Assembly (NCBI GenBank): GCA_021613535.1
Contig: CP075497.1
Coordinates: forward strand, 1,550,001 to 1,614,000
Direction: 5' to 3'
DNA: 64,000 nt
From: Adineta vaga
Taxonomy: Eukaryota; Animalia; Rotifera
Below, one piece after another: positions 1 to 64,000 of the stretch. A program made the translations under genes and the position numbers. The notes beneath the pieces were generated by a model. The model saw only the letters and a list, made by a program, of their open reading frames with translations. It made no database searches and was not told the DNA's origin. Positions within the stretch are counted from its first letter, which is position 1; each line of letters opens with the position of its first letter.

Positions 1-648
1 TATGCTACCATCGATAAGTTGACGAGTTTCAATAGCATGAAGACTTTCGACAAGTTCTATAAAAATAATAATAACTATGGTTATCTCTTATAGTTCACTG
101 TTGTTCGTCAATATACTTACGAGTACTAACAATAGCGGTGACAATTTCTCCAACTTCACCTTGATATAATTCTGTAATGACACCTTTCGTACGCCAATCG
201 AGTGATTCAGGTAAATCTTTTACTTCAACAGAGCTTTTAAATGACGATGATCATGATGGATGAGATTTGATACGATTTTGTCGTGCAGGTACAAGTTCCT
301 ATAGAAGATTTATTCGTTCATTGCTTAACATGTATGACTAAGAATTACTTCAATACGTCGATCCGATAAATGATTAATTGCTACTGTAAATGTTGGATTC
401 AGATTCGTTTGTTGAAAAGAGTGTATTTCATTAACATTCTCCATAAATATTTGTTTACGTTTAATTTCTTCTTCCACAGTTTCATACTGTTTATTATAGT
501 CACGTTTAAATTTATCCCATTCAAGTGATAAATCAGCTATGACTGCACCAAATAGTAAGAAAATAAGAATGAACTATAACAAAATATAATCAATGGATGT
601 AAAATGTATGCTGAGATATGACTCGAAAAAATAACATCTTACCTTCAT
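1..648 (-). pseudogene. Papain-family (C1A, cathepsin L-like) homolog with I29 propeptide; catalytic Cys absent and an in-frame TGA; 3' part runs off the window
   Basis: Spliced by hand: ATG AAG (648-643), then FILIFLLFGAVIADLSLEWDKFKRDYNKQYETVEEEIKRKQIFMENVNEI (ERFNIN-like propeptide), ELVPARQNRIKSHPS*SSSFKSSVEVKDLPESLDWRTKGVITELYQGEVGEIVTAIVST, QLVESLHAIETRQLIDGSI. TGA at 253-251. Confidence 0.75.
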
Positions 649-1432
649 CAACACAGTTTATACTCTATGTGAAAATGACTTTTTTAGAAATTCTGTAGAT
701 AGTAATGTTCTATAAGAACATTTTGATAAAGAACGAATCTAAATATTTCATATTATAAGATAGTCATTGTCAACGTCACGCTGACAAAATGTTGTTATCA
801 TCAATGAAAAAAGTAAAGGATTACAAGGCATATCATGTTCACACTCAAAATTTAATCATGATTTCAAAAACTTAGAATATCTTAAGAATATATTTTTTTT
901 AAAGTATTCGTCTTTAGATTAGACCAAGAGACAACTCGATGAACTCTAATAAGTGAACATCTTGGTCACTATATTCGAGTGAATTATAATAGCAAAATGA
1001 AATCTGAATTTTAGGGTGTGGGTGTGAGTGTAGATGATACTTCCGTGATTATATTATCCATTGTTTTGCTCATTCATGAGCACCAGACAAAGCACAATGA
1101 AAATGTGAAAAAACTAATATCGAATTATATATTATAAACTACTGATTTCCTTGAATTCCATCATACTTTCAGATAGTGTGAGTCTAACCTATTGGTACCC
1201 TTTGAACTCCTTAAATTCCTATAATTTCTTGGATTGCCAATTTCGGGATCATGGGTGCTGCTGCCGTTTCTAGCAGTGTGAAGCCATTTTAGTTTATAAC
1301 AGTAATACATAAATAAATTACTTTTCTTGGTTTCTTTCTTTGTTCTGAAACTTTGGCATTATACAATCAAATTTTTCAATAATATAAAAACATAATTCAT
1401 TTTGAAGACATTTCATAAAGAAATCAGTAACA

Positions 1433-3497
1433 ATGATGATGGATTTTAGTGAAGAAAAGTCCAGAAGTAAGTGAGATTTATTTAGTTTCATATGATTGAA
1501 TATTTATAAACGAAATATTGAAGATGATGTACCACCAAGATCAAATCGTGTTATCAAAATTTCCCTTCGCAATCGTGCTCATCAACCACAAACATTCGTA
1601 GAAATTGTTTTTTTATTTTTGAATTTTATCCTTGATGAATATTCAATTTAGTCTCATCATACATTGCGCAAAAGCAGACGATCTGATAATATCATTCACA
1701 GAAGTATTCGATCCAATATTAGTATTCGATCCATCGACAATAAATTGATTGATTTAAAAACTAGTACACACTCTACACATGTTTGTATTATAATGATTTC
1801 ACAAAATCTATATTTAAAAAAGAGTATACTTTTTTTCTCAATAGTCAGCTACAATGAAAGTACTTACTAATAATATGATCAATAAAAATTCTACCAAAAC
1901 AATCGATAGAAATGATCAGAAACATGATAAAGAACATATGTTAAACGCCATGAGATTTACATCACTTCGAGTAATTATGATAATCTAGTTAATTGCTTGA
2001 AATTAACACATTATAATCGTGAGTTCTTTCTTTTTTCTCTAGTCTAATCATGTACAAAAACGTTGCCCTCTCGAAGTAAAACATTAGAGATTTCTTTGTT
2101 TATAAAATACATCGTCTTTTTCTAATAATAATAGACGACAGATATTTGTTCATACTCATTGAATTCAACGATGAAAAAAATAAGCAAAACAAAAAAAAGT
2201 AATTAATTTTCTCTATTGTCCTCATACTTCTATACATTCTTTTTAATTTTAATTCAAATGATTTATGTATTATTCATTCTATGTAGATGTTTACAATCAA
2301 AAATCATTATCCCCACAGTGATTATTTGCTTTATTTCGATTGCTATTGCGGCAATTTTATTGGGATTGTTAATCAAGTCTCAAAAGACAAAACGTAGGAG
2401 TGATAGATTGTTTAAATATGAAATTTCGATCGAATTGAATTATATACTCTGTTGTTTTATAGCGACGACATCGTCACTTCGTTGGAGTTCAATAGGCATT
2501 ACTATAGCTGGTATTTCTGGTATATCTGGTACTGGAGCTAATCAACTTGATAATCCATGGGGATTAGCGTTTGATTCTTCTAATGCATTATATATTGCTG
2601 ATCGACTCAATAATCGTGTACAAAAATGGGAAGTCAATGCATCTGCTGGTATAACAATAGGTGGTCAAGCGAATGGAACTGGTGGTTCTACTTTATATGA
2701 TTTAATGTTACCATCATTTATTCAAGTGGATTCATCGGATAATTTTTATGTGACAGATGTAGGGAATAATCGTGTTCAATTTTGGCACTATGGTGCACTT
2801 TCAGGCAGTACAATAGCAGGAAATGGTGAGTAAAATCAAAATTAATTCGATGGCATCTATTATTTAATGAGTTTCTAGACCAGGTTAACTTATAATAGTT
2901 ATATTTGTAGGTATAGTTGGTAACTTAAATAATCAATTTAATAAACCGTACGGTATTGCACGTGACATATCCACGAAAACCCTATACGTAGCAGACTATG
3001 ATAATCATCGTATAATGCAATATCGATGGGGACAACTATCGGGTACAGTAGTTGCTGGTGGCAATGGACCTGGAACAAACAGAACACAGTTATATCAACC
3101 TGTAGCTGTTTATTTTGATTCTTTATCAAATAGTCTTTTCATCGTTAATTATGGTGCTCATAACGTTGTTCGTTGGAGATTAGGTGATACTAGTTGGTCA
3201 CTTGTAGCTGGTAGTATTAATGGAACATTTGGGGATTCATCAACATTACTTAATTGTCCTATAGGTATTACACTGGATCCAATGGGTAATGTGTATGTTG
3301 TTGATAGAAATAATCATCGTGTACAATTGTTTTTATCCGATCAATCCATCGGTATAACAATTGCTGGAATGAGTACTGTCTTTGGAAGTAATTCTACACT
3401 ATTCAATTATCCTTATGCTTTAGCATTGGATTTTCAACTTAATCTATATGTTAGTGATAGATATAATCATCGAGTACAAAAATTCTTACGCTACTGA
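1433..3497 (+). CDS. Membrane-anchored NHL-repeat beta-propeller protein (multi-exon)
   Basis: NHL repeats (LDNPWGLAFDSSNALYIADRLNNRVQKW; LNCPIGITLDPMGNVYVVDRNNHRVQLF; FNYPYALALDFQLNLYVSDRYNHRVQKF) after a TM helix (IIIPTVIICFISIAIAAILLGLLI). Short upstream exons with GT-AG introns from ATG 1433; the 5' exon chain is less certain. Confidence 0.8.
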
Positions 3498-3844
3498 AAA
3501 AACAGTTTTGTTTTTGAGGATAATTGTAACTATAGTGATAACATTATTCGCATCATATAACTCAACTATATGTAAAGAAAAATAAACATTTAGAATATAT
3601 GTTCAATGTTGAGATATACAGTTTCTGTAGCAGCATTCATTGTAGTCTTGTCCACATATTATAATACTTAGGATTGTCCAAAAGTTCCAAGCCCTATTTT
3701 TCGGGCCAGATTATGCAATTTGGGATAATATCTCGATTAATTTTGCAGTAAGACGTGTGCACAAAAATCAGAGAACGGAACAAAAAGCATTGAGTTTTTC
3801 TATTTTTAACATCGAAAAATAATTTTGAAAAAAAAGGAACAATC

Positions 3845-3917
3845 TGGAGAAGTTGGGCATCGATCCCAATACCTCTCGCATGCTAAGCGAGCGCTCTACC
3901 ATATGAGCTACATCCCC
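3845..3917 (-). tRNA. tRNA-Ala (AGC)
   Basis: Reverse complement GGGGATGTAGCTCATATGGTAGAGCGCTCGCTTAGCATGCGAGAGGTATTGGGATCGATGCCCAACTTCTCCA: anticodon AGC, G3:U70 alanine identity pair, T-run downstream. Confidence 0.95.
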
Positions 3918-5344
3918 ATATTAATTGTCATATCATTGTTTCATCTGACATTTTTCTCGTCAAGAGAAATCAATCATTGAAAAGAGAACATGAGTATTAA
4001 AATATGATTCTTTTTGTTTACTTAGCTACTCATAGACAATTCTTTTTCTAAATTTTTCGATTTAATCAATAGTAAAAATGAAAATTCATTATCCAAAATC
4101 TTTTTTTTAGCGAAAATATCGAATTCGATTCATATAATTATGAACATGAATGCATGATTTTATGGAAAATAATTCTAACGAGTTAGAACTTCTGAACTTT
4201 CTAGTTTAATTTGTTCATACAATAGTTATAATCATCCAATATTTGCTTACTCGATACTTTCGACTGATCAAAGATACATCAAGTCATTGAATATTTATGC
4301 TCTCGTCTATATAGCGTCGTCCTATGAATTCATTGCTGACACTTTAGTGGTATGGTCGAAACCACATGACGAAGCAATAACTATGAAGTATCTCAGTGAA
4401 TGGCGTTTCATATAAGTCACCAAAGAAAACTCTTACGCAGCGCCTACTCTTATCGTACTGCAAATCACCCACACCCTCAATTATATTTAACTTCATCAAT
4501 TTCTTCGATTTTATTAAACAAAACCTAGTGATTAATAATATTCTCGGTCTACTTTATCTGTTCAATTATATTAAAGCTTAACTGTGCATGTACGATTTTC
4601 TCCAGAAGAGGAGATTACGATCTTCTGTTAATAATTTTTATCAAACATAATCAGTTTACGAACTGACTTATATTAAAGATTCCACGACAGACTGATTGGT
4701 TTCAAAATTTTCATGGGATTTTATGGAAGCAGTATGCCAGATGAGAAAAGTTTCGGTATTTTCTTATTCATATCTCACGTGTTCGTGCAGAAAGCAATTC
4801 ATCTTGTCGTTGTAAGTAAGATTCAGTTGTTGATATAAAATATCTGTACTTAGAATTGGAACTAATTAACTCGTACTAGTCTTCGATTTAGTCAAATACG
4901 GAGCTTAATGATGCAGCAACGTCATTTGCACTTATCTATCATTCTGCGAACAAAATCAATTAAACATTATCTTGATTCTTTTCTCATATAAATGTTTTCT
5001 GTCAGATACGATTTTATTGTTTTAACTATTAACAATTAAGTATCTTTCTTGTCTTAAAAAGAATATCTACAGCTCAATTGTTTTTTTTTCTACTTTAAAT
5101 TGAATGTTTTCAATAGGAAAAATTCAGTCGATATTCGATTAATTTAGGACGATTTCTCAAGTAACGAACAAATATAGGTTAGCTGCTTATGGAGTACCAA
5201 AGTCATTTTACAGATATTTCAAAAATATAAATAAAGATCGTTTTTTTCAACATAGCGTTTGAAAAAGATGAAATGATGTAAGATCAAAACAATATTATGC
5301 CGTTTATCCAGAAAATAAAAAGTAATTTAAAAAAGGAAACAGTT

Positions 5345-5417
5345 TGGAGAAGTTGGGCATCGATCCCAATACCTCTCGCATGCTAAGCGAGCGCTCTACC
5401 ATATGAGCTACATCCCC
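5345..5417 (-). tRNA. tRNA-Ala (AGC), identical second copy
   Basis: 73 nt identical to 3845-3917, with similar flanks. Confidence 0.95.
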
Positions 5418-5896
5418 ATGTTAATCGTCACATCACTTACATCATGTGACTTCGATTATGACTAATCGCTTGAAAGAACGAACGTGAATACAATCAACAT
5501 TTAAAAATTCGCATATTTTAAAAAGACTTTGGTTTCCTGAGAATTTCTTAAACAATCATGGAACTTGTTCATTTTAACAATAAGTATAAGAATCTTATTA
5601 CTTTTCTTACTTCATTTCGAATCCAGTCATTTATATATATTTACTTTTATTTTTAAAATCAATTCTTAATACCCGACTGTTCATTGTTCAATAATTATGA
5701 GAAGAATTAATACATTGAATTGAATGTATGCAGTTTATTTCAAAAAGATAAAGTTCAACAAGATGAGATAGAACAAAATCATAGAAAATGTTCAATATTC
5801 CTTTTCAACAAATATCAAATGGATAATATGATTAGAATTTGAATTCGAATGACATCATAAAGAATAATCAGAATAGTTTCTGTTGATGAATATAAA

Positions 5897-6727
5897 TTAT
5901 TCATGAATAGATTGAATAAATTGAATGATTTGGTCAATCATGTAGATTTGTTCATGTTCATTACTAATTGCATGATCAGAATTTTCTAATAAAATAAATT
6001 TGGAATTAGTTCTATTTGCTAATTTAGTCTTGACAAATGTTCCAACTTCGTCTTTAATTTCATCTGGAACATATTCATCTTGTTTAGACCATATCCATAT
6101 ATTTGGAAGATTAATTTTTTCATAAATTTTCTTTACTTGTTCGTCCGATAAATCACTTGAAAATAAATCTTCAATAGAATTGAATTTATTTAATGATAAA
6201 CAACGTTCAATTGTTAATGGTGGATCATGAAGAGATCGTGGTAACCATTCATGAATATTTTCATGATGTTGTATACAATATTCTAATTGATCTTTTGTTG
6301 AAGGAAGAGTTGAAAGATATTGTCGATCACTGACAGGTCCTTGAAGAATAATTCCACGAATAAGATCAGATTGTTTTCCTTGTCGAAAATAATGAACAAT
6401 ATCTTGACAACCAGTTGAATGACCCATGAGAATAATTGATTTCAAATTCTTTCGTTGTTTTATCAAATAATCAATTAAATTTTGAAGATCTTCAATATCA
6501 TTATTAATTGTATGCCAACCAAATTGTAGATTTGATGAACGTAGTAATGGTTGAATCAATGAATACGATAATTGCAAAAGAGATTCATTAAGTCGTGGAA
6601 GATATGAAAGAGATAAAAGACCATCTGTAAGACCACCAAGAAAAATAAAACATTGTGTTGATGATGAATCAGATTCAAATGCAATTAGTTTATATTTTTC
6701 ATCATATACAAACAAATTTCCATACAT
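5897..6727 (-). CDS. DUF1749/UPF0613 alpha/beta-hydrolase (fungal SidJ fusarinine C esterase family), intronless
   Basis: Family motifs FLGGLTDGLL, MGHSTGCQD (GxSxG nucleophile), GIILQGPVSDR, DEYVP, C-terminal DH; uninterrupted 276-aa ORF. Confidence 0.8.
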   Translation of the reverse strand: MYGNLFVYDEKYKLIAFESDSSSTQCFIFLGGLTDGLLSLSYLPRLNESLLQLSYSLIQPLLRSSNLQFGWHTINNDIEDLQNLIDYLIKQRKNLKSIILMGHSTGCQDIVHYFRQGKQSDLIRGIILQGPVSDRQYLSTLPSTKDQLEYCIQHHENIHEWLPRSLHDPPLTIERCLSLNKFNSIEDLFSSDLSDEQVKKIYEKINLPNIWIWSKQDEYVPDEIKDEVGTFVKTKLANRTNSKFILLENSDHAISNEHEQIYMIDQIIQFIQSIHE

Positions 6728-7409
6728 CTACAATATATGAATAAGAATAAGAATAGAAGCAAATAAATCTGTGTGTCAGTCAATTTCCATTGCTTTTTCG
6801 TATGAAAAATCTATTGAATTATTTCGATGTAATCTGATCTGATTTTCTAAAGTATCTACGATGAATAATTCTTCTTTGATTGACAAACAGCTCCCTCTTT
6901 AAGTTCTTCTTATTTTTTGGATCGTGTTCAAACAAAACAAGAAGAGAAGAGGAAAGTTCTCTTTATATTTCTCGTCCGCGTCGTCTTCTTCTAGTCACAT
7001 AAGACTGACTAACCGAATTTTATTTGTTCGTTCTGCTACATACATATATTATTTCTTCAGACTCATTCCTAGGTCACTTAAATTACATTCATTCATTTTT
7101 TTGTCCGTTCGTCTATCTTTCTACTAGTATCAGTAAGTGATAAGAACATTTCGAAAGAATGAAAAGAAAGAAATTGTCCGTTCGAATTAATATTTATTCT
7201 TCGTTCTTTTTACCCAAAAAACAGAGAAAGAACGATTGAAGCTAGATGCAAGACATAAAGGAAAAACGAGTGAGAGTATCAAGTAGAAAGAAACGAGAAC
7301 AATCTGTTTTAGTCATTGAGGGTAGAAAGTCCATTTAATAAAATATTTTTTTTTACATTTTTAAATGAAAAATTTCTTTCTATTTTAGTTTTCTGAAAAA
7401 TTAATTACA

Positions 7410-8309
7410 ATGTCAGGCATTATTAACGCTATTTTTGGTCATCATAAAGATAAAGATGATAAAAAAAATCATCCAACAAATGAAACAACTACAACGGCGA
7501 GTACATCATCAGGTTCATCTGTAGCTCATACAGCTATTAGTGAAGATGTTCGTGTTCAATCTGTTGTATCAAGTGAAACCAATACAAGTGTTAGTGTACA
7601 AAATACAAAAAAGATTTCTGATCTTATGAATAAACTTGGTAAGTTCATTGTATAGAAATGAAGTTTTATTGATTTATTTATGAAAAAAAGGTACAACACA
7701 TAATCAAATTGATGAATATTCGAAGAAACGAACAGCTGAAATTAGTGATGCTGTTTCAGAAGCAATTAATAAAGTTGTTGCTGATACAGCAACGCAACAA
7801 CAAAAATTATTATCGGATGCAAATGAACGTTCACTTTCAATTGAAAATGAATATAAACTTCGTTTACAAGAACGTGTTGTTCAATTGGATAATGAAAAAG
7901 CGATTTTATTAGCTGAATTAGAACATGCATTAAATTCACGTCAAGAAGCGATTTTACTTCAAGCAAGACAACAAATTGATCTTGTACAAGATGCTGCTAA
8001 TCGAGAAAAAATGGCTGTTTTTAAAGAAGCACAAGCCAAAGCTAATCAACAAGTTGATCAAATAACTGAAAAAGTTGCTGAACTTGCAGCTGAAGATGCT
8101 CAACGACGTCTTCAATCAACAACTCAAACAGTAATTTCAAATTTTATTTCGAAATTGAATAATAAAATCTTTCTCTTTGTTCTTAGGTTATTACAACAAA
8201 ATCTGTTGCATCAGGTGACACGCATGTTCAAGGTGCACATGTCACAGCGACATCTACAACAACAACACGAAAATCTTCTGATTCTCATCATTCATCAAGC
8301 AATAATTAA
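7410..8309 (+). CDS. Hydrophilic LEA/CAHS-like protein: disordered termini around a long charged amphipathic helix
   Basis: Exons 7410-7638, 7691-8130 and 8187-8309 join in frame at canonical GT-AG sites. Core THNQIDEYSKKRTAEISDAVSEAINKVVADTATQQQKLLSDANERSLSIENEYKLRLQERVVQLDNEKAILLAELE...; no Cys or Trp. Function inferred from composition only. Confidence 0.7.
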
Positions 8310-11300
8310 CATTCTTCTCATTGTTTAATCAAACTTATTTATGTTAATCTCGCCTACTATTGATTTTGTCTCTACTTACATATTTAATATAGATATGTTC
8401 ATTTGTCTTTTCTTTATTTGTCGAACAAAATTGTATATACGATTTCGTTGAAACACATTTATTGAATTCTAAATATATATATATAATCATGATGATAAAC
8501 ATTTTCTTGTAAATAATTAAAATATTGTTTGAAAAGTTCGACTTGACCGATAAATATTAATGAGAGATGAAAAAAAGAACGAAGTTCTCGTTTATACGTA
8601 AGAAGATTTCAATCAATTAAAAGTTAATTTGGAAATACCTAATGAAATAGATTATATGAAGTATTTATCTTGCAGTTGATTGTAATTATCTCCATGATTC
8701 ATCACGACCGGATGTTTATCTTCTTTTAAATTTCTATGCATGTTATGGATATCTTCTCTTTCCTATCTATTATGATCAGTGAACCATCTTTATCAGTAGA
8801 AGATCTTACAACAATAAAGGATGTTTCATAAGTTTCGAGACTCGAGAAAAAAGCAGCAGTGAATAACAATTTGATCGATAAAAAAAGGAATTTTCCTAGT
8901 AGAAAAGGAGCGCTCAACGGGAAAATGTCTGATCATTAGATTGTTCATACTAAAGACATCACATGTACTTTATTTTCTACGTATAATAATGATTTTGGAA
9001 AGAGTGACAATACACAAGAATATAAAAGCATTTCTTTTCAGTGGAAAGTGTTCCATCGAAATTATCAGTAGAAACGGATCATTTTTCACTGAAGTATTTT
9101 GTTTTCTATAGAAAGATTCATTTTCCCTATAGATCGGAAAGATATCTTAACCATCGATATTACATTCGAATAGAAGTTGTTTTTTGGTATATCAATTTGA
9201 TTATTATATTGAGTGTACTTTTTTGCTTCAAGTAGAAACTTTTCATAACAACAACTCATGAGTTCCCAGAGATCTTTATACGAATTGATGCTTTTAAATC
9301 ACCATTAATTGTTGTAGAAGATGGTTCAATAACAGTCTGATGCTTGGGTGTCGTGTGTCACATCTTGTGGAGAAGTGAAGTTTTTATCATTAAGCGAGAG
9401 ATAAGTTATTTCCCAATAGGTTTCCTTTTAAGATCGAGTTGACATAGCATTTAAGATTACTTTTACAGTGCTTCAAGAGCAAAGGCGATTTCAGAATACA
9501 ATTAAGTACTTATCTCTTATTTTAAAAGGTTCGGCATAACTTACGCAGAGTGCCTTCTTTTGAAGTAAAGTAAAAATCTTATTTATTTTCAACGGATATG
9601 TTATTGCCTTACTCTTATGTGCGTTAGTTAGTAAAATAAATGAAAGGTAAACGAAATAGTCTTTGATATACTCATAATATTGTTATAGATGATTTCGAGA
9701 ATTATTCAAATACTAACAAATCGAAGATATAGTAGAATTACTTGATTTTCTAATAAGTAACAAGTTTTCTTATAAAAACGTATGATTTAGCGTTTTTTTT
9801 TCTTATCGGAAAGAACGTAATGTAGATAAGAAAGAGTAGTTAAAGTACATAAATCTTTGTGATATATTATATCATTGAAATTAGCCAAATAAAAGTTTAA
9901 AAATGTACTCACGAGTCACGTTATTCATACCTGCTCCCTTTTTTTTATAAATAAGAAAAGAATTTTATAAAATCATAGAAATATTTCTGTATGAAACCTG
10001 TTTCCTGAGTTCTAGGTTAGAATAGTAACGCCAGTTTCTATCCGTTATGGTTGTTTCATGATCAATTTATCTTGACAGAAAATATTTGCGATGATAACAT
10101 TAAGTTATTAGAAAAAGAGGCGAAGTTTTCCGGTACTCAAACATTTTTTTGACTGAAAGCAATAAAATAAGGTCATTTTTCTTTTGAAGATTCATGACAT
10201 AAGTTTGATCTCTTTTTTTATTTCGAATATTTTCGTAGATATATATTTCTAAGCATCGTTTTAAAACAAAAGTCTTATAACTATCATTGAAACGTCCTTT
10301 TATAAAAAGATGAACTTAAAAAACCATTAGTTTAATTGAAAGGAAATTGTCTGACATTATAAACAGACTTTTAGTTCTAGTTAGTATTTTAAATGAAAAG
10401 AAAGGAAACTTGTAGATATGCATGAATATTTCTATTCGACGTAGAAAACCTAAACATGACAAATAGAAATTAGGAGAAGGTGACATGAATAAACACTTGA
10501 TATAAAGAAGTATTTGCAATCGATTAGTTTGCAAAAATAAATTTTTTATCGATCAAATTCTATGAGTTAGAAAATATCTCATATGTTATTTATTAATGAC
10601 GAGGTTTTTTTTAGTTCGATATTTATCAATAAATAAAATGTTGTATTTTTAATTCCGATATATATATGATTAGATTTCAATGAAACAAATTGTGAATATC
10701 ACACATGAAAAGAATAGAACATTAATCAATTATTGATGTTTTTTTCTAATTTAACACTTTTTCATTTCTCGAAATTCACAATTGAACTTTTTTCTTTCGA
10801 TCATATTTTCATATTCATTTGATTATAGAAAAAAGAACCATTCGTATAAATTACTTTCGAATATTTCTTTTTGTTAAGAAAAATTCTTTTAGTTTTTCTT
10901 CGAAAAGGTCATAAATGGGTGTAGGTGTAGAACTACATGAGTACATTTCTTATAAAGTAATAATTAAAATGAATGCATTATGACTTACAGAGATTAATCT
11001 AAATTGGTTTTTTTGCTAACTATAGATAATAACATATTAGTTTTCCGATAAGATATTTTCCCTTCCATTGATACGGAAAATAATTCATTTCGAATTTCGC
11101 TTGATTTAAATCGTATTAATAGAATACAAAGTTTGTTTTTTTTTCTTAGCTTTATTTCACTAGATTAACTTTTATATATAAATGAATCGGAAGAGTCATG
11201 ACATTAATACCATTGTTTTTGACTATTGAACAGAAAGATATGTCTTGTGAAAATATTGATAGACTTACTCTTCCATCCATAATAAAGAGGAAAAAACAAA

Positions 11301-12144
11301 TTTATTTCTTTCGATGCCTTAGAGACCTTTTCTGTAGTTCGTAATGACAACTGTTACCCATCTCTATTGAATAAAGAATATTATGCAAATAGATATTTTT
11401 TATCTTAAAGAAATATTCTTTCAGTTGAAAGATTTCTTCTTTGTTCAAAGAATTTCTTGGTTGAAGATAAATCAAATAAGCAGAATGAAAATTCCCTAAT
11501 GTAAATAAATCATATGCTATTAAAATTTTCTTGTTGTTAATTAGAAGGAAAAATAATTTGCTACTGAATTATTTGATAGATGAATAGAGTTTTACATTTC
11601 TTTGGATTAGAACTGAAAATTTTTCTATTATTATTATTTATACAGACGAGAAAGAAGAGATTAATCAGAAAAAAAGATCACGAAATGATTGATTGATAAG
11701 AAGATCCACCACAAGACTAAAGAATTATATTTCATTCATAGATTGTTTGTCCTAGTCTTTGAAAGAAACTTTTGTTTAAACTCAGTTTGCATGTTCATTC
11801 TTTTTGCGGAAATAAAAATGAATTCTGAAACAATGTATATCAGATTTCATTGACCTCAGCAGAGAAAAAAAACTGTTTTTCCTCCTTTTTCTTTCGAATT
11901 GATGAATGTAAAAAGAAAAATCTCGATTTGTTCCAATAGAAACCATCTACGAAGAAAAGCTAGCGCATTGAATGCATGATAATAATAATAATATAGGAAA
12001 AGAGAAAATATTCTTTCGTTTCTCTCACTCTCTCTCTTCTTCTTCTCTCGTTTGATTCTTTTTGTAACTGACAGTTTTTGATAAAAACGTTTGCTTTTGT
12101 TTTCTAGCAAAATTCTACTTTGATTATGTAAAACATTCTGCAAC

Positions 12145-14473
12145 ATGCCTATCTCAACTTGTCGAACACTTGCATATCGAAATTTTTCACAAATAGTCTT
12201 CAATACAACGGTATTAACTATAACGTCATCGAGTAAAGTTGATGGAGAATGGATTTTAAATAGTTTAGCATTAGTTATATTTATTTTTGCTTTACTCGGA
12301 AATACAGCAGCACTTGTTGTTATGTTTGGCTCCCGTGGACCAATTAGATTAACAAATAATAAATATTTAGTGAATTTAGCATGTGCTGATTTATTACGTG
12401 CATGTTTTATGCCCTTCACAATCATTGCACGTATGAAACGAAATTTTATGTTTGGATCAATTATTTGTAAAGTTCTACCAATTGTTCAAGGTAAAGTTTT
12501 ATTTTTGATCCAAGAAAAACAAAGACTAATATAGATGAGATATTTACTGTTTATTCCTTTGAGAAATAGACTTTAAAAAAAGCTAGAACAGATTGTTAAT
12601 AAAGAATAGTTATTTTTTTCTTTCTGAATATAAAATATGTTGTTTTGTTAGATGATATGATTTTCATTTGAAAACAAATCTTCTTGACAAGTTTTAATCG
12701 AAAAATTTCCATAATTCATTGTCTATCTATCAGTTAATTATCTCATTTTTCATTTCCTTTGATAATCATTAAATTACGAATTCATTTGAATATCAATATG
12801 ATCAATTTACTTGTGTCATCAAGTAGAAGAAAATAAAAGCAAATATTCTTTTTAAATATTTTTTGCAGGAACTAATTAATGTCAAACAAAAAGATCGTTT
12901 TTTCGAACTTAAGTAACATATTAACCTTTGGTTAACATGATTAAAGACGTAGAAAATGTCACAAATAGATGGTTAGTGAATTGTAAAAACATGATAATGA
13001 TATCATTGATATTCTAATTAAAATAAGATGACTTCTTTTTTACTTTCACTTGAAAATGATAAAAAGAAAAACAAGATCAAATATCTCAAAAAGAAAACTC
13101 TCAACTTTCTTCGATGCTAAATTTGCATGTCAAATGAACAACACGAAGAAAACTATCTTTTCTTATTTTAGGATTAAGTGTTGCTGTTGATGTCTTTACT
13201 CTTGTTTGTATAAGTGTTGAACGTTATATTGCAATATGTCGTCCATTATTAATCTTAAAACTTCAATCATTAAGATTTGCAAATCTTTTCAATGGTTTAA
13301 TTTTATTTTTCATATGGACATTAGGACTTTTAACAGCATTACCAAATATTCCTATGTATAATTTATGTTCATTACCTAAAGCTGGAAAATATAAATGTGA
13401 AAGAGTAAATTCACAATATTTTGATGAAAGATATTATATGATTGCCTTAGATAGTAAGTGAAATTAAATTGAAAAGAATTTATTTTGGAAAAAGAAAACA
13501 TTTTATTTTAGTTTTTTATTTTTTGGTACCAATGATTGTAATGCTTGTTCTTTATACACTTATTATTTGTAAAATGTATAAAAATAATACAGCAATGAGA
13601 ATGAGATCATTTCAATGTACGTAAAGAATTCTGTTCTTTGTCTTATGAATTAAGTATTTATATATTGACCTTCTTTTTGTTTCTATAGATAGTAATAATC
13701 AAAGTAAAACTCATTCAAGTTCATCAAGTCCTCCTCCAATTCGTCATAATAGTTATATACAACGTGAATTAAATGATTCAAATATAACTAAACAAGCATC
13801 AACAGTTGAAAGTATCGGTAGAATCTCTTCTCAAAGTAGTCGATCAAAATCTCGATTAAGTGATGAAGAAAATCAAAATGTTTCATCATGCACAAAACAT
13901 ACAAGTCATCATGATAGAAAACGTTCTCAATCAAATCCAATCTATCGTCATCTATCAAGAGAAACAAAACGTTCAACTTATTCTCGAACAAGTAGTAATC
14001 GAAGTCATCAATCATCTAATCAAGGAGTTTATCGAATGGATCGACATCGTCGCAAAGCATTGAAACTTCTTATTGTTATTATTGTTGAATTTTTTCTTTG
14101 TTGGACACCATTATTTATTTTTAATACATTCGGAACATTCGATAAAGATTTCTATCGTCAAATGCCAGCATTTCTTATCGATGTCATTCTTTTATTTTCC
14201 TTTGCATCACCATTATGCAATCCATTAACGTATTATTTCATGTCAAAAAGATATCGGTCAGTCTTATACGCATATTTATCATGTTGGTTTTGGAGAAATA
14301 AAGAAGAACAATTAAATGAAACAAATCAAGAAGCTCAACAAATGATCAAAGCATTACATTTACATCAACAACAGAATATTTTAGAATATAAACGAAAACA
14401 ATCGAAACCGAAAATAAATTCTTCAAATCAAATTTTATATCATCCAAAGTTTCGATCAAATACTGTACAATGA
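12145..14473 (+). CDS. Rhodopsin-class neuropeptide GPCR, cholecystokinin/sulfakinin receptor-like
   Basis: Four exons (about 12145-12490, 13171-13453, 13512-13616, 13689-14473) join in frame. Motifs GN (TM1), NLACADLL (TM2), ISVERYIAICRPL (TM3), VEFFLCWTPLF (TM6), CNPLTYYFMSKRYR (TM7). Confidence 0.85.
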
Positions 14474-15713
14474 AATACTTTTGAATTGTTTTCTTTTTTT
14501 TTTGTATTCAAAATAAACTTATCATTCAATTGATCTTAATTATTTTTTATCGAAGAAAAACAAGAAGAAAGTCAGACATTGTTTTGATTGTCAATTAACA
14601 TCGGAAATGAAATGTCATGTCTCGAACAAAAGACTTTCGGAAATCAAAAAATAAATTTTTCTCGTTTTTTAACTTCAAGTACAATTAAATCTCATTTAAA
14701 TAATAATCCAATAGTTGATATAAATAGATTGTATGCTAAAGAATCTTATTCTTAGGATAAACTTTCTATTCGTGATATATTCGATTTCATCACAAGATGA
14801 AATACGAGATTTAGTTATAATTTCCATTGATTTAGATTATTTTGTATTTCATAATGAAATTCATTGACGTTACACAAATTTCTCGAACATATCATTTTCC
14901 TTTGTGATAAAACATTGAAGTTCAATGAGTACATGAGAGATCCAATCCAAAGATAATTTCATAGAATTTTACAACAATTATTCTATGACTATCATTATAA
15001 TTATTTCATCTACTATATTCATCATTGTTGATTGCGTGATTAAGAAAAACATCGAATTTCCATATAGTGATGTGATTTATCAGGTATAAATTCATCAATT
15101 CTATAAGCGATTGAAAACGATAGTAAAACTTCCTATTGCTTACAATTATTGTAATAAGATTTATTATTAAAGAGTATCATTAATTTTGAAAGTTTACTAA
15201 TGAATAACTTGTTAAATATATAATTAAATCTATTTTCAAGATTTTAATTAAAGAGAACACATGACATTGCGCATGATGGTACTTGATAATAGATGAACGC
15301 ATTTACTTCGATAATTATACGTTGGATTTCATATATTTTTGGTTTTTTTGGGTGGTTTAAAAGTGATAATAATGAAATATTTAATTCTTATATTAGGTAT
15401 GTAGTCATATCAGCTGAAACGATACGAAGAATAGAAGTTAAGTAATGTTTTCTTATTTGATTAAAAATATTTTATTTATTCAACCTTGAGAAGTAGTTAG
15501 TTTCATATGTTTACTCTAAAATATCACGTCTGAGTTTAGTCATCATATTTCTTTACATTCCGATGAATAGACACTTTTTCCGTCACAGTTGAATAAATCA
15601 GATATTCTATTTGAATTGTTTGTTATGCTTGATTGATAGTGATGTCGCATGTATAAATATTCGTGAAGTATATAGAAACGATGCATATTTCTTCATTTAA
15701 TTGAAAAATAAAC

Positions 15714-16025
15714 ATGCGTTTTTTGGCTATTTGTATCCTGGTGCTTGTCGTTCTTTCTATCTTCGTCAATGGTGAAACGGGAACGAAAGGAAAGAGTGAA
15801 ACTAAACAATTAACTCGAAATTCTTCCAATCCAACACTAGCAAAAGATTTAAAACCTGTTGGAAGACGACGCATTGGAAAACTGGGTAAAGCATGTAAAA
15901 TACAATGCGCAAAACAAACAACTGACGAAACGGCAAAAGCAAGTGAAGAATCGAAGAAACAATGCCTAAGAGATTGCATACATAACAAATTAAAGCAAAA
16001 AAAAGCACAAAAAACCTCGTCTTAA
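15714..16025 (+). CDS. Small secreted cationic protein with CX3C-X18-CX3C motif
   Basis: Signal peptide MRFLAICILVLVVLSIFVNG, RRR basic site, CKIQC...CLRDC, Lys-rich; TATA-like tataaat at about 15652. Confidence 0.7.
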   Translation: MRFLAICILVLVVLSIFVNGETGTKGKSETKQLTRNSSNPTLAKDLKPVGRRRIGKLGKACKIQCAKQTTDETAKASEESKKQCLRDCIHNKLKQKKAQKTSS

Positions 16026-16365
16026 TATGAAAAAAATCTCCAACTAGTTTTTCTTGTATTAGTATATCGAATTTATTTTAAATTATCAAATAAAAATCTA
16101 TGTTTCATTCGAATTCTTCTACATACTTTTTTCCTCTTATTCACACAATCATTACAAATAAAGAAATGTTTTCTCCTTTTACAAAGCATTTTCTATTAAC
16201 TAAAACAAACAAATGAAGTTCTTTTTAACAATGCACAACAAATTCCAGTTGGTTACCAATACTGTTCTGTTTTTTTTGTTACGAAGAACAAGAAAATTTC
16301 TTTTTCGAACAAACATTGTTTTTCTTTTTCTTACGTACGTATAATAAAACAGTGAAAAAAACGAA

Positions 16366-17709
16366 ATGGTTGACTGGGCAACTCGAGATCGCTTATATTC
16401 ATCGGGTTATCAACCAATCGATATTCGACAACGACGTGTTGGTATTGATTCATCCTTACCTTATTCAGTTGCTTCGAATCAAAGTAATTTCGTTAAGTTT
16501 TATTTATTTTAATTAAATCCTATTAAATAGGACATAATTGTGGATTACAATTTGTTAATAAAAGTATTTCAACAGAAAGACTTCATCAAGATTTAAAAGA
16601 TGCGATCGATTTTCAAGAAAATATTCGTGAAAAAGAAAAGAAAAAGTGAAGAAATCTTTTCTAAATAAAGACAAAATGAAAAAAATGATTGAATTAATTT
16701 TAGAAGTAATAAATTACTTGCAACATATGCCTATAATATAAATTGGCCACGTTCTGTATGTTATTTAAGTGAAACTGATGGATCATTAATAATTTGTGAG
16801 CAAGAACGATGTCGTTTAATATTATTTACATCACAATTAATGTTTCGTTCAACTTGTGGTGGAACACGAGGAAATGACTCTTATGAACTTGATTCACCAT
16901 GGCATGTGACAGAATTTATTGAGAATTCTTCTTCAAATATTCTTGTTGCTGATACGAATAATAGACGTATTCAATGTTTTCTTATTGGACATCGAGGAAA
17001 ATTTATTTATAAATATACATTAACTACGAAAGACAAACCTTTTTATTTAGCAACAACAAAACATTGGTTAGCTGTTTCATGTGAAAATGGTTTTCTTAAA
17101 ACATTTTTTATTCCTGAAAGAGAAGAAATTCTTAATGTTAATTTAAATGAATTATTTTCAATTAAAAGTAAATTTCAAACTTAATTGACAAAAGAAAAAT
17201 CAATCGAATAAAAATTTTTCTTTTCTATTGAAGCACCCAAATCCATTGCATATCGTGTATGTATGGATCCAGATGATCATTCCATATTTGTAAGTAATCC
17301 ACTTGGAAAAAAAAGTTTAATTCATCAAATAACAATTGATGGAAAATATATTCGTTCAATAAAATTACTTAATCAACCATTTCTTCATATAAATTCATTG
17401 AATTATGATAAACAAAATCGACAATTTCTTATAATTGATTCAATAAATTCAATAATTTATTCTGTTAAACCGGATTTACAAGAAAATAATGTTGAAATAC
17501 TTTTTAAACCATCTGATCATCTTAATCATCCACAATCATTAGCAATTACAAACGAAGGTCATTTAGTTGTTACGGAATGTAGTGTTTTAACGCAACATGC
17601 GATTAAAATCTTTCGATATTTATCATGTTCCTGTCATTCAAGAGCGATGACACCAAGTGTTAAAACAAGTGATGTTACAAGTGTAAAATCAATTGTTTTA
17701 CAATATTAA
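16366..17709 (+). CDS. NHL/beta-propeller domain protein (multi-exon)
   Basis: ATG 16366 (MVDWATRDRLY...) with short GT-AG introns; NHL-like ELDSPWHV...ILVADTNNRRIQCF and LNHPQSLAITNEGHLVVTE. Confidence 0.7.
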
Positions 17710-18002
17710 TCAAACTATTCCACAGAACTTTCTATTGATCTTTCATGAATAATTATTTTTTTCTACAAATAATCAAATGAAATTTCGTTGTATTCGAAAT
17801 TCGTGAATAAAGAACCTTTTGAATGAAATAAATCACGTTAGTACTCCAACTATATATTTTTTAAACAACTGCACCGCAATTTTTTCAATAGAAAACATGG
17901 TTAACCACTAATCGTATAGTGATGAAAAATTCTTTATTATTATGTTTGTATCAGATGAAACTTCAGTATATAATTGATTAAAATGTTCATGTAAATATAG
18001 TT

Positions 18003-18230
18003 TTATTTTTGAAAGGCCGAAGTTTTCAACGCATCTGTTTCAGTATAAAGTTTTGTAAGATCGTCTTCTTTTTTCGTCTGTATATCCACTTGATTAGTTG
18101 TTGAACCTGATGATGACATCCCAATTGAATGTTTTCCACCTGTAGAAAACTCACTTCCTCCAATATCTTCTTTACCTTCTTTTGCTTGATTACTTGCTGA
18201 TCCAGATGATGAAAAACCACCACTACTCAT
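18003..18230 (-). CDS. 75-aa Ser/Gly-rich hydrophilic peptide, copy 1
   Basis: MSSGGFSSSGSASNQAKEGKEDIGGSEFSTGGKHSIGMSSSGSTTNQ...FQK*; the paralog at 26013-26240 keeps start, length and stop. Confidence 0.6.
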   Translation of the reverse strand: MSSGGFSSSGSASNQAKEGKEDIGGSEFSTGGKHSIGMSSSGSTTNQVDIQTKKEDDLTKLYTETDALKTSAFQK

Positions 18231-18695
18231 TTTATTATTAACACTATACAACTAAACTTATTATGCAGACGAAGGTTTGCACATCTAAGATATGCATGAT
18301 TGACCTTTACTGTTATGACCTTCCTCCTTCAATAAGATATGATAACAAAAAGAAAAGAACGAGTCTGTTGATGCTTGAAGGTTTCTGTTGGATTCATTAA
18401 TAAAACAAAGATATACATTTTGAAAGTTTTATTTTAATATTTAGTAAATGAACTATTATTGAACTCGATTTCACGAAAGAACTATATATGTAATACTCGA
18501 AAATTCAATTCAACTGATATACTTGAATAGTTGATATTTTTATAATAATAATAGTAATACATGAAATTTAAGTATCAATAAACGTAATATAAAGACTAGA
18601 ACGAAATTAATGAAGTGCAAAACTTTTATTTAACAGGAATTTTCGATCTTATTTGAAGATGATTATCAACTATAACACAACACAAAATTCAGTGA

Positions 18696-18880
18696 AAGAA
18701 TCAGATGTTACAAGTAAAACTGAATTATGTCAAATGGACAGGTTAGTTATTAATGTCAAGTTACGGTTAATTCATTGAAAATTAACGAAAATTAGTTCAA
18801 AATGGCTTTTTAACATCAAATTCTTTGTTTTTATTCTTGTCATATTTTGCTCTAATTTTTACTTGCAACATCTGATTCTT
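18696..18880. mobile_element. MITE-like element with 24-bp terminal inverted repeats
   Basis: AAGAATCAGATGTTACAAGTAAAA (18696-18719) vs TTTTACTTGCAACATCTGATTCTT (18857-18880), one mismatch. Confidence 0.6.
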
Positions 18881-18884
18881 GAGA

Positions 18885-18930
18885 GTGTGGGTGTGGGTTG
18901 AATACATGGCACACCCACCCACACCCACAC
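18885..18930. repeat. Inverted pair of telomere-like (TGTGGG)n units forming a hairpin
   Basis: GTGTGGGTGTGGGT (18885-18898) and its exact reverse complement ACCCACACCCACAC (18917-18930). Confidence 0.7.
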
Positions 18931-20159
18931 CTTCTCGTGTTGCTTTGTAAAACGTTCTTTTAATAATGTAGTTATTTAAATATTCTTTCTCTTACTCTTA
19001 AGAAGTTTCTACCATTTAACATGTAATAATGTGCAAAACAGTATATTATCCATTTCACATCAAATATAAATCATCATCTGATTAAGTATATAATTATTAG
19101 AATAACAATAAGTGACAGTAAAAAAACCATTTTTTTTCCAAATATATCATAGGACTCCTATCAAACAAAAAAATTCTTTCATTTTTCTCAACAAAAAAAA
19201 TAAACATAATATGTATATAGAATCTCTTGAAAATGAATTATTTTTCTTTCAATAAAATATTCATTAGCTATATTATGAACAAATAAAAAGGAAGTTGTTA
19301 TTATTAAGAAAGTAATTCCTTTCAGTTGATGAGAACAATTTCCTACACATCTATTATTTATTAGTTTTCAAAATATTCACTAAGACTAGTTGTCATAGTT
19401 AACATTTTTATATGAGTATCTTTCCAATGTGATAGCTGAGTTTCTCGACCTTGTATATATTCATCAAATGAAATAAGTATATCATCATCATCATGTAGTA
19501 ATTTAGACAATGAATTATTTCGTCGATGCATTTTATTTTGTTCATATTGATCAACAATTTTTTTTAGCATATAATTCAATATCTTTTGCAGGTAATTGAT
19601 CAATTGTCGTCATTTTTTTCTGATAAAAACCATTGCTGAAAACTTTGATTCTTTTCTTATAGCAAGAATGAAGGAAAACGAAACTCATCCAAACACAAGG
19701 TTTATAATATTCAATTCATCTACACATTGCTGAAGTTTCGTATACAAAGAATGTGTTAAAATGAACTGAAAATTTCTATAAGAAAGATGTATAGTCGACG
19801 AACATGACCTATTCATTATTCTATTTGCTCGTCCATTTCAAACATACATTTTTTTTCTCAATATCAGGTGATCAGTTATTGGTCTGTATATAGATTGAAA
19901 AAACAATTTCCTAATTATGTCAAATGAATATAAACAATTGTCTTAACTTAAATTTTTTATCAATGAATCAAAAGTGCCAACTATAGTTTATCATTTATTA
20001 TTTCTTGTTATAGAACCAATCGAAAATTTATTTTCACGCTTATTGAAAGTTTTGTTTTCTCTTTAACATTCACGTAAAGATTTAACAATAGATACATTTC
20101 CAAACATTCAAATATTGATATGGATACTTTTCATTTACATTTCAAGTATGTTTATCTAA

Positions 20160-20801
20160 AGATATCAAAAAATAACTCATCAATTGGATTATTTGATTGT
20201 TTAATTTTTCTGGTCTAATAAACTGAGAAATATACATTTGATCATTTTAATAGGATGTAGTTATTTGTTTTTTCAATTGCCTTCTATGAATAAATACTCA
20301 AATGACTTTGCTATTCCATCTTCATTATTTGAAAGTAATGGATCATCGATAATTTACAATTTATTTGAATAGGCTGCTATGAGTAAGTATTTGCCAATAA
20401 CTGAAGCAAAAATACAGAATATATTTGTAGGTCGCTGTTTATCTTCATCATTACTTATTCCTGATAATATTCATAGTTACACATCTATGAGCTTATTAAT
20501 CATATTACTGTACATTATCTCCGTATTATTGAGTATATTGGCTCAATGGGAATATTCATGTGTTTCTCATGATCAATTAATGAAACCTTATCGATGGTAT
20601 TGTTGGTGTTTTAAAATAGTCATTTGTTTTGTTATTGCTACGATCTGTAATCAACTAGTCAATGCATTATCATGTAGACCCATTGATGTTCTCTACGATA
20701 TACGATATTCATCAATGCTCATAATACATACTTGGTTTTCTTATTTGTCTTCTCTTGGCCTTGGCATTAAATATGCATCAATCCAATATAGAAACCAATA
20801 A
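20160..20801 (+). pseudogene. Degenerate paralog of the membrane protein at 21793-23053
   Basis: Last exon RCLSSS...QLMKPYRWYCWC...LSCRPIDVLYDIRY...LGIKYASI matches RCTLSSS...KLLQPYEWFCWC...LGCRPVEVIYDIRY...LGFKYATI. The preceding exon appears to contain stops; 5' boundary approximate. Confidence 0.5.
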
Positions 20802-21792
20802 CGAATAGTTTTTTCAATCTTGAACAAAATATTGTTTTTGTATTACTTTTGTTATGCTAGTTTTCGTCGATTACTTTTATGTTTTTCCATGTATAACATC
20901 GTTTGTACTGCTTGATTGTCTCTTATTCTGTTCCTATTCATTATCTATAATAAAGTGCTGTCATCAGATTTATACATCAAGTACAATTTACTTAGTTCAT
21001 TGCTCGATAGAATCAACTCAATGTTATCTTTATCTATTGTGATTGTGATGAAAATGAGAGCCTGATAAATGTTCTGTTTGTAATCGATCTATTAAAGACA
21101 TTGTTCTTCATGTTTTCAAGAAGCAATCTTGTAAAAAAGAGTAGTGATTAGCTGATTTATAGTTAAATTATATCATAACTTGATATCCGAAATATAAAAA
21201 AACACAAAGTAGACAATTCACGCGTTCCCTTGGCGAATCGTGTTACGTCCGTCTCTTTTTATTCTTTATTTTTTTTAGGCTGACATACACCTTTCTACAT
21301 TTTCTCTCATCCGTCAATAATTTAGACAATATGAGATAAGTCATTCCTCATTGTCTGATCACTTGTTATGAAATGATTATATACATAAGCTTTATTGAAT
21401 TTAATAGTTTTCTTGCAGGCAGCGAAAAAAGTCTCAAATAAATGTAAGTAGTTCCAGCAAAGAACGTTTATTGAAATAGATTTTATAATGATAGTGAACA
21501 TAAATAGAGAAAATTCTATCATTATTTATTTCATAGAGTGAATAAAAATAATACTAACATAAGACGAAAATTATAAGGAAAACTTAAACTTTTGTATAAA
21601 CATCTGTCTTATTAGAAAGATATCTATGTCTTTGCGAGTATCAATGTTTTGTCATTCGATTTACTCAAAAAATAATTCAAGATGAACGTACAACTATTGA
21701 AAAGATGATTTTTATAGTATTGATTAATTATAATTTCCTTCGAATAAATAATGATCAGATATGTTTTTATTAATGTTTGCAGTGATGTTATT

Positions 21793-23053
21793 ATGGCAAC
21801 TATTCACTCATTTCCTGTACAACAACAAGAACAGAAACGGCAGTCGGTAATATTTTCAGCAGCAGACATGTTGTATAATCATTTTGGGTACGTTCTGTTT
21901 GAAACTATGAACATGTATATATATATATATATATGTCATAGGCCATTCTACAATTCGATTTTGGACTAGTCCAAACCTAGATTATCAAGAAAGTTTTCAT
22001 TAAATCTCAAATTCCTGTCGATATAAATGTTCGATTGATAATTTGATTGATAAATTGTTTTACGACACTATTACTCTATATATTACAATTGATAAGGAAT
22101 GTATTGATTTGAGATTCGCACACTTATGTATGATCTTGCATAAAATGCAGTCTTGTAAGAAAACATCTTAATAGTTCTACATAATCCAATTTTTATTGTA
22201 TCATCGGCAATCGAAATATATGAAATAGTATTGTTGCAATTAACTCACCAACGAAATTTTCAATCGAACATTTACATCGACAGAAATTTGAGTTTTAATG
22301 AAAACTTCCCTGATAATCCAGGACTGGACTAGTCCAAAATCGGATTCTAGAATGGCCTACGACATAACTATATTTGTTTATGTTTAGATATAGACCACGT
22401 ATAAATCGAATGTTTGATATAACAAAGAAGTTACGAATAATCTATGCGTTTATGTTTTTTGTATGTATTCAGCTTCATTTCTGGTTACCAGTGATGAGTT
22501 TAGATTCGAACGATAATATTGATTTTCCGTTGATTAAAACTAAGAATTCATTAACAAAATCTCAATTAAGATATTTGACTTGTATAAGTAAGTACTTTCA
22601 ATTTTTATTTTATCAGCACAAATTCATGCATAAAAATAAAGATAAAAGAAATAGTTTTGCATTTCTCGTTTTACAGACCGTTGTACATTATCATCATCAA
22701 TTACTATGGATAATCTTATTAGTTACAAAAACATGGCATGGATAATCTTGTCATTATGTTCATGTTCTTATATAATGTTATTAATTTCATTAATTATTTA
22801 TAGAGATTTTCCATATGAGAAACTTCTACAACCTTACGAATGGTTCTGTTGGTGTCGTTTGATATTAATTTATTTTGTTATATCGTCGATATTCCTTCAA
22901 TTAGCTAGTGTATTAGGATGTCGACCAGTAGAAGTTATCTATGATATTCGATATATAATAATGATTATTGTTCAAATAGTTGGTTTTATTATTTGTCTTT
23001 TCCTTGCTTTTTGTCTTGGTTTCAAATATGCAACAATCAAAAGTCGACATTAA
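21793..23053 (+). CDS. Uncharacterised multi-pass membrane protein (3 exons)
   Basis: ATG 21793 ...HFG|G|YRPRINR...CI|NRCTLSSSITMDNL... joins in frame at GT-AG sites; about 4 hydrophobic segments. Confidence 0.65.
21934..22364. mobile_element. MITE (about 430 bp, ~40-bp TIRs, TA flanks) inserted in intron 1
   Basis: Left TGTCATAGGCCATTCTACAATTCGATTTTGGACTAGTCCA vs right TGGACTAGTCCAAAATCGGATTCTAGAATGGCCTACGACA (3 mismatches); TA on both sides, left side in a (TA)n tract. Confidence 0.85.
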
Positions 23054-24454
23054 TTATTGTACAGTTATTTACATTGACAATTATCATGCATATCAAAAAC
23101 ATTTATCTTGTTGAATTCTAATTGAAATTCTTTTTTTTTTCATATTTCATAAACATGAAATTATTCGTTTGGAAAAATGACTCTAATGATTTTAGGAAAT
23201 AATCATCTAAAACATTAATTTGATTTTAATTATCTTCAATTGTTGTCTCCTCAATCTAATCTCAAATGCCCAAAAAGCCACTTCGATTTTCTGATAGGGT
23301 GTAATATTTATTCTCGATATAGGAGATAATATCAATCGGTGTGGTAGCTTATTAACAATAGCTTTTCCAAAGAATTTCCCATTTACATGTGTTTATTTCG
23401 ATATTTATATCATGTACATCACGATTGGTATATGAAGTTACAGACGAACGATTGAAATTTATTACTATATGGCGGTTTATCCTATGTATATTACATTTCT
23501 TAACTAGCCAGAAGAAAGAGAAATGGCTTCAATGAAAATTTTATATTTATAAGACAAGCCCAGAAAATATTCACTGTAATGAAATTGCTGATAACAACTC
23601 ATTTCGTTATACGACAGATTAATATCTATTCTTCAATGCTGTATTTTAATTATAACTGTAAATACATTTTATCAGCAAAAAAAACATTTCACCCGATAAT
23701 TCAATTGAGAATTCTTACGTTAAGACTACTGGTTGAAAATCTCAGTTTGAATAAATTGATGCTTTCCTGGACAATCAGTAAAGAAGTATGTTGCTTATAA
23801 TATAGCTTTATATTTGTACATGAATTTATTTTTGATGTACGAAAGAAATTCGAAACAAGAATTTGCCATATTTTTCTTTTGTTTTAATAATTATGTGATT
23901 TCAAATATTAATATTAATTATATAACGAATACAAAAAGAGGGAACAGTTCGATTTTTCCAATATTTGAAAAGTTAAAAGATTTTTCAAAAAATTTTGTTT
24001 GACAGTGAATAATTAAGAAAGGATTTATTCCATAATTTAAAAAAAATGCAACTAGATATTTTAGATTTTGATAGATATTATTATTTTAAAATTTTGTTTT
24101 AATCTTTTGAGTGAATTTTAGAAAATATTCTAATCAATGGTTTAAATATGAAAAATGAATAAAGAAAGTATCTTTTAATTGATACTATTTCCATCTGGTA
24201 TATGTTGAATAGTGAAAAGAGGCATGATTCTTTCGATTTTCTCTTTCGTTTATTTATATTACTATTCGTTTCAAAGTGATTCATTGAAGATATATCAAAA
24301 AATGTTCTACTTTTTTTTTTGATATTTTAAAAATAAAATCTTGATGTAAAACAATCACAGTTCCATTCTTACAGAGTTTAATTGAATTAAATTCAGTTTT
24401 TATAAATAAAAATAAAAGTTATTTTCATTAATAATACAGGAGATTCATTTATAG

Positions 24455-24868
24455 ATGATTTCCACAGAACGTGTTAAATTTTTGTTTCGTAAGATAGTGT
24501 TAAGTTTGATATGCTTTTACATACCATTAACAATATCAGGTTGACAATTTATTGCCATATGTTTACCTGATGATAATTGGAAATACAAGTTAATTTACAA
24601 AATGAATATTATGTTAGTTGGTTTTTCTGGTTTTGTTAGTAGTATCATGACGCCAATTCCATGGCGAACCAGACTATTCTCATTTAATACACTTTGCTGT
24701 GTTATTATATGCTTATTATCAATGTATTTATCATGGAGAGATCTGGGTGATTATATGAACGCTTTCAATATACATGTGTTACAGTTCATACTTGGTGTGA
24801 TTACATTTGCCTATGTTTTTATTACATATCTGCATTATTATCATTATATTGAAGCCAGATTGTTATAA
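24455..24868 (+). pseudogene. Small multi-TM protein ORF interrupted by one in-frame TGA
   Basis: ATG 24455 MISTERVKFLFRKIVLSLICFYIPLTISG*QFIAICLPDDNWKYKLIYK continues in frame into ORF 24602-24868; TGA at 24542-24544. Confidence 0.5.
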
Positions 24869-26012
24869 AAGAAATAAATTTTAGTGAACTTTCTAGAAAG
24901 CAATACGAATACAGGTTATGCCAAAACTATAGACCTTCCCCCCCCCCCATATATCTTGTTGAAAAAATTTAATTTACGTTTTCAATAGACATGTGCTTGT
25001 TCAGTATATATGTTTGTTAGATAGATGAATATATGCACTATATCCATATATATAGCGACTAGTCGCCAGTTGCTGACCGGAGAGAGGCCGACGAGCGATT
25101 AGACGTTTGTTTAAGAGCTTTATAGGAAGGAAAATAAATACGGGTGATGCATTTTTCAGAAGTATTAAGCGATCAATTCTATGAATGTATATAAACAATA
25201 CTTGTTTTTCCTTTTCTCTTTGAGTCAATGATTTTGTGATACTTAGAAAGAATGAAAAGATGAAAAACACTGTTAAAAGGCTTTTATGTGTAAATTTTGG
25301 TTCGATCCGGATCCGGTCAGATCCAGGTCCCGCTTTATAGGTTTGCTGAGCACTCTTATCATTCTTTCAGAAAAGGGTCAACGAATCTAAAGGATGAGCG
25401 TTACTTGTGTTCTAGTTATTTCTAATTTATTGTTAGCTCATCCATATTAACTAGTCTTCTTTTTAAAGAAAAATTTGTGTATTATGGTTCTTAAATAGAA
25501 TTATCTAATGTATTATAGCATATGGCTTTACATATTGGTGTGGTATAGTAATGAAAAGTTTTGTTGATAAAACTGTATTGTAAACAATTTTTATCCCGTA
25601 ATGAAATCGTTAACTATATTTATATTATTTTTAATTGATCGAATTTCGTTATTTGTTCATTTACTTCGTTTTCATTTGTTTGTCGAAATTATAATTGAGA
25701 AAAGTTTTAGAAATAACCAAAAACAGATCGAATTTTCTATAGAGATTTTCCTGTAATGTAACATATACTGTTTCTACCGATTCCCTCTTCAACTTTATAT
25801 CAAAATGCAACGGTTCTACTCAAAAGATAGTGGTAGAAGAAGATTTGAAAATGTTTATCTATATTCATTTAATATCACGAAGACATATTGAGTGAACTGA
25901 ATTTACAAAAGAAAATTTATTGTTATTCAACAAAATCATAATAATTCTTGTGAAATTTTGTACCGGAAGAGCAGATTAACATTAATCATGAACTGCAAAG
26001 ATTGATAAAATT

Positions 26013-26240
26013 TTATTTTTGAAATGTCGAAATTTTTAAAGTATCTGATCTGGTATAATGTCTCGTAACATCATCTTCATTTTTACAATGTGAATCTGCT
26101 TGATTATTTGTTGAACCTGATGATGACATCCCAACTGAATGTTTCCCACCTGTAGAAAATTCACTTCCTCGAATATCTTCTGTACCTTCTTTTGCTTGAT
26201 TACTTGCTGATCCAGATGATGAAAAACCACCACTACTCAT
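26013..26240 (-). CDS. 75-aa Ser/Gly-rich hydrophilic peptide, copy 2
   Basis: Paralog of 18003-18230; first 47 aa nearly identical. Confidence 0.6.
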   Translation of the reverse strand: MSSGGFSSSGSASNQAKEGTEDIRGSEFSTGGKHSVGMSSSGSTNNQADSHCKNEDDVTRHYTRSDTLKISTFQK

Positions 26241-26816
26241 TTTTTGTTTTCAATGATATAAATTTTATCAAATAAGATAAAACTTTCTCCACGAATGAAA
26301 TGGTCGAACATATCATCCGTATGAGTAACCTTTGCTTTTTACCATGCGTCATTAACATTTACTGTGTATTATACCTTACGTCCTTTATTTATCAGATATG
26401 AGATTATATTCATTAAAACACTATGTTATAGATAACAATAAGAATAGAGATTCTTCTCCTTGAAAGTCGCTTTTCTTTTTTCTTCATTAATAAAATCAAG
26501 GTATTCATCATCGAAAAATGAATGATTTATTCATAAATAGATGAATGGATGGTTACTTATTCCAAATTTTTTGGAAGATTACTCATCAATTGCAGAAAGA
26601 ATCGTATAGTTAATGAAGATCAAAGACCAAGAAAACATCTTCTATCGCTCGTAAATACATATGAATCAATTGATTGAAAAGAATAAGTATATGTATATAT
26701 ATTTATATTTATATTAATAATAATTGTATTCGATATCTCGAAAGAAAAATTAAAGAAGAAGATTTTATACAAGAAGATCACATGACGAGTGATTACTAAA
26801 TGGATAATAGTTGATT

Positions 26817-29193
26817 TTAGGATAATTTATTTGCATTATGATTGGATATGGTTGGAAGAGATGATGTGGAATCATTTGAATAATTCTTTTTAATTAATTT
26901 TAAATTATTTGTTGTGGAAGAACGTGGAGTTGAATTCGATGGTGATGATGAAGTTCCATGGCCAAAGGAATTATTTGATGTTAAACGATGTCGAGATGAT
27001 CTTGGAGATAAGATCAAATCATTTTGAGATTGAGAACGATCGAATCCAATTTGATTTGATTGAAATTTTGATAAAACATTTATTGGATGAGTATCATTTG
27101 AATTCATTGAATCTGTTGACTGAAATTCAAGATTTTTTTTATTAAAATAAAAAGAATTTTTTCGTTCTTTACTAAATCATTTTGTTTGTGATGATTTGAA
27201 GAAGGAACATCTGACTCATGTGTTGTATGAATTGAACGTCGTGGTGTCTTTTAAAACAAAAAAATAGATATTTTTCAAATGAAATTCTTTCAATCAAACT
27301 TTAATTAAATCTGACGGATGTCGATTTGGTTTCGAAGAAAATTTATTTTTCTCATAAACTGTTTTTTTCTCTATAAGATTTAATTTTGTTTGATCAACAT
27401 TGGATTTTGTTGATACATCTGTTTCTTCATCATTTTCTTTTAATGTTGAAGAATCAATTTCTGTTCGTTCAGTTTCAGCTTGAAATTCTCTCATCATTGT
27501 TATTATATCTTTCGCTGCACCTTTATCTGATCGACCCTATTCAAGAAAAATTCTTTTATTAAAATAAAATCATTTTTTATTTTTCTTCGAAATTTACCGT
27601 TAACCATGGATGAACAGTTAATTCACCCATTGTTCGACGATGAACTGTATCAAAAACAATCATTCCTTGTAAAAAGGCAAGTCCTGAAAAGAAACAAAAG
27701 AATTTCTTTGATAGAAAAAACAAAAGTATCAACCTTCGGAAGATAAATTTTTGAATTTGTCAGAATCATATCGAAGCTTTTGTGTGCGAATCAATTCTAA
27801 TAAACGCTGTTCATTATTGGCAATATATGGATGACGACCGGTAATTCTATTTCAATTGAAAAAAGAAAAACAACGTTAAATAAATAAACAGAAACAAAAG
27901 AATAAACTTTTCCATCTACTTTTTCTATTCGTTAATAATCAAAACAGAAACTTTCATTATCTGTTACTCTCAACCTTTCTTATTTTATTCGAGATTTGAA
28001 TGTTTTTTTACTTGAGTACATTTAAATGTATAAGCCATTTATATGAGACGTGAACGCCATCGGCTCACATGTAAAGATTGTACTTTCTCAGGTACTTCTC
28101 AGCAGCGAACATAAATTTTCATGAACCTTCTACCAATACATTTTTTCTGTCATCTATTTCCAACCTCGTAAATCTCTTCCACTAAATCCCTAGAGATTTC
28201 TACTATGGGACGAGGTATAGTTAACTTACAAATAAAACATAATAATTCCTAAAGCCCAAACATCACATAGTGCACTGTAATTTTTATTATCTAATATTTC
28301 TGGTGCCATATATCTATTGAAAAATACAAATGAAATTTTCTTTCGATAAGAATAAGAAATGTCTTACAAAGGAGTTCCACAATATTCATTAAAAAGTGAA
28401 TCTGTATTTGTTATACTTTGTTTTGAACTTAATCCAAAATCAGTAACCTTGAAAAGAAAGAATTTTTCATATAATTTAAAAAAAAGAAAAACTGTCTCCA
28501 AATACTCGAATATCAAATTCATCTGTTTTTGTCATTGGAATATTTTTTAATAGAATATTTTCTAATTTCAAATCACGATGAACAATATCTAAAACATATA
28601 AATACAAAAAGGAAAAGTCTTTAGTCAACGATGATTTTTTACCCATTTTATGAAGATAATATAAAGCATTGACTAATTTTGACATAATTTGTTTAACAGT
28701 TTCTTCAGGTAATGGACCAATTTTTTTCAAATGTAAACCTAATTCACCTCCTTCACATAATTCTACAATTAAATATAAATTCTAAAAGATAAAAAAGAAA
28801 AAACTTGTTTTCATTCTTCCAATTTGAAATGAACGTTACTTGAGATGATTCAAGTACTTCATGAAGTTGAATTAGATTTGGATGATTAACTTCCTTTAAT
28901 AATTTAACCTCATTTTCAAGAACTGATGCTTTGATTTTATTTCCAGGCTAAGTTAATAATCAAAGAGTTCAATAGGAAATATTAGAAAATCTTTCGTTTA
29001 CCTTTTTTTGGATTGTTTTCATAGCATAAAAAAGATCTGTTTCTTTATTCCTTACACGAAAAACCGTTCCAAATGTTCCTTCACCTAATTTATTTAAAAC
29101 TTCATATCTTGTATCTAATGTTGCATCGTCATAAAGACGTGAATGAGTTATCTGACGATTGGATAATGTTTGTTTATTCCTTTCTTGTGCCAT
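26817..29193 (-). CDS. STK33: Ser/Thr protein kinase, STK33-like (CAMK group), multi-exon
   Basis: Hand-spliced kinase exons are intact: LGEGTFGTV, YAMK, ENEVKLLKEVNHPNLIQLHEV, HRDLKLENILL, DFG, CGTPLYMAPE, CDVWALG, HPWL, followed by IITMMREF as in STK33. Confidence 0.8.
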
Positions 29194-31298
29194 TAAACCA
29201 CGAGAAATGAAAAAAAGAACTGAAATCAAAGCAGAAGAATAAAAAAAAACGATTTAACACAAATCAAAATCATCACTAACAATGTCTTCAAGAATTGAGA
29301 ATAATAAAAGATCTTTGACGAACAAAACATTCATTAACTTCACCTAAATAAAGAAAACAAAAGGAAACTTTTTTTTTAATATCTAAGTAAAAATCTGTCA
29401 ATTTCTCAATACATTAACATCTCTGTTCTGCATAAACATTCAAACTTACTGGCAAATAAAATTTAACGAAAACAAACACCAAGAGCTTTTTTTTTTTCTT
29501 CCTATTTTTTTCTGTAAAGTAAAGAAGAAGAGAAAAAAGAGCGTAATGGTATTGCTCACTCACTTCAATCAAAGAAAAAAAAAGTTCTTTAAAGAATATC
29601 TAGGTGAAAGTTGCTACATTTATAATTGTTCTACTCAATTAATGAAATTGATATGTAATCGGATATTTACAATTTCTCTTCATTTTTATTTAATTATTTT
29701 TTCGATTAAATCAAAAGATGAAGAAATCGGAGAAGATTTTTCTTTGTTATTGACAGATCAAATTCTGATAAAGAGATTATCTCGATGTTTTTATTAACAA
29801 ATGACAACTACCTCGATTTTTTATGGTTCATTGAAGTAGAACAATGTTTTTCAGTAAAATTATCTGAAGAATTTAATAGACGATTACCTTTGATATTCGT
29901 TTCGAGAAATATTAATTTTGAAGAAACAAAAAAAGTAATTTGTAAAATAATTAATAGAAGAAAAATGAATAAAATGTGTCGTTTATATTTTTTAATGTTT
30001 TATATTTCCTTGAAAATTCGTTCGATATCTGATTGAACTTTTATTCTTATTCTTGACACTTTTCATGCGTTATTTTCCTGTTGACACTCAACAACAGACC
30101 CACGAACAATTTCCGTTTCATCGATCGATCTGAGAGAGAGAAAAAGAGAAAAAATAGACCATTTTTTCTTCACAGATTTTATGATTCATTCAAAACTTAC
30201 ATTAATCATTTCAATCTACTCATTGCTCTTGTTACCATAGTTACATCTCTTTCGAATTATTTTGCATTCAAATTTTCGAAAAATATTCACATAGAACATG
30301 AAAATAAATTCAACCTTTCACAAATTTTTGTAAATTCTCTTTCATATATTGATTTATAGATGTCGTTCTTTTCTTTGGTATTGAAAAAATTGAACTGAAA
30401 GTGTTTCTAATCAAATACATCGCATGAGTCTGTCATGTCACTTTTATGACTGAATGTTAGAGAAGAATTCAATGCAGATAGACTTATTCAATCTATAAAA
30501 AATGATTTCATAGTTATCTTTGATTATTTTTGCGCTCAAAACAATATTAAATGGAAATAAAAGACGAGAGGTATCACAGAACCGACCGTTTCCGTACCGA
30601 ATTCTTCTACATTGAGATGTTATGAAAACGATTAGGTTATTGATTTTGCGAAAGTTTAATATAACACTGTACTTCTGCTTTTACACATTCTTCCTTGCTA
30701 AGGTTCTTTTTTGACGAAGTTCATTATGTTCTAAACAATAGGAAAAAAAATATCATGCATATGATGATTTCAAGGTACACATTTTATCGGTCATTTTGAT
30801 TCTCAACGGTCGATGGTGTAAGAAATGATTGTATCTGTATGTACAAAACGAAAACCTGTTTATATATCGTTTTCTTTATTAAAAGTAACAACCTATTTTG
30901 ATGAAAAATATAGACAAGCTACATGTATGTCCGAGAACTTCTGTCGCACATCAATGACAAAATTATCAAGCTTACTTTTGAGCTACACACAATGTGACGT
31001 GTTCTTAATCGTATATCAGTTATCCAAAACTTTCTTCATTATCATTGATGAATTTCAGAAGTAAAACACTTCTAGAGCATTTCATAGGTATAATGATTTC
31101 AACATCTTTTAAGTCAACTTCTGTCAACAGCAACGATATATTCTACATTAACTAAACTGAATATATATGAAAAGAAGTACAGTATTTACTTATAAATGAA
31201 TGAAATTAGTTCATATGAATTATTTGAATAGATTTTGTATATATTTACATTTATTGATTATCAAACACCGAAAAAAAACGACTGCTTTCGTTGTCATT

Positions 31299-36509
<5,211 letters not shown>

Positions 36510-36658
36510 CTATAATGAACTTGTGTACACTATTTGATTAAATTTATCCTAAAAAAAAATGGCCTATTTTGTAAGTAGCAGATCAAATCATTCATGTATT
36601 TATTTCCATTTGAAGTGTATTTAGAGAATATATTTTTGTATTATTTTTTATATTGATC

Positions 36659-36840
36659 ATCTTGTATGACGGGAAATTTATCTTCGTCAAGATTTCGAAT
36701 CGAATGAGTCAATCCCATTATGTGGGTTCTTTGTTGTTCCCAAAGAAAACCCATGAAATACATTGAGATGACGATAATCTGATCCCACGTGCGTTGAAAT
36801 GGGAGAAAATCGTCGTCTTATTTATTTTCCTTCCTTCCAA
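36659..36840. promoter_or_regulatory. Copy 1 of a ~185-bp element, 150 bp upstream of the ABCC start codon
   Basis: About 85-90% identical (by-eye alignment), same orientation, to 48401-48587. The regulatory role is inferred from position. Confidence 0.7.
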
Positions 36841-37381
36841 ATGTCACTATGAACTTACAACCATTTTCAAAAAGAACATCGATTCGTTGACATATTCATG
36901 AAACAATAGACTGTTACATCTACAAATACTCAAAAACAACGAGCTCGTAAATATGAAAAATTCTGATGTGTACAAAAGTATTCTAAGCAACTACACGGAG
37001 ACTAATAGTCGTGCCTATGCTTCAAGAGGAGAAAAGTAAAACTTCTTTACTCCAAAAGACGATAAGAATAACTGAAGTCTCGCTTTTTTCCCTTGAAGAA
37101 TTCCCATCCGATGATAATAACGATCAATTGTTTTATTATGGGAAAGTACCATTGGTCACAATAAATTTTCAATATAAATACAAAACCCAGTCTCAAGGAT
37201 TTCTACATTCATTGCTTTCACTTTCAATCCACAAATCGAGTAATAATTAAGTAAGCAGAAAGAATATTGTTCTTATAATTTTATAATCTATAATAATATT
37301 CAACAGTGTGATTAGAATATTTCAAAATCGTGTTTAAAAATGTCAATAACGTTTCTTCATTTCTTTGAATAGATTGTAACT

Positions 37382-37729
37382 ATGAAATTCAGATTTAATA
37401 TTCTTTCAATTTCAACTATCTGCTTATTCATTTTCGGAATGATAATAAAAGAGACAATTGCTGGTGATTGTGATGGAACTCATTGTGGATGTTACAATGA
37501 ATATTGTTGGTCTTATATTAAAGAAAGACACAATTCTGATGGTATATCATGGTGTTATACTCAAAATACTGCTATTAATACAAGACATCAAGAATGGCAA
37601 CCTTGTACAAATAATCATGATTGTTATTCAAATCGACCATGTATTAATTTCATTCGTTCTAAAACAGAGGACGAAGAAAATAAATCTTCCAATGATTGGG
37701 ATTTGTTCCAATGGTTGGACATTATCTAA
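37382..37729 (+). CDS. Secreted Cys-rich small protein (CGC-x4-CWS...WCYT...C-x5-C-x5-C; recalls allergen Tha p 2-like proteins)
   Basis: Signal peptide then GDCDGTHCGCYNEYCWSY...SWCYTQ...PCTNNHDCYSNRPC (8 Cys); intronless ORF. The family name is from recall. Confidence 0.7.
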   Translation: MKFRFNILSISTICLFIFGMIIKETIAGDCDGTHCGCYNEYCWSYIKERHNSDGISWCYTQNTAINTRHQEWQPCTNNHDCYSNRPCINFIRSKTEDEENKSSNDWDLFQWLDII

Positions 37730-37952
37730 CTTTATTTCAATTCCAATCTAATTCATTATCTGTTCGTTTTCTTTTTTACGAAATAAAATTTGTGATCTTT
37801 ATCTCTTGGAAATTACTCAATTACTATGTTAAGATAATATATATTTTTATTGAACGGACTAACATCAATGAATTTAATAAAAAAAACTACAGAATAGATC
37901 TTTTTCTAGAAAAAATCAATTCCAATATATATATAAAATTCTTATCCGACAA

Positions 37953-39680
37953 TCAATTATAAAAATTTCCATGTAATGAAAAAGGAATATGTACAGGTAA
38001 ATACGCTCGGGTTATTTCTTGAAATGTTTTCGCATCTAATAGAAGTATAAATGATTTGTTTGTTTGTTGTTCGAAAATAATTGTTAAAATAATTCCATCA
38101 TCTTCTTCGAGAGATTCAGGTTTAGGAACAAAGATTGGTTCACTCGGAGATGTGCATGGTTCTTTCCATAATCCAGTAACTTGTTGACTTTCAATATCAA
38201 TTTTAACTAATGCATCAAAGAAATAATTAGGTGGACCTCGAACAGCATAGATAAAACGATAAAATTTTCCGGTAAAATTCGAATTAATTCTTGGTAAATC
38301 AATTTGTATTGGAACAAGACTATTTTTATAAGAAATTGGATAAGTTTGTTCATGAGATAATTGCCGAACATTTTCAAATGGTTCTGTACATCGTTTTGTA
38401 TTTAAATTCAGATGAAATCTTCGAATAAAACCTAAACCAGATGGAAAAATATTCTCTCGAAGTTTATTTAAAGATAATTCTTTAACTAAACGATGATCAT
38501 CATATGCACAAATATCAATAATAATCGAATCTTTCATTTGATAAGCATTTATATGATGAAATGTAAAAAATCCTGGACCAGATATTCGTGCAATTTCTTC
38601 GCCATTATCCAAATTTATGATTCGAAAATAAGTTGGTAATGATTCATTCCATTTAAACATATCTGTTAAGACTTTACCAGATAAAAGTGTTCCAAGACTT
38701 TTTTTCAAAGAAAAATGTAAGGGAATTTCTGATAAGATAAGATAATCTTCAGTTATTGATGCACTATGCATATATGATGCACCATGTTCATAGTTATAAC
38801 GAAATGATTTTGTTTGAGATTTTATTGAATTATTGTATTTTTTTCCACGTTCATTCATATTTCTTGTAATGGAAAGAAATCGTCCACCTTCATCGAAATC
38901 AGCTTCATTATTATTAAAATCTATTCAAAAGAATAAAACTTCGTTTTTATGTTAAGTTAAACTTTCGATATTGATTGAAACTTACCAGTCGTCGATGATA
39001 AATTATTTTGTTCTTCATTATCATAAATGAAAATGACATCTAACCATTGTCCATTCGAACGTGTCATTCTTGTTGCATAACCAACTGTCATCTTTCTCTT
39101 TGAATCATACATAACATGAGCTGTTGTTAATGTTAGAATTTCTGTTTTCAATTCTTCGGCATATGGTAATGTTACTAATGGTCCAACGGTATCTAAGGTA
39201 TTTTCATCGATAATATAACCAGGTATTGTTTCTGTTAATGCCAATAATTCATTATTTACTCGTTGAATCGTCACTCCTGTATCATCCGTGAATAATTGTC
39301 CGTTCATTGCGGAAAAAATTAATTGAAATCGACCAAAAATAGTTTTACATGGATCAGAAGCGAAATTGTCGAGTAGTAAGATGACCATGTTTTAAAGATT
39401 CTTTGTAAGTATGAGATTTAATAAAAGAACTTTGAAAATAAATTGTATTTGATTGTCCATCAATCTTATATTTTTGTATATATGCAAAACCATCGAATGG
39501 ATGATTAACACTTGTTTTCGGATCATTGTTTAATTCAAATTGTCCAGGACCATTTCGATATAAACAACCTTTTAACCATAATGGAAGTTGTTTATCAAAT
39601 GTTAATTTTACTTCTTTATTGTATTCTTCTGTACTATTAAATAAACCGGAATTATTCCATTTTTCGTTATTCGTATCCAT
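37953..39680 (-). CDS. Carotenoid cleavage oxygenase (RPE65/BCO/CCD family), about 553 aa; +1 frameshift near 39363
   Basis: WLKGCLYRNGPG, HPFDG, DPCKTIF; four Fe-ligand His present (TTAH, SYMH, FTFHHINAY, SLHG); SEPIFVPKPESLEEDDG. Intron 38985-38921. CAA TTT C GCT TCT GAT has one extra base. Confidence 0.9.
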
Positions 39681-40084
39681 GTGAAAAGAATTTTATCTCG
39701 TCTGTGTAATACTTTATGAGTCGGATAAAAGTAGAATATCTAGAATAGAAATCGTCTTTTCAAAACTATCAAGAGAGTAGTTAGTGACAAATTTTCTCTT
39801 TGCTTCTACCTGTTCGCGCCATTCCTCAGTTTTCTGTATACAAACTAGTCAATGTTTTATCTGCATCTTGAGAATCTTCTTATATAAAGACTTTTTTTAT
39901 TCTGTCCGGGAGAAAATTCATTGCGTGGGAAAAAGGATGGGAGGGAATTCTCTGAGTAATATTTAGGCTCATGTACTATGAATAAACTATGGACTTTAAT
40001 CTGATTGGTTTAGAATTGATCTAGTTACTCATAGGAAACGATTGAGTTATTATTCGAGAAAATTTATTTAAAAAGAAAAGCATA

Positions 40085-43000
40085 TTATATAAAATTCATT
40101 TGTTTTAATCGATCAACAATAAAATGAACAGATGGATTTTCTAAAAGTGTGTCATGTGTTCCATCGATATTTTCAATATTCAATTGAGATAATAAAGAAT
40201 TCCAAATTTGATGTTTGGTTTCATTTGAAGTAAATTGATTATTTTCTTTTAAAGTAAACAAAATTGATTTCTTGATTTGAATTGATTCATTGGATTCTTT
40301 TGCTAAATCATATGTATAAGATTCTTTTGCAATAATTTGATTTTTAATAACTTCGAAAATTTTTTGTTCAAAATTATCATTCTTTAATTTTGAATATCGT
40401 GTTTTGAGAAGAAATAAAATTTGTTTTGTTAAATAATCAAGTTTTTCATTTCGTTCTTCAATTGATAAATTCAATAATTCTTGAATAAATTCATCCGGAT
40501 TTGTTTCTTTATTTAAATAAGAAAAAATCATTCCAATTGTTTTAATTAATCCAAATTCTTTTGATAAAATATTTTGATTTTGAATTGGTATTGGAGGATC
40601 GATTAATACTAGAGATTGAACTGTTGTTTGATGTTTCGTAAACAATTGTCGAGCCATTTCATAAGCAACAATTCCACCAAATGAATAACCAAGTAGATAA
40701 TATGGTCCAGTTGGTTGAATTCGTTTCATTTGAAAAATATATTGTTCAGCAATTGTTTCAATAGATTGAAAAAATCTTTCATTCGATTCATAACCACTTG
40801 CACGAAATGCATAGATTGATGGACATTGAATTCCATAAATATCTTTTAAACGAATTGTTAATTGAATAAATGTTTGAGAAAGACCAATTATATCATGAAT
40901 ACAAAATAAGGAATATTTTGAATCAGATTTATGAAATAAATTTACAAGTGAAGTACCAGAAGAATTCATTTCAAATTGTTTAGTTTCATTATTTAATAAA
41001 GTATTTTCATTGATATAATTGATTTGATTATTTGATAAATGTTGAGTATTATTTGTTGGAATTTGTTTATCAATGAATTTATTTTGAATAAATAAAGCAA
41101 GATCATTGATTGACATACCTTGTAATAAATCTACAAGTGGAATAATGATAAACATTTCTTTAATTAACCAACTTCGAAGTTCAACAGCAACTAATGAATC
41201 CATTCCTTGTTGTACAAGTGATTTATTAATATCAATTCGATTAATATCTAATGAACCAAATAATTTGGAAATAACTAAACGAATTTTATTTGTTATTGTA
41301 TGAATATCGAAATTTAATTCTTGATTTTCATTTGAGGAATTGCCTGAATCTTGATTTTCATTTTTATGTTTTAAAAATTCATTACCAAATTGAATAAGTT
41401 TTGATGATAAATTCGTTTGAAGTAATTTTTTCCAATTAACAACAAACATTATTGGATTAAAAAGATTTTTTTGTTCAATTGTTTGTTTTTGTAAATATTC
41501 CAATTGTTCAATCATTTTAAAAACATAATTCGATGGCATTAAATGTATACCTTGATCTTCCATTAATTGAATTGTTGATTGAGCATTCTGATGAAGATAA
41601 CCCGCACCTGATATAGCTGGTAAACCAATTGAAATAGCTGGAAGATTTAAATAATTCAATCTCCAATAAGCAAGATTATCAAGAAAATTATTTCCTGCAT
41701 TATAATTTGATTGTCCAATATCAGGAATATGATTTCGAATCGATGAAAACATAATAAAGAAATGTATTGGACATGTTAATGTTACTGTTGCTTGATGAAG
41801 ATTCCATGCACCACGAATTTTTGGTTTCATAACTTCCGATAAAAGATCATTTGTCATATTTTTTAATAAACTATCATGTAAAACCATTGCACTATGAATA
41901 ATTCCACGAATTGGATAAAGTTTATTTTCATTAATCGTATGAAAAACTGATAAAATTTGTTGAAGATCTGTTACATCCGCTTGCATTATTTCAATCCATG
42001 CATTATTTTCCTCTGCAATTTCTTTTAATTGAATCCAATTTTGATATTGTGAACTCTTTTGATCTAATTGATTCAAATTTCTTCTTGATAATAAAACAAT
42101 TCGTTTCACTCCACGTTCTTTTATCATCCATTTGGATATATCAATACCAATACCACCTAATCCTCCACTAATCACAATAGTTCCATGACAACAAACTTCA
42201 TCCGGAAATAAATTTTCTAAAGAAACAAAAAACAAAATTTCGATTGAAGAAAAAATAACACACTTCAAAATAAACCTTTTCGTTTGTTTTGTATGTATTT
42301 TTCTGTTCGATTAGTTTCAATCGTTAATTTATCATTTGATTCAGCTATTTTAATAACAAATTTTCCGCAATGTGTTCCTTGAGAATATGTTGAAAAAGCT
42401 TGTTGAATTTGTGAAGCTTGAAATTCTTTGATTGGTCGAATTGGTTTTAATTGATTAGTTGAACAGTAATTTGAAATCTGCGTTAATAAATTTTGTATTG
42501 TTGATGGAGAAGATTTTTGAAGAGAAATCATATCGATGATATGACAAGTCGAATTTGTTCGTAAAGAAAATAAGGATAATTGAGAATTGGAATAAACATC
42601 ACGTTTATTAAGTTCAATAAAATGACCAAATGGAGCAAGTAATTCTAATGATTCATTTCGAAATGTTCCTAAAAGTGAATTGATAATAATATCAACAATA
42701 CCATTAGGTGCAATTTCACGTATTTTTGGTATAAATGATAAATCTCTACTATTAAAAACATGTTTTAATTGATATTTTTCTTTCAAAAATTCTCGTTTTT
42801 CTTCTGTGCCTGCCGTTGCAATAATATTCGCACCAATCATTTGTGCATATTGAATAAATGCTAAACCAACTCCACTTGTTGCCGTATGAATTAATATTGT
42901 TTGTTCTTTTTTCAATTGAATTCGATTCTCTAAACAATATAAAACAGGTAAATACGTTGGTAATGTTGTTAATTCTTCCATTGTTAAATTTACTGGCGCT

Positions 43001-46000
43001 TGATGAACATCATTTTCATTTAAAATAACATGAGATTTAAATACACTTTCATTTGTAATTGAACCAAAAATTCGTTCATTTAAATTTAATTTCACTTGTG
43101 AACCTTTTCGAATGATAATTCCCGAAAAATCAGCACCCATAATTTCATCCCTATCATACTGATCTTCTTTACCACGAATATATGGATGTAAACCCTGAAC
43201 TTTTAACATATCACGAAAATTCATACTAACACAATGAATACGAATTTCAATTTCAGTTGGTAAAAGAGTTTTTGAATTATTTGTTTGATGAATCCATTGA
43301 AGATCGGATATATGACGAGATTTGGGAATTTCTAATTGAAATCGATGTTGATCAATATCTTCTTTAGGAAGGATTTCTTTTTGTTCAAGTGAATTCCAAT
43401 TATCATATTTTGATGATTCAATAAATGAATATTCAGGAATAAATTTTTCAATCTTATTATTATAATAACGTAGAAGAATTTCTTCATTTGGAGAAGAATT
43501 TGTAATTAAATTGAATTCTTCGATTAATATTTCAAGAAAATCAGTTGATAAATGAGAAAATTGTAAATCAATTAATTTCATTCGATTAGTTTTATATTCA
43601 TTTATAATCGATCTTGCAAAACCAATAATTGGTGATTGAATTAAATTAAAATTTTCTTGCGAATATTTTTTATTATTCATTGGTTGAGAATTTTCTGTAA
43701 GAACAAATATATTTGGATAATTATCAAATTGAAGTTGATAAATTGTTTGTAAAATATGCATTAATGTTCCACATCCGATTTGTTCTTGTGATTGAAAAAC
43801 TAAATCATTTGTTGAATTAAAATCTGGTAAATCAATTGACCAATTAAATAAAATATTTAATACGGAATTTTTCGAAAGAGATTTTAATTGAATTATATTT
43901 TGAATAGTTGAAATATCATTAATAAGAATTTGTTCGAATGAATTGTTATCGATTGAAATTTTCATGGGTGTTAAATAAATAAGTGTAATATTTTCATTTT
44001 TAACTTCATGTTTTAGTAAAAGATCAGCTATTTGTTTTCCAAGATGAAATTTTTGATCGGAAAAAATTATCCAAAATTCTTCGATAGTTTTGCTTTGAGA
44101 AATTTCATTTGAAGGTAAATCCGTTAATTTCCATGATTGATAGGCACAAAAGTGTTCAATTAAATCATTTACTGGTACAATTTTCTTGGGATTATTATTA
44201 AATATCGAGCTACTTTCTCCAATTTTGCCAATAATTGATTTTGAATGACTTTTATTTGGAAAATTTTGTAATTTAAATCCACGAAATGTCATAATTGATG
44301 ATAATAACGATGAATTTTGACTAAATAAAAGAATATCTGTAGTAAAAGTTGTGTCTGATGTAATTCCTTTGATCGATTTGTGTAATGATTGTGCAACATA
44401 GAATTTTGTATTGATTTGTTCAAGAATTGAAACAAAACTTGTTTTTCTATTAAATAAAATAATTTCATCGATTGAAATTGGTACAAATGTATCGGAAAAA
44501 TATCCGGGAAGAAATGAAAATATTCCATGAAAACAACCATCTAATAATGCTGGATGACAAATGTATTGATCTTTCTTGAAATTTTCTTCTTGAAAAAGTT
44601 TCGATGGAATTCTCATTTCGGATAATGCTTCATATTCATATCGATATAAATTTTTCAATGATTGAAATTGTGGACCATAGGAAATTCCATTAGCTGAAGA
44701 ATATTTATAGAAACTTGCAACATCATTTTCATTATTAATTAGAATTTGTGATTTGTTATTCTTTGATGGTAATAAACGAGTTAAAATTGATTCATAATCA
44801 TATTTTGAATTGATTAATAATGTATCAAATTTTAAATTAATTGAACCACGACAATTTAATGTCCATTCTTTTGATGAATATTTATGTAAAATATCTTCAT
44901 CATTAAATGCTGTTATGATATCATTTCCACTAATACCAGAAAGACGTATTGAATCATTGGGAGATTTTCGACGACTATAAATATAAAATTCTTTGAATGG
45001 CATGATGATAACTGTTTCTAAATGAATTGTTTCATCAGGATTTAAATAAAGTCCATGAAGAAATTGAATATTTTGTAAAGTAATTGATTGTTGATCGGAT
45101 GAAATATTTTGTAAAAGTTGATTGAGAGCAGAAATAATAAGTTCAATAAAAGCAGCAGCAGGAAATAAAATTTCACCATGAACTTGATGATCATTTAGAT
45201 AAGATAGATCATTGGAATTATTATTTAAAGTTAAAAGATTTTTCCATGTAGGTGTTTGTCTTTCATTATGCCATAAACGATAACCAAGTAATGGATGATG
45301 TTGTTTTTTAATTGCTCGTCGAGAAAAAACTGAATCTTTTGTTTCATACCAATAGATTTGATGATTAAATGAATAATTCGGTAATGTATCAAGAAACGAA
45401 TCGATTGTTTTGAATATTGAATTTGTTTTTAAGGTTAAAAGAAGTTGATAATTAATAGAAGAATTTAAAAATGTCTTCCAATGATTTAAATGTGAATTTA
45501 ACGAACATAATGATAATAACATTGTTTGTTGTTCATTTTGTTTTCGTTTAAGTGAAGGAACAACTAATGGAGTTTGATTTAATTCTCGTGCACATTCAGG
45601 AATAGCTGCTGAAAGAACAGGATGTGGAGAGATTTCAAGAAATATTGGTGTCATATTAGAATCTTTGCTATCATTCAATATTGTTTGTATTCCTTGATTA
45701 AATAAAACAGCATTTCGAACATTTTTCCACCAATATTCTCCATCAAAATTCAAATGATCAGCACGTGTTCCAGTTACTGTTGAATAAAGAATTGCATTTG
45801 AACATCGTTCATCAAATTCATTCGGTTTTCCGTCACCTTTAATATGAGAAAGTGATTGAAGAAGTTCTTCACGAATATTAAATCGTTCCATTTGTTTTGT
45901 ATGAAATGCATTTTGAATTTTTAACCATGTTTTAAAAACTGTTGGTTGTGTTGCTGAAAGATGATCATAAATAGTTTTCAATGCATTTTCATCTCCACCT

Positions 46001-48298
46001 AATGTTACTGATTTTGGACTATTAATTGCAGCTATTTGAACTTGTTCTTTTACATCAAATATTATGTCATTTGCATCAGCTTCACTAAGAAATAATGCAA
46101 GCATTCGGCCACCTTTATTTGTATTATAATTTTGTACACGAGAACGATGATAAATGATTTCAACAGCTTCTCGTAATGTTAAACGACCAGCAACATATGC
46201 AGCTGCTATTTCACCAACTGAATGTCCAATAATTGTTGTCGGATAAATTCCCCATGATAACCATAGACTTGTTAATGCTATTTGTATTGCTAAAATGGAT
46301 GGTTGAGCAATATTTGTGAAATGTATTTGTGAATCTTCTTCTTTTTTTGGTTCAATTAATTCTTTTAAAATTGAAAATGAATTATTTGAAACAGATAAAA
46401 ATTCTGCATCTAATTTTTCAATCCAATGACGAAAAACAGGTTCATTTGAATACAATTCACGTCCCATTGCCCACCATTGTGGACCTTGACCACTATAGAC
46501 AAAACAAATATTGAAATTCAATTGATTTTCCATTGAAATTTTTGATTGAGAAAGGAGAACACCTGGAATATTGATTTCATCTGATAAATATGATTTTAAT
46601 TGATTTTCAAATTGTTTCAAATTTGAAAATATAAATGATAATTGATGTGAAAAATTTGTTGTTCGTTTTAATAAAATTTTTTCTGATAAAGAAGTAAGAA
46701 AGAATTGTTCAGATGTTTCAAGAAAGTCTTTTGGAATTGTTAAAATCCATTTTGAAAAATTTTCCATTTGATTTTTTAATGATTGAGAACATTTAGCTAA
46801 ATAATTATAGAAAAGTTTTTCTTTTGAAAAATTATTCAATATTTTCTTACCAGAAAATGTTAATACAAAAGTTTGTTTGAATGTTTTCATTTGATTTTTA
46901 ATTGATTTTAACGAACAAATTGAAGTATTGTTTTCATAATATTCATTTAAATGATTTTCTGACCATTCTGTTACAATAGCATGAGCAGTATTTCCACCAA
47001 TACCAAAATTATTAATTCCAACAGTTATTAATTGTTCAGGAAAGTTAACAAGATGATTAACAATATGTAAATTATATTTTTCTGCATGAATTTTTGGATT
47101 TAAACGAGTAAAATTCATATTGGGTGTTATCATTCGATATTTCATACATAATGCAATTTTAATTAATGATGCAATGCCTGCAGTACCTTCTGTATGACCA
47201 ATAACACTTTTAACCGAACCAATTAATAAGGGTGAATTGTACGGAGAACGATTAAAAAAATGTCCGATTGTATTTGCTTCAATTGGATCACCAACTTGTG
47301 TTCCTGTTCCATGACCTTCGATATAAAATATTTGATTTAAATCAATCTTATTTCGTGTATAGATTTCTTTGAGAAGAAGATTTTGTCCATAGCTTGATGG
47401 AACATTATAACTTAGTTTGCCTTCATTACCAATGTGAAACCATCACATCACGAATAACACAATAGATTTTATCTTGATCACGAATTGCATCACTTAACCT
47501 TTTCAAAAGAATTAAACCAACTCCTTCAGCTAAAATTTAAAACAAAATACATTGAGAAATGAGAAATAAGTTCGATTTACCTTTAGCATAACCATTTGCA
47601 TCATCACTATAAGCTCGTGATCTTCCATCTGGTGAAACAGCACCAGTAATTAATGAAACGAAGAAACTTTCCGGAGTATAATTCAAATTACTTGCACCAG
47701 CTACAGCAAAATCTACTTCGCCATTTCGTAAACTTTGAATAGCAAGATGAGTAGCTTGAAGTGAAGATGAACAAGCTGTATCCATCGTAAGATTAGGTCC
47801 ATGTAAATCAAAATGATAAGAAATTCGAGCAGAAGCATTATATAAACCTAAATTAGGTCCTAAGAGATTGGATTGTTCTTCAACTTTTGAACGTTGAAAT
47901 GTTGTCGAATGATCAGTAGTAAATTGTCCAATATAAACAGCTGTTCGACTTCCTTTAATTTGATCAACAGGATAATTAGCATCTTCAAGTAAATGAACGA
48001 ATTTTTCAAGTAAAATTCGATGACATGGATCCATTGACATAGCTTCACCATCTGTTATACCAAAAAATGCTGGATCAAAATTGTGAAGTTGATCATTGTT
48101 AAGAAAATAACCATTTCGTATTAATGATTTCTTTGAATTGTAATATGGAGCAAATGAATCCACATTGAAACGTTCTTCAGGAATCGTACTACCTACATCA
48201 ATACTATTCTTAAGAACTTTCCAAAATGATTCAGGTGAATCGATTCCACCAGCAAACGTACATGAAATACCAACCATTGCAATTGGTTCAATAGTCAT
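40085..48298 (-). CDS. Single-module type I polyketide synthase KS-AT-DH-ER-KR-ACP-TE, about 2,680 aa; frameshift in KS near 47431
   Basis: Exons 48298-47581, 47529-46851, 46796-42276, 42216-40085. [24 protein letters not shown]; AT GQGPQW, GHSVGE, NAFH; [13 protein letters not shown] and HPALLDG; [12 protein letters not shown]; [22 protein letters not shown]; ACP GMDSL; TE GYSFGG and GTH. In exon 2, VSH-W-stop replaces the expected VSHDGNEGK. Confidence 0.93.
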
Positions 48299-48400
48299 TT
48301 TTATATTTGATGAATTTTGAATAGTTATTGTATTTATAAATTCCTATTCGGTTGAGAATAGATATTCTATTGAAAGAGAACTCGAGTATTTATAGTAATT

Positions 48401-48587
48401 ATCTTGTACAAAGGGAAATTTATTTCGGTCAAAGATTTCGAATCGAATAAGTCAATCCCATTATCTGGGTCGTTTCTTATTCCCAAAGAAAACCCATGAA
48501 ACACATTGGGATGACGATAATCTGATCCTACGTGCGTTGAAATGGGAGAAAATTGTTGCCTTATTTCTTTTCTTTCCTTCCTTCCAA
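48401..48587. promoter_or_regulatory. Copy 2 of the ~185-bp element, about 100 bp upstream of the PKS start codon
   Basis: Shares long runs such as GATTTCGAATCGAAT, GTCAATCCCATTAT, TTCCCAAAGAAAACCCATGAAA, GATGACGATAATCTGATCC and ACGTGCGTTGAAATGGGAGAAAAT with 36659-36840. Confidence 0.7.
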
Positions 48588-49174
48588 GTGCTTTATCTAA
48601 CCGACTTCTCAACTCTTATTGAATCAAACCCTTTTCTTTTCGACTTACTTTACATTTTAAACAGATGAAAGATTTAGTTAATTCTCTCGAAATAATTGAA
48701 GAATATTGATAGATTATATCCGTTACAAAGCATGCATTTTCCATTCGTCTTTCGGCAACTTAAATGATTAATCAATTAAAATGTATTTCAAATAGTTTTA
48801 TGAATTTAATATACTGAAATTTTTCCTTTCTTCATTAGACAAAGATATTCTTAGACCAATTTTCCCATAAAATCAATCATTTTCGATAACACTTGAATAT
48901 TTTTTGAAAAAGTTTCATGTGAAATGATAAACTAAAAATTCTTTCTCATTTTATGGTTTTCGCTTATCTATCCTCATACAAATAGAATCATAATCTGAAG
49001 GGTATCTGTTTTTGAAATCATTAGTAAAATTAAGAAATGTATTTATTTCAAAGATTTGGGAATTACAGGTTTCGAAAATATTATATTAAAAAGAAAATGA
49101 TAATTATTGAGAACTATTTTGATCGACTTCAGAAAAGCAGTTGAAATAGATTTTTAAAATGCTTAAAACTTATA

Positions 49175-49431
49175 CTAATTGTAGTGACATAATGAAAAAT
49201 GACCGTCGTGACAAAATCCTTCTGCAAATCCAAGCCGACGGCAGCATTCCAAAAGAGGAGCATCACCATAACCTGTACGGTATTTTCGGCAGCGATCTTG
49301 ATAATATTGCGTCGAGATCATTTCAATAGCTATTAAATATAACAACAAATAAATCATCTATGATTACGACCTGTTGACTACAATGACTTACCCATAGTTA
49401 ATATAAGAACAAGAAGAAGTAAACGATCTAT
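49175..49431 (-). pseudogene. Diapausin-like peptide copy A; start codon reads ATA and one Cys is Tyr
   Basis: Exon 1 ATA GAT CGT TTA CTT... mirrors ATG CAT CGT TTA CTT of copy B. Mature QYYQDRCRKYRTGYGDAPLLECCRRLGFAEGFCHDGHFSLCHYN has 5 Cys. Confidence 0.6.
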
Positions 49432-49527
49432 GATGATATTGTAGCTTTGTATAATGATACGAAAGTTAGGTGAAGTGAGAATGAAATGCAATCAACAATA
49501 TATATCTAAAAGTTTTCTAGAAACATG

Positions 49528-49539
49528 GGGAATATTCCC
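49528..49539. promoter_or_regulatory. kappaB-like palindrome GGGAATATTCCC in the bidirectional spacer of the peptide pair
   Basis: Perfect 12-bp palindrome resembling Rel/NF-kB sites; binding is inferred, not shown. Confidence 0.45.
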
Positions 49540-49759
49540 TGAGTTATAAGTTTGTTTTTATCAAAATGGAAGTGTCTCATCGAGATAGCATATTGTACAT
49601 AATACCAGATACAGTATTATCTTCTTTTTCCCATCCTCATCTTACAACACGATAAAGATATATCTTTATATCTTGAGAGTATGGATGAGATGTTGCTGAT
49701 TGGATTTCACTCTCACTTCACTTAACTCTCGTATCATTATACAAAACTACAATATCATC

Positions 49760-50007
49760 ATGCATCGTTTACTTCTTTTTCTTCTTGTATTAACTATGGG
49801 TAAGTCATAGTGTTCAACAAAACATTATTATAGATGATTTATGTGTTGTTATATTTAATAGCTGTTGGAATAATTATGGCACAAAATTATGAACCTGCTT
49901 GCAATACTCCTTGTAGAACTGGTGGTCATGTTCCAACATGCTGCCGAAGCCATGGATACAGAGGAGGATGGTGTAACGGTGCTCGCTTTGCAGTCTGTTA
50001 CAACTAG
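49760..50007 (+). CDS. Diapausin-like antifungal peptide precursor, copy B (absent from the ORF track)
   Basis: Exons 49760-49799 and 49862-50007: MHRLLLFLLVLTMAVGIIMA|QNYEPACNTPCRTGGHVPTCCRSHGYRGGWCNGARFAVCYN. Pattern C-x3-C-x8-CC-RSHG...C-x7-C matches beetle diapausin (C-x3-C...CCRAHG...C...CN). Confidence 0.8.
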
Positions 50008-50580
50008 TAATCACATCGCAAAGCATTCGTAATCATTCTATTTTATCTTTCTTTCTTTCTTTCTTTCTTTTTGAAGAGAATCACTTTAGACCTCCCATTG
50101 CTTATTATCCTTGTCTTTAGTTAAAACTCTCAAAGCTTGTAATTTTTAATTCTTCAAATAAAAACGATATCTTGATTGTGTCCACCTAATTCTTTTTTCT
50201 TTCAATCATATTTGATTCTATTCAATATTGTAACAGATGTCATTGAAACTTTCTAGATTGAAATCTGTCTGAATTTACCGATCTACAAAGTTACCATTTT
50301 CAGTACGTTTTCGATTTTGTCACTATAGTTTTGATTCCTTCATAAGATATATTTAGACAGTTACAGATGTCGTCTTTTCATCAAGTTTAAATTAGAAAAT
50401 AAACTCGAATATTTATCACAAATTCTGATTTTTTCATCGAACATCTGTAAAAAAATGTCTCAAATTAATTAATAATTATAACAACATTTCCATTGGTTCG
50501 CCTTTTTATGCCATCATATCACATCGATCGAGTACGTACGAGTAAATGAAAGAATATTATTTTACATAATTTACATCAAA

Positions 50581-51280
50581 ATGAGCGGCGATATGGGTGG
50601 TGTTTTACAATTTTTACTTTATGTTGGTCAAGCAAAACGAACATTTCGTACAGGTTGGGTTTTACGTGGTGTTGAAAAAGTTGAAAGTGTTGCTGATCAT
50701 ATGTATCGAATGGCTGTTATGTCACTTTTATTACCAAATATTAGTGAAGAATCCAAGACTCGTTGTATGAAATTAGCACTTGTACATGATTTAGCTGAAT
50801 CTGTTGTTGGTGATCTAACTGAATTTGATGGAGTACAAAAAAATGAAAAACATCGACGTGAAGGTGAAGCGATGCTTTATTTAACAAGTTTATTACCAGC
50901 TGATGTTGGAAGAGAAATCTTTTCATTGTTTAATGAATATTCTGAACAAAAAACAAATGAAGCGAATCTTGTTAAAGATTTAGATATATTTGATATGCTT
51001 TTACAAGGTATGTGATGAATTCTTTTTTCATATAGAAATAAACAAAAGAAAATATTCGATCTGTTTAGCATTTGAATATGAAAAACTTCAATGTAACGAT
51101 GGATTTTTGGAAGATTTTTTTCAAAGTTCTGCTAGTAAAGTAAAAACAGATATTGTTCAAAAATGGCTTGAACAATTAATGAAATGTCGATCATTAGGAG
51201 GACAATTTCAATTACCTGCTGATTCGAATTTGAATACAATGTTGAAACATGTTCTTTATGATGAACAAGGTTTGTTTTAA
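50581..51280 (+). CDS. HDDC2: HD domain-containing protein 2 (5'-deoxynucleotidase)
   Basis: RTGWV, ESVADHMYRMA, LALVHDLAESVVGDLT, VKDLD, QAFEYEK; one short intron near 51008-51068. Confidence 0.9.
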
Positions 51281-51982
51281 TGAATATGAAATATAAAAGA
51301 ATTGAATTGTTTTTTTTTAGGAACATTTTTACACAAACTTCCATCAAATGAACTTCGAGAAAAGTCGGATCGTTTTATTTCGAGTCTAAATAAAGATGAA
51401 AGTTCAACATCTGTTATTAATACAAATGATTTATTGACAAATCTAGTCAAAGGATTTCAACATTAAACAATTACAACTCTCCATTTTTCTTCCTATTCAT
51501 AAAAATCAACGAATTTAAATTAGATAGGATTTTCTTTTGCTTATATAAACCGTTTACTTAGTGATGTTATATATCGTTTTGTTTTTTATACAATATTGGA
51601 TGATTTTTTTATTCTTGCAAAAAAAATAAAAACAACATTAAATATGAAGAGTTTTTTTTCATCTGGTGACATCAGAGAAATATACTAATCGAGATAAGAT
51701 GAAACATGAACAACACGTAGTCTAAATGAAATATTTAGTGATAAGAATAGAAAGTATAACGATTAATCTCAGAAATGATTCAGTAGAAGATAAATGTTTT
51801 CTTTTCTGTTCTTCTCGTTGAAAGAGAAAAAGAAAAGATTGTTTATGATGTACACGTGTCAACTGATCATTTGTTTGACGCTTTCAGCCAAGTGTATGAT
51901 GTTTTCTTTTCCTTAACGTATATTATAAAAACGTATTTTTTATATTTCAGATTGTTGTTATTGACAAAAAAACATTATCAAA

Positions 51983-52689
51983 ATGGGTTTCTCAACTCTT
52001 CTTTCATTGAAATCCATGATTTCTCTTGTGGTTTTATTAATCGCCACTGGAATTGGATCATTTCTTTATTTAACCATTGATACAGATTTCGAAGCACAAC
52101 TTAAAACAGCAGTTCGTTCTGCTCCTTCATCTAAAAGCTTTCCAACTGAAGACATCGGTCATATAATCAATAGTGCTCGTGAAGCATGGTCAATTGTTAA
52201 TAAAAAGTAAATGATTTTCATGAACTTTTTTTTAATGTTTAATTTTAATTCTTTAGTCGAGCTGTTGTTGATGTTCAAACTTCTTATGGAAATGTTCTTC
52301 CTTCACATATAACTGATCCATTTGAACTTCAAAGTTGGTCATCACCACCTGCTTCACATACATTTACTGTTAATGTTTATAATCGTTTAAAACAACGTGT
52401 TCTTCAGTTTACTTATTCACTTCAATTTACTTATGGTGGTTCATTAGATGGTAAAGGTGCTTATTTAGATCGTGTTACTATTATTCCATCACGTATATCA
52501 GTTGCATGGGCTTATGTATTTAATGCAAGTGTTAAAATAGAATCTATACATAATGTTGGTACACGTGATGAACCAATCGCTGCTGCACATGTTGAATTAC
52601 ATTATCGATTAGCTGGATTGAATACAGTTGAACGAACAGAATCTTTCCATGTTCGCGGTGATGGAAAATATGTTCATTTAACCAATTAA
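51983..52689 (+). CDS. Uncharacterised signal/anchor-bearing protein: amphipathic helix plus beta-rich domain; microbial-looking
   Basis: Exons 51983-52206 and 52257-52689: ...IGHIINSAREAWSIVNKNRAVVDVQTSYGNVLP...LQSWS...FTYGGSLDGKGAYLDRVTIIP...VAWAYVFNASV...NVGTRDEPIAA...FHVRGDG. Confidence 0.75.
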
Positions 52690-54211
52690 TTTCATGTGAT
52701 ATCTTTTATATTGAAACTTTATTTACAGAGTAATAAACTAAACGACAAATCTTTGAAAAAAAATAATCTATTTCATAGAATCAAACAAAAGATTTCATAA
52801 TTCATTACGCCAAATAAAAGGATTCTTTGTTCAATATCACAAATCATTTGATGTATATAACAAATATTAACTTTGATTTTGTCAATAATCTTGTGTATTT
52901 TAAAATGATTAATTATATAAATAAAATAAAGGAGGAGAACTTAAAAGACCAGACACATCAGCCCATTGTATTTGTTTATCCAGGACGCTTAGAAAACTAT
53001 ATAGGTCGATAGATTTGTATCGTGCTTTTGATAACTTTTCTGCCATAGTCTACACGACGCTTAGTATTTCGACAGAATACCTGTTTTCGATCTTTTTATC
53101 AGAAATAGATATTAATTAGATCTTTCATCTAGCATGACCTGGAGTTATTTTTGAAGAACTATAACTTAACTTAGAGTTACACCATAAATTCAAGTCAAGT
53201 GTTACAGTAAATCTAATTGAATTACTTCATAAAGGGCGATTGACTTCTCTAGAGAAAGCATTTTTAAATGTTCATTGATTCATTTGAATCATATATAGAT
53301 ATTGATCATACTGATCAACAAACATATCAGTAAGTGTAGATAATAATCAATAAAACTATATCTTGATATTTTTTTTTCAATTTTAGTTTCTTCATGACAG
53401 ATAATCTAGAAACTCATGAGATCATCAATCAAATTGGAAAATTATTTCTCGAAGATCATGAACAAACTGATCTTAAAGAAAAATTGAACCTCTTAAAAGA
53501 CTAAGTAAAGAAATGCAAACAATGTCATATCTTATTCTGTCTTTTATAGAACTTAAAGACGAGAAAAAAGCATTGAAATATGACTAACAATAAATGAATT
53601 AACTAAATGAAAAAAAGTACATCGAACAAATTAGCAAGAAATTCAAAAATGAATCTATATCAAGTCGAATACTCCCTTTTTTTCATTTCTTTAGAAACAA
53701 GTACGTACATACTCTTATTTTAATTGATTATATTTACAACACTTTCATTTTTAGCTTTTGTTTTCCTGTGTGAACAATATTCACTGGTTTGTTTTAGAAA
53801 ATAAACGTGTAACTAATCTCATCTTTTCAATGTATCGATTATGTTCGGAAAATAATCTTAATTCATATTTATTCAATGTTGTACAAATAAATCAAAATTG
53901 ATTTTAGTTGTCGCAATCATCAAAAGATAGATTTTATATATAGAATGATATTCTTCAAATTGTCATCCAAAATTGCTCAGAATTAGATAATAGAAATCTA
54001 AATACGATATTATAAAAGCATACACTATCAATTTTTTCGTTTTAGATAAGCACGTGGATAAATGCATGTGTTAAGTGATTCAGTTCATTTCTTTCTTTTT
54101 CATAGTATTTAAGTCTATGTGTATAGTCGACTAACTTATCTATATCTAAAGAAAAGATTTTCATTTATTTGTTGTCTAACATCAGTGATACATATCAATT
54201 GAATAACTAGA

Positions 54212-54994
54212 ATGACATTAATTTCTGCTATAGTTATCGAAGATCATGTTGATGTTAAAAATGCTTACAAGGTTTGATTGCTTAATACTTATATAAAAAT
54301 AATTAATTGGATTTATTCTAGCAATATTTAGCAGCAAAAGGTAATATGAATGAACGAGAACATTGGGCTAATTATCTTCTTTGGGAACTTACTCGTCATT
54401 GTGTTGCTGAAGAACTTATTCTTTATCCAGCTTTTGAAAAATATATGGGTTCTGCAGGAAAGAAAATGGCTGATGAAGATCGTGCAGATCATCATGAAGT
54501 ACAATATTTTTTATCTATTAAAATATAATCTATTTTCTAATTGATATAAAATTCTAGTTGAAAAATCTCTTACATATTCTTGTATCTTCATCAGTTGCTG
54601 ATTCACATTATCCTTCAACATTTGAAAAAGCGATGTCGAATTTATTCGAGCATATTCAAAGGTATAAAACAATATTTCATTGATTTAATATTCCTTTTAA
54701 TAAAAAACCTTTTTAGTGAAGAAGAAAATGATTTACCCAAATTTGAACAGTCGATAACACCTAAAATAAGTGCTGAATTGGCTAAAAAGTTTGAATTAAC
54801 AAAAATGATGGTTCCAACACAGTAAGTGATGGTTCCATATATAATAATTTATTGATTAAAACATTTTGTATTCTTCTTCTAGACCTCATTCAAATCAACA
54901 GCATAAGTTACCATTTAAAACAGTAGATGAATTTATGGGTGCTTCACACGAAAAACTTCAAGAATTAATTGATCAATATTCAAATATAAATTGA
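54212..54994 (+). CDS. Hemerythrin HHE cation-binding domain protein (fungal/bacterial type), 4 introns
   Basis: Spliced: IEDH...LTRHCVAEELILYPAFEK...DRADHHE...FEHIQSEEENDLP...TKMMVPTQPH...PF; H, HxxxE, H and HxxxE ligands are retained. Confidence 0.85.
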
Positions 54995-55502
54995 ATAAAC
55001 TTTTAAAATTGTTTCCTTTTATTTAATTCTACGAAAGCGATTATAATAAACTAGCCTTGAGATTTACTATTCCAAAAACAATGTTGTTTAATATATACGA
55101 CGCAAGATTTTTGAACGTTAGGGACTTACTGCGTGCAACTTTGACGCAATGGTCATATCGCTCTTAAAAATAGGCGATATGAGCATACATGTCAAGTTTG
55201 AAATTTGCCACTGACTATTTTGGATGAAACTGTTCAATTGAAATCTTGAGGGTGCGGATGTATGTATGTGTGGATTCGAAAATTTTATTGAGAATATTTG
55301 GCTGATACTGGCGGTAATATGTCCAGGTCGGAAAAACGTCTTTTCAGTAAAGTCGCAGGGTTGGGCGAACGAAGTGTTCTTGAGAATTGAATATTTTATT
55401 TGATGTAATTGTTAAAGATGATCTCATTTGAAACTTGAATTGCAACGTTTCAGTTGAAGCGAGAATTTTCAATTGAATTCAAGTTTCACACTACTAACAA
55501 TA

Positions 55503-55686
55503 TCCTGTCGGATTCCTGGTGACGGAATCATTTCGGATCCAACATAGGATCCTATAGTTTCCAAAAAAACGGATTTCGACGGATCGGACAGGTGGCCATA
55601 AGATCGTATTAAAATATAGCTAAACAGAACACTCATAAAATTTGCAGCTTCCGACGGAATTCAATATCGAATTTATCGATCTGGGA
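55503..55686. repeat. Degenerate GC-richer interspersed repeat (CCTGGG-ended family)
   Basis: Recurrent CCGACGGA/TCGGAT motifs, ending ATCGATCTGGG; related to the element at 55812. Confidence 0.4.
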
Positions 55687-55811
55687 CGTAGCAATGAGGT
55701 TATCAATGAAACGGGAAGATTGTATATCTAACATCATGATCAAACTACTTTAAACGAACAAATTACACCGTTACAAGGTAAGCAGGAAAACATAAAAGAT
55801 ATTATATCTTA

Positions 55812-55893
55812 CCCAGGTCGAAAAATCCGAGACTGGAATTCACCGGAACAGGCCGAGAAATTCCGATCGGAATACTGCTTCCATTGTCCTGGG
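55812..55893. mobile_element. Tiny TA-flanked MITE (CCCAGG...CCTGGG)
   Basis: TA|CCCAGG...CCTGGG|TA. Its internal GGAATACTGCTTCCAT recurs inverted (ATGGAAGCAGTATGCC) near 4725. Confidence 0.6.
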
Positions 55894-56296
55894 TACTCCG
55901 TCTTTTATAGAATTACAAGAAAAGAAAAAAATTTATGAATGCTATCAACAACAATTAGAAAAATTTAAAGAAACTATAGATCACATACAACAAAAGCTAA
56001 AAAATATGTAAGTTTCATTTGATAATAATTGTCTCAAATCCAATATTTCATTTTCATATAGAAAATAGTATGTTTCCTTGATCCGTTTCACTTTCTGTTT
56101 CAACTGGTACGTAAAACAATTCATTTCTGATATTATTTTCGTTAAATTTCTTCTTTTTTAGTTATTTTTCTTGAACAACAAAATGAAAATAAAGAATTAA
56201 AAAAATTGAATATTTTCAATAAACATCGCGATTTTATCTTCCATATTCATCAATACTTTAGTGATAGTAATCACCCAAAGAGAGGTTTTATATAAT

Positions 56297-57000
56297 GAAT
56301 GATATTCTTCAAATTATTATCCAAAATATAACATAAAATTGTTAAAAATTAGATAATAGAGACATCTATGTGCGATGCGATAAAAACACATCCTATGTAC
56401 CTTTTCATTTTGGACAATCACGTGGATAAGCATGTATTAAGTAGTTCAATTCATTTCTCAGTATATGTCTAGTCGACTAACTTGTCTGTATCTAAAGAAA
56501 AGATTTTCATTTCTTTGTTGTCGAACGTCAGTGATACATATCAATTGAATAACTAAAATGACATCAATTACAGCTGTATAGTTATCAACGATAATACTGA
56601 TGTTAAAAATGCTTATCAGGTTTAATTTATTAATAGTTATAAAAAAAATAATTAATTGGATTTATTCTAACAATATTTAGCAGAAAAAGGTAATATGAAT
56701 GAAAAGGAGATCGGTGTGAAGCTAGCACGAAAAACTAAGATACATAAAAGAATGTTTTTAAATGAATTTCCGTCGATAACATCGGAAATAAGTGTTGTAT
56801 TAGCATAACAATTCGAATCAACCAAGATATTAGTTCCAACGCAAAAAATTAATTTCATTTTTAATTTATTTATTAAAGCAGCTTTTTTTCGATCTCAGTC
56901 AGATCAACAACATAAATTACCATTTGAAACAATAGATGAATTTATGGGTGCTTCATACGAGAAAATTCAAGGAATACTTGATCAATATTCAAATGCTTAT
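56297..57000 (+). pseudogene. Decayed duplicate of the hemerythrin gene and its upstream region
   Basis: 56297-56705 parallels 53945-54355. Frameshift after ATG 56558, acceptor changed CTAG to CTAA, middle exons replaced; last exon (QQHKLPFETIDEFMGASYEK) still recognisable. Confidence 0.85.
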
Positions 57001-57274
57001 CAAATACAAACTTTGGTATTTTATCGATAAGGATTATGGAGAAGTTTTATTACAGATAAAGATCATCCTATCATTCACTTCTTCGTAGAATCTCATAGTT
57101 TATTATTCAAAATTGACACTTTTTTGTAGTAATTGTCAATATATCAAGATATATTGTATTATCAAAACATAGTTCAAGTATTCTCAAAACTATCGGATTA
57201 TTTGTGAACAACGTCTTTTGAGGGTCTAGGTATGAGTGACAGTATAGAAGAAAAGAACACGCGCACCCTCAAGA

Positions 57275-57367
57275 TGATGTTCTTCCTGCATATATAACTG
57301 CTCCATTTGAACTTCAAAGTTGGTCATCACCACCTACTTCACATTCATTTACTGTTAATGTTTATAA
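57275..57367 (+). pseudogene. ~90-bp duplicated fragment of exon 2 of the 51983-52689 gene
   Basis: ATGTTCTTCCT..ATATAACTG.TCCATTTGAACTTCAAAGTTGGTCATCACCACCT.CTTCACAT.CATTTACTGTTAATGTTTATAAT matches about 52292-52383. Confidence 0.85.
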
Positions 57368-57805
57368 TTTATTATTGATTTTGAGATGTGTTTCTCAAAA
57401 GACTTTCTACTATTGTTTTCAATTCTCAGATAAATAAAGGATATGAGACCTTACAATTCTTGTAAAATGCCTATAGTTACTTTGACAGTTGAATCGATCT
57501 CCTGATTGGAGACAACATAAATTACACTGACATCATGTTAATTAAATTCTTGAAATGTCACGATGTTCTTCTTAAGCAACAACCACATTAGTCTAAATAT
57601 AATGACTAATAGCATTATTGAATATGTGAAATTAATATCTACCACCTATCTCCCTTCTATGAATCATATGAAATGTTCTCAAATACTGCGCACGGAATAA
57701 CGTTTTTGTTGATAAACGATACTGCCGATAAGATCACATATGACGTTGAATCTTACAAAGCCATATATTGACATAAGGAAACGCAAAATAAAAATATGAT
57801 GTTTC

Positions 57806-57830
57806 ATATATATATATATATATATATATA
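57806..57830. repeat. (TA)n microsatellite
   Basis: Direct reading. Confidence 0.9.
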
Positions 57831-57890
57831 AATGCGTCCACGTATTTTTCTTTAAATTCCCTCTTGATTGTTTCCACCTAAAACTATTTC

Positions 57891-58700
57891 ATGTTTCACA
57901 AAATATATATTCTTGTAATATTATTCGTATTTCCATATGCAGGATCGCGTCAATGTTCGAGGAAGTATACTTTTCTAGGACTGCAACTAAATGCATCGAT
58001 ACCTTCAGTTTTTTGCGCATCATCAACGGAATCAAATAATCATGCCGATCAAACGTGTTCTGTGAATTTAAAGATCGATTCGATGAATGGTATTGTTGAT
58101 AGAACATTTATGACTAAATCGCCAGTACCTCTTTATTTTCATAATCGACTTGATGTTTGAACACGTTTTCCATTGAACAATAGTTCAATAATCATTGATG
58201 TTGATTATACATGTTCAGTGAGTGATTATTGTGATCTTGATTTTGTGAGAGAAACATTATCATCATCATCATGGAATACAACACTTGTGAATCGTCTTTA
58301 TGAACCAACTAGTACTGATCCTGTTCAATGTTCGAACGGTAATTCATGTCCACAAAATACCACATCTTGTGTAGGTGTATATGTTCGAACAAATCCAACA
58401 CAGACTAATCCAACCTTTATTGCCAGTGGATGTCAGAATATGAATAATTCTTTAGAGATTATCTGTGCTCAGAGTTTTTTGTCTAATAATCAGCAAAAGC
58501 CGATGGATATGGATGCAGGTGTATTTAACTTAACTAAAACAACTACTACAACCATATCAACAACACCAAATAATGCATCTATTGTATTTCAAGTTTTTAA
58601 CAATTTTCTTTCATTTTCTATTGCTGTTTTTGTTTCACAGCACAGTTTTTTTTATATAGTTCAAAGTAAATTTATTTGTTGTTATGAAATGCACATTTGA
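57891..58700 (+). pseudogene. Cys-rich surface protein copy 1 (premature TGA plus two in-frame deletions)
   Basis: Paralog of 59386-60322. AGA in the paralog is TGA here (58158-58160); lacks about 8 aa after SSWN and the LFCNKPHC...LP segment. Confidence 0.8.
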
Positions 58701-59385
58701 ATAAATCATCAAGAAAACTAGAAATTGTTTTCAGTTTAAACAAGATTTTTCCATCGAAAAAAAATACATGATATATAAATATGATCATTAGGATTTACAT
58801 GTTTTCACTCTGACAATGAGTAATTTCTATATTTCAACAAACAAACGAAGTTTCGATTTTCGATATGAAATAATCTATTGGTATTATAAACAATTTTGTT
58901 CCTCCTCCTGCTGCTAGGGTGTATATAATTTGAGGAAGATGAGTAATAGATGTTTATTGTGATCATATGAAAATAAAGAGATATGGTATTTGAAGAGTTT
59001 CAGTGTGGTTTACTAGATTATAGTGCCTTGAAACCCACTACTCTTCATACATTTTAATCCTTCAAATATACAAATATTGTCTACAAACGCACCGATCCTG
59101 AGAGTATAATGTATATTCAATCTAGAGAATGAGTAATGGCACTCTCACTTAGCAAAATCAACATATGATATTCGTCATCACCATGTGAATAATATAGAAT
59201 AACGTCAGATCTTGTTCTCTCCGTGACGTTGCTGTTAGCAACAGTTGTTTTCGTTCTTGATACCGTCTGCATGTGACGCATTTATCTTAGTAAATATTAC
59301 ATATTGACGTAAGGAAACGAAAAATACAAAATATATTTATAGGTTGAAAATTTCTAAATTTCCTCGTAATAAATATTTTAGTAGC

Positions 59386-60322
59386 ATGATGAAAAATCGG
59401 ATTATCGAGTCTACCATTATTTTCATACTATTATTTTTGATACCATACGTGGAATCACGTCAATGTTGGAAAAACTGTACTTTTCAAGGACTGCAACTAA
59501 ATGCACCCATTCCTTCAGATTTTTGTTCATCATCAATGGAATCAAATAATCAAACGAATCAAACATGTGCAAGTACAATTAAAGATCGATTTGATGAATG
59601 GTATTCTCAATGGATCCTTTATTACTAAACCGCAGTTACCTTATTATTTTGATAATCGACTGGATGTTAGAACACAGTTTCCATTGACCGATAGTTCTGT
59701 GGTCATTGATATTGATTATAGATGTACTATGAGTGATTACTGTGATATTGATTTTGTGAGAGAAGCATTATTATCATCATGGAATGTATCATCAGTGAAA
59801 TCTATTCATGAAACACTTGTGAATCGTCTTTATGAACCAACTAGTACTGGTCCTGTTCAATGTTCGAACGGTAATTCATGTCCACAAAATACTACATCTT
59901 GTTTAGGTGTTTATCTTCGAACAAATCCAACACAGACTAATCCAAATCATATTGACAGTGAATGTCAGGATAGAAGTGATTTCTTCGAGATTAATTGGGA
60001 TCAGACTTTTTTGCCTAATAATCAACAACAGTCGCAGGATACTGGTGCATTGTTTTGTAACAAGCCACATTGTGCATCAAATGCGTCGATCATCGAAACC
60101 TTTCAATGGTTATCTCGAGAATATATTTTACCATTGAATATATCTGTACTTGACTTAACAACGACGACAACAACTACTACAACGATATCAACAACAACAA
60201 CAACAACATCAATACCTACAACTAAACCTAATAATGCATCTACTGTATTTCAAGTTTTTAATTATTTTCTTTCATTTTTTATCGCTATTTCTGTTTTACA
60301 ACACAGTTTTTTGCACATGTAA
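59386..60322 (+). CDS. Cys-rich secreted/GPI-type surface protein with Thr-rich stalk (Ly6/three-finger-like Cys pattern, tentative); +1 frameshift near 59571
   Basis: Signal peptide, two Cys-rich domains ending C-x4-C (CTMSDYC has x5; CNKPHC), poly-Thr, NNA plus hydrophobic tail. TGT GCA A GTA CAA TTA AAG vs paralog TGT TCT GTG AAT TTA AAG. Confidence 0.65.
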
Positions 60323-60994
60323 ATGAAAACTTGTTTATTCTTTGCAAATCAATATTTTGATAAATCATAACTTTTCACACCGATAATGAATTATTACTAT
60401 GTTTATTTGTTTATATACTCAACTAAGTGTAAAAAGAATTTTTTTCTGATGATGAACATAGAAATTATGTTTTTCGTTAAGTACAAAAGTTATTGCTATT
60501 GTTATATTAACGTGGTTTTTTTCATAGAAAAGAAGGAATGGTTGATTAATTTGAATTGAAACGTAATTTGTGCTTCGCTTCTTCAAATATTTAGGTCATT
60601 ATATCTGATCATATTAAAGTATAGAAGAAAAGAGAAAACGAATATTTCAAGAAATTGTATTTTGTTATTCAGCTTTCTGTACACGTACTTTGTTTCTTAT
60701 AGATCAATATATTCAACTAAACCTTTCTTTAATTCTTGATTTTGAACTATATTTAGTAGGGTTTTTTTCCAAAATGTTCCGATCATATTATATATCAATT
60801 ATTGAATAGCTTAAATTAAAAAGATCTTGTCCGTGTTTTGCTTTTATTTGTTACCTTAGCATAGACAAAAAAAGACACAAAAAGACAGAATAAAGCGAAT
60901 GTTAGTTAAAGATAGAACTAAAGTACATAAATATAATGAAGAAATAGAAATATATTTTCTTCTTCTTGTGTTCTTTGTTTTTATTTCTTGAAAT

Positions 60995-62696
60995 TTATCG
61001 AGAAAGGTGTGGATAATTTTTATCCAAACCACCATTCGGTGAAATTGTTTGTTCAACAGGAATTTGAGCTTGAGATTGATTTACTACTTGTGTCTGTTGT
61101 TGAGGATAGTACTGTTGAGGCAACATATTTTGATAATAAGGGGCATAATAAATATTTGGATCGTAATTAGTCGGAGTATTGCCATTAGCAAGATTAGGAT
61201 TAGGATATTGATTCCATGATCCGGATGAAGATTGTATATCATTCGATGGTATCATTGTTGATGAAAGTGGATAGGCATTTCCATAAAGATTTCCATTCGA
61301 TTGTGATGATGATAAACCATATGTTGATTGAATTGGATTTGAATAATTCGAATGTTGATTTAATCCATTTGGATTAAATGTTGTTTGTCCTTGATTTTGT
61401 GAATAAACTGTTGATGAAGATGAAGCGGAATTACCTAATGTACCATATACACTATTATTGCTATTTGTTGATGATAAACCGCTACCACCATTATTTCCTA
61501 TTGAATAAGAATTATAAAACAATCTTGAGAATATCAGTATGAGTATTACCTATTGACCATTGTGTTACAGAATTACTGTTGCTATTATTATTGTTATTAT
61601 TATTTCGAACATCACCACTATTTGTATTCCAATATGTTCCTCCATTATTTGTACCTTGACTCCATTGATCAATCTAATCAATAAAATATTATATAAAAAG
61701 AAACGTTTAACAGTGAACGAAATTACTTGTATAGGATAATTATTATTATTTGCCATATAATAAGCATTCTGATTTGTATGAGCATTGACCATAGATGGAT
61801 GTGCCATTGTAGAAGTTGGAATTGATGAAATAAAAATATTATTAAGTTGATGTGGTGAAAAATATTCTCCATATTGATATTGTTGTTGCATTTGTAATTG
61901 TTGTTGTTGTTGCTGTTCATGTGGACGTGGTTTAGCTGGTCGAACTTCAATTGAAGCACCATTGACTGAATGACGTTGTTGACGTAAAACTTCTTCTGCA
62001 GTTTTTTCTGATGAAAATGAAACGAAGCCAAATGGACGACGAACACTTTTTTCTCGATCCATTGGCTAAAATAATAACAAATAAAACTAGTAGGTAAGTG
62101 TTCTTCTCCTTCTCTATCTACCAATTCAATTGTATCAATAATTCCAAACTGTGAAAAATAATCTGATAAATCTTGTTCAACAAAATCAACTGGAAGTTGA
62201 CCAATAAAAATCTTTTTCACCGGATTTGTCACAGCTATTCAAAAACAATCATTTCAATCAAATAATGACATCCCATAGAAATAAACTTACGTGGACGTCG
62301 ATGTGCTGGTTTAGGATCAATTTGACATTGATTAATCGTATGTGCTTGAACATTAAGAACTTTTTGTATTGATTCCTTTTCATCAAAAAGAATAAAAGCA
62401 AAGCCACGTGCTCTTCCACCGGGTACATCATATTTAATTGTAACATCTTCAATTGAACCGAATTCTGAAAAATATTTCTCTAAATCTTCTTTTGTTATAT
62501 CAGATGATAATTGTCCAACAAATAATTTTCGTTCATCATCAGGTTTCGGAACTTTTCCATCACGAATTGAATTGATTGTTTCGTTACAATTATCATTATT
62601 CTTTGATAAAGATTCATCTTTTTGATTATCAAAATTATCATTGATTTCAGATGATGAATGTTGATCATCATTTGAAGTTGTTTGACTATTTAGCAT
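60995..62696 (-). CDS. hnRNP D/AB / squid-like RNA-binding protein (2 RRMs plus N/Q/S/Y-rich tail)
   Basis: DDERKLFVGQL, RARGFAFILF, IDPKPA, VKKIFIGQL, RRPFGFVSF; prion-like low-complexity C-terminus; several short introns. Confidence 0.85.
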
Positions 62697-63020
62697 TCTA
62701 TTCAAAAGAAGAGAAAAAGCAACGTTGATTTCTTAACTAAAAGAAATTCTTCAAATGAAATGTGAAACTTACATTGAAATTTTCTTTGATTTGATATAAC
62801 AAAACAAGAAGTTAAAATTTTTGATCCATTCTCAAATTATTGTTTTCTAAAAACCATCTAAAATGATAGTTGGTTTTTCATTACTTTTCATTAATTAACT
62901 ATCATTAAATAGATAAATAAGAAGAAAGATAAATATTTTACACCGAGAAGAGAAAAAAAAGAAAAATAAGAAAGTGAATCTACAATGTCAAATAGAAAGA
63001 AACAAAGTATCGGAGATCAT

Positions 63021-64000
63021 TCAGAGATCAACAAGTTTTGAGAGTGAATGATTTTTGATATCATCTAACGAAGAATTTAGATTTGTTGGTGCCGAAAATA
63101 TTAAATCATATTGTTGAACTTTAAGAACACCGACACCACCTCCTAATCGACGATATGCCATTCCTCCATGAAATTTCCAACAACTATTTTCATTGTCATA
63201 TAATTCAACACTTTTTAAATAGGATGTTCCCTGAAAAAGATATTCGATTCGATTCAATTCAATCGTATTTCAAAAGAGTTTTCACTTACATCAAATCCAC
63301 CTATGGCCATTAGTTGATTATTAACTACAGCTAATCCAACCTATTTACCAAAGAGAGAATTGTTTAAACAATAGAAAAAATGAAATCAATGAGAATATTT
63401 ACTCCACTACGTCTTGAATTCATTGAAACAACTGCTGTCCATTGATTCGTTTTTGGATTATATCTTTCAGCTGTTGATAATTCTGTTGCATCATCTCGTC
63501 CACCAACAGAATCTATATAAACAAACAAAAAAAATAAGCAATCAATTTGAAACAAGAGACCTACAAATAAATCCATTATAAACAGCACAACCCAGATGTT
63601 TTCGACGTGTTAACATTGGTGCAATGGATATCCATTTATTCATTTTTGAATCATATTTTTCAACTAAAACATTCAATTAAAATTCTTCAATCACTCCGAA
63701 AGATAGTTCACCTGTATTGAGCGGAGATTGTCCATCGGATCCACCAATTGCATAAAGATAACCATCAAGTACGGCAACAGCAACACCTAATCGTTTTGTA
63801 CCCATGGATGCTACACGTGTCCATCGTTCAATTGTTGGATCATATCTAAAGATAAATTTTATCAGAAGATATATCATTCTTTTCAATTTACTTTTCAACA
63901 AGATTTAAACAAGATATTCCATCTTGTCCACCAACAGCAAATAAACAATCATCAAGAACAGTAACTCCAACACTTGTTCGACATGAACTCGTCGGTGCTA
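63021..64000 (-). CDS. KLHL20: Kelch-like protein KLHL20/diablo, C-terminal kelch repeats (5' part outside the window)
   Basis: [91 protein letters not shown]. Confidence 0.9.

Follow-up and report, generated by a model that had tools for sequence, protein, structure and literature searches.

The window analysed here, a stretch of 64,000 nucleotides from the rotifer Adineta vaga (NCBI GenBank assembly GCA_021613535.1, contig CP075497.1, positions 1,550,001 to 1,614,000 of the forward strand, numbered below from the first letter), contains a cluster of minus-strand genes interspersed with two copies of a short block of shared sequence. The order on the minus strand is copy B, a PKS gene, a carotenoid-cleavage dioxygenase (CCD) gene, copy A, and a gene for an ABCC4-like pump. 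The genes of the locus, including one on the opposite strand, are the following:

40085..48298, minus strand: type I PKS gene (NCBI model I4U23_027727, Adineta vaga), with Pfam domains KS, AT, DH, ER, KR, ACP and TE
37933..39734, minus strand: transcript of the CCD gene (RPE65 family), with coding sequence from about 39680 to 37953 and an intron at about 38921-38985
37382..37729, plus strand: small Cys-rich peptide gene, with a hydrophobic, signal-like N-terminus according to a reading of the sequence
31299..36509, minus strand: ABCC4 (MRP4)-like ABC exporter gene of many exons, its 3' limit approximate and its exon-level integrity checked in part

The NCBI gene model of the PKS places copy B within its first intron, but the first exon of this model looks spurious, and no relic of an N-terminal PKS extension was found above chance between copy B and the ATG at 48298. 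The ATG of the ABCC gene was located at 36509 by reading exon 1 in the sequence. This exon is 84% identical to environmental contig L036, which is collinear with the locus and in which the Cys-rich peptide gene (Gene 37382..37729, divergent from ABCC) is also conserved. An exact-sequence cluster look-up returned no entry for the ORF products of the window, and a search of the literature for Adineta with PKS and carotenoid gave no result for the locus.

The two copies of the block were each delimited by pairwise alignment, a repeat finder, a genome search and global alignment, and the TATAAA sequences that they contain were located by sequence and alignment:

36647..36850, minus strand: copy A of the shared block
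48389..48592, minus strand: copy B of the shared block
36647..36652, minus strand: TATAAA, the gene-proximal 6 nt of copy A, 143 nt upstream of the ABCC ATG
48389..48394, minus strand: TATAAA, the gene-proximal 6 nt of copy B, 96 nt upstream of the PKS ATG

Copies A and B are non-coding direct repeats of about 204 bp, 11.7 kb apart, in which 174 of 199 aligned bases are identical (87.4%) according to global alignment; the differences comprise 18 transitions, 7 transversions and 2 small indels. Identity between the copies peaks in the middle of the block, drops toward its edges, and amounts to 91% over a core of 150 nt. The initial annotation had reported a repeat in the same orientation at 36659-36840 and 48401-48587, with similarity that stops abruptly on both sides. 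The repeat is confirmed and slightly longer than reported (36647-36850 and 48389-48592, 87% identity), and its ends are indeed abrupt: on either side, the flanks of the two copies resemble each other at the level of shuffled sequence, a result that also eliminates a longer, older duplication with decayed flanks. Copy A is located between the divergently oriented ABCC4-like and small Cys-rich peptide genes, the intergenic region of which measures 872 nt, and copy B between the 3' end of a Cys-rich peptide gene (the frame of which ends near 49185) and the PKS ATG. Both copies are oriented the same way as the minus-strand genes downstream of them, and the CCD gene has no copy of the block. The gene-proximal border of copy B is 91 nt from the PKS ATG, in keeping with the initial annotation, and that of copy A is 138 nt from the ABCC ATG, this start codon being at 36509 and not at 36462.

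A DNA search of the 100.8-Mb Adineta vaga genome, of the kind that the initial annotation had called for, found exactly two copies of the block, A and B, and a search of the same 100.8 Mb with a 26-mer of the block, allowing up to three mismatches, found the same two, ruling out a high-copy dispersed repeat. Among metagenome contigs, a 21-mer of the block has three exact matches, all in unrelated contigs at 52-54% GC, and no related copy was found there.

The promoter-like character that the initial annotation attributed to the block fits its position about 100-140 nt before each ATG, its orientation, and the sequence on which it ends: in the alignment, the repeated sequence terminates on the gene side exactly with TATAAA in A and B alike. 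Transcription of the ABCC gene is predicted from this sequence to start near 36620, and that of the PKS gene near 48362. The background frequency of TATAAA in this AT-rich DNA is 1.27 per kb per strand, and the probability that the shared block would end exactly on TATAAA in both copies by chance is estimated at about 1%; as a core-promoter element at a plausible distance, TATAAA is suggestive only, TATA-like words being common in AT-rich DNA. The block also contains clustered candidate factor-binding motifs, with the densest TGGG/CCCA of the window (6 per 204 nt, versus a window mean of 0.38), and the top-ranked TGGG/CCCA windows of all 64 kb fall in copies A and B. The one motif site that has been lost is balanced by a new site close by. 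Also present are GGGAAATT, an ACGTG core (CACGTG in copy A, TACGTG in copy B), a TGACTCA-type site and a homotypic TGGGA/TCCCA cluster, so the earlier description of TGGG/CCCA density, GGGAAATT and (C/T)ACGTG was accurate on all three counts. In the rest of the intergenic DNA of the cluster, TGGGA/TCCCA is found 6 times versus 0.85 expected (P = 2.6e-4), while the originally noted TGGG/CCCA gives P = 0.026; these motif statistics are partly post hoc.

Within the A. vaga genome, nhmmer detected no diverged version of the block upstream of 10 PKS paralogues or of 8 ABCC paralogues. The nearest PKS homologues, from A. steineri and environmental contigs L032-L035, are without it wherever DNA preceding the gene is available, and one with 82% identity has no block within its 244 nt of available upstream DNA. 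An ohnologous block on chromosome 3 was considered and rejected, the PKS paralogue being alone there without collinear neighbours. Motif clusters common to other PKS promoters were likewise rejected, because the dense ones in L007, L013 and L035 look due to higher local G+C or a palindrome. Words of 8-9 nt common to PKS promoters occur at chance expectation.

Comparison with other bdelloids indicates that the PKS family is old and present in many copies, and that the pairing of PKS with CCD is conserved. Contig L036, which is collinear with the locus, has a relic of the 3' end of the CCD gene beside its ABCC gene. In non-coding DNA, A. vaga and L036 are only 60-70% identical, versus 87% for copies A and B, and therefore the cluster is older than the duplication of the block. 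Since the locus, the PKS family and the PKS-CCD pair all predate the duplication, any rewiring would be recent and not a step of domestication, and the earlier proposal that a foreign gene had gained a host promoter by this route is not sustained. Nor does the repeat give the best evidence of a functional cluster, as had been claimed; conserved synteny is stronger. At the collinear ABCC-side position of two environmental contigs, nhmmer gives a weak match to the 3' half of the block (E = 0.16 in L036 and E = 0.017 in L037); one 11-mer is invariant in it, and 6 of 500 shuffles attain its score. This hints weakly that the ABCC copy may be the original.

Assembled RNA contigs cover the CCD gene in runs X1 and X2, with the intron at about 38921-38985 spliced out. 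The word share of 0.08 in these runs is accounted for by the CCD gene alone, and thus the PKS gene is also without an assembled transcript. No contig was found at the 5' end of the ABCC gene in runs X1 and X2, nor over the block in any of four runs, contigs being unable to prove silence or to reveal where transcription starts. That PKS and ABCC are both without a transcript contig while CCD is expressed would fit a shared off-state, although missing contigs are negative evidence. In another bdelloid cluster, the NRP/PKS genes are near-silent in controls and the pumps adjoining the cluster are co-induced (Nowell et al. 2024, PMC11258130).

The best reading of the locus, to be held tentatively, is that a local and recent copy of the proximal promoter of the pump was put in front of the PKS gene. 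The block would be a proximal promoter module consisting of a TATA box and about 200 bp of upstream candidate factor-binding sites, probably resident originally at the ABCC gene. Local copying of a non-transposon kind, such as templated repair or ectopic conversion at a DNA break, would have placed a copy before the PKS gene long after the PKS-CCD-ABCC cluster had formed. The synthase and the pump would then answer to the same transcription factors, both being off in ordinary culture, and the two genes may be under one switch. More doubtful is the broader proposition that promoter copying in an old animal biosynthetic cluster created a two-gene regulon of synthase and pump, possibly through the repair of breaks after desiccation.

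A less favoured but still appreciable possibility is that the block is a neutral by-product of DNA repair, a patch of about 200 bp copied from a nearby template with no regulatory effect, its position before each ATG merely reflecting short spacers. Bdelloids undergo many DNA breaks during desiccation, and the sharp borders, the lack of mobile-element features and the existence of only two copies, near each other, are all consistent with such a patch. Other local duplicates within the window are 84-88% identical, a range that includes the 87% of copies A and B, which may therefore be drifting neutrally. The expression contigs provide no positive link between PKS and ABCC, and in other bdelloids the PKS homologues have no block in such upstream DNA as is available. 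In a gene-dense genome, moreover, a tolerated random insertion would be found less than about 250 nt upstream of a gene in the right orientation roughly 1 in 10 times, by our own estimate. Against neutrality, the copied sequence stops exactly at the TATA box, about as far from each ATG as a promoter would be, A and B have an extreme motif density in common, with one lost site offset by a new neighbour, and the same pentamer is enriched in other intergenic DNA of the cluster. A functional module with a different history, in which the PKS copy came first and replaced part of the ABCC promoter, or in which two old homologous promoters were recently homogenised by gene conversion, is improbable. 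Gene conversion is a familiar process in bdelloids, the higher identity at the centre of the block than at its edges agrees with it, and the greater age of the ABCC copy is weakly supported, about 1% of shuffles reaching the score. However, the closest PKS homologues are without an upstream block where DNA is available, and the sole trace of the block across species is on the ABCC side, at the collinear position.

Quite unlikely is the duplication of an unannotated transcribed unit, which could be a small ncRNA, a 5' non-coding exon or a short upstream ORF. Both strands of the block do have open frames of 50-89 codons, contrary to the initial annotation, which had seen no ORF; it was right to the extent that none of these frames has a start codon or a homologue (Pfam, protein or own-genome). 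When compared with copy B, the frames of copy A are interrupted by a stop and by an indel of 1 nt, and in the open frame A and B differ at about ten residues; a coding relic or protein-coding exon was rejected on these grounds. Copy A folds somewhat better than mononucleotide shuffles (z -2.3 to -2.8), but copy B hardly does so (z -1.1 to -1.4), the predicted folds of the two are not alike, and the block has no match in Rfam at E up to 1 and no tRNA. Assembled contigs lose short RNAs, which leaves some room for such a unit despite the lack of any contig on the block in four runs. Least credible, and largely refuted, is a mobile-element relic (MITE, SINE or solo LTR) or a pair of long target-site duplications (TSDs) of an inserted PKS-CCD cassette. 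Direct repeats do bracket the PKS-CCD pair, but neither copy has terminal inverted repeats (the initial annotation had likewise seen none), a TSD, a poly-A tail or a tRNA-like head, and a transposable element is further disfavoured by the two-copy count in 100.8 Mb. The cluster order in L036, with its CCD relic by the ABCC gene, is older than the repeats (60-70% non-coding identity versus 87%), which rules against target-site duplication of a cassette. The block is a two-copy, non-mobile and non-coding element, which supports the initial annotation on this point.

The proposed copying of the pump promoter to the PKS gene has partial parallels in known systems. Templated patch insertion and ectopic gene conversion at double-strand breaks produce short, sharply bounded copies without a TSD. 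The block is likewise short, sharply bounded and without a TSD, the microhomology at its borders being at most a few bases and uninformative. Duplication of promoters or cis-modules, often carried by transposons, is similar in that a second gene acquires an existing regulatory block by copying; here there are no transposon features, and the two copies are local (11.7 kb apart), the second at the equivalent position before its gene. In fungal clusters, a motif repeated across the promoters of cluster genes co-regulates them, as AflR sites do in the aflatoxin cluster. The resemblance is that the promoters of synthase and transporter carry the same cis-motifs, so that one factor could switch both; fungal clusters, however, have short motifs in unrelated promoters and usually encode a cluster-specific regulator nearby, whereas at this locus a whole 200-bp block with its TATA box was copied, and only two genes of the cluster carry it.

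Also close are the synthase-plus-pump neighbourhoods in bdelloids of Nowell et al. 2024 (PMC11258130), a study of roughly 40 clusters, where a megasynthase of horizontally acquired type is found beside ABC exporter genes. In the A. ricciae cluster, the synthases show hardly any expression in controls, and the ABCB1 and MFS pumps on either side are reported to be induced together with them on fungal attack (PMC11258130). That cluster pairs a PKS-NRPS with ABCB1/MFS pumps (PMC11258130), whereas the A. vaga locus has a KS-AT-DH-ER-KR-ACP-TE PKS with a CCD and an ABCC4-like pump. The link between synthase and pump at this locus is the shared 204-bp upstream block; the words "promoter" and "upstream" are absent from the main text of PMC11258130.

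The regulation of foreign-type genes in bdelloids, and the joint switching of animal clusters and their export pumps, are a largely unknown field, in which this locus provides a small and concrete candidate in the form of two blocks of 204 bp that end in a TATA box and contain defined motifs. Joint induction of the two genes, with both transcripts starting behind the blocks, would make the locus a case of an animal gene cluster brought under co-regulation by simple promoter copying; otherwise the blocks would be a further repair patch in a genome prone to rearrangement.

The genes for a type I polyketide synthase (PKS) and an ABCC4 (MRP4)-like exporter (ABCC) are each preceded by one copy of a non-coding direct repeat, or block, of about 204 bp: copy A lies before the exporter gene and copy B before the PKS gene.

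Features around the two copies of the block, in gene direction (positions within the window)
reading frame ending near 49185, minus strand: Cys-rich peptide gene, from sequence reading; first in gene direction
48592-48389, minus strand: copy B, from alignment
ATG 48298 to stop 40085, minus strand: type I PKS (KS, AT, DH, ER, KR, ACP, TE)
about 39680 to 37953, minus strand: carotenoid-cleavage dioxygenase (CCD, RPE65 family)
37382-37729, plus strand: small Cys-rich peptide gene
36850-36647, minus strand: copy A, from alignment
ATG 36509 down to about 31300, minus strand: ABCC4-like exporter

The PKS open reading frame is 100% identical to the NCBI protein I4U23_027727 of Adineta vaga, and its KS domain begins at the ATG (48298). 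The NCBI model has in addition a first exon (~49266-49199) and an intron of ~855 nt (48343-49198) that holds copy B; because of its overlap, in a different frame, with the final exon of the Cys-rich peptide gene, this exon is considered probably a spurious mis-prediction. Among solved structures, those of MRP4 are the closest to the exporter (E = 5e-55, exons and open reading frames having been searched singly with no spliced model joined), whose start codon, on our own reading of exon 1, is 36509 rather than 36462. Copy A ends 138 nt before the ATG of ABCC and copy B 91 nt before that of the PKS. Directly upstream of copy B, an inverted duplication (49298-49501 and 49690-49893, with 204-nt arms that are 84% complementary) covers the sequence that encodes the Cys-rich peptide, suggesting two head-to-head copies of the peptide gene. 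The small gene at 37382-37729, divergent from ABCC, encodes a Cys-rich peptide of 115 aa whose N-terminus is hydrophobic and signal-like and which has no significant Pfam family.

Copies A (36647-36850) and B (48389-48592) are identical at 174 of 199 bases in a global alignment (87.4%), differing by 18 transitions, 7 transversions and two small indels; a repeat finder resolves them into a 150-nt core of 91% identity and an adjoining 44-nt piece of 80%. Direct alignment thus bears out the resemblance reported by the initial annotation, and so do the flanks its claim that similarity stops abruptly, the local alignment score on either side being no better than that of shuffled sequence. A genome-wide search, which had been proposed as a check, places the element at exactly two sites in the A. 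vaga assembly (100.8 Mb, 6 contigs), namely copies A and B, and a 26-mer of the block allowed up to 3 mismatches again finds only these. Since the flanks do no better than shuffles and the genome holds only two copies, the block is a discrete unit of ~204 bp.

The shared block ends exactly on a TATAAA in both copies (36652-36647 in A, 48394-48389 in B), 143 nt from the ATG of ABCC and 96 nt from that of the PKS; given a density of 1.27 TATAAA per kb per strand, a border would fall on one by chance in ~1% of cases, for a coincidence spotted post hoc. The density of TGGG/CCCA noticed initially is indeed extreme (6 per 204 nt in the block versus a window mean of 0.38), and all top-ranked windows of the 64 kb are copies A and B. 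Five of these sites are common to both copies; one GTGGGA of copy A is gone in copy B, which gains a CCCA 20 nt away. The (C/T)ACGTG described earlier is present as CACGTG in copy A and TACGTG in copy B, the ACGTG core being kept in both, as are GGGAAATT and GATTGACT, the latter followed by CA or TA. The block sites show possible resemblances to Rel, bHLH and bZIP sites. In the other 1,754 nt of intergenic DNA of the cluster, TGGGA/TCCCA occurs 6 times versus 0.85 expected (P = 2.6e-4, for a pentamer chosen partly post hoc), with two of the sites upstream of the CCD gene, and the originally named TGGG/CCCA occurs 7 times versus 2.84 expected (P = 0.026).

A transposon was rejected as the identity of the block, which has two copies only and lacks target-site duplications, a tRNA-like part and, as stated initially, terminal inverted repeats. 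A known RNA was likewise rejected, a search of Rfam up to E = 1 giving no match, and so was a conserved RNA fold: the predicted folds of the two copies are unlike (z against mononucleotide shuffles between -2.3 and -2.8 in copy A, between -1.1 and -1.4 in copy B). The initial statement that it contains no ORF needs amendment, open frames of 50-89 codons being present on both strands, but stands insofar as there is no coding signal or relative: none of the frames contains a start codon, a stop and a 1-nt indel in copy A set it apart from copy B, the two copies disagree at about ten residues in the open frame, and searches of Pfam and of the genome in six frames yield no relative, so that a coding block was rejected. 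The other short repeats of the window, unlike the block, are duplicated genes or one tRNA-Ala gene pair; the two tRNA-Ala(AGC) genes (3844-3918 and 5344-5418) resemble each other in their flanks too, with 88% identity over 136 nt.

The environmental contig L036 (33% G+C; positions 1-3500) is collinear with 36430-49447. It begins the shared order with the Cys-rich peptide gene (49447-49033); after 741 nt come the end of the CCD region (its last 93 nt, 38027-37935, at 70% identity), the small peptide gene (37791-37378, also 70%; about 56% at the protein level) and ABCC exon 1 (84% identical). Judged from this alignment, the L036 lineage has lost the PKS gene and most of the CCD gene, the A. vaga gene order being ancestral, in what looks like a lineage-specific deletion of ~11 kb that spared the pump and the peptide genes. 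Non-coding identity between A. vaga and L036 is 60-70%, versus 87% between copies A and B; the cluster is thus much older than the copying event, or than the most recent homogenisation. At the collinear place before ABCC, L036 (nhmmer E = 0.16) and a second contig, L037 (E = 0.017), weakly match the block in its 3' half, with the 11-mer GATTGACTCAT invariant; 6 of 500 shuffles reach the local score, and the two contigs, being 96% identical to each other, are not independent. This hints that the ABCC copy may be the older one.

A. vaga contains at least 10 paralogues of the PKS family, and relatives occur in Adineta, Rotaria and Didymodactylos; the nearest named non-rotifer matches are bacterial, at about 28-31% identity. 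A PKS gene followed by a CCD gene is also found in A. steineri (L025 and L026) and in the contigs L024, L032 (first KS exon 82% identical to that of the window), L033 and L034. By this gene order, PKS and CCD form a conserved module of two genes, shared by A. vaga, A. steineri and environmental bdelloid-like contigs. None of the contigs from outside A. vaga shows the block upstream of the PKS gene, L032 offering 244 nt there and L024 no upstream DNA. The data do not fit the earlier proposal, in which a foreign gene acquires a host promoter: both the PKS family and the cluster are old, and the block is missing from the closest PKS homologues wherever their upstream DNA is available. Nor is the repeat, as had been claimed, the strongest evidence of a functional cluster: the PKS-CCD synteny and the collinear contig L036 are better. 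In A. steineri, a long near-perfect palindrome directly upstream of the PKS start (L025:9620-9990) resembles an insertion of the foldback or MITE type. In a PKS paralogue on chromosome 3 (1565735-1573943; stretches L008 and L038-L041), two in-frame stops interrupt the first KS exon, and the neighbours known from the present cluster are absent from its surroundings; this paralogue may be a pseudogene. Another contig (L035:4711-10726, 48% G+C) also pairs a PKS homologue, 74% identical, with a pump, but head-to-head and of the ABCB1 (P-glycoprotein) type. Synthase-plus-pump neighbourhoods with joint induction have been published for another bdelloid cluster (PMC11258130).

For the PKS stretch, no indexed run is recorded as RNA, and four runs share 8% of its words; two of these (X1 and X2) and two runs from two other studies (X10 and X13) were compared as contigs with 34500-40400. 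The X1 and X2 contigs cover 37933-39734 only, with a 65-nt CCD intron removed whose ends are CT..AC on the plus strand, equal to GT..AG on the minus strand, which identifies these runs as RNA and shows expression of the CCD gene. At the 5' end of that gene (39633-39734), both runs contain two contig forms with 6 differing positions, probably two alleles, both expressed. No contig of X1, X2, X10 or X13 lies on copy A, the 5' end of ABCC or the small peptide gene, and the 8% is just the share of the query taken up by CCD, indicating that the PKS was not assembled either. The lack of PKS and ABCC transcript contigs where the intervening CCD gene is active, which is negative contig evidence, fits a shared off-state; it also fits the reported near-silence of bdelloid NRP/PKS genes until induced (PMC11258130).

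The best-supported account is that a complete proximal promoter block, probably that of the pump, was placed before the PKS gene by local copying, without a transposon and most likely by templated repair or ectopic conversion, so that the PKS and ABCC genes would now share control. What the sequence data establish is the duplication, with its uniqueness, borders, geometry, motif content and relative youth, and the lack of RNA or coding signals; promoter activity, co-regulation, and the direction and mechanism of copying are inferred. Its main rival, that the second copy is a neutral repair patch, is favoured by the identity of the copies, which falls within the range of the window's other local duplicates (84-88%), and by the compactness of the genome, where a tolerated insertion fairly often falls just upstream of some gene; against it stand the TATAAA border and the motif density of the block. 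Genes are known to be rewired when regulatory blocks are copied, and local copying of what is probably the pump's promoter block would provide a specific, testable instance of this in an animal biosynthetic cluster, which is what is new here.
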